Below, piece by piece: positions 1-64,000 of a stretch of DNA of 64,000 nucleotides. The position numbers and the translations under genes were made by a program. Location of the stretch: positions 6,076,001 to 6,140,000 of the forward strand of contig NC_047066.1 of assembly GCF_902459465.1 (NCBI RefSeq), written 5' to 3'. Position 1 is the stretch's first letter, and every line of letters starts with the position of its first letter. Origin of the DNA: Asterias rubens (lineage: Eukaryota). Below the pieces are notes generated by a model, which saw only the letters and a program-made list of their open reading frames with translations, was not told the DNA's origin and made no database searches.

Positions 1-13411: not shown

Positions 13412-15523
13412 TCAACAATTGAGACCAGTGGCTTCACAACTGACTGTCCATAACTCCTTCGCGAGCTCGTCGTCTTGAGCGAATGGCGACGGTTCATACT
13501 CCGCGGAGTTATCAAAGTACTTTCCGGAGAGTTCAGCCACCGATTCATCCAGAGCACAATGGAGCGTAGTCTGCGCTCCAGCCGTCTCGTCGATAAATAC
13601 CATCCTGTATACATTGTACAAGTAAAAATATGTGTAGTGATAAGTTGAACAGTCCGCTAAATTCAACAAAGAAATACGATGTAGCAAGCAACTTTTTTTT
13701 TTGTATGTAAATAAATTTCAAGAAACTACTTTTAAAGTCTTAAAGGCAGTTGACACTATTGGTAATTACTCAAAATAATTATCATCATAAAACCTTTCTT
13801 GAGTACAAGTAATGGGGAGAGGTTGATAGTATAAAACATTGTGAGAAACAGCTCCCTCTGAAGTGACATAGTTTTCGAGAAAGAAGTAATTTTCCACGAA
13901 TTTGATTTCGAGACATCAAGTTTAGAATTTGAGGTCTCGAAATCAAGCATCAGAAAGCACACAACTTCGTGTGACAAGGCTGTTTTTTCTTTCATTATTA
14001 TCTCGCAACTTCGTCGACGAACGATTGAGCTCAAATTTTCACAGGTTTGTTATTTTATGCATTTGTTGAGATACACCAACTGTGAAGACTAATCTTTGAC
14101 AATTACCAACAGTGTCCACTGTCTTTAACAATAACACTTACCACATTAATGGAGAAAACACATAGTACAATGCACCCCGTAGAGACGATACGTTGCTCAT
14201 ATTTGTTTTCCAAATCGGTGTATAAATTGCCCCTGGGTGGTTTGAGGTGGAAATTAGCCCACTAGCCTTCTCTCGTTTCGCCAACTCTCGGGCAAAGAGG
14301 ACATTCGCGAGTTTGCTACTCGGGTACTTCTCAAGATGTGGATACAGGAAGTTCGCTACATTCGGGTCTTCTCGGGTCATGTTCGGCTCTGGGGCATATG
14401 CGTGAGCCAAAGATGATACAGTAACGACCCGTTTGAGGGCGCTTTTCTTCAGTAGGTCCAGGAGGAGATTTGTGAGGAGAAAGTGACCGAAGTGGTTGGT
14501 GCCGAAGACAAAATCAAAGTTGTCCTTGGTAACAGCGCCTGCTTTCATGGCAGCAACACCTGGAATAGAAAACCAAAAAAACAGGCGTTTAAAATCAAAG
14601 GGGGTATTATTTTAACAATTAAAATCATACAGGGGATATGTACCAAACTGTTTTGAGCATGCAACTCGTACACCCATCTATAATGATGCCTAGAACAACT
14701 TTGTGCCACACAAACTTTGTCGATAATGTTTAAAAGTTGTCGACACTGTTTAAAGTACCGTTGTGCTTACCTGCATTGTTAATTAGTATATCTAGTCTGT
14801 CTTCTGTTTCAATGATCTGTTGGGCGAACTCTCTGACCGACTGCAAGCTGGACAGATCAAGATGACGGACCACAACTTCCGAGTTACCCGTACTACTCTT
14901 GATATCTTTCGCTACGTCTTCGGCCTTCTGTAGATTGCGACAGGCGAGGATGACCCGAGCTCCTCGCTGGGCCAAGTCCAATGCCGTCACCCGACCGATA
15001 CCAGAGTTGGCTCCTTTTGAAAGAAGCGGGAAAAACGGCGAGGGAGAGAAATCAACAAAACATATAAAAGAGCCTATAAATAGGTTAATACCAAAGTATA
15101 TAATAGTCGATTAATTTCCCACAGTCTATCAATTGTAATACATGGTAAACAGTATAGCTAACTTTAAGCAACGCATTACCAGACTCGATACATAGTGTGT
15201 ATGGTATGGAGATTCTGTTCCCCGGACAAGTTTTCCGAATGAGTAGCTTTAGCTATACGGCATTACGATGACCAGAATGATGTTTACAAGATTTCTGGTC
15301 AATAATTAAAATGACAAAAATCAAGACAGCCGGTCAACTGAAAGAAGTAAGCACCACGTGCACTGATTACCATTGGCTTACCTGTTACGATCACTGTCTT
15401 CCCATTGAGCACCACATCGCTGACGAAATACCGTCTGCTAGCAATAAACTGCCAATAGTAAACCCCGTACAACGCTACCAAAATCGGCAGCACCCACTTG
15501 ATGATAGCGGACAGGCAAGCCAT
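13412..15523 (-). CDS. SDR gene C: RDH11-14-like, 4 exons, 331 aa
   Basis: Exons 15382-15523, 14771-15013, 14142-14559, 13412-13604. Motifs TGANSGIG, NNAG and YPSSK. Confidence 0.93.
13744..14124. mobile_element. MITE family 1, full length (381 bp), intron 3 of gene C
   Basis: TTAA duplicated at 13740-13743 and 14125-14128; empty site with a single TTAA in gene D at 19075-19078. Confidence 0.92.
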
Positions 15524-15772
15524 CGCAAATACCAGTTATTCTGGAGGCTGTTTGCTTCTTATGTTAATTGAGGATAGTTCACCAAGAAATCCGCCGTGCA
15601 GCTTTTGGCACTGGAATACGTAGTGTATCCTAGTGGTATATTCGTGCACAGTCTATAATAATGTGATGGTCATTATCAGTTCTGGTCATTATTATGCAAC
15701 CCAAACTATGTTTACATTACCCAAACAATATTGAGTTTGCCGAGTTATATAATAGCGGCGCGGACTCGTTAA

Positions 15773-16131
15773 GACATGGACACTATTGGTAATTGTCAAA
15801 GACCAGTCTTCTCACTTGATGTATCTCAACATATGCACAAAATAACAAACCTGTAAAAATATGAGCTCAATTGGTCGTCGAAGTTGCGAGATATTAATGA
15901 AAGAAAAAACACCCTTGTCACACGACGTTGTGTGCTTTCATGCTTGATTTCGAGGTCTGAGGTCTCGAAATCAAATTCGTGGAAAATAATTTCTTTCTCG
16001 AAAACTACGTTACTTCAGATGGAGAAATTTCTCACGATGTTGTATACTATCAACCTTTCCCCATTACTCGTTACCAAGTAAGATTTTATGCTGACGATTA
16101 TTTTGAGTATTACCAATAGTGTCCGCTGCCT
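15773..16131. mobile_element. MITE family 1, C-D spacer
   Basis: TTAA on both sides and TIR remnants; the homologous uninterrupted site is at about 12280-12330. Confidence 0.8.
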
Positions 16132-16525
16132 TTAACCAGTTGTTACAACTCCCAATAATAGCAAGGTCGATGGTATTAAGCAAAGATTTAAATCTATAAT
16201 CTTTGATTGCCAAAGAGGCTGCGAACAGTAGCCATATGACCCCTTTAAATTAACTTGCATACTAAGGTCGTGGGTTCGAATCACACCGGAGTAATATGCT
16301 TGTGATTTTTGTTCGCTGCAGAGCTCGAGAAAGGACAGGCCTATACAGGATGTCCTAAAATGTATGATCCTGTGGGATACGGTGTATAATAATAAATAGC
16401 TTATAGACTCACATTTCATATGACACCAAAAAGTCCGACAAATCATGCTTTTTGTAAAGGGTATGAAAATTAGGTTGCATAGAAATTAGTCGTCCCAATT
16501 TTAAGAGGTAAGTCCTCTTACTTAA

Positions 16526-17022
16526 AGGGATGCTGCAGTGAATTGAAATAAACGATTAATTTTGCTGTCATTTATTTATTTCTGATATATGTATTGAACA
16601 TCAATACAATGTGTTTTGTTTATTCCCGACATCTCTGACTTGCGCAATTAGCGAATAAGTCATGCCCCCCCCCCCTTTTGTGGATTGTTACCGCCCCCTA
16701 CCATCAACGTCACGTCGGGAATTCAAACATATCGTCGGCAAAAAGAGTCTGGTCCCTAACTACACGCGCCTAGGTACCAGGCCATACAGTGCACACGTCT
16801 CTATATGCACACAGCCAGGGGGCCCGACGGCTCGGGTTACCGACATGACGTCACGTTTATGCAAATGAAGGCTCCCTTTTAGGGGCGGGGTGGGTTCCCC
16901 TAATCTCTTGAAAACCATTTTTAAAATACTTGCGCATTTAATAAAAAATAGAAAAAAATATTTCAGAGTTAAAAAGTCATGTTTAATCGTTTAAATGAAT
17001 AAAAAAAACACTGCAGCACCCT
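16526..17022. mobile_element. TTAA-flanked MITE (TIR AGGGATGCTGCAGTG)
   Basis: TTAA-agggatgctgcagtg ... cactgcagcaccct-TTCA; absent from the homologous B-C spacer (about 12660-12690). Confidence 0.7.
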
Positions 17023-17837
17023 TTCAGCGTTCCACTGTTGGTGTTTTTACAAAACCATGTCATGGTTCATAGCTCCATGGTCATACTATGTTGACAACTT
17101 GACATTCTTTGCAAAAACACCAAAACAAAAAACAAGACGGCTGCGATGCTTCCACCACTCAATAAGCCTATGTTGTGAAATGCTTCATGCATAAAAAAAA
17201 AAACCACAGACAACAAAGACAAACAAAGACGATGACTTTGCAAACCGGCTTTTACTGAATAATACAAATCGCATACATTACAAGCAATAAATCAATGTCT
17301 ACACACAATGGACTCCGCTGTGAGTGCAGATTGTCTTGTCAAAGTTCACAAAGGTGCATAAACTATCTTGTACTGATCGACAGGTAACCCGTAACTACAT
17401 TAACCATTATTACATAATAACTATGATTATCCATTCCAGTTTATCTAGTTTTGTAATTTCTTAAGTAATTATGTTCCTGTTAATTTTCCTTTTAGTTATC
17501 AACTCTCAATATGTATTTAAGGGTGCATAGCAAACAAATTGTGTAAAACAGTTTAATTACCAATAAACATTGTTTTGTGTTATTTTTTGCTGTATGCATT
17601 ATACCTTTCACTGTACTTTTATTTCATCAGTCAACATTGTTATTGTTATAAACTAAAACCAATTAATTTATATTATAAAGGGTCGTCCAGGCTCTATACA
17701 AGCCTAGGCTTTTCCTTTGGTGCCCTTCTCTGATCACCCTTTGTTCTTTTGTCTTGTATGTTTTATGATTATTTATTGTGATATTTGGAAATAAAAAACA
17801 AACAAACAAACAAACATATGATATGTGTAGTTGTTTA

Positions 17838-18203
17838 GAGGACACTATTGGTAATTATCAAAGACTAGTCCTCTCGGTGTATCTCAACATAATAATATGC
17901 ATAACATAACAAACTTGTGTAAATTGGAGCTCAATTGGTCGTCGAAGTTGCGATATAATAATGAAAGGAAAAAAAACACCCTTGTCACAAGCTTTCAGAT
18001 GCTTAATTTCGTGACCGCAAAATCTAATTCCGAGGTCTCGAAATCAAATTCACGGAAAATTCCTATTTTTCGAAAACTTCTTCACTTCAGAAGGAGCCGT
18101 TTCTCACAATGTTTTATATTATCAACCTCTCCCCAATACTCGTTACCAAGTAAGGTTTTATGGTAATAATTATTTTGAGTAACTACCAATAGTGTCCACT
18201 ACT
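17838..18203. mobile_element. MITE family 1, eroded ends
   Basis: ggacactattggtaatt ... taccaatagtgtccact with family interior. Confidence 0.78.
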
Positions 18204-18378
18204 TTAGGATCAATGAAAGGCCTTATATGAAGCCATCTCATTTAAACCACAACCACTGATAAGATAAAACGAATTCCTCCACTGTTTCCTCTCTATCGAT
18301 AGGGTTTCACGTGGCCATGTGAAATATACAAAATACGTAGTAAGATGGATGCATTTTTATAAAACTTAATACTTTTAA

Positions 18379-18724
18379 AGGAACACGTTGCCTTAGATCG
18401 GTCGACTTGGTCTTTGAAAGAGTTTGTAACCGTTTGTTATAAAATGCATTTGTGGGTAGAAAGATGTTGTTTTGGCCGTGTGAAGATCCACACAAGGATG
18501 CCTCGAAATAATGCGCGGTTTTCCTTTTACCTCGTCGTCGGTCGGCCAAATGGCCGACCGTGTTAGTTCGCACAGTTAAAGGAAAACCACGCAATTTCGA
18601 GGCAAACTTGTGCGGATCATTGTATTCTACTTTTAAAACATCTTTCTAACCATATGCATTTTATAACAAACGGTTACAAACGCTTTTTATAGACCAACTC
18701 GTCGATCCAAGGCAACGTGTTCCT
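18379..18724. mobile_element. MITE family 2 (TIR AGGAACACGTTGCCTTGGATCG, TTAA target), 13 nt past the stop of gene D
   Basis: TTAA at 18375-18378 and 18725-18728; about 34-bp TIRs; related copies at 39775 and 62489. Confidence 0.88.
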
Positions 18725-18741
18725 TTAAAGACAAATGAGTA

Positions 18742-20902
18742 TCAACATTTGAGACCAGTGGCTTCACAACTGACTGTCCATAACTCTTTGGCGATCTCGT
18801 CATCTTGAGCAAATGGCGACGGTTCATACTCCGCGCAGTTATCAAAGTACTTCCCGGAGAGTTCAGCCACCGATTCATCCAGAGCGCAATGGAGCGTAGT
18901 CTGCGCTCCAGCTGTCTCGTCGATAAATACCATCCTGTATACATTGTAAAAGTAAAAAATGTGTAGTGATAAGTTTATGGTTCAAGAAAGAATTGAAGAA
19001 TCCGTTAAATTCTACAAAGAAATACGATGTAGCCAGCAACTTTCTGTTTCATGTAAGAAACTACCTTTAAATTCTTAACAATAACACTTACCACATTAAT
19101 GGAGAAAACACATAGTACAATGCACCCTGTATAGGCGATAAGTTGCCCATGGTAGTTTTCCAAATCGGTGTATAAATTGCCCCTGGGTGGTTGGAGGTGG
19201 AAATCAGCCCACTAGCCTTCTCTCGTCTCGCCAACTCTCGGGCGAAGAGGACATTTGCGAGTTTGCTAATATCGTAGTCCTTAAGGTGTGGATACAGGAA
19301 GCTCGCTACATTCGGGTCTTCTCGGGTCATGTTCGGCTCTGGGGCAAAGCCTTGAGCCATGGAAGATACAGTAACGACCCGCTTGAGGGCGCTTTTCTTC
19401 AGCAAGTCCAGGAGGAGATTTGTGAGAAGAAAGTGACCGAAGTGGTTGGTGCCGAAGACAAAATCAAAATTTTCCTTGGTAACAGCGCCTGCTTTCATGG
19501 CAGCAACACCTGGAACCAGAAAACAAAAAAGCAGATGCATATTATTTAAAAGGGTATTAATTTAACAATACAAAAGAAGGGGATTATGAGCAACTGGAGA
19601 TGTACACCCACTAGTGTGGTCTAGAACAATTTTAAATTAAACAAACTTTGTCGACAGTAATATTTAGAAGTTGCCGACATTGTTTCAAGTACCACTGTGC
19701 CTACCTGCATTATTAATTAGTATATCTAGTCTGTCTTCTGTTTCAATGATCTGTTGGGCGAACTCTCGGACCGACTGCAAGCTGGACAGATCGAGATGAC
19801 GGACCACAACCTCCGAGTTACCCGTACTACTCTTGATGTCCTTCGCTACGTCTTCGGCCTTCTGTAGATTGCGGCAGGCGAGGATGACCCGAGCTCCTCG
19901 CCGAGCCAAGTCCAAAGCTGTCGTCTTACCGATGCCAGAGTTACCTCCTTTTGAAAGAAGCGGGGAAACAGGGAGAGAGAAACAAACAAACAATCAAAAC
20001 ATATTAAAGTAAAATTTTCAAGTCGATCATATTGATCAATTTTGGCTTAAGTCGATCAATAATTAACAAAACATTTAAACAATGTAACTTACCAACGCAA
20101 TGGCACCTCACTCGATACATATGGATGGTATGGAGATTCTGTTCCCCAGACAAGTTTTACGAATGAGTGGCTTGAGCTATGGCTTGACTGCACATGAACG
20201 AGCGTTGAAGTGCTGCACGCTCAGTGGAAGCCGCAGCCACAGCCGGAGCCGCCACGGCCTCATAGCCAAGTCTTCCCAATGGTCTTCCAAAACACAATTT
20301 ACACGTCTGCCCGCTATCTCCATGCTCAGACCAGTCTACCAGTCCTGATCAGTCATATAGTCCAAGTGTCCAGCTTAGTGGATATTTTAAAGATCTTGAA
20401 CAACGTTGGTCCTTTGAAAACATGTTCATTGTGAATTAATATAAAAACAGCATGTGCTAGAGTTGCTCAACTTTGGGTATTTACCGGTCAATGGCGAAAC
20501 ATCGACTTGGTATGTTGGTCCGGAGAGACTGGGCAAGTCAATGAATGTTTTTCATGTTCCGGAAAGTAATTCGGGCTACGATATCGGCGACTACAAACAG
20601 AATCGTGTGGGGCATCGGAAGTAAAGGGTTGGCCATATATACCGCCAACTTGTTCATTGCATGCCCCGATTACATTCTAACACGTAACTCACAGCCCGTG
20701 TTCACTGCGTGTGCCACACGGAGCACTGTGCTATTGCGCTGATTACGTAGGGAGGCCTACCTGTTACGATCACCGTTTTCCCGTCGAGTACCACATCACT
20801 GGTGAAATACCGTCTGCTAGCAATTATCTGCCAATAATAAACCCCGTACAACGCTACCAAAATCGGCAGCACCCACTTGATGGTTGCGGACAGGCAAGCC
20901 AT
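18742..20902 (-). CDS. SDR gene D: RDH11-14-like, 4 exons, 331 aa
   Basis: Exons 20761-20902, 19705-19947, 19092-19509, 18742-18934. Motifs TGGNSGIG, NNAG and YDISK. Confidence 0.93.
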
Positions 20903-22974
20903 CGTAAACACCAGCTATTCGAGAGGCTTTTACTTTTTTTATATAATGTTGAGTTACCAGAAATCCGGCGTGCAGCTTTTAGCACTCGAATAGCAACATG
21001 CAGTGTTCCATAGTGGTATACTCGTGCACAGTCTATATAACGTATTATTACGCAACCTAATGTTTGCATCTCGCGAACAGTCGAGTTTGCCGAGTTATAA
21101 ATAGCGGTGCGGATTCGTTTGCCTGTACAGTCGATAGTTATCAAGGTCGCTGTGACCATTGAGGAACACCATGGCCGGGCAGCTAATATTATTCTCCCCC
21201 AAACGACATTGCAATGATTTGGTAAAAGAGCAGGCCAATTTCATTATGATGTAATTTTGACGGAATGAGTCGGTGTCGCATGCAATTATGTCCTCTATGC
21301 AATACTATCCGGAGGACATAATGGCATATGCAATAATGTTCGCCGGACAGTTTTGCATTATGCAGTTGTGTCCGCCCCGTGCAAAACCGTCATTGAGGTA
21401 AATTAAACGCCCTTGGTCGACAGAACACATTCGCGATTCTCTTTTTACAAGCTTAGTGCATATCATGAATGACATGGGAAATGTTCGGTCGTTGGGTATT
21501 CGCTGCAATCATAAAATACATGAATATTCATGCTGCATCTGACACCGGTTTTGACGGAAAGGGGAAACACGTGTTGCAATGTCGTCTGGGAAAAAAACAA
21601 TTCGCGGCCGGGCCGGCCGGGCACCTCCATGGGAAGAAATCTATAGGAGTTCGAACGACCTATGTGGTCATAGATGCCTTGCTCTTTGCTGGGACTTAGA
21701 ACTATCATCTCCAGGCGTAGACTGCTCGCTGATGACCTCTTTATAAAAGGAACGTTGTTAGAGAGGACAGTAAAACAACGGAACATAAAGTGGAAATGCG
21801 ATTTGGGACTTAAGAATGTTTTATTATAAAGTATAACTTTCCTCTAAATGGTAATGCTACAGGTTCGCTACACATTTCAAGGACGTTTAAATTAAAACAT
21901 CGTTGGGTCATTTATATTTTATAAGCCAATGAGGGTTGCTTTCCTCTCAATTTTGAGAAAAAAACTTTGAGATAGTCCGCTTGGTATGTGTTGTTTCTTG
22001 CACGTTCAAACCATAGATGTTTTTATTCCACCGTGGATTGTAGGGAATATCATAAATGTGCTCGTCGAAATCATTGATGGAAAGTAAACCGTTGATTCGG
22101 TGTTGTTCTCACTGTGTTTCAGCCTAAAGCTCGTGGTTGGCTCGTTTAATTTTTATATGTTGAAACCTTATAATGGATTGGAAAATAATTGGTCTAGTTG
22201 GCAAATTATAGTGTTCAAAAAAACTTGTCAAGCCGTTGCTTTTATGTAAATTTTTCATCAGTTTGTTCAGTGTGCGTTTTGTTCATGCGAAACCTTTAGT
22301 TGAATTTGAATATTATTGTCTTACTGTAGATTGTCACTGATGTTTCTATAAGTCTCAGTAGACTACTTGACATTCCTTGCAGAAACAAGATGGCTGCGAT
22401 AATACAACCACATTTAGGCCAATGGTTATATAGTAAATGCTCCATACACAAAACAAACAGCAAACACGATGACATTGCAAACTGACTTTTACTGAATACA
22501 ATTCGCATGTAATAATTTACATGCAAAAACAATCAATGTCTTCACACAATGATCTCCGTAGATCTGTACAATATGAACTATTCTTGTACTGGTCGACATG
22601 ATATTTGTAGTTGTTAAAGCCGTTAAACTATGACTTTGGGACCGCAGATAATGCATTAAACCATCACATTTCAACCCCAACCACTGATAGCAATAATACA
22701 AACTCCCTCCACTGTTTCCACGAGGAGAATAGTCTCGAATCGGGACGCTGGTTTTTGTATAGTCGCCGGTAGAGGGCGCAACATGAGCTGGCTCGAGGGA
22801 CTTGGCAAGACTACGAATCTGGATCAAAACAAAATGTCGACGTATACACAAGCGTGTTTTTTAATTTGTTCATAAGTACCCAAGACAATTTATCCAATCT
22901 GATTGGTCGAGAGGGGTTCACGTGGCCATATACAAAATACGTAGTGGTGGATGCCAACTTATTACAAAACTTAA

Positions 22975-23779
22975 GAGTCAGTTCAGGTAAATAATTGACA
23001 TACTTGCTCACGGTAAAAAAATGATTTTTTTAAATACTTTGTGGGTGGAAGGGCCTTTGGATGCAAGTAAACAAAATTGCATTTTCAATTCCATTACGGC
23101 TCATTTTGCTTTTTGGCCATTTTAGGCCGATTTTGGGGTCTGAAAAACTGGTTTTTAGCTCATATTTACAACTCCACCCCACCAAAATGCAAATTTTTTT
23201 CAAAAAACCTTGTATATCACTACAAAGTATCATCCTTGGCCTTCCTTGAGAAAAAAAATTATTGCTTTGAATATCACCCTTGTGCCATTTTTGCATCGTT
23301 TATTACAGTATGTTTTTAGAACTTGCAAAATCGCCATTTTAACCCTATTTTTGGACCCCAAAATGTCAACTTGCCAGGGGTTTCAGAAAATTTTCCTTTC
23401 GGCTGTGGTTAGGGCCAACATTGGTATTCTCATATCTGGTGAGACAAACTTGGGCAATTGTATCCTGCAATTGTAAACTAGACTTTTTTCCCCGTAACGT
23501 GAAAAAATGCCTTTTTAAGGGTTATTTCACATAATATTGACATATGTGTCCATATTTAAAAAGAAATGAATATTTTTTTAATCCTTTGTGGATGGTAGGG
23601 ACTTGGGTCCAAATAAAACAAAAAACGAAATGAGCCGTAACCATGGCAACGGGCTATATATGGAATTGAAAATGCAATTTTGTTTACTTGCACCCCAAGG
23701 CCCTTCCACCTACAAAGTATCAACAAAATTCATTTTTTGACCGTGAGCAAGTATGTCAATTATTTACCTGAACTGACTC
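22975..23779. mobile_element. 805-bp TTAA-flanked element with ~120-bp TIRs (GAGTCAGTTCAGG...), 19 nt past the stop of gene E
   Basis: TTAA at 22971-22974 and 23780-23783; the first 39 nt of the two ends are a perfect inverted repeat; no coding capacity seen. Confidence 0.88.
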
Positions 23780-23802
23780 TTAAGTATTAAGACAAACGAA
23801 TA

Positions 23803-26530
23803 TCAATATTTGAGACCAGTAGCTTCACAACTGACTGTCCATAACTCCTTAGCGAGCTCGTCGTCTTGAGCGAATGGCGACGGTTCATACTCCGCGCAGT
23901 TATCAAAGTACTTCCCAGAGAGTTTGGCCACCGATTCATCCAGAGCGCAATGGAGCGTAGTCTGCGCTCCAGCCGTCTCGTCGATGAGCAGAGCCCTGTG
24001 GGAAAAGTTGTTCAAGTTATTCAAGTCTTATCAATATGGTTTTTCTATCACTATACATGCACCTTTATGGTTTGTAAGATCATCACTAATAAAACAATGG
24101 CTAAAAACATAAAAAATTCGATTGATTGATCAAACACAATCCACACTAACACATCTAATCGTTAAAAAAAAGTATTATTTACCGCATGAACGGAAACAGG
24201 GCATAGTACACCATTCTTGATATTGACCCACTTGAAAAGCTGCTTTTCCATAGCGGTGATAAAATAACCCCGGGGTGAAGGGAGACAGAAACAAACCCGC
24301 TAGATGCCTCTCGCCTTGCCAACTCCCGGGCGAAGAGTGTGTTCGCAAGCTTACTTATCGCGTATTCCCGCAAGTGCGGATACAGGAAATTTCCAACGGC
24401 CGAGTCTTCCCGAGTCATATTCGGCTTTGGCGATACTGTGTGGAAACAGGACGACACCACGATGACTCGTTTGAGGGCGCTCTTTTTAAGTAGATCAAGG
24501 AGAAGGTTTGTGAGGAGGAAGTGACCGAAGTGGTTGGTGCCGAAGACGTAGTCAAAGTTATCCCGTGTGACGGTCCCGGGAGGGACATAGGCAACACCTA
24601 GATGTACGAATCACAAATGTTACCTTATGAATTAAAGGCTCTTTACGCTATTGTTTATAACCCCAAATTAACAATTAATATTAATATTTTAAACTTTGTA
24701 ATTAGTAAAACTGCAGTTTTTTGTGCACAAGCCTATGTAGAATGTGTTTTCTAAAAACGTAATTGGGTATGAGTCCATGAGTCAACTACCTAAAGGGTCA
24801 GACCATGTTGATCGGGCCGGCTGAAGACAGAACGTAAAGGGTTTCACTTGTTTTTGCAAAAAAAAAATCGAGTTACTAACGAATATGTTTTCGGTCTAAT
24901 GGCTGCAGACAACAAAAGGGGACTTTTGGGACACTTGGTGGCAGCAGACTTACCATATAAAACCCATTGTTCTTGGTAATGTGTGCATGCTTAGAACTAC
25001 GTTAACAGTGGACATATACCTGCATTATTTATTAGTATATCTAGCCTGTCTTCAGTTTCAATGATCTGTTGGGCGAACTCTCTGACCGACTGCAAGCTGG
25101 ACAGATCGAGATGACGGACCACAACATCCGAGTTACCCGTACTACTCTTGATGTCCTTCGCTACGTCTTCGGCCTTCTGTAGATTGAGACAGGCGAGGAT
25201 GACCCGAGCTCCTCGCTGGGCCAAATCCAATGCCGTCACCCGACCGATACCGGAGTCGGACCCTTCAAGATTTCAAAACAAAACCAAGCAACCATGTCTT
25301 TACCTCATTTCAAAAGGGTTGGGGTACATTTTGTAGGACACAACACAAAATATCCACTGATTTACCCTAACCTAAAACAGTTTGAAGACAATGATGTTAG
25401 AAAGCTTCCCTTAAATATTTCTTGCTGATGTGCCGTAGCTTTTGAGAAACGAGTCTCAGGAGACGAAATTTATTGTTAGAATGTACAACGTACATTATTT
25501 TTATAGTACCGAAGTTTACGCAACTCTCGTGAAAACATCACTCTGTGATTTTCACTTTTGTTTTCTTTCTAAAACACTTGACGACTAATGAAGCTAAAAC
25601 TTCTACATATTACACACATCTTCATTCACAATGAGTAAGGATTCATGTTTATGGCCAACGAAAAGTGTATAAAAAAAAACCTTGTAGTTCGGAACATTAA
25701 AATTCCGTTAAAAAAAAATAGTTTCGTGCTTTTGAACTAGAACCAGAACACTCCAATGGAGCTGCTCAAACAAAAACAACAAAATTAACAATAATACATT
25801 CTCTGCTAAGCAATAATAAACAGGGTATGGGTCTACCCTCAGTCACAGATGAGACAAGGTTTTGGGTTGGTCCAGTAAGCACTATTGCTTTACCTGCTTA
25901 CTAGTTTGTGTGCCAAGGCAGATCTGTGAATTTGGGCACTGGACCAAATTTCATAAAATATGTAAGCAGCCGTTTTGTGCTCTTGGAGCATAAAGCATAA
26001 TGTCTATATTTCATAAAGCTGTTTATACCGTAAGAAAGGGTAAAATCTTTGCTAACCCGCGATTGGCACATCAGTGACGTATCAAAGCAAGGTGAAGATG
26101 CAATTTTCTGTTAGCCTGAGATTTCCACGGTGAAATACGCTTTAAAATAAGCACATAATTGCTACTGGGCACAGTAAGCACAAAACTGTGCTATGCGGTA
26201 AATAGCTTTATGAAATTGGGCCCCGATGAATAAAACAACACCAGCACGCCTTGCTCTTTCCTTCTGTTTAAACCATTAACAATTATCAACAACTGTAAGT
26301 TTAATCCATTAAGAAAATTAGCAACTCATAAAAATGTAACCGTATATATTTCACGGCTGTCTTCAAAACGTACCTGTGATTAATACTGTCTTCCCTTTAA
26401 GAACCGGATCGCTTGTGCAATACCTACGATTGGCGAGGTGTCTCTTGTACCAATGTCCATACAGTACGCCAACCACAATGCATGCGATGGCAACTATGCC
26501 TTTCAATATCATACCAGCTAGAAAATCCAT
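23803..26530 (-). CDS. SDR gene E: divergent RDH11-14-like paralog, 4 exons, 335 aa
   Basis: Exon 1 26374-26530 (MDFLAGMILKGIVAIACIVVGVLYGHWYKRHLANRRYCTSDPVLKGKTVLITG) is missing from the ORF track and was read by hand. Other exons 25020-25262, 24183-24597, 23803-23995. Motifs TGSDSGIG, ILACLN, NNAG and YAISK. Confidence 0.9.
25940..26223. mobile_element. MITE family 3 (TIR GGCCCAATTTCAT)
   Basis: ggaccaaatttcataaa ... tttatgaaattgggccc. Confidence 0.65.
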
Positions 26531-27038
26531 AATGGCTCGCAAAAACTTAACTGTAGGAAGGAAGGCTTAGTATGAAGTAAGTAACAAGAGTCACGCATGG
26601 AGACAAGACGTGTACAGTCGAAGTGTTGATGGCATAACCAACTATCGTTTAGATTAATTCTGTAGTCATTACCGAAAAGAGGTTGCATGGTTCATTATAC
26701 GCTTTTTCATAAGGTCAAATAATTGATTACCCCCAGCAGCTTATCAAAGAGTCGACCTCGTCGCACTTGTCATGTTTCCTGGACCTGCGATATCACATCG
26801 TTATCGTAACTGGATTATCGGACCCATCAAGACCTATCAAGCATGCTACTCGAGTCTGTGCATTCAAATTATTATTATTATATTAAAGGTAGTTGAGATG
26901 CACCAAGTGAGAAGACTGGTCTTTGATTATTACCAATAGTGTCCAGTGTCTTTAAAGCCATTTAAAAGCTGGCTTTTGACCTCATTAACAGTACACACTT
27001 GAGGGACATAGTTCATTGTCGTGTTCTTTGTACTTTAA

Positions 27039-27430
27039 GGGCACTTGCCAACTTTAGTAATTATTGTCAAAGACAAGTTTTCTCACTTGGTGTATCTCAA
27101 CTATGCATAAAATAACAAACCTGTGAAAATTTGAGCTCAATTGGTCGTCGAAGTTGCGAGAGATTAGTGGAAGAAAAAAACAACCTCGTCGCACAAGTTG
27201 TGTGCTTTCATGCTTGAATTCAAGACCTCAGCTGAGGTCTCAAATTCAATTCAAATATCATAGTCAGAAATTACTTCTTTCTTTAAAACTACGTCACTTC
27301 ATAATCAGAGGGAGCCCTTTCCTCACAATGTTATATACTATCAACAGCTCTCCATTGCTCGTGACCAAGTATGAGTTTTTGTGTTAACAATTATTGTGGG
27401 TATTACATTATAGCAAGCCTGTGCAGTGTT
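27039..27430. mobile_element. MITE family 1, diverged copy (plus an end fragment at 26888-26951)
   Basis: TTAA flanks, eroded TIRs and family interior. Confidence 0.7.
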
Positions 27431-28307
27431 TTAAAGCTATGTTTTAATGCTTTGACCTCATTAGTCCAAATTTATTTTATTATCAAAAGCACTCTGTATG
27501 GGCTGTTTTGGATCTGACAGTTCACAATTACTATCAGCATACACTTGAGAGATATATTTCACCTTTGTACTTAATCACACCATAAGGGTTTCACAATTGT
27601 GTTTATAACACCCTTTACAAACATTCTGCCTTTTCATTGGTTTATTAGAGCGCGTCACATGATATGTCTTGGTTTTACTAGAAACGGCGGCCGTGTGAAA
27701 GTGCATCGTTACGTCTGGGTACTGTCGAACGGCGTGCACTACCCAGACGTCTTTCTAACCACGTCGAACCCAATCAGTTGTGCTCTGTGTATCTGAAACG
27801 CGCGAACGAGCGTGACGTGTACAAGGATGATAAATAGTCTGTTGGGGGTGTTATAAAACAAATAGTGACTGCTTCCGAGTGCTATGGTTAAAACAACGAC
27901 TCCCTCGGTGATCCCCGGACCGTTCCATTTTCCCGAAGCGCATGCTCCGGGGAAATCCTCGGGAGTCGTATTTTTAAGTCAATATTTGTTTAATAGAAAG
28001 TGATAGTTCAACTTGAAAATCACTGTCTTTCCAAAAATAACATGATGTGAAACACAGCTGAAACAGTTTAAATTAAATTTCTGAAGTAATTTCTTTAGTA
28101 AAAACAAAATGTTAAACTGTACAATACATTGTACTCGATAATGTAAGTAAAGCACTTTATAACATGCTTATAAATCTTGCAAAATAGTTATTAATGTGAC
28201 CAACCGTCGTTTAACAAAGTACAAAGATTAGGGGAAATATATAGTTTAAGTCAGAGAATAGACTCTAAAGATTAAATTCGTGACGACAATGTACTCGCCT
28301 GCGGCTG

Positions 28308-29587
28308 GTGCATTCTATTAACGAATCTACACTTTCTCGTCCATTCTACTTAACCCTTCGGCTCGTGCATTCTATTCGCGAATCTATACTTTCTCGTCCA
28401 TTCTCCTAACCAATCGGCTCGTTTGTTCTATTCACGAATCTACACTTTCTCGTCCATTCTCATTAACCCTTCGGCTCGTGCATTTCACGAATCTACACTT
28501 TCTAGTCCATTCTACTTAACCATTCGGCTTGTGCATTTCACGAATCTACACTTTCTCGTCCATTCTACTTAACCATTCGGCTCGTTTATTCTATTCACGA
28601 ATCTACACTTTCTCGTCCATTCTCCTAACCAATCGGCTCGTTTATTCTATTCACGAATCTACACTTTCTCGTCCATTCTACTTAACCATTCGGCTTGTGC
28701 ATTCTATTCGCGAATCTATACTTTCTCGTCCATTCTCCTAACCAATCGGCTCGTTTGTTCTATTCACGAATCTACACTTTCTCGTCCATTCTCATTAACC
28801 CTTCGGCTCGTGCATTTCACGAATCTACACTTTCTAGTCCATTCTACTTAACCATTCGGCTTGTGCATTTCACGAATCTACACTTTCTCGTCCATTCTAC
28901 TTAACCATTCGGCTCGTTTATTCTATTCACGAATCTACACTTTCTCGTCCATTCTCCTAACCAATCGGCTCGTTTATTCTATTCACGAATCTACACTTTC
29001 TCGTCCATTCTCCTAACCAATCGGCTCGTTTATTCTATTCACGAATCTACACTTTCTCGTCCATTCTACTTAACCATTCGGCTCGTTTATTCTATCCACG
29101 AATCTACACTTTCTCGTCCATTCTCCTAACCAATCGGCTCGTTTATTCTATTCACGAATCTACACTTTCTCGTCCATTCTTCGGCTTGTGCATTTCACGA
29201 ATCTACACTTTCTCGTCCATTCTTCGGCTTGTGCATTTCACGAATCTACACTTTCTCGTCCATTCTCATTAACCCTTCGGCTCGTGCATTTCACGAATCT
29301 ACACTTTCTCGTCCATTCTACTTAACCCTTCGGCTTGTGCATTTCACGAATCTACACTTTCTCGTCCATTCTACTTAACCCTTCGGCTTGTGCATTTCAC
29401 GAATCTACACTTTCTCGTCCATTCTACTTAACCCTTCGGCTTGCGCATTTCACGAATCTACACTTTCTCGTCCATTCTACTTAACCATTCGGCTTGTGCA
29501 TTTCACGAATCTACACTTTCTCGTCCATTCTACTTAACCATTCGGCTTGTGCATTTCACGAATCTACACTTTCTCGTCCATTCTCCT
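28308..29587. repeat. Minisatellite, ~43-58-bp units (core tcacgaatctacactttctcgtccattct), roughly 23 copies
   Basis: Direct reading; there are no unique spacers. A 332-bp higher-order duplication is marked by cgcgaatctatac at 28377 and 28709. Confidence 0.95.
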
Positions 29588-30721
29588 TTACATAATTATT
29601 GAATGAACAATAACACCCTAAGAGCTTCATATCGGAATATTTCCATTGCAACTAATTCCTGCTCAGCTCATTGTCACATGGAGACAAAAATAAACAATGG
29701 TGCCAGACTTCATGAGGCAGAAGTGAAACTCTTTCTTCGTCCTGTTTTCATACGAGTAAACGATTTTATGAAGAGAGGTTGATTTCACAAAGTTAATTTT
29801 AGGACTATAGTCCTTGGACTCTTAAGGAGTTATCAAACAACTTAAGGATGGTCCTATGTTACTCGTCCTAACTCGAGATAAAAGACGAGTATTAACTCTT
29901 TGCGAAATCCACCACAGGACTCTCACAATGTCATGGTGCAGTTATAAAGTCAAGATAAATTTCAAACAGTTGATTACAAAAACTGTATACGTTGACAAGT
30001 TGAGTTTTTGCATTTTTGTGCATTACAATTTATATACATAACTTATACAGATCGTTGATACATATGAAAACCAAACCACTGTTACACCTATACATTCATA
30101 TAATGACACAGCCTAAAAGATCTACCCGGTTACAATGGGAAAACAATGGTCAAAGACAAAGACTAAAGCACCCCCTAGATCAGTCAATATTGTTGATAAA
30201 CAAACCGCCCTGGTTGGCATGGCCGGCCGAATGAATCGAATCGCTTTAACAGATACTGTTACAGATCCAAACACGTCTGCAAACTTCAAAAAAAAAATTA
30301 AAAGCTGTACATCTATGATTTGTTGCTTTGTTTCCAACAAATTCATCACTAATGCTTATTGTGTAACATTTTTACAAACTGTAATGGCTACCTGTTTTTG
30401 CGTTGCATTTATGGCTTTTCATAGTTTAAACCTCGGTTGGCAAAACTAGGGCTGTGACGTTGCAGTTAGAAAAGTTTCCTTCTTATCGACCTTCAGAATA
30501 TGTGCCATTCTTGCAACGGGTTCCTCAAACCATGGAGGAAGAACTCAAACAAGGTGCCTGCCACTGCGTGACGTCATTGGCGTCGCATGAAAGGCCCCTA
30601 AGCAGCTAAGCACAATCAAAAGTAAGCTAATACCAGAATAAGGTTACCAACCAAACTACTACGTCAAATGAACCATGGACCATCTTTGACAGGTACACCG
30701 CTCATAGGAATTCTGAACAAA

Positions 30722-30773
30722 CAAATGACTAAATGACTAAATGAATAAATGAATGAATGAATGAATGAATGAA
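30722..30773. repeat. (AATG)n-type microsatellite
   Basis: Direct reading. Confidence 0.85.
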
Positions 30774-32005
30774 AGACTTACATTAAAACTTTGTTCATAA
30801 AAAAAACTTGCCTCGGGTCAGCATCAACTGCTATGTAGAGGCACTCGTGAGAAACCGGCACCCTTCGTAACGAGCGCAGGACTTTCGTTCTACAATTCAG
30901 ACTCTCCATTTATGATTTTATATTTCAGAAAGAACATAGTGTTTAGACAGTTTTAAGCCTCGCACGAACCTGTTGATGATTTGTATAGTCCTGACTTAGG
31001 TTTAGTCATTTAGGAGGTATTACAAACTTAAGGCTAGTCCCAAGTTAGGACGAGTGACTCGACCTAACACGAGATCAGACTAGTCTGAACTCTTTGTGAA
31101 ATCCTTCCCTCAGACCCTTACGACACCGATCGAAACATTTCGGAGGTAAACAATTCTAACAAAAAAGAAAATCGGCCATTTATATGTTGTTATAAGAAAG
31201 CACATTGTAATTTAATGCTTAGACAGTTCTACGCCTCGCACGAATTCGAACACTAAGTGACCCTTGCGATACTTATCGTAACATTCCGGAGGTAAAAAAA
31301 AAATCCTAACAGAGAAGAAAATCGGCCATTTACATTTAGTTAAACTTTAGGAAAACAAAACACATTTTAATTTATAGTTCTAAGCCTTGCACGAACCCGA
31401 ACCCTTATTGTGAACCTTGCGATAGTCGAAACATTTCGTAGGCTATAAAAACATTCTCACAGAGAAGAAAATAGGTCATATACCTTTTCATTATACTTTC
31501 GTTGTGTGAGAATAACAAAAAATGTAATGGCTATATTAGTTCAATTAGACCCCTAGCGTTGTCCGCCAACACAAGCCGAGGTCAAACATAGGAACCTTGC
31601 GCTCGTCTAAACATCACACACAACTCTCAGCCAGTGCTAGGTTATCCTGAACATCTGACGTCATACTTCGAGGCTCGTGTGTGAGCTACGCCAGAAAGCT
31701 GCCGTCGATCCCATCGTCCATAATCACCTCTGACCTCGCATCATTTCACATGGCTTTCCAGCATGTTTCTGAAATTTGCAGTTAAATCTGACATAATGTA
31801 TACCACTGATCTCTATAATAGAGATCAGTGGTATAGAGATCAGTGGTATACATCAATCAGTACCTGTCCTTATTACAGGGGACCAGTCTAGCGCTAAAGG
31901 TCTTCACTGATATCAGTGAGGGACTGTTTTGAACTACTGACGTAATTCAATGGGTCTATTGAAAGAAGCCTATTATTAATTTAATTGCGTTTTGTAATAA
32001 CCACG

Positions 32006-35000
32006 TCAGCAATTCAATTTGGTGGCCTCACAGCTCGCATCCCAGAGTGCTTTAGCAAGCTCAGGGTCCTGCGCTCTAAGCGACGGCTCTACCACCTCTG
32101 AGTTATCGAAGTAGCTACCGGAAAGGTTCACGACCGACTCGTCTAAGGCACAGTGCAGGGTTGTCTGGGCTGCTGCTTTGTCGTCCAAGAAGATCAACCT
32201 GGGGAGGGGGAACGTGAAAGAGGGGTGGAAGTTATTGCATCGATGAAGTAATAATATGATGTAGGACCTACGGGAGGCATGTGATTTTTTTTGCTCACTT
32301 GGTGTATCCAAACTTTAGGCCTAGGCATAAAATAACAAACATGTCAAAATTTGGGCTCAATGGTCATCGAAGTTGCAAGAGAATAATGAAAGAAAGAAAA
32401 AACACCCTTGTTGCACATTACTCTATGTGCTTGCAGATGCATAATAAAAGGCTTCAGCTGAAGTCTTCTACATTTACTTCGGATGGAGCCAGTTCTCACA
32501 ATGTGTTAAATAATGAACAGCTCTCCGTTGCTCATGCCAAGTACGTTTTCATGCCAAACATGTTTTTGAGAAATTACCAATGGGGTGGATTTCACAAAGG
32601 TAGTCCTAACTTAGTACTAGTCCTAGGCAATGCTAAGAGATAGGACTGGTCCTAAGTTAGGACCAGTAACTCATCCTAACTTAGGGCTGGTCCTATCTCT
32701 TAGCATTGCCAAGGACTAGTCCTAAGTTAGGACTACCTTTGTGAAATCCACCGCGGTGCCTTTATAAAACGACAAGAAACAAACGAGTGCCTACCTCTGT
32801 GGGAGATACAGCAGCCCGGGCGAGTAAACAACTCCCGGGTGCAGCGAGACCGCAACGACCCCGGTGGACTCCAGCCGCCTCGCCAGCTCGCTACTGAAGA
32901 GAATGTTAGCCAGTTTGCTCTTAGAATACCCCTTAAGGTACGGGTATAGTATGGTATCTTTACCACCATCAGGGTCACTTCGAGTCATGTTGATCCCATG
33001 AGCAACTCTGTGGATGTATGAGGAAACGGTGACCACCCGACTGGGGGCGCTCTTCTTCAGTAGATCTAGGAGGAGGTTGGTGAGAAGGAAGTGACCGAAG
33101 TGGTTGGTGCCGAAAGCGAGATCGAAGTTGTCTACAGTTGCCGAGCCTTCCGTTGGTGGTACGAGAGCTATATTATAGGTTGATACGAAATGGAGATGAT
33201 ATCATTACTGATCTATCAATCCCAAGTTTGTTTTGAGTAAAGCTTGATTGCACATGACGTCATTGATGGATTGCACATGACGTCATTGACCAGCATCTTT
33301 GATGTAAAACAATGGAAAGTGCACGCGTGTTACGCACTGAGCACAACTCTCAGCCAATGAGAGTCTTACACGTGTGATTGTTTCATCGAAGATGGCGGCC
33401 AACATTGTGACAGATATATCTACCTTCATTGTTTATAAGTATGTCTAGCCTTTTCTCCTGCTCGTTTATCTCCTGGGCGAACTCTCTGACCGACTGCAAG
33501 CTGGACAGATCGAGATGACGGACCACAACCTCCGAGTTACCCGCACTACTCGTGATGTCCTTCGCTACGTCTTCGGCCTTCTGTAGATTGCGACAGGCGA
33601 GGATGACTCGAGCTCCTCGCTGGGCCAAGTCCAAAGTTGTCTCCCGACCGATACCCGTGTCTCCACCTTTTGAACGAAAAATTCAAATATCACTTGGTAA
33701 AAAAAGGTTGCCGAAGACTGGTCGAAAATTCGTGTTTTTTAATTAGTGTGTAATATATTTATTTCCAGGCAGGAGCACACAAACAATACATTCAACAAAC
33801 TAAACATCTGAGAACAAGCCTGTTGATAACCACTGCGAAAACAATTAACATCTTAAGGCGATTCAGACAATAACAAAAGTACAAACGTCATACAAAATTT
33901 GAAATAACTTTTTTTTATTATAACTCTTCATCATTTATTAAAGACACTGGACACTATTGGTAATTGTCAAAGACTAGTCTTCACAGTTGGTGTATCTGAA
34001 CATATTATGCATAAAATAACAAACCTGTGAAAATCTGAGCTCAATCGGTCGTCGAAGTTGCGGGATAGTAATGAAAGGAAAAAAAACCTTGTCACACGAA
34101 GTTGTGTGCTTTCTGATGCTTGATTTTGAGACCTCAAATTCTAAACTTGAGGTCTCGAATAGTTTCCACTGCCTTTAAATTACAATTCTCGGGAAATACT
34201 TCGTACATCAACCGAAAGCACATACATAAATTGTTGTCTCACATGTCTAACAGAATAAAACATCAAATTATTTTGTCATCTTCGTTGAAAGAGTTACTCA
34301 ATACATAAATAGAGCAGATTAAACAAAGCCATCACACGTTACGTTTGAAGCTTGTGCATGGTGTATAATATGGAAAAAAAAATAAGAACTGTTACTATAG
34401 GATAACAACCATGGCCCAGTTTCATAGAGCTGCTAAGCACAAAAATGTGCTTAACAAACAGGAAATTTCTTCCTTGATAAAAACAGGGTTACCAACCAAA
34501 TTTCTATGTGTTGCATTTTGCTTGTTACTGGTATTCAACTGTTGTTTTATCCTGAAAATCACATGGAAATTTGTTTGGTAATCCTGGTTCATCAAGGAAG
34601 AAATTTCATGCTTAGAAAATTGTTGTGCTTAGCAGCTCTATGAAATTGGGCCCAGGTGTAAATCTCTTTTGGGAGGAGTGTTTGCTCTGTGACGCTGTTC
34701 CAAACGTGAATACCACATAGGCTCTTTTCAGATCCATACAACCCTACCAGAAGAGAGTGGCATAATTACAGCATATTCAAAGACTGGCTTGTTTGTACAA
34801 CCACAGAGCAAGCACTCAGAGACAAACCTGGATTTCTTCACGAACGAAAAATTGTCTGAACTTCGAACCTAGAAACCACTTTCCAAACGGCTCACCGTGC
34901 CACATGCAGGAATGATACTTCACGGAGGCAACGAAGGCGAGTGCCTCCTTGCCCGTTGCTCATTGTCTTGGTGCTCTTGAAATGCTCAAAAGTAGGAATA

Positions 35001-35506
35001 TTACAATTTCCTCATAGGGTGCCCCATTTACCAAGGAGAAAAATGCCTTGGTGCCCTAATCTTCCCCTTGCCCAGTTCAAAAACGAAAAAAATGTAACGG
35101 CGCCAATATACCAGAGGGCGCCAACGACAGCCACACAATGACTGGTCCGTTGGCGCCAAAAATAAGGCGAAAAAACTACACGTCCTTGGACCTCATACTT
35201 TTGTCAAAAGGGGTGAAATGACTTCTCGGTCAATTCACCGTGCCGCTGGAATTCGTATAATCCATACACAGTGTGACGAAGCAGCCCTAGTAGAAAAAAT
35301 ACTATGCCATGGCCAGAGAAAAGAGCACAAAACAACAAACGTCTTACGACGTCACGGTCATCTTAGAATTTACCTGTGATGAGTACCGTCTTCCCATGAA
35401 GGTCCTCGTCGCTCGTGTACCAGCGAGAATTCCATACCAGGCTCCAACACCGAAAACCATACAGTATCAAGAGGCATACGGTTATATTTACACCAACACT
35501 TTCCAT
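32006..35506 (-). CDS. SDR gene F: divergent RDH11-14-like paralog (313 aa with proximal first exon, 316 aa with distal one)
   Basis: Proximal exon 1 35374-35506 (MESVGVNITVCLLILYGFRCWSLVWNSRWYTSDEDLHGKTVLITG), then exons 33424-33666, 32795-33167, 32006-32198. The frame is open if exon 3 splices at AG|GTAG (32795/32794). Motifs TGGDTGIG, NNEA and YSKSK. The exon 3-4 junction is less certain than in the other paralogs. Confidence 0.8.
32584..32752. mobile_element. 169-bp fold-back MITE (TIR GGTGGATTTCACAAAG) in intron 3 of gene F
   Basis: 79-bp arms with about 5 mismatches and an 11-nt loop. Diverged relatives at about 29775-29910, 30966-31108 and 47582-47648. Confidence 0.85.
33942..34174. 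mobile_element. MITE family 1, internally deleted
   Basis: TTAA-agacactggacactattgg ... tttccactgcct-TTAA. Confidence 0.8.
34412..34654. mobile_element. MITE family 3, full length
   Basis: tggcccagtttcatagagctgctaagcac ... gtgcttagcagctctatgaaattgggccca inverted termini. Confidence 0.8.
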
Positions 35507-36443
35507 AATTTTAGTTTAAATGTTGGTGTAGTAGAATCATCGAGCTATGATTAACAGTAGACTAACATAAACAAACTCCCACCGTCCCCCAGTTCTCCTG
35601 TTGCTGTATCATCAGTCCGTAGAACAAGATTAGCCCAAGCATCAGTTGTTCGTCGATTGATTTCTCAACGTACATACCCCTATCACATCCCCTATACCCC
35701 ACCAGTACACGTCATTCAATAACATCGTCGATTGTGCAACCTTCTTGAATTGATGCAGTGATGATAACCGTTGCTCTGCTGTGACGTAATTGTGTTTTTT
35801 GCTATGCTAATTAGACTGCTTGTTTATTCTGTCGTGGATATCCGGCCACCACTTCAAACCATAGACTGAGCTATGCGTTCAAACAGTGTCTTGTTCCTTT
35901 GAAGAGCAATGACAGTTGACCACCACCCTGTTACGGTTACACACCTATTTCCGACACCCCTATATTCTGACATCCCTATGTTCCACTTGCGAATCCTAAC
36001 CCTAAATCCTAACCTTATAACCATCGTGTAAGAGGGCTTTTTCGAAACATATAGGGGTGTCTACCTCCATGCTGATGTACAGAGCAGTTGCCCTCCTTGG
36101 ACCATGCTTGAACCATTGAACTAGGCCCTAAGGAAGAAACATACCCCCATGCTTAGATCCTTCATCCAAAACCATAACCTATTACATTTTAGGATTTTAC
36201 AAACAGATAAAGGACGTTGTGAAAACACACTTTGTTTTAATTCCTCAATAAAATCATAAAATCAAACCCATCAGTTCAGGGAAAACCCCCAATGACGTAG
36301 CAACAAGCCGGACTTCTCGATCTAAACCACTCTTTGAGGACTTCTCGATCTGACCACCTCATGGTCTGACCCTCCAAATAGGCTCCATGATTATCTGGAT
36401 TTTAGGATTTTACAAACAGATAAAGGCACCAACGTTCTCTTAA

Positions 36444-36824
36444 AGGCAGTGGACACTATTGGTAATTGTCAAAGACTAGCCTTCACAGTTGGTGTATCTC
36501 AACATATGCATAAAATAACAAACCGGTGAAAATTTGAGCTCAATCGGTCATCAAAGTTGCGAGATAATAATGAAAGAAGAAAACACCCTTGTCACACGAA
36601 GTTGTGTGCGTTTAGATGGTTGATTTCGAGACCTCAAGTTCTAAACTTGAGGTCTCGAAATCGAATACGTGGAAAATTACTTCTTTCTCCAAAACTGTGG
36701 CACTTCGCAGAGGGAGCTGTTTCTTACAATGTTTTATACCACCAACCTCTCCCCATTACTTGTCACCAAGAAAGGTTTTATGCTAATAATTATTTTGAGT
36801 AATTACCAATAGTGTCCACTGCCA
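36444..36824. mobile_element. MITE family 1, full length, between the two first exons of gene F
   Basis: TTAA-aggcagtggacactattggtaatt ... aattaccaatagtgtccactgcc. Confidence 0.88.
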
Positions 36825-38108
36825 TAATGCAAATGGCACGTCATCTTATCCAGTGTTTATGTATTGCAATTTGAAATACACTATCAATTATTATCAGAGG
36901 ACAATGTTATTGCTTATCATTTTGCGTTTTAGTTTTATGTAAAGAATAGAAAAAGGCGTTGGGCTAAGCTCCTTTTCAAAAGTATAAAAAAAATTCTACG
37001 GAGCGAGTTATAAAAAGACCCACGAATTGCTGCAATGACCTAGTGCTTGCTGAATTGCTGTACAAACAGGGAGGGTATACACAAACACGTGTCCTCTTTA
37101 GTCAACCGTTAAAAAATAAACTTTCAGTAAAAAGGCAGCCAATATAGATCAATCGAGTTAGTAAACAAAGCCCCCCCCCCGGTCCAGGGTTCAACAGACT
37201 TTTACAGGCCTCAAAGAAAATGTTTACAATGATGAATGGCCTTGTGTGGGCTTGCCACTACCGGTAGTGGGTAATTATTTATACGGTGCCCCAGTGCCAT
37301 TACACTGCGGATGGAATGATCTGGAACTTCCCCTGTTGAATAATATTCATGTCAGTAAATGTTCGTTTGAAATGAAGGACTCAATGTTTCAGTTTCGGGT
37401 CGTGCCCCTAATGTGGTGTAAGATTAGTGTCTGATGGCCCATATAATATACAGGTATCCCTCCATGCATGGTCAAACCATAGAGAAAGGACATTCTATGG
37501 TAAACCCATTGAGGTGTAATTTCAGATATCCCTCCTCGTGGCTTTGCTCAGCAAAGGCATTGTCAGGCAATTTGCTAGTTTGTAATACCATTTTAATATA
37601 ATAATCATGGGCACAGTAAAGGAGTGAGAACCAAATGTGGCATAATTGGCATAGGACATACGGTATTTTAAAATGAACAGACACACAGAACAGTCGCTTG
37701 GTAAATAGTTATCATCATTCGTTCGACCATCAATCAGACACCATAAAATGACTGTAAAATACTTTTAAAATATGATAATTGCAGCCATAAAAAGGTACAA
37801 ATAATAAGCAAAAACGGGTATTACCAGGGTGCAAACAAGTGCAGCTTAGCAAATGTCGATTTTCGAGGTATCATGCCGGTAATACCTCACTACAGTTATC
37901 ACGTTGTGCATTGGTTCTATAATGGTTACACCATAGGTTAATCATGGAGCTAGAACATTAATATAGCTCCATTGGTCTGTACACCTTTCACTTCGGTAAG
38001 GACAACCTTACTCTATGACTACGCACACACCGTTTACGAAAATAATGGGTCAATCCTCCAAGTCCAAACCATTTAATTGTGCAGCAATAAAACGTTTCAT
38101 GTAATTAC

Positions 38109-38250
38109 CTGTCACAATAATAGTCTTGCCTTGCAGGTCTACACTGCTGGTATAGTAGCGACGATCCCCCGTCAAACTCAGCGTGTATATACAGAAGATG
38201 CTAAACACCAACATGATGGCGTTTGCCATTATCGGTATACTAGCGTCCAT
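38109..38250 (-). CDS. Second (distal) SDR first coding exon upstream of gene F
   Basis: ATG-initiated 142-bp exon MDASIPIMANAIMLVFSIFCIYTLSLTGDRRYYTSSVDLQGKTIIVTG ending G|GTAAT (phase 1). Same length and motif as exon 1 of A-D and G, and frame-compatible with F exon 2. Confidence 0.8.
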
Positions 38251-39774
38251 GTTTGTGTATAGGACCTAGTACTCTAACGTGTAGTAAGGCTAAGTTTTTA
38301 TTGACCATAGAGCAAGATTTGACCCAAACACACACGGCAACCGGAACTCGTCTTCCCTATAGTATATCACGTTTGTACTTCTGGTACGTTTCTATGAATT
38401 TGCATTTTTAACCATCCGTGCATAGCGGAGCCGTAGCTATTCATCATGGAGCTGTTCCCAGTGCTGCATTGTCTTGTTTACAACCAGTTGTGTTTGAGTT
38501 CATTTCCGACTCCCAATAAATTCATGCATTGACATCATACAGCCACCATCTTAGAGGTACACACGAAAACGCACAGATTTGCACAGAGGGCGCCCACACG
38601 TTTCGCAACAATAAAGAATCTCCTTTTGCTAAGCGAGGGCGCCCTGTACTGAAGACATCATGCGCATAAGTTTGTTCAATAAAACGATTCCAATATGACG
38701 TAAAATTAACATAATTTGTAGTTGTTTCTTTGTAGACACAGAGTGGCTTGATCATGATACTCCACACACATAGGCCTACATCCTGGTCATTGATTGGTCG
38801 AGCACGCGTCGCGCGTTATATCCCTTGTATTATTGCCGCGACGCTCCAAAATTTAATATAGGTGTCCTATATGGATATTCATGACGATTCGGATGCTTCA
38901 CATTGCGTAGTTTCCTATCGCTCCCAACCCGATCAGACAAAGTAATTTCGTGTCACGGTGATGGACAAGTTTGGTGTTTCTACATGAACAGGAGTCGTCC
39001 AGGTCATGCATCAAAATACAACATCACTGCGCTTCAACTTTTGAGGAGATTTGTATAAATTGAGGCTATAAAATTCCCTGGTACTATTTGGCTTCGGAAT
39101 GGAAGGAATGCCTCATGGAAACTATAGCACATTATAGGGGGTGTGTTTTAGGGTAACTTGCGAGCATTCCAAACGGCTGACCTGCAAACATTGAAAAGAA
39201 ATCTGAAGTATAATTTGTCTAAAAGTATATATTGGTTTTCAAGAGGCTGAGAGACTTTAAAACATTTTTGAGTATTTAGCATTTAGCGCTGGTTAGTTTC
39301 ATGGTGGTTCATTTAGTGTGGGGGGCACCCACAAACTATACTTCTGATAGCGCCCTCTTTTGAAATATCCTCCTTCAGTCCTTGTTAACCGGTGTCAGAT
39401 GCAATTGTGTCCGCCTTGCAATACTGTCCGTTCCGGGCACTTGTCTACATGCAATCGTGTCCGGGGCTATGCAAAAACCGTCCAGTGTTTTAAGTGCATG
39501 TCATTCATGACATGCACTTAGCTTATGAAAAAAATGGCGAACGTTTTCCGTCGACCAAGGGCGTTTAATTTACTGCATGGAAGGTTTTGCACGGGGCGGA
39601 CACAACTGCATATTCAACTGTGTCCAGGCGGACACAGTTGCATTATGCAGCAGCGTCCAGGCGGAAACGATTGCATATGGCGGCTGCTGTAACCAATAAC
39701 TGTTTTGGTCACTGATTAGTGCTTAACCAATGGCCAAGTCAACCGAGACAGTTATTGGTAACGATCGTCCTTAA

Positions 39775-40132
39775 AGGAACACGTTGCCTTGGATCGGTCG
39801 AGTTAGTCTTTGAAAAGCGTTTGTAACCGTTTGTTATAAAATGCATTTGGGAGAAAGATGTTGTAAAAGTAGAATACAATGATCCAAACAAACATGCCTC
39901 GAAATTGCACGGTTTTCCTTGTACCTCGCGCCGACTAATACGGTCGGCCATTTATGGGAGTCAAATTTTTGACAAATGACCGACCGTTCTAGTTATTAAA
40001 GTAAATGGAAACCACGCAATGTTGAGGCAAATTTGTGTGAATCATTGTATTCTACTTTTAAAACATCTTTCCAACCATGTGCATTTCATAACAAACGTTT
40101 TGTGCTTTTCCGATCCTAGGCAACGTGCTCCT
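39775..40132. mobile_element. MITE family 2
   Basis: TTAA-aggaacacgttgccttggatcgg ... ccgatcctaggcaacgtgctcct-TTAA. Confidence 0.85.
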
Positions 40133-40243
40133 TTAAACTAATAACTGCAGTGACAGCATATTTAAATTGCAGAGAAAAGTGTTATATTTTTTGTTATAAG
40201 CCTTTTTAATGATAGCTTCAATTTTTTTAAAACTACAAATTAA

Positions 40244-40610
40244 CAGTCTCCTGGCGATGACTAGAGCAAGCTGGTCGAAACGTTGAGAACTGGTCACGAT
40301 CCTATAAGCTAAGTGGTAGTCCCGGCCTATTTTCTATACCATTCGCCCGGGTAATAGTTTTAGAAAGCAGGACAGTTCTTTTCAGAACTGAGAAGTCTCC
40401 CGAACCCCCAATCTACTCCGCGGTAGTAGAATAAAGAAAGACAGTTCTCCAAGAACAAACTCTACCTGGCAAGGTAGATACACACATGGTGTTACCGCAA
40501 ATCAAATCTACTCCACGGTAGTAGAATACAGAAAGACAGTTCTGTAAGAACAAACTCTACCATGGCAAGATACACACAATCACATGGTGTTACCGCAAAC
40601 CAAATATTAT
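40244..40610 (+). mobile_element. Repeat headed by a minimal type I hammerhead-like motif (Penelope pseudo-LTR or retrozyme-like), copy 1
   Basis: cagtctc-CTGGCGA-t-gactag-agcaag-ctggtc-GAAA-CG-TT-gagaactg at 40244-40292. The body is shared with 55527-55870 and has an internal ~95-bp duplication. Confidence 0.65.
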
Positions 40611-40899
40611 ACATACAAATGTACACTGAGACAATTTGTTTTGCTTGTATAGAGTGGCAACCTTGGGTGGCGAAAAAATCGACAAACCAAACAGTGCACT
40701 CAATCCTAGAGTGTCCACATCTCAAAAAGACTTGTACCCCGTGTTATAGTTCACACCACCAGAACTATAATAGACCACAGGCCGTGTCAATTGACCCAAA
40801 ACCTAGTATAGTGGCATAAAAATTATAGTAAACACATACCAATAAAGGCATGCAATTATAGGTCTATCGGCTAAGCAAACAAACATAGGAAAACTGAAT

Positions 40900-41275
40900 A
40901 GACAATTTCACAAAAACTATGATGTATAGTATTTTCGAAACCTTGAATAACTGTACTGACGATTTTCACAAAAACTTCGATGTATAGTATTTTCGAAACC
41001 TTGAACTGTATGGACGATTTCACAAGATCTACGATGTATAGTATTTTCGAAACCTTGAACTGTATTGACGATTTCACAAGAACTTCGATGTATAGTATTT
41101 TCGAAACCTTGAACTGTATTGACGATTTCACAAGAACAACGATGTATAGTATTTTCGAAACCTTGAACTGCTTGACGATTTCACAAGAACTACGATGTAT
41201 AGTATTTTCGAAACCTTGAACTGTATTGACGATTTCACAAGAACTACGATGTATAGTATTTTCGTAACCTTGACC
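40900..41275. repeat. 54-bp minisatellite, about 7 copies
   Basis: gatgtatagt recurs at 40921, 40979, 41033, 41087, 41141, 41194 and 41248. Confidence 0.95.
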
Positions 41276-41698
41276 GACAAAGTATTCTGCCGGACCATGA
41301 AACTAGATTGTGGCGGCTTGACTGAAGAAAATATCCAAGACCTTCTATTTAACCTCCACCTGTGTGACGTCTTACTATTGTTCCATCGCTCATTTACTTG
41401 GCTTCGCCTACCCACCATCGAAGCGCACATCGGAAGATATCCTGTGCACATGCAAAAATAATTCACTTTACCCAGTTGCATCCCATGTAGATGTCCATCG
41501 TATGTATAGTAGTTTCGGAACATTTGCCAGACCATGACAACTAGACTGCACAAAATTAGCTTTGTGCCCGGGTAATAACTTACCCACTCGCATTCCGTGT
41601 AACAGCATTTGGTTTTTCATCGTATTTCACCGACTCCTTCAAGTCATACAACAAACTTGCACTTGCTTTTGGAAAGTTCTCCAAGTGGACGATTGAAA

Positions 41699-44600
41699 AT
41701 GGTATCCTTGGGTGTTGTGGTGACATTGTTATTGCCGAGTTTTGCGGTGTTTTACGGGACGTACCATTGGCATGTTATATCAACCAGGCGGTACTGTACA
41801 AGTTATGCCAAGCTCAATGGAAACACAGTCATTGTAACGGGTACGTATACAAACAAATTATTGGTTTTTTTTTTTCAATGGTATATTATTGTTTAGATGA
41901 TCGGGCACCGGCTGTCAGCCACCACGGAACTCTCTTCGTTCGTCATATTGTGTTTATGAGTTTTGCTCAAAAAACCAACTTGATATGACATGCAATGACT
42001 ACTATAACTAGTAAATAGATTTTTTTTTTATGTTCTTATTTCGGGAATTTCACCGCATGCGCAAGCGAATAGTGAAAGGAAAAAATACACATGTTGCACA
42101 ATCTGTATGCTCGGGGCTTCAGGCCTGAAGGTATATGTTAACATTTGGGTGAGAAACTACCTTTTTCTAAAAACAAAGCAAAAATAAAACACGTACGTTT
42201 CTTCAGAGGGAGTCGTTTCTCACAATGTTTTATACTATCAAAAGCTCTCTATTACTCGCAAGGAAGTTTTCATACTAACAATTATTTTGAGTAATTACCC
42301 ATTAGTGTCCAGTGACTTTAAAGGCAGTGGACACTATTGGTAATTACTCAAAATAATGATTATCATAAAACCTTTCTTGATTACGAGTAATGGGGAGAGG
42401 TTGATAGTATAAAACATTGTGATAAACAGCTCCCTCTGAAGTGACGAAGTAATTTTCCACGAATTTGATTTCGGGACCTCAGATTAAGAATTTGAGGTAT
42501 CGAAATCAAGCATCTAAAAAGCACACAACTTCGTGTGAGAAGGGTTTTTTTTTTCCTTCATTATTTTCTCACAACCTCGACTACCAGTTGAGCTCAAATG
42601 TTCACAGGTTCGTAATTATGCATAATGTTGAGATACACCAAGTGAGAAGACTGGTCTTTGACAATTACCAATAGTGTCCAGTGTCAATGTGTCTTTAAAG
42701 GCAGTGGACACTATTGGTAATCACTCAAAACAATTATCAGCATAAAACCTTTCTTGGTGACGAGTAATGGGGAGAGGTTGATAGTATAAAACATTGTGAG
42801 AAATGGCTCCCTCTGAAGTGCCATACTTTTCGAGAAAGAAGTAATTTTCTACGAATTTGATTTCGAGACCTCAGATGTAGACCTTGAGGTCTTAACGCAC
42901 ACAACTTCGTATGACAAGGGTGTTTTTTCCCTTCATTATTATTATCTCGCAAGTTTGATGACCGATTGAGCACAAATTTTCACAGGTTTGTTATTTTATG
43001 CATATGTTGAGATACAGCAAGTGAGAAGACTGGTCGTTGACAATAATTATAGCAATAGTGTCCAGTGTCTTTAAGTACAGAATTAATCTCAGACTAATCT
43101 GAGCGGTTAAACAAAAAATGTCGTCTCCGATCGCGCTGAGATTGTACCAGCAGCTTCAGAAAACCCATCCTTTGTACATATTATTTAGTCTCAGACATTT
43201 GAATGAAACGTTTGACAATGTTCGTCTCCGACCATACTTATAGATTTTACCGCCAACTTCAAAATAAAACACCCAAGTTCCTTATACATGTAGTACAAAA
43301 GTAATCTCAGAGCAATAGCCCATTTAAAAAAAACTCTTCGATCACGCTGAGATTTTGCGCCAGTTTGGCCGTTTTCTTTGTCATTTTGACACATAATGGG
43401 TCATACATGGGTGAGGCCGGACCGTCGGAACCCGGAACCCGGAGTCCGGGTCAGTTATGACACCAAAGGGATCAGTTCTGACCAATTAGTGTTGAGCCAC
43501 AGTCAAAGAAAGGCAATAAATTCTGCGGGCATAAGAGAACTTGGGGAGATATTTTAGGCAATCTGATGCCATAAAACGAATAGAAGGTTTATTTTGCAAC
43601 TTACGAGGCAGAGGAGTAAATTGCGAGTAGCATGCAGCCCCTCCCCGTTTGTCTGCAACAACTGTGGTACAGACAACCATGCAAGAATCGGACTTCTATA
43701 CGCCACAGCCGCAGCTGCAATAGAGAGGACAACCCTCCCCCCCCCCCCCCCCCCCACCCCGGCGCAGTACATCGTCAGTATTGACGGACGGATGGCTACT
43801 ATTTTTAATATAAAAACGGTTGGATTAAATACATTTGAAAAAGGGAAAAGAATTGCTGAAAAACTACGATGCAAAAATTTAGCTGCACACATTTATTTTA
43901 AACCATTGAGAGAAAAAAACTAGTATAAAAGTCTAAAAGCACAATGTGCATGAAATATAATTGAAATACATAGAAAATGGCGAAGAAGGGTGAAGGCTTA
44001 ATGCATCTAATGCTCCCTTCTATTTATTCATTCCAGGGGGTAACTCTGGTGTCGGTCGGGAGACAGCATTGGACTTGGCCCAGCGAGGAGCTCGGGTCAT
44101 CCTCGCCTGTCGCAATCTACAGAAGGCCGAAGACGTAGCGAAGGACATCAAGAGTCGTACGGGTAACTCGGAGGTTGTGGTCCGTCATCTCGATCTGTCC
44201 AGCTTGCAGTCGGTCAGAGAGTTCGCCCAACAGATCATTGAAACTGAAGACAGACTAGATATACTAATTAATAATGCAGGTGAGCACAGTGGTATGGTTG
44301 GGTGGCAAAAAGGTTGTAGACATTTTTCTTTAAATCAATGTACCCATCGGGCTGCTCACCGTTGATATCCCCAGTATTTGTCTTGTAACAAAAACCCGTT
44401 TAGGCCAGTACCTCATTTTATACTTTTTGTCTTCTCTTACAGGTGTTGCTGCCATGAAAACAGGCGCTGTTACCAAGGACAATTTTGAATTTGTCTTCGG
44501 CACCAACCACTTCGGTCACTTTCTCCTCACAAATCTCCTCCTGGACTTAGTGAAGAAAAGTGCCCTCAAGCGGGTCGTTACTGTATCGTCATCTTTGCAC

Positions 44601-45695
44601 GAACTCTCCTCTGGGCTGAACATGACTCGGGAAGACCAGAGTGTGGCTTCGTTCCTGTACCCCCACTTGCAGGACTACCTTAGTAGTAAGCTCGCGAATG
44701 TCCTCTTTGCCAGGGAGTTGGCGAGTCGAGAGAAGGCTAGCGGACTGGTCTCTATATCCCTCCATCCTGGAATGACTAACACACCGATTTGGCAAACCAA
44801 CTTTGCCAATGTGTCTCCTTTCATGGGTGCACTCTACAGAGCTTTCTCCCCAATAATGTGGTAGGTATAATGGTTGCGTGGTGGTTGCATTGAACACCCA
44901 TGTAACCATGTAACCATGTAACCGGCCATAAGCATGGTCCCCAGACTGATGCTCCCACAGAAATGTTCAGACGGAATTAGTCTGGTCTCAAATGGGATTT
45001 GAGTCATTGCATGGTGAGGATGTCTAAACCTACTGTGTAGAGTTTTTTTAGTACTTTTCTTGCTATGCATTGTATTGCCGCGGAGTAGATTTTTCGGAGT
45101 TCGGGAGACTCCTCAGTTCTGAACAGAGCTGTCCTCTTGTCCCTTTAAATGTCAATATTCAGAAAATTATTAAGTATTGTTTCAATTCCTTTGGTGATTT
45201 TTTTTCTTCTTTCCTTTGTTCATGCAGAACTTCCCTAGACTTTTGTACATAAAATTCTTGGAGTGCCCCGGCCTTTAGAATTTCCCCTATACGGAGATCT
45301 TGCGTGTTACCTTTTCTGTTTAGTTATCGGTCTCTAAAAGGTAGTGAAAGTGAAATTGCACTCACACCGCCCGACCACAATGTCCACCTCCCCCCCCCCC
45401 CATGCACCTGTATATTTAAAATCTAACCCCAATTTCATGCAAGACTAACACTGTGATTTGAAATTGTTTGTCTTTTGAGTAACATTTTCTGTTTGCATTT
45501 TAAAGGTTGTTCTTTATCGACGAGACGGCTGGAGCGCAGACTACGCTCCATTGTGCTCTGGATGAATCGGTGGCTGAACTCTCCGGAAAGTACTTTGATA
45601 ACTGCGCGGAGTATGAACCGTCGCCATTCGCTCAAGACGACGAGCTCGCCAAGGAGTTATGGACAGTCAGTTGTGAAGCCACTGGTCTGAAATAA
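41699..45695 (+). CDS. SDR gene G: inverted RDH11-14-like paralog, 4 exons, 330 aa
   Basis: Exons 41699-41840, 44037-44279, 44443-44860, 45506-45695. Motifs TGGNSGVG, NNAG and YLSSK; the protein ends LK-TAA. Confidence 0.92.
42070..43070. mobile_element. Three back-to-back family-1 MITEs in intron 1 of gene G
   Basis: Copies at about 42070-42317, 42322-42694 and 42699-43070, joined by single TTAA at 42318-42321 and 42695-42698. Confidence 0.85.
43520..43800 (+). mobile_element. 5'-truncated, degenerate RTE-type LINE 3' end
   Basis: Reads QRSKLRVACSPSPFVCNNCGTDNHARIGLL then (frameshifted) HSRSC, like the RTE ORF C-terminal CxxC...RIGLxSHxRxC. Followed by catcgtc...gacggacggatggctact, which resembles an RTE 3' tail. 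Confidence 0.55.
44985..45135 (-). mobile_element. Fragment of the hammerhead-headed repeat (motif itself absent), intron 3 of gene G
   Basis: The reverse complement contains aggacagctct..ttcagaactgaggagtctcccgaac..aatctactccgcgg and cctcaccatgcaatgactcaaa, matching the 40.4-kb and 55.7-55.86-kb copies. Confidence 0.55.
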
Positions 45696-47572
45696 TGACT
45701 TTCGTTGAAACTTTAAAACAATCAGTTAACCTTGGGCATTTTTTGGTACTCGAACAGAAACACGTTACTTTTTGCTTCGTTATTCTGCAGCGTTTTAACG
45801 TGTGTCCAGTTCAATCGGAGTGACGCTGGGGGAGACCGGGCCTCTATCTTTTTACGCAAGGATCCTCTGTCTTCATCCGCAAGGATAAAGACAGGTGCCT
45901 GCTACTCAGATCAAGTTATTACATTGGATACAATGATATCATTGGATAAATGCAGTGACTACAAGCTACCGTATCTGTGTTTGTTTTAATTGGTCTGACT
46001 CAGATGACCAATCAAAACACAAATATGGAAGCTGCATGCTGTGTCCACGTACGCGTGTAACAGTACAGAACATGCATGTGCAAGTGCATGCATGTAATGC
46101 TGGTGTAGAATTTGTGCGTATCTCTATGTGAAATGAACGTAGGTCAAAGGTGAAGATACACGCCGGCTGCAGGCCGGTCTCTGGCGTTATTCACGAGCCT
46201 CGAAGTGTGACGTCAGATGAGCAAGTTGAGTGAGGCACTATAGGCGACCATTGGTTGATTTTGCCTGGTTACCTATGCATTCAATACATCCTGGGTACCA
46301 GGCAAAATCAACCAATGGTCGACTATAGCGCCTCACTCGAACTTGCTCTTGATGCCGAGTTTGTATTTAGTCACCGGGAGAGGGCGCAATATCGGGCGCA
46401 ATATGCTGCAATCAGGATGTGGCTGAGCCCAAACGTTTTTATTTTTTTTAAATGAGAACAATTATTGAAATCTGTTAATCGTTTATCATTGTGAATTCAA
46501 TGCATTTTGGTTTCTTTGGCGGGTTACCAAGTTTAATATCTATTAAACCATTATGGTATCAAGTGGAGCACAAGTTACAAGCAATTCTGTGAAATAATAT
46601 ATTTTTACTGGCGTAGGCCCCTACATATGTTTAACCTTTGTCTTTATTGCATATTTGCTTAAGCTTGTTGTAATGGTTTTGATGCTGTTGTATGTCCGTA
46701 ATCTTTATTTTTATATTGCTGTTTTTCTATTTTTAATAATGCTCTTAATCATTTTGTTTTTATAAAGATATATTTATATTAAAACAATTTTAAAATGTTG
46801 ATGTTTTTTGTAGTTGCTGGGCACCTCTGAAAAACAGTGTTTCACCGAGAGGTCTCCCCAGGGTTTATTATCGATAAATAATACAAATACAATAAATAAA
46901 TACATATGGCCAGGCTTTGTCAATACTCAATTGAAACATGGGTGGATCAAAATAGTATTAATAATAATACAGCTTCAGGTTGCATATATGCAACTGTCCC
47001 AAAAGTGACAGCTTGAGAAAGTCTGAGCATGGAGTAAGTAGAATGGGCCCCTGTCTTTATCCGCTAGCCTCGAAGTGTGACGTCAGATGTTCGGGCTAAC
47101 TGCGCCATGGCTTGAGGAATTGTTAGTGCAAGCCCGATGACCAGAAACAGCAAAGTTCAGCGCTGGGACTAAATAGAACGTGTGCCATTATAAGAACAAG
47201 GAGACTGACACGAAAGTACGGTATACCAACGAAAGATAGAAATGTATTGAGATAGTATATCACTGGTTTATTGTCTGTAAGAATACACATTTACTATGAT
47301 ATGAATACGACTGTAAGAAAATGTGTGTATTTTGCCGAAAAAGGAGCAGGAAATCGTATGGGTGGAATATATACAAGCTAATGAGATCCAACATGGTACA
47401 CTGTAGGCTATGTAAAGTATTTTATAAAACAACAATAAAGACATTACAAAATAATAATATCAAAATAAATAAGAACATGGCTAACTTATAAGAGACAAAA
47501 CAACGGTTCGGTTGCAGTATAAAAACAGACAATAGCTACAAGCAAGACCAATACATGCACAACAAGTCTTAA

Positions 47573-47942
47573 AGGCACTGCAGCCGATTTCACGAAACGC
47601 TAGGATTAATCCTGAGTCCTAGGATAAGTTTGGTGAAATCGACGGCTGTACACCTTTGTCAAATTGTCAAAGACCAGTATTCTTACAGCGAATTTGCAAG
47701 AGAATGAGTCAAAAACAGCCTTGTTGCATAACTTTGTGTGCTTTCAGATGGCAATATGAAGGGCTTCAGGCCTGAATGATTTAAATATTTTGAGTAAGAA
47801 GCTAACACCTCTTTTTCAAAAACTACGTTACTTCAGAGGGGGCCGTTTCCCACAATGTTTTATATTATCAACAGCTCTCCATTGCTCGATACAAAACTGT
47901 TATCCTAACAATTATCTTGAGTAATGATAGTGGCCAGTGCCT
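47573..47942. mobile_element. MITE family 1 with a small fold-back element nested near its left end
   Basis: TTAA-aggcactg[cagccgatttcacgaaac...tttggtgaaatcgacggctg]tacacctttg ... tggccagtgcct-TTAA. Confidence 0.7.
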
Positions 47943-48688
47943 TTAATATTGCTGCGCCATATAAAATATTATGGGGAGGGCACAGTTTAAAGATCAATTG
48001 CAGGTTAATGGATTCGGTACAGACTTGTGTGTGTGTGTAGTTTTTTGTTCACTAATGATAGGCATCTTGTTCTAGTGATTGTCATGACCAGCGGGGCCTA
48101 CTTTTATATACAAAGAACGATCGACCAAAGATCCACATAATTAATTGTTTTAAAGTGCAGACTGTTAGAGTATGTTTTCTGATATTGACCCATGAACAAT
48201 CTAACAATCCGTAAAAAGAATCACATTGAGTATGCGAGATGAATGGAATTGCACAAAAGAAAACAGATCCTCAAAAAGGTACCTATTAATAATTATACTC
48301 TCAACTTTTGGCCCAATTTTATCTTAAGTAGAACTTTTAATTTATTGCCCAACAGTTTTCTTCTAAGCTAAATTATTAGCAGACTATACTTGTCTCAAAA
48401 GGTACAACGGCCTATGACATGGTATTTGGGCTGTTACCTTATTTTGGTACACGTAAAAATATTTTTTTTTAAACGATATAAACCCGGAGGCTTGGACCTC
48501 TCTCAGAAATGTGGCAGGGAATTTACCAAGAATATCATGGAGGAAGCAGCTTTTGGTTTGATTCTTGAGTGGCATGTCAAGTAAATATTGTTTATGGTCT
48601 TAAGATCAAATCATTTCACTACTCACTAGCGGTCCAAGTATTCGCTGCGTTGCACTTCGTTGAATGAAAGTAGGGCATACCTCAAGAC

Positions 48689-49007
48689 TTTTTTTTTTGT
48701 TTTTTTGTTTTTATGCAAGTCGCCTAACACACAAGGCCTGAAGGCCACTTCAAGGTGTGGGCTACAGTTATTTTTTTCCAGAGGCCGTTGTCACCTACTC
48801 CTAAGGCTGAAACTGGGTTAACCCCTTTACAGTCCATACGGATGTAGGCTTGGGTATCATCAATTCGACGCCTGGCCGGTACAGCAGAAAGCACTACCTC
48901 CCAATTTTATGTAGCAAGTGTCACGACCGGGATCCGAATCCACACTCTGATGATCAAACACCAGTGCTTGAATCCGGTGCTCTTAACCGCTCGGCCATGA
49001 CACTGCC
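48689..49007 (-). mobile_element. tRNA-derived SINE, apparently full length
   Basis: The minus strand starts ggcagtgtcaTGGCCGAGCGGTTAA (A box) ... ggattcggatccc (B-box-like), has a ~220-bp body and ends in an A-rich tail. Confidence 0.8.
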
Positions 49008-49209
49008 GATATCACCATGACCGTCGACTCTATTCGCCATTTTACGATAACAATTAAATAATGTACACTGGAACTTCGAAACTGAAATCGTAAAACCAAA
49101 AAACTTACACTTTAATAACATAACCATGCAAATAATATATAACAAAAATGTATGATACAAAAATTAGTGTCAACTCGTGACAATAATAATTATTACAATG
49201 GAGCCTCGA

Positions 49210-52200
49210 TCACGCATTCTCAACACCCGTTAATTTACAGCTGAGATCCCAGAGTTGCGAGGCGATCTTCTCGTCTCGCGCGAGTTCAGTTTCTTCCGCG
49301 AGTTGGCAGTCAGCGAAGTACCTCCCTGAATAGTACGGCACCGACTCGTCCAGTGCACAGTAAATAGTCGTCTGGGCACCTGCCTCGATAGAAATCGTAA
49401 AGGGCCTGAAAATATGAGAGAGAAAGAAGAAACGAAACATTACATAATTTGAATTGTTTTGGTTTTTTTTGTTAACTTTTGTGTATTTTAAAACCATATG
49501 GCTATTTTTGCTGATGGTTTTATCCTGCCTTTTAATGTTTTCTGGGCTGTACAGCGCTTTGAAACAGTGTTAAAGCGCTTTATGAATGCACTTAAAGGGA
49601 ATGTACACGTTTGGTAATAGCTCAAAACAAATATTAACTTAAAACTGACTTGGTAACGAGCATTGGAGAGCTGTTGATAGTATAAAACATTGTGGGAAAC
49701 GACTCCCTTTTGAAGTAACGTAGTTTTTGAGAAAGAAGGTAATTTCTCATTTAAATATTAAAATAGCTCAAAACAAATATTAACTTAAAACTGACTTGGT
49801 AACGAGCATTGGAGAGCTGTTGATAGTATAAAACATTGTGGGAAACGACTCCCTTTTGAAGTAACGTAGTTTTTGAGAAAGAAGGTAATTTCTCATTTAA
49901 ATATTAAAATAGCTCAAAACAAATATTAACTTAAATCTGACTTGGTAACGAGCATTGGAGAGCTGTTGATAGTATAAAACATTGTGGGAAACGACTCCCT
50001 TTTGAAGTAACGTAGTTTTTGAGAAAGAAGGTAATTTCTCATTTAAATATTAAAATAATTCTAGCTAGAGGAATATTCCTCTCTGAAAGTACACAAATTC
50101 GTCCAGCAAGGGTATTTTTTTCTTTCATCATTTTCTCGCAACTTCGATGACCAATTGAGCCCACACTTTCAAAGGTTTGTTATTTTATGCTTATGATGGG
50201 ATACACCAAGTGAGAACACAGGTCTGTGACAACGTGTACAGTGCCTTTAGGTAAACATGATAATTCAGAACATATTGAGGCCAAGTGCGGTTTTCATATG
50301 GACTATGTCACATCAAGATAATAGAGATCAACATCCAGGCTGTCAAAATCAAAATTTTGAGGCAACTGGATTTTGTACAAATCCAATGTCCAAGTGGGTT
50401 TAACGGTATCCCGACCCCAATTTCTGTTCCCCTAAAACCCAATACCAAACAGAATTGTTAACAGAAAGGAGAACAAAAGTAGAATTATCTCAAACTTGGT
50501 ATCTTACCTGAGGATATTTCTGAAGAAAAACAGAACGAATCTCCCATGGAGTCGGCTCGATCTCGGGTGCAGTATGCGAGTGTCTGCCATGCCGGGATGG
50601 AGTGAGTACGCCGTCACTCCGGTGCCCTGTAACCGCCGGCCCAGCTCGCTGGCGAACAGGATGTTGCAGAGCTTACACGTTGCATAGGCAAAGGTCTCCT
50701 CGAACGCCTGTTTGGTGTTCAGGTAGCATAGACTGCTGACCATCGTGTGGGCTACTGAGGAGACGTTGATGATGCGGCTGGGGCCGGTTTCTTTAAGAAG
50801 GGGCAGAAGGAGGTGGGTCAGGAGGAAGGGGCCGAGGTGGTTGATGCCGAATTGAAGATCGTAACCGGTGGCTGTCTTCTCGTTTGCATGGCAACGGGAC
50901 ACACCTGATCGAGAAAAAAAAAACGAATATTCAATTGATACTTATAGTCAAATGATGTCACTCTAGGCGCAAAATTTATTTGCTTAAAATGTACTTCAAT
51001 TATTAAGCAAAGCAGAAACCGAAATCAGGGGAACATACCAGATTACAGAAACGATCAAAAAATGTATACATTTCCATTTGTATGTTATAATAAAACAAAT
51101 ATGTTTGTGTTTTTCTTTGAGACAGCATGCAACACTCCTATAGTAGGCCTGTACAGTAGAGTAAACCTGTCTCGTCTTTGAAAACTTTCGCCCCTCTCAT
51201 GAAATAAATGTTTTGGTAAGAAACAAAATACACTGCTGAACTATATCTCCAAAGTGAAATGACCCGGGAGTCAAATTTAGTGATATCGTAGATGGACCAT
51301 GGTTCCACATAATTATTATCTAAAGAGGGTTTTTGGGGGGCAAATCCCAGATTAAGGGCTTTAAACTAGGGTGGTTCAACTACAACGTATCATGCCTAAA
51401 GGCCTACCTGCATTGTTCACCAGGACATCCAGTCTGGACTCCTCCTTTAGTATCGTCTCAGCAAACGACCTGACTGACTCCAGGCTGGCGTTGTCCAGAA
51501 GTCTGAAGACGACCTGATCATTATCGGTCAACTCCCGTATCTCCTTGGCTGCCTCCTCGCCCTTGGCCGGGTTGCGACAGGCGAGGATGACCCGGGCGCC
51601 ACGGCGAGCGAAGTCCAGTGCAGTCTCTTTCCCGATGCCGGAGTTGGAACCTGAAGCAACGAGAAGTTGAGTTTGAGTTATAGTGCACGTTGTTATTATC
51701 AATTTATATTTCAGAAATATCATTAAATAACCTATAGGACATAATCCAAGCAAAGGGTAGGCCCTACTCGTAGAAAACATGATGGTTTTAGTTAAATAAT
51801 TTTTATCAAACTGACTTTAAAATGCACTGTGTATAAGTTTGGAAGGCCCCCTAATCAAGTTGTTAAAATTATGGAAATATAAACCATTGGTTAGAAGCCT
51901 ACAGCAGTTTTGGATTTTGAGAAACATTTCACTTTGAAGTAATACGGTCATGTAAAAATGTATCGGTTTTCATGCCCAAAAATTAGAATCTGTAAGGTAT
52001 TATTCTTCCTTCGCGTATTTGAGATAACACCGAAAATCCGGACTTAACAAAAACGCGACCAAATTTGCCCATGTTTTATTTTATAGGCCTACACTAACAT
52101 AGAAAGGATTTAAACAATCGAAAATATAAAAACAAACCAAGGTATACTTTGCCTTTAGTACACTATGTAAGGGCAAAACATTACAACTCATTGTTTCCGG

Positions 52201-52478
52201 TATAGTTTCATTGTTATCATTGGTTGTTCTTCGAACGAATCTCTTAGCTAAATAATTCTTAAAACTGAAAGCTAATACAAAATTAAAGCAATTTACAAAT
52301 AATTTGTATCAGTTATACCTGTAACAATTGCAGTCATGCCGACCATTGAGATGTTTGAACGGTAGAAGGCTGGCGTGTTCCATCGTCTGAACGAGATAAA
52401 ACACAACATGCATGCCCCAATCAGTCCAGCATACAGCTTCCATGTGAAGTCTTCATATAGCTCCCAATGCAGCACCAT
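49210..52478 (-). CDS. SDR gene H: most divergent RDH11-14-like member, 4 exons, 331 aa
   Basis: Exons 52319-52478, 51408-51650, 50508-50904, 49210-49405, with the same intron positions and phases as A-G. Motifs TGSNSGIG, ILACRN, NNAG, GINHLGPFLLT, YATCK and GAQTTIYCA. Confidence 0.92.
49596..50246. mobile_element. Family-1-related MITE (TIR AGGGAATGTACACG) with an internal 146-bp triplication, intron 3 of gene H
   Basis: TTAA at 49592-49595. Units start at 49619, 49765 and 49911, and I see one substitution among them. Confidence 0.8.
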
Positions 52479-54213
52479 TCTGAATGAGTAGTATTAATTT
52501 TATTCTAACAGCAAAGACTAATTGCTCCGGAGTTTATTTGAGGGTTCCTTCTTGGGCAGCGCTCTTCTGTATAATGAGTTGAACCTACACTCGTCCATCG
52601 ACCAAATAGTTCGTTTTGGGATATTTATAACAATTTCCCTCCTCTATTTCTGGCCAAATATGGTTCTATAGATATAATAAGCCATTTATTCTATATCTGT
52701 ATAGGCAAACATTTATTTCAAGTTTGATCTTTTGAACTTGAGATTAAAGGGAAGCTTGGGAATGGACTACTCGGCTAAAAGAAAACTATAAATAGCACGC
52801 GGTGATTATGGAATCGTTTTATTTATATTTTAGGGGTGAATGGGTTCTGAAAAAAAGTTCGGCACATTTTTTTTAATTTTTTTTTTTTTGGTGGAGTTTA
52901 AATTAACTGGGGTAAACGTGATTTTAAAAATCTGAAAAAATACTGCTTAAAAATTGTTGCATTGCAGTGAGACGGTATTCTGGTTGGTAACCTTACTGTG
53001 GTAAGCACAACTAGCTTGTGCTTAGCAGCTCTATAAAATCGGGTCTTGGGATACTTGTAGTTGATAATATACAAGGCATCCATTTTGGCAAACTTGCCGC
53101 ATCCACCTTCCACTAAGTTTGATCCTGCAACATTCTCACCACATACGCCTTGTTATAAATATCAAGAACAACGCATTTACTGCAGCGGATCGGGGGAACT
53201 TTGATTTTAAACATCAGATATTAATTCCAACATTTACTAAAGAGGAAATTACACAAGTGACCCTAGCGAAAATGGCGGTCAGAATGTGAAACGTATGTTT
53301 ATTTATACCGTGGGAGTCGTCTGCTGGAAAAAAAAGGAGTTGCATTTGAAAGTATTAAAGTGCACGGTGTATAATAGACCATAGAGAAAAGACCGCGTGT
53401 TATTCGTGGCCTTTTCTCTATTCTTGCACTAACGCTATATAGCCGTACAACGGCTAAAAGGTACATGTAGGCCATGGTATCACATAAATGTATAAAACAA
53501 AAGAAGGGTTTGGAGAAATAATTCCCTGAAATTCACGATTACAGCAAACTTGCAATTAAATAAAATACCTCCCATAATTAGTTGTTTTGTTTTCAACACA
53601 ATCAACGCATTTTTGGAACTGTTTTTTTTTTTTTTACATTATCAAACAATGGCGATCTGTTTTTGATTTGCATTTATGGCTTTCCATATTCCAACCTGTC
53701 CTCTCCAACAAGGCTGTGACATTGCAATAGAAAGGTCTATAGCCGAACTTCGTATAGACTGAGGCTGTTTCTACAAGTACTTCAGTCGAGAATTTGCACA
53801 AAATATATTCACCGAACTTATTTGTTATTGTCAGTTGTTGTTTTATAGATACAAACTGTATCGTACCGTAATCAGATCATTCACTTCTTATAAACCAACA
53901 ACGGTCAGTGAGGTTTGGTCAGGCTCGGGTTTGGTCAACAGCAGTCGAAAAGTTCGTACACCCTCCAGAACAAACTTTTCTACTGCTGGTGAAACTCAAG
54001 TTTTGGAAAGGTAGAGCGTGGACTTTTGGGATTGACGCACTTTGTAACCCCGATAGGACAAAAACAAAAACAGTGGTCAACCGAGTGTTGGTCATTGGCT
54101 ACAGGGGTTTGTGTACCTTGTTGTGCGAGACTATACAGGGATGATCGAGTGGGGGCAGAGTAGAAGCAAAGGGCACATGTTTGATTTGACCTTCCAGGTT
54201 CAATAATCTTTAA

Positions 54214-54680
54214 AGGCACTGGACACCTTTGCCAATAATTGTCAAAGACCAGTCTTTTCATCACTTCGTATGTGAACATAATATACATAAAAAACAAACC
54301 AGTGAAAATTTGAGCTCAATATTGGTCGTCGAAGTTGTGAGAGAATAATGGAAGAAAACACCCTTGTCGTACAAGTTGTGTGCTTTCAGATGCTTGAATT
54401 AGAGACCTCAGCTGAGGTCGTCGAATTCAATTCAAATATTCTAGTGAGAAATTCTTCGGGCTGAAGAAAGAAAAAGAAAAAACCCATTTTGTTTGCATTC
54501 AGACGCATGGAAACTTCAAGACTGAAGCATTTTTTCAAATTAAAATTATTTTATTGAGATATTACATCTTCACTCAAAAACAACGTTACTTCAGAGGGAG
54601 CTGTTTCTCACAATTAGTTATACTATCAACGGCTCTCCATTGCTTCTTACCGAGCAAGTTTTTATTTTTATGCCTATTGT
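54214..54680. mobile_element. MITE family 1, one end lost
   Basis: TTAA-aggcactggacacctttg and family interior. Confidence 0.7.
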
Positions 54681-55526
54681 TACGCATTGTGGCATTTCTG
54701 CTCAAACAGTGATGTTTTTGATAATAGGGGCGTGCCTTTGGGTGTGGTTTTTATCCAGCCATTGTCACAAACGCGAGTGATCCAGCCTACGACCCATAGT
54801 CATACATTCCACACAGACAGAGCGATCCCTTTAAGCACTAAACTATTGCTAAACATAACATTGTTGCATTTCTGCTCATACAAACAAGGATTGTGACATT
54901 AGGGGTGGCCTTTGGGGTGTGGCATTAGGGCGTGGTTTTTGCTCAGCCACTGTCACAAACGCGTGATCCAGCTTCGCGACCCATTCCTAGTTTCCACACG
55001 CACGTACAGGGCGATGGTTTACAACGAAATCTGGCCCACACACGCGTATGGACTTTGGTAGCAGATCTAAATTTAAAACTGTGTCAATACCAAAAGTGAC
55101 ACAGAGACAAGTCAGAGACACTACAAGGTACCCGAAATAACTCTGAAGAATGCCCAAAATAATCTGCAGCCCAAAATAATCTGCGGCTGGGCGGGTTTCC
55201 AATTTGGGGCTGGTCGCTATGACCAAATATAGCTGCAGTAAGCGTGAACCACCAGGCTTTATCGTAAAGTCAACAGATAAAACCATTATCAATTCTTCAA
55301 AGATAATGTTCCCGCAAGTTATGTGAACTTTGTAAAATAATTGGACTGAGAAACTTTTGGAGGGCTGATTTGCTGAGCTACGATCCTCGTGTCACGTTTC
55401 GTGGGGTGGTGTTATTTGTGTCTATTTGATTTAGGGAATTTGACCTAATTTCAAATGACATATTGCGCTCCTAATTTATTTGAAGACCACCGACGAGGTT
55501 TTCATTGTGCCAAGTACGATTGTTTT

Positions 55527-55870
55527 CAGTCTCATGACGATGACTAGAGCAAGCTAGTCGAAACGTTGAGACCATTTAAGAACTGACTTTTCGGTAGTGC
55601 AGTTAAAACCGATCCTATTATTAAAAAGCTGAAGTAGTAGTCCCAGCCGATTTTCCGCCCATGAAGTGGTTAAAAGCAGGACAGTTCTTTTCAGAACTGA
55701 AACTTCTCCCGGAAAAATTTACTCTGCGGTAGTAGAATACATGTACAGGCAGTATATAGCAAGACAGTTCTCTATCGAACAAAATCTACCTGGCAAGTAG
55801 ATACACACATGGTGTTCACGCAAACCAAATAATTGATACCTCACCAAGCAATGCCTCAAAACACATAGTT
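55527..55870 (+). mobile_element. Hammerhead-headed repeat, copy 2
   Basis: gtctc-ATGACGA-t-gactag-agcaag-ctagtc-GAAA-CG-TT-gagac at 55529-55572; body homologous to copy 1. Confidence 0.65.
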
Positions 55871-57021
55871 TGTTTTGCGATTTGATGGTATGACCATGGT
55901 ATGACGCATTTACCTCAAGACACTTTCTGCCTTGTAACACACTAGCTTGTCAATAATAATATACATGTTTCTAGTGGAAAAAAAAATTCAAACAGTTTCA
56001 CCATTTTACATCATTTATTTACCTTTGTTTATTCAATTGAAATTTTACAAAAGTACAGGTACACTTTTCATATATATATTTTTTTCTGCATTTACACAGG
56101 TTCGCAAAAGTAGATTGTTTAGCTGCCCAAACTTAACACCCACTCTACCGACAAATACACCTCCTTGTACAAAAAGATGGTTTATTTAATTTCTTCACCT
56201 TCTTTCTTCTTCTTCCATCTTTCTTTCTGTGCCTTTACCACAAATCTTAAACAATAATAATCATTTCAAATCAAGCACCCAACTTCAGAAATGTTTCCTC
56301 AAAAGCTGAATTGCGAAGCACACAGCAAGATCAGGTTCAAGCCACAGGAATATAAATGCACATCCAACCACAATTCTTCTCAAATATAAAAACCCTAAGC
56401 AGGAAATCGAACCAGGGCTGCAGCGGTGATAGGCGAGCGCTTTAGACACTAGCCAACTGTGTCCCAGACGCCATGAGTTTCACAAACCAAAACAGCTCTG
56501 TATAACTCTCATACATTGGCCAAGTTCATGCCTGACTATTTTGACCTTATTTCGACTAAGTTTACTCAAACTCTGCCTAGTTGTCGATGGTTTGACTACG
56601 GTAGTCGACAATTTGGAACCAGCTTTCCGAGCATGGTCGCATCACTGGTTATCATAGCTGTTTCTATAGCACAGTACAGAGTGGACCAGTTATAGCAAAA
56701 GTCGTCGATCGCATTGACATGACATGACTAGAGTCATTTTCTCTAAAACTTCTGTGCACAAACAAGCCCTATACGTACATCACTATAAACAACCACTCGC
56801 TAATCATTGGCCCTTGCCTAGACTTAAACGCTACCCACAGCACTTTGTGACCTCAGTTAACGGTGCTTAAAAGAACCCAGTCATTACATGCAGATTTTTC
56901 TTTGATATTTCTTTAAACTGTCTTAAAAGATAAATATAATTCTGTGTCCAACCGACAACATTTGAGGGTGGGTGGAAACAGCTGGAAATATTCCACAGCC
57001 CCAGTAGCTTCTTCTTGTGTA

Positions 57022-60000
57022 TCATTTCGCCAATTGCTTCATCTCCTCCACCACTGGCCTGTCATCTTCTAAACCCATTTGTTTGTCAAACTCTGCATCT
57101 GTTATCTGTGGAGATACAAACCAAACTGACAAATCAATGTGTGATGTGATGCTTGAATGTGAATAAACACTTAATTTATGTTTTAATGTAAGGAAAATAT
57201 TGAACACTAATTTTTTGTAATTTCTTTTTTGGCTCAAGGACACGAGTGTCATGACTGAAAGCAGTGGACACTATTGGTAATTGTCAAACACCCACTTGGT
57301 GTATCCCACTATATGCATCAAGAAACAAACCTGTGAAAATCGGTCATTGCAAGAGAATAATGGGAAAGAAACACCCTTGTTGCTAAACTTTGTCTGCTTT
57401 CAGATGCATAATAAAAAGGCTTCAGGCCAGAAGTCTTTAAAAATTTGAGTGAGAAATTACCTCTTTCTCAAAAACTACGCTACTTCAGAGGAAGCTGTTT
57501 CTCACAATGTTTTATCCTACCACCAGCTCTCCAATGCTCGTCACAAAGTAAGTTGTTATGCTAACAATTATTGTGAGTAATTACCAATAGTGTCCAGTGC
57601 CTTTAACTATCAGAACTTGGGTTCTAAACGGCTCGGCCTTGACACCCTAAAGTATTCTCTGTAGGATTGTTGAATTGCTGAAAAGATTGTAAGACCCTAA
57701 ATGAATCGATTAAAGATTGACCAACCTTTCCAGTTCGTAGTTTCTTTACAAGTCTTGCGTCTTGAATCAACTCATCCAAATCTTCCTCTTCCAGCTGTGA
57801 AATAAAAAATGAACAATGTGTATTAATTTGATCTATCAAAAATCAATTCAAAAAAAATATCTCAAATCATTTTAGTTTATTTATTAATTAATCATGGTTG
57901 TGAAGGCAAGGATTTTGAGAAAAGCGAACTCTTTCATTACCATTATATGTTTGATCTATTTTCTGTCTTCTGAAAGTGCAATATTATCGTACATGTACAA
58001 TCTTTTTTAAATACTCAAAAGTGTCATCAAACGTTCATGTATATGACCTATAGTGTACATGTTATCATAAGAGTGCATAAATACTGTAGACTTTAGGATG
58101 TACCAAGGAAACAAATCAGCAAGAACGATTTGCTGAATAAATGTATACACAATTAAAAAAAGCAACAAAGGAAAGCTGGGTACTTTAGGTTCAAAATGCA
58201 AACGAAAGTTGGCACTGGAAAAAATGGTTAAGGACTATAATAGCTTAGAACCCCAATTATTATTATTGATTTATTAAATAAAAAAAACTCAAACTTCACA
58301 GCCAGAGGCTGAATTGCGTTTAATATTACAGAGCATAGGAAAATATATATACTAAATTAAAATTACAGAAAAACATTACGAAATATAAAAATATGATGGA
58401 AGTTTTAATTTCAGATGTGAGAGAATAACTCACACATTGGCCCAATTTCATAAAGCACGTAAGCACAAAAACTTGTTAAGCACAGACAGATCTTGCTGAA
58501 CAGAAACTGATTTTTAGCAAATTTCCATAAGGTTTACATTGTTGCATTTGGTGCCCAACTAATTTGTTGCTCAGCAGTATTATCTGATTTATGAAATTGG
58601 GCCCAGGCGGGGACTGATAACCCACTCCACAGCGGGATTCGAACTGGGGTCCTAGTAGTGGAAGGCAAGGAGAGAAACCACAATGCCAACGCAATTGCTC
58701 TTATTCTTTTTAAAATCTTTTGCAAATGCGGTAATCAAAGAGTTAAAAACACTAGTTTTAATAAGACAATATTAGTTATCAAGAAAAACACTAAAAATAT
58801 TACAAATATTTTGATAATCACAATTTTTCGAGTATTTTTTCTACCTGTCGTTTTTTCCTTTTGGCATTTTCTTTACGTTGTTTCCGATCTTGTCGTTTTT
58901 CTTTTTGCTCAGACTGCTTTGACCACGGCAAAACTTTTTTCTACAAAAGAAATAACAGTATGAAATTCTTTACACAAAAAAGATGTCAATATATTAGACT
59001 ACAAGGCAGAACCAATACTAAATACAATACCATACAACATTTGTAATTGTTCAAGTATTCATACGTAGGAATTGAAACTTTGCCTGGTGGAAACATTGCG
59101 TTGCTATAAACATTCATACCTTGTGATGTTTTTTCTTGCTCTGTGAGTTCTCGTCTGATCGTTTCAGGTTGGTTTGTCTTTGCTTTTCTCTGGCCTTTTC
59201 CCTGAAACAAAACAGTTATTGCATATACTTGAGTCAGATAATGGTCAGAGAGTAGAAGGGTCAACTTGGCACTGTGTGAATATATTCACAGCGTTGTATC
59301 ATAGTATCATTATTGCAGGCTAGCAAAGTTTATCTATAAATCAATACCATACACATGAAGAAATGTTCGTGACTATACACTATCTATTTAGTGAGAGGGG
59401 AAATTGGCAAAAATTGCTTTAAAAAGTTTCTACTATGCATAAGTTAGCAGGATACCAGTCACAAGTCGTACGTGTCAAATGTTATTTTTTTTGGTAAGCA
59501 TAATTTAGTTGTGCTTAGCTATTTGTGTGAAACCATGGAGGAAGCTTCCTCCGTGATGAAACTGAGCCCTGTAGGTTTACCTGTAAGGAATGGTGCTGTA
59601 GTCTACTACTATTGTCTCAAAGTCAGGGAAGTTCTTGCCTCTAAGCTCAGGCATCCTTGGCATACGTAAGAGCGCAAAACCCTTGGCTAGTCTTGAAAAG
59701 TCTAGGTCTAGAAACATGAAAGAACGAGGAATAAAACATTAGCATTGGTCTTTAACTGATATGGTGGACACTTTAGGAGTGCACAAATTTACCTAAACCT
59801 AATAAAAGTGTCATAGTATCGTTTATACCATATCTCTAAATGGCTAAGGGGTCACTTTAGAAACTTGATAAACTATGCCTCTTAACAAAAATAATCATAC
59901 TGCTGTATTTATAATAAAAAGGCAATTATACAAAAAGATAACAAAATATGGGACACCATGCTTTAGACAAAAATAATTGTAAACATTGATATTGAATAAA

Positions 60001-63000
60001 AACATTTTTATAATAAAAAAAGATAAAACATGGAAAGCTATGCCTCGTGACAAAAATAATCATACATCATTTATAATAAAAAGGCATTTGTATGAAAAGA
60101 TGTATACAAAAGCATGGGAGACTTATCACTTGACACAAATAATAATACATCATAATAAAAGGCATAAACACATAAAGTTGACAGACCATGGTCAACCATG
60201 TTAAAGACAAACATAATAATAAAACATTGATAATAAAATAAAAGTATTCATAACAAGATCTTAACACATGGAAAACCATGTCTTTTGACAAAAATAATAA
60301 TAAATACATCATTAGAAATAATGATAAAGGCATTCATACAAAAAGATGAGGAAACAAGGAAAATCACAACATTTAAAATACAGCATTCATTATAAAAACA
60401 ATTAAATCCTTCACAAATAATTATGGGAATATAGCAGGAAAACCTGCAGCACACAGAATGCATACACTCAGAACAGTATAAATCAAATAATGGTATCAGC
60501 AAGAGCAGCAGTACAAAGTCAAATGTAGAATCCCCAAGAGCAAACTGAAATATTCACAAAATGAAAAAGGTCAAAAAATAACCACCAGTTGTTGCCTTGA
60601 AAATACATAATCCAAACAAGGTGTACACTGTTGGAATGGTGCCAACAGCATGTGCGTGTGTTCTGTGGGAAATCCCATAGCAAGGCTGAGCCCAATTTTC
60701 AAAGGCCTGTATACATAAAAACTTGCTAAGCACAGACAAATCTTGCTTAACAGACACTGGTTACCAGACAAAATTCCATAAAGTTAATGTTGTTGCAATT
60801 GCAGAAACTGCTCAGCAAAGAAATTTGCTAGGCAAAAAATACTGCTTAACAGTATATGAAATTTAAAACACACTCAAACAGATGTTATATTCCCTATAAA
60901 CAATTCAGTGAATCAAACTCAGACAGCTTGCTTTATTGCATATATACAAGTAATGGGCAGGAAGTTGGTACAGACCTTTGATTCTGAAGATTAGGCTGCA
61001 CTCATGCTTGGAGTACGCTTGAACGAATGACACAAATGCTCTGGTTCCACCCTCAAACAATGCCCTGGAGAATCAAGACAATATTAATGTTAATTCATAG
61101 GACCAAGGTAGCATAAACAGACACTGTACAATATAATGCGGAAGTCTCGGGTGTATTCAAACACTGAGATCTTTCAAAGTTTAGTTTCCATCACCAGTTT
61201 GTGGAGTTTCGTGGCCTAGCGGATAAGTTAACAAGTTTTCACACAAGTTTTCACACAAGTTTTCACACAAGTTTTCACACCAGTTTTCACACAAGTTTTA
61301 ACACAGTGTATCACGCAGAGGCACATTATGAGTTTGTAATATCTACATGTACAAGTCTTTACCTGTCTTTCTGTGCGATTTTCCTCAGCTTCGGAAGAAT
61401 GTCTGTGATTTCTAATTCATCTTCTGTGTTATATCTCTGTAGTGGCGTCTGGAAACGAAACAAAACAATATTATCACATAAATAAAGGTTGTACCTGAAT
61501 TGGCGGCTACGGCTACGACTGTTCCTAAAGGTGTTGGATAACAAGATGAGGAGGAAATCTAGCCATAGCCGTAGCTGAAGCCGCCCCTTCGGACACAGCC
61601 ACCAGCCACAATCTACGTAGCTCAGTTTTATACTCTGTTACAGCAATATTGATCATAAAATCAATACAATTAAAAAAAAAATACCAGAAACCAAATATAA
61701 CAAATTTACATAAATTAAAGCACTTTACATGATAACCTCAGATAAAACAACAGTCATTGCCAATTTCCTCCTCTCTGAAAAAGGTTCTTCTCAATGGTCG
61801 ATCAATCAATGTTAAAATTGGACACTCAGGTTGGCGTAGTGGTATCTTTCCTCGCCTTCAACCTGTAGGATCATGAGTTGAATCCCGCTGGGGCACTATG
61901 TGGATTGGGGTTTCTCTGGGGTTTTCCCTCCCACACTGAAAACTGAAACTTCCTTCTTTGCCTTCTCAATAATAGACCGATCCATTAGGCTCTGCCCCAT
62001 TGCGTATCGACCAATCACAACCCATTGCGTATCGACCAATCACAACCCATTGCGCCACCGAAAGTCCAACAGCAGAGTTTTGCCGAATGGCATTGAAGAG
62101 GCTCACGTGTTTTTGCTCACACGTGCACTGTGTGCAAAGCCTAATGGATCGGTCTATTGAGTTTTAATACATTTATTAAGTTTGCTTTTCTGATAGTCCT
62201 TGGCTTCACAACCCAGAATAAATTAAATGAAATGAAATGACTGACAGTTGGAGTAGAGGCCTTTATTTTCTTATCCTCACCTTCTGGTTGATCTTAATGA
62301 AGTCTACGTATGTATCTTCAGAAGGAAGCAGGAACACCAACGCATTACCGGTGTTACCTATTCTAGCCGTCCTGCCACAACGATGTACAAAGGCACTGAA
62401 ATGAAATACATTGTAATATTAAGGAACAGACGAAGTGCTTCATCATACAAAAATGTAAACCATGAGCAAGTTTAAGTGTGAACATGAAAGGAACACGTTG
62501 CCTTGGATCGGACGAGTTGGTCTATAAAAAGCGTTTGAAACCCTTTTTTATTAAAATGCATATGGGTGGAAAGATGATTTAAAAGTAGAATACAATGATC
62601 CACACAAGTTTGCCTCGAAATTGCGTGGTTTTCCTTTATGGGAGTCAAAAATTTGACTCCCATAAATGGCCGACCGTGTTAGTCGACGAGCTAAAAGGAA
62701 AACCACGCAATTTCGAGGCATGTTTGTGTGGATCATTGTGTTCTACTTTCTACCCACATGCATTTTATAAAAAACGGTTACAAACGCTTTTCACAGACCA
62801 ACTCGACCGATCGAAGGAAACGTGTTCCTTTAAGTCGACCTGTGATTGACCACTGATCAGGAACTTACATGCGCAGTGATGTACTCATTCGACTGACTTG
62901 TATTGAAGTCTAGTCAACAAACCATCGGGAACACTCAATCTTTCCACATTTTTGCTGTCGTGTCACTGTTTCACTTTTGCACTTAAAACCAAATAGCATG

Positions 63001-63326
63001 GAACAGGCTATAGGGACCAGTGAAGAAACCATGCTCATAAGGCTGGGTCCAAATGGTCGATTACAGTAGTCAACCAATGGTCAATCAGTATTGATTCGAT
63101 TAAAAATAGTCAATCTTTAGTTAGTACCATGATGCACACTCGAACTTGCTCCATGTTGATGGTGTTGTTCAGTCAGCCTTCCAGAATGAGTATACAGAAT
63201 GGCTATACGGTACATTCAGGGTGGGTCTCTTACCTTGCACTACTGGGCGGGTCATATTGCAGTACCCAGTTTACTTCTGGGATGTCCACCCCCCTGGCCA
63301 TGACGTCTGTACAGACCAGCACACCG
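57022..63326 (-). CDS. DDX55: ATP-dependent DEAD-box RNA helicase DDX55 (Spb4 family), 3' nine coding exons; 5' part lies beyond the window
   Basis: Exons 63234-63326 ([30 protein letters not shown]), 62281-62395 ([24 protein letters not shown]), 61363-61448, 60976-61064 ([21 protein letters not shown]), 59581-59707 ([19 protein letters not shown]), 59120-59201, 58845-58940, 57726-57794 ([23 protein letters not shown]) and 57022-57105. All splice phases are consistent. HRCGRTAR motif VI and the C-terminal extension match DDX55 as I know it. Confidence 0.92.
57259..57602. mobile_element. MITE family 1 in the last intron of DDX55
   Basis: agcagtggacactattggtaatt ... aattaccaatagtgtccagtgcct-TTAA. 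Confidence 0.8.
58438..58605. mobile_element. MITE family 3, abutting a SINE head (58606-58697, minus)
   Basis: tggcccaatttcataaa ... tttatgaaattgggccca. The adjacent tRNA-like gttcgaatcccgctg segment is related to 61829-61935. Confidence 0.7.
61231..61302. repeat. 12-bp tandem repeat (acaagttttcac) x ~6
   Basis: Direct reading. Confidence 0.9.
61829..61935 (+). mobile_element. tRNA-derived SINE head, degenerate
   Basis: ggttggcgtagtggt (A-box-like) ... gagttgaatccc (B-box-like). Confidence 0.55.
61973..62159. mobile_element. MITE with aatagaccgatccattaggct TIRs and three internal CCAAT-containing repeats
   Basis: Perfect ~21-bp inverted termini; ccaatcacaacccattgcg repeated. Confidence 0.7.
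62489..62829. mobile_element. MITE family 2 in a DDX55 intron
   Basis: aggaacacgttgccttggatcgg ... aacgtgttcct-TTAA. Confidence 0.85.
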
Positions 63327-63769
63327 CTACAACAGGTTAAGAAAAAACAGGGTTTGATTAAGGGCGAAAGTGTAAAAAGAGGTCTTTGAAACTTTGACTA
63401 TTTGAAACGGGAGAAGTGTCCTCAACTTACCAATAAAATAATCCTTTTTATATAACACCCAAGCAGATCCTTGCCATTTGATTGGAGGATTGTCCGTCAC
63501 GTGATAGCAAATAAAAGTACCATTGCACGCTGAGTCACTCACCGTGCGTTTTCGTTCCATCCGAAAAGTACCATTGCACGCTGCCAGCGTGCAATGGTAC
63601 TTTTCGGATGGAACGAAAAAGCTGAGTAAAAACATCACTGCGTGCGCGTTGTCTTCGGTAACGCAGCAAGGCATATTAGTAAAATTACTAGCATTCGTCT
63701 TCTACAATTAAAAATTGGAGGCCTACGCTTTGTTTGTTTTGAAAGTTGTATCTTTCAATCAAAATGACA

Positions 63770-63960
63770 AAGATCTACTTGGATGTTATATAAAACAAAT
63801 AATGAATGTTTTTCATTCGTGCAATGGTGCGAATATGTTCATTCGTTGAAAGCTGGACTGTTCCATTCAACTCGGCTCCGCCTCGTTGAATAGAACATTC
63901 CATCTTTCAACTCATGAACATATTTGCACCATTGCACTCATAAACATTCATTATGTGTAT
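63770..63960. mobile_element. Fold-back element, family unassigned
   Basis: Imperfect arms taatgaatgtt..gtgcaatggtgcgaatatgttcat / atgaacatatttgcaccattgcac..aacattcatta around ctcggctccgcctcg. Confidence 0.6.
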
Positions 63961-64000
63961 AATATGCGATGGTCATAGAAAGTGACCCCCCCCCTGCTAA

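What the first reader, a model, noticed from the sequence alone, without database searches (positions are those of the whole stretch)
33666..38250. Nine first coding exons for eight gene bodies: gene F has two interchangeable anchor exons
Seen: two different ATG-initiated exons lie upstream of F exon 2, at 35374-35506 (MESVGVNITVCLLILYGFRCWSLVWNSRWYTSDEDLHGKTVLITG) and 38109-38250 (MDASIPIMANAIMLVFSIFCIYTLSLTGDRRYYTSSVDLQGKTIIVTG). Both are stop-free, end in a phase-1 G|GTAA donor and keep the RxYTSxxxLxGKTxxxTG motif. They are strongly diverged from each other, so the duplication is old and both look maintained. I found no exon 2-4 remnant between them, and the proximal exon is invisible in the ORF track. 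Inference: a variable-first-exon design (alternative promoters, different membrane anchors on one catalytic body), loosely like UGT1A-type loci. The alternative is that one exon is the orphan of a deleted paralog.
Basis: partly seen in the sequence, partly recalled or inferred. Interest (0 to 1): 0.72.

Follow-up and report, generated by a model that had tools for sequence, protein, structure and literature searches.

The report
Two alternative anchor exons, one starfish dehydrogenase
One retinol-dehydrogenase-like gene in a starfish (Asterias rubens) tandem array really has two alternative ATG-bearing first exons, each giving the same enzyme body a different N-terminal membrane anchor; this is a correct but ordinary case of alternative first exons, already modelled as isoforms X1/X2 in the sister species.

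Summary
The window is Asterias rubens (G000:C5:6076001-6140000). It holds eight RDH11/12-like short-chain dehydrogenase genes and nine first coding exons.

Gene F (minus strand) has two first exons: distal 38250-38109 and proximal 35506-35374. Both start with ATG, are stop-free, and end in a phase-1 G|GTAA donor.

- **Distal form.** Distal exon plus exons 2-4 translates exactly to the A. rubens RefSeq protein XP_033628130.1 (316 aa).
- **Proximal form.** In Asterias amurensis the same two exons, with conserved donors, splice to the same exons 2-4. They give exactly RefSeq isoforms X1 (316 aa) and X2 (313 aa). A. rubens RefSeq lacks the proximal form.
- **RNA evidence.** In four RNA-like runs, contigs leave the genome exactly at the distal donor. 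In one run (X10) a contig of equal depth does the same at the proximal donor. The break pattern there fits two paths converging on one exon 2.
- **No lost gene body.** No exon 2-4 remnant lies between the two exons in either species.

The UGT1A comparison is only loose: there are two exons, and each encodes only the anchor and first beta-strand. Separate promoters, different targeting and the exon's origin remain untested.

The scan's earlier notes held nothing on this beyond the same finding.

The parts
38109..38250 (-). Distal first coding exon (1d): ATG at 38250, 47 codons plus the first base of a split Gly codon, donor GT at 38108-38107. It encodes a hydrophobic N-terminal segment, a linker, and the first beta-strand with the T-G of the TGxxxGxG motif.
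   Evidence: Sequence. 1d plus exons 2-4 translates exactly to P0271 = XP_033628130.1. Contigs of X1, X14, X10 and X5 all match down to 38107 and then carry 24-87 other letters. Kyte-Doolittle 19-residue maximum is 2.16.
38251..38556 (-). Transcribed leader upstream of the 1d ATG. The true start site is unknown.
   Evidence: Contigs reach 38424-38556 in four runs. The outermost ~36 bases (38524-38560) are a dispersed repeat, which probably breaks the contigs. The leader holds 13 upstream ATGs.
35374..35506 (-). Proximal first coding exon (1p): ATG at 35506, 44 codons plus the first base of the split Gly codon, donor GT at 35373-35372. It keeps the same motif at its end but has a different, less hydrophobic N-terminal segment containing Arg and Trp.
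   Evidence: Sequence. A 762-letter contig of run X10 (depth 281) matches 36108-35372 and then carries 24 other letters. The A. amurensis orthologue (L001 17561-17693) spliced to exons 2-4 gives exactly P0272 = XP_071790658.1. KD maximum is 1.71.
35507..36108 (-). Sequence transcribed contiguously with exon 1p in run X10. It is a leader of at least 600 bases. Its start was not resolved.
   Evidence: table 8, record 11. The introns on either side have zero or near-zero depth in X10 (table 2). It holds 14 upstream ATGs. It is 96% identical to A. amurensis.
33424..33666 (-). Shared exon 2 (phase-1 acceptor). It encodes the rest of the glycine-rich cofactor motif through to I-N-N-E.
   Evidence: Contigs lie on 33474-33607.
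32795..33167 (-). Shared exon 3. It holds the catalytic Ser and the Y-x-x-x-K motif.
   Evidence: In all four runs, contigs of 987-1600 letters match exactly 32793-33167, that is they are spliced at both ends. Also.
32006..32198 (-). Shared exon 4 coding part, including the stop codon.
36440..36823 (.). Very high-copy SINE-like repeat in the interval between the two first exons. It is not part of the gene's coding design, but it limits what contigs can show.
   Evidence: Word depth reaches millions and there are hundreds of joints. Many copies lie in L001, but none at the collinear site.
33938..34170 (.). Truncated second copy of the same repeat, in the same orientation, in the intron between 1p and exon 2.

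Best explanation
Gene F of an Asterias rubens tandem array of RDH11/12-like short-chain dehydrogenases is transcribed from two alternative first exons that are old duplicates of each other.

Each exon carries its own ATG. Each encodes an N-terminal hydrophobic segment, a short linker, and the first Rossmann beta-strand up to T-G. Each ends in a phase-1 donor and splices to the same exon 2 at 33666. The result is two proteins of 316 and 313 residues that are identical from residue 48/45 onwards and differ only in the N-terminal 44-47 residues.

The distal exon is the broadly used one. The proximal exon is used in a subset of samples, where it can reach the same level.

Shown: both exons exist, are intact and conserved in two species, are transcribed, and are spliced at their donors; the two-isoform model reproduces RefSeq proteins exactly.

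Inferred:
- Each exon has its own start site.
- Use is sample-specific by regulation.
- The different N-termini change membrane anchoring or compartment. In vertebrate RDH11 (ER) and RDH13 (mitochondrial inner membrane) the first ~20 residues hold the enzyme on its membrane.
For: Gene map: eight bodies, nine first exons.

Model check: the 1d model equals XP_033628130.1 exactly. The A. amurensis 1d and 1p models equal XP_071790657.1 (X1) and XP_071790658.1 (X2) exactly, with donors GTAATT and GTAAAT conserved.

Contigs:
- In X1, X14, X10 and X5 (a second species), contigs end their match at 38107 and run on.
- In X10 a contig of depth 281 (1d contig: 290) ends its match at 35372 and runs on for 24 letters.
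- In X10 both first-exon contigs run exactly 24 letters (26 counting the shared GT) past the donor. That is the length expected for k=31 graph paths that share ACAG and then merge on one downstream exon.
- In the three runs without spliced 1p, the 1d contig runs 87 letters past the donor, ending at about 33578. In X1 the next exon-2 contig starts at 33607, a 30-letter (k-1) overlap.
- In X10 the introns on either side of the 1p exon have depth 0.

Word index: six runs from four studies hold the 1p stretch. X14, X15 and X16 are not listed as holders of 1d. X9, of the same study as X16, is listed for 1d only.

Conservation between species: 1p is 98.5% and 1d is 97.2% identical, both without indels, against about 95-96.5% with indels in most flanking non-coding DNA. 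The body has pN/pS 0.07.

Pfam adh_short starts at residue 42 (1d form) or 39 (1p form), so the variable exon supplies the anchor plus the first strand.

Family knowledge: the RDH11 N-terminal segment anchors it in the ER, and the RDH13 N-terminal segment holds it on the mitochondrial inner membrane (PMC5133129).
Against: - The acceptor side of the joints was not displayed, because repeats filled the joint table. The 1p-to-33666 junction in A. rubens is therefore inferred, not read.
- All runs are contigs with guessed library type, so start sites, strand and levels cannot be read.
- Spliced 1p was seen in one of four laid runs. X14 shows only an unspliced low-depth contig across the 1p donor.
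- The contiguous 1p leader has 14 upstream ATGs, which argues against efficient translation. The 1d leader has 13, so this does not discriminate between the two.
- Between-species differences in the first exons are too few (1 synonymous and 1 non-synonymous in 1p; 2 and 2 in 1d) to prove selection.
- RefSeq X2 is an automatic model.
- 1p is less hydrophobic and may not be a membrane anchor at all.
Confidence: 0.8

Rival explanations
1. The proximal exon is a relic, the orphaned first exon of a paralogue whose body was deleted. It still has a working donor and some promoter activity, so it is spliced to F exon 2 opportunistically. The 313-aa product has no separate function and its use is neutral.
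For: - The array evolves by tandem duplication, and TE turnover around the exon is high. SINE copies sit on both sides in A. rubens only, and A. amurensis has 4.7-kb and 1-kb extra pieces.
- 1p is spliced in only one of four laid runs.
- The leader is long and rich in upstream ATGs.
- Species differences are too few to show constraint.
- 1p is no closer to 1d than to other paralogues' first exons at the DNA level. Its best match is exon 1 of gene E, 75% over 44 bases.
Against: - The frame, ATG and donor are intact in both species, with no indel, while flanks accumulate indels.
- In X10 its contig depth equals that of 1d.
- It keeps the Y-T-S...D-L-x-G-K-T signature shared only with 1d, which suggests the two are sisters within the F lineage.
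- No body remnant is left in either species. If a deletion happened it is old, and the exon has survived since.
Confidence: 0.17
2. The 1p-bearing exon is not a first exon but an internal cassette of transcripts that start at 1d or further upstream. In that case the 1p ATG would be internal and the product different or non-coding.
For: - The X10 contig runs at least 600 bases upstream of the 1p ATG, and its start is unresolved.
- A good polypyrimidine-AG sits at about 36128.
Against: - In X10 the 1d contig continues 26 letters past its donor instead of stopping there. A k-mer graph would stop at the donor if the donor fed two abundant acceptors.
- The 1p contig ends at 36108 with no foreign letters.
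- X10 depth is about zero over 37058-38027.
- RefSeq X2 starts translation at the 1p ATG.
- An in-frame stop lies 12 bases upstream of that ATG.
Confidence: 0.03

Closest known systems
Asterias amurensis orthologous gene, RefSeq isoforms X1 (XP_071790657.1) and X2 (XP_071790658.1)
   Same: It has the same two first exons, the same donors and the same shared exons 2-4. The proteins differ from the window's by 2 (1d) and 1 (1p) residues in the first exon.
   Different: It is an automatic model in another species. There the two exons are 7.4 kb apart instead of 2.6 kb. A. rubens RefSeq lists only the distal form.
UGT1A and clustered protocadherin variable-first-exon loci (from general knowledge)
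   Same: Homologous first exons lie in tandem, each with its own ATG. Each is spliced in a mutually exclusive way to shared downstream exons.
   Different: There are only two exons here. The variable exon encodes about 45 residues (anchor plus first beta-strand), not the substrate- or ligand-specific domain. A promoter for each exon is not shown.
Alternative first exons arisen by tandem exon or gene duplication that give N-terminal isoforms with different targeting signals (a common class in animal genes; general knowledge)
   Same: The architecture and the presumed logic are the same: one catalytic body and two N-termini.
   Different: Nothing essential differs. Here the targeting difference is only predicted.
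Vertebrate RDH11 / RDH12 / RDH13 / RDH14
   Same: It is an adh_short enzyme with an N-terminal hydrophobic segment followed by the glycine-rich cofactor motif. In RDH11 the N-terminal segment anchors the enzyme in the ER, and in RDH13 the N-terminal segment holds it on the mitochondrial inner membrane (PMC5133129).
   Different: In vertebrates the different N-termini sit on separate genes. Gene F is a fast-evolving starfish-lineage paralogue (branch 0.63). It has N-N-E-A in place of N-N-A-G, and the stretch between H-P-G and the A-Q-T-T-L-H-C-A-L motif is about 15 residues shorter. Its substrate is unknown.
Acanthaster planci RDH12-like gene, isoforms X1/X3 versus X2 (XP_022096271.1, XP_022096273.1, XP_022096272.1)
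   Same: Modelled isoforms have different N-terminal sequences in front of a body that is identical from G-A-N-S-G-I-G onwards, the position of the phase-1 exon 1/2 boundary in the Asterias genes.
   Different: The alternative N-terminus there is unrelated in sequence and lacks the G-K-T-x-x-x-T-G strand. In gene F both exons keep it.

Membership tests
Short-chain dehydrogenase/reductase (Pfam adh_short, PF00106) | Profile match above the curated cut-off | tested here: met
   P0271 scores 102.7 bits and P0272 scores 102.4 bits, against a cut-off of 26.6. The domain starts at residue 42 (1d form) or 39 (1p form).
Classical SDR, RDH11/12/13/14-like | Glycine-rich cofactor motif T-G-x-x-x-G-x-G | tested here: met
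   The motif is T-G-G-D-T-G-I-G. T-G comes from either first exon and the rest from exon 2.
Classical SDR, RDH11/12/13/14-like | N-N-A-G motif at the end of strand 4 | tested here: not met
   F has N-N-E-A in both Asterias species. The other seven genes of the window have N-N-A-G. F is therefore filed as a divergent adh_short protein that RefSeq names 'RDH12-like', not as a proven retinol dehydrogenase.
Classical SDR, RDH11/12/13/14-like | Catalytic Ser and Y-x-x-x-K | tested here: met
   V-S-S and Y-S-K-S-K are present.
Classical SDR, RDH11/12/13/14-like | N-terminal hydrophobic membrane segment | tested here: inconclusive
   The KD 19-residue maximum is 2.16 for 1d, which is clear. It is 1.71 for 1p, which has an internal Arg. 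No dedicated predictor or experiment was available.
Classical SDR, RDH11/12/13/14-like | Retinoid oxidoreductase activity | not testable with these tools
   This needs an enzyme assay.
Variable-first-exon locus (UGT1A / protocadherin type) | Two or more homologous ATG-bearing first exons in tandem upstream of shared exons, with the same donor phase | tested here: met
Variable-first-exon locus (UGT1A / protocadherin type) | Each first exon splices directly, and exclusively of the other, to the first shared exon | tested here: met
   The RefSeq X1 and X2 proteins are reproduced exactly in A. amurensis. The contig ends at both donors and the 26-letter convergence pattern in X10 agree. The A. rubens 1p junction itself was not displayed.
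Variable-first-exon locus (UGT1A / protocadherin type) | Each first exon has its own promoter | not testable with these tools
   Only contigs were available. No read starts could be seen.
Variable-first-exon locus (UGT1A / protocadherin type) | The variable exon encodes the specificity-determining domain, in a multi-exon array | tested here: not met
   There are only two exons. Each encodes 44-47 residues that end at the first beta-strand.

The most novel reading that the evidence does not exclude
The two first exons form a regulated compartment switch. By choice of start site, one fast-evolving, motif-altered dehydrogenase (N-N-E-A, shortened loop) is sent to two different membranes or made in a weakly anchored form. 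The locus was born when a tandem paralogue collapsed onto its neighbour, which would be a minimal, recently evolved variable-first-exon locus caught early.
Probability: 0.2. Interest if true: 0.4.

Novelty: new member of a known kind. Interest (0 to 1): 0.25.

Why it matters
- **Annotation.** It fills a small gap. A. rubens RefSeq lists only the distal-exon protein, while the proximal-exon isoform is expressed and is modelled in A. amurensis.
- **Biology.** It offers a compact natural test of how much the first ~45 residues decide where an RDH11/13-type enzyme sits, since the body is identical in both forms.
- **Evolution.** It shows how a tandem gene array can yield alternative first exons.
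- **Scope.** None of this changes current understanding. Alternative first exons with different N-termini are common in animal genes.

Tried and rejected
1. The joint table of read laying was filled by SINE-like repeat joints, with 642 joints not shown. The acceptor of the exon-1 joints could not be read.
2. The search for homologous proteins on residues 1-45 of the proximal isoform gave no candidate. The index holds only cluster representatives, and the representative carries the distal N-terminus, so this blank says nothing about more distant species.
3. The look-up of encoding contigs with the 313-aa isoform returned nothing, because only the longest product of a gene is on record. The 316-aa isoform gave the A. 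amurensis locus.
4. I searched for a decayed gene body between the exons with tblastn, word-7 blastn and relaxed tblastn, using all eight paralogues and two control intervals. Only chance-level hits came back.
5. I searched for DNA similarity between the surroundings of the two exons, to tell exon duplication from paralogue collapse. None was found, so the origin stays open.
6. Literature searches for alternative first exons in retinol dehydrogenases, and for starfish RDH arrays, found nothing relevant.
7. No clear orthologue of gene F exists among Patiria or Acanthaster proteins. F sits on a long branch inside a starfish-specific clade, so older conservation of the two exons could not be tested.
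8. Counts of upstream ATGs were considered as a sign that 1p mRNA is untranslated. This was rejected as non-discriminating, with 13 in the 1d leader and 14 in the 1p leader.
Full report
**What is there**

The window is animal DNA. Its gene C N-terminus and its gene F protein match Asterias rubens RefSeq proteins exactly. The genome tool places the window at G000:C5:6076001-6140000 of a 417.6-Mb assembly.

A motif scan and tblastn with the gene F exon peptides map eight four-exon genes of the RDH11/12-like short-chain dehydrogenase family. Genes A-F and H are on the minus strand and G is on the plus strand, head to head with F.

There are nine exon-1-like pieces. Two of them lie upstream of F exon 2 (33666-33424):
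- Distal exon 1d, 38250-38109.
- Proximal exon 1p, 35506-35374.

Both begin with ATG in a good context (A at -3, G at +4) and are stop-free. Both end ACAG|GTAA with one base of a split Gly codon. Both keep the family's end-of-exon motif.

**Is anything hidden between them?**

No.
- tblastn at E<=10 finds no exon 2-4 piece between 35.5 and 38.1 kb.
- Word-7 blastn and relaxed tblastn with the exons of all eight paralogues give only chance-level hits there, no better than in two control intervals.
- The homologous interval in A. amurensis, which is 7.4 kb long, has none at E<=1e-3.
- The interval in A. rubens holds a very high-copy SINE-like repeat (36440-36823). A truncated copy in the same orientation lies in the intron below 1p (33938-34170).
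- The DNA around the two exons shares no similarity. Whether 1p and 1d arose by exon duplication or by loss of a paralogue's body cannot be told.

**Protein database evidence**

A profile-free search with exon 3 led to starfish RDH-like proteins.

The 90%-identity cluster of the gene F protein has three members:
- XP_033628130.1 (A. rubens, 316 aa).
- XP_071790657.1 (A. amurensis isoform X1, 316 aa).
- XP_071790658.1 (A. amurensis isoform X2, 313 aa).

X2 begins with the 1p peptide and differs from the window's only at residue 2 (Glu to Ala). X1 begins with the 1d peptide and has two differences.

I fetched the A. amurensis locus (L001) and spliced it in a script. 1d plus exons 2-4 of the window gives XP_033628130.1 exactly. 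In L001 the orthologous exons (10001-10142 or 17561-17693, then 20391-20633, 20894-21266 and 21882-22074) give X1 and X2 exactly, with both donors conserved.

So the two-first-exon design is already modelled in the sister species. The A. rubens annotation simply lacks the second isoform.

**RNA evidence in A. rubens**

The word index found runs with transcriptome-sized contig sets. X1 and X2 hold the 1d stretch but none of the 1p stretch. Six runs from four studies hold the 1p stretch, and three of them (X14, X15, X16) are not listed as holders of 1d.

I laid four runs on 32790-38600.

- *Runs behave as RNA.* Exon 3 is covered by contigs that match exactly 32793-33167 inside longer records. 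Introns have no or very low depth.
- *Distal exon.* In all four runs (X5 is a second species with A. amurensis-like differences), a contig matches from 38424-38556 down to 38107 and then carries other letters. Position 38107 is the last base that intron and exon 2 share after the donor.
- *Proximal exon.* In X10 a 762-letter contig of depth 281 (1d contig: 290) matches 36108-35372 and then carries 24 other letters. That is the same behaviour at the 1p donor.
- *Convergence.* In X10 both contigs run exactly 24 letters (26 with the shared GT) beyond the donor. Two k=31 graph paths that end in the same ACAG and merge on one exon would break there.
- *Runs without spliced 1p.* The 1d contig runs 87 letters instead, ending at about 33578. 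In X1 the next exon-2 contig begins at 33607, a 30-letter overlap. This geometry ties both first exons to exon 2, although the joint table itself was swamped by repeat joints and did not list them.
- *X14.* It shows only an unspliced, depth-5 contig across the 1p donor, alongside other low-depth intronic contigs. This fits pre-mRNA of the 1d transcript.
- *X1 and X5.* They have zero depth at 1p.

**Usage and start sites**

The distal exon is therefore general. The proximal one is sample-restricted but can equal it.

Within study P8, X9 is listed only for 1d, X16 only for 1p, and X10 and X11 for both. This suggests regulated choice, but it rests on presence or absence in an index.

Start sites cannot be read from contigs. 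The 1p contig reaches 36108 without foreign letters. The 1d contig in X10 does not stop at its donor. Both points argue against 1p being an internal cassette of 1d transcripts. Both leaders are rich in upstream ATGs (13 and 14), so their true 5' ends may lie closer to the ATGs.

**Conservation**

Between the two Asterias species, most flanking non-coding DNA is about 95-96.5% identical, with indels. Exon 1p is 98.5% and exon 1d is 97.2% identical, both gap-free.

The shared body is under clear purifying selection (pN/pS 0.07; 14 synonymous and 3 non-synonymous differences). The first exons have too few differences to judge (1d: 2 and 2; 1p: 1 and 1). The residue-2 difference of 1p is also a variant in runs X10 and X14 (35502).

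More distant species could not be reached. Gene F sits on a long branch (0.63) inside a starfish-specific clade, without a one-to-one orthologue in Patiria or Acanthaster. The N-terminal region search was blank for technical reasons.

**How it most likely works**

Choice of transcription start gives one of two first exons. Each supplies the N-terminal 44-47 residues, and Pfam adh_short begins at residue 42 (1d form) or 39 (1p form). So the variable part is the hydrophobic segment, a linker and the first Rossmann strand, and everything else is shared.

The 1d segment is a typical signal-anchor (KD maximum 2.16). The 1p segment is less hydrophobic (1.71) and contains Arg and Trp.

In vertebrate relatives the first ~20 residues hold the enzyme on its membrane. 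The RDH11 N-terminal segment anchors it in the ER facing the cytosol. The RDH13 N-terminal segment holds it on the outer face of the mitochondrial inner membrane (PMC5133129).

A change of anchoring or compartment is thus the most likely consequence. It is an inference only.

**Comparison with the known**

This is an ordinary class: alternative first exons, here homologous ones, giving N-terminal isoforms.

It resembles UGT1A or protocadherin loci in layout only. There are two exons, no specificity domain in the variable part, and no shown promoter for each exon.

A related Acanthaster gene is modelled with an alternative N-terminus in front of a body identical from G-A-N-S-G-I-G onwards, the position of the Asterias exon 1/2 boundary, but that N-terminus is unrelated and lacks the first strand.

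Literature searches found no description of such a design in retinol dehydrogenases or of the starfish array.

Gene F itself is an atypical family member. It has N-N-E-A where all seven neighbours have N-N-A-G, and the stretch between H-P-G and the A-Q-T-T-L-H-C-A-L motif is about 15 residues shorter. It is nevertheless expressed, correctly spliced and constrained.

**Verdict**

The novelty is low: a new member of a known kind, already modelled in the sister species. What remains open is the origin of the second exon, its start site, and whether the two N-termini do different things.

Noticed in passing
window 33424-33436 / 33160-33167 (exon 2/3 junction of gene F): Gene F has N-N-E-A where the other seven genes of the array have the conserved SDR motif N-N-A-G. 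The stretch between H-P-G and the A-Q-T-T-L-H-C-A-L motif is about 15 residues shorter in F (316 aa against 330-334). F sits on a long branch (0.63) yet shows pN/pS 0.07 between two Asterias species, and it is highly expressed in run X10.
   Followed up: partly
window 36440-36823 and 33938-34170: Two copies of a very high-copy SINE-like element, in the same orientation, lie on either side of exon 1p. Their word depth in RNA-like runs reaches millions. Neither copy is present at the collinear site in A. amurensis, so they are lineage-specific insertions.
   Followed up: partly
L001 10996-15739 and 18188-19188 (A. amurensis): A. amurensis has about 4.7 kb extra between the two first exons and about 1 kb extra in the intron below 1p, relative to A. 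rubens. The 4.7-kb piece has no open frame of 120 aa or more and no dehydrogenase remnant.
   Followed up: partly
window 35929-35984: A ~50-base motif inside the 1p leader matches many short tandem arrays all over the genome (170 matches, 85-95% identity). It looks like a minisatellite-like dispersed unit.
   Followed up: no
window 28200-29850: This is a tandem array with a period of about 53 bases downstream of gene F. It aligns as a ladder against L001 24775-25000. It coincides with a strong negative GC skew (-0.34) in 28001-30000.
   Followed up: no
window 41705-41839 (gene G exon 1, + strand): Gene G lies head to head with F, and about 3.1 kb separates the two leaders. Its first exon has G-N-T instead of the G-K-T found in the other first exons, and the same is true in the A. 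amurensis orthologue.
   Followed up: no
A. rubens RefSeq annotation of gene F (XP_033628130.1): Only the distal-exon protein is annotated in A. rubens. The proximal-exon isoform, which is expressed in run X10 and modelled as X2 in A. amurensis, is missing.
   Followed up: yes
Acanthaster planci proteins P0168, P0274, P0275: A related gene is modelled with an alternative, unrelated N-terminus in front of a body identical from G-A-N-S-G-I-G onwards. It replaces the anchor and the G-K-T-x-x-x-T-G strand, and such a product would lack the first Rossmann strand.
   Followed up: no
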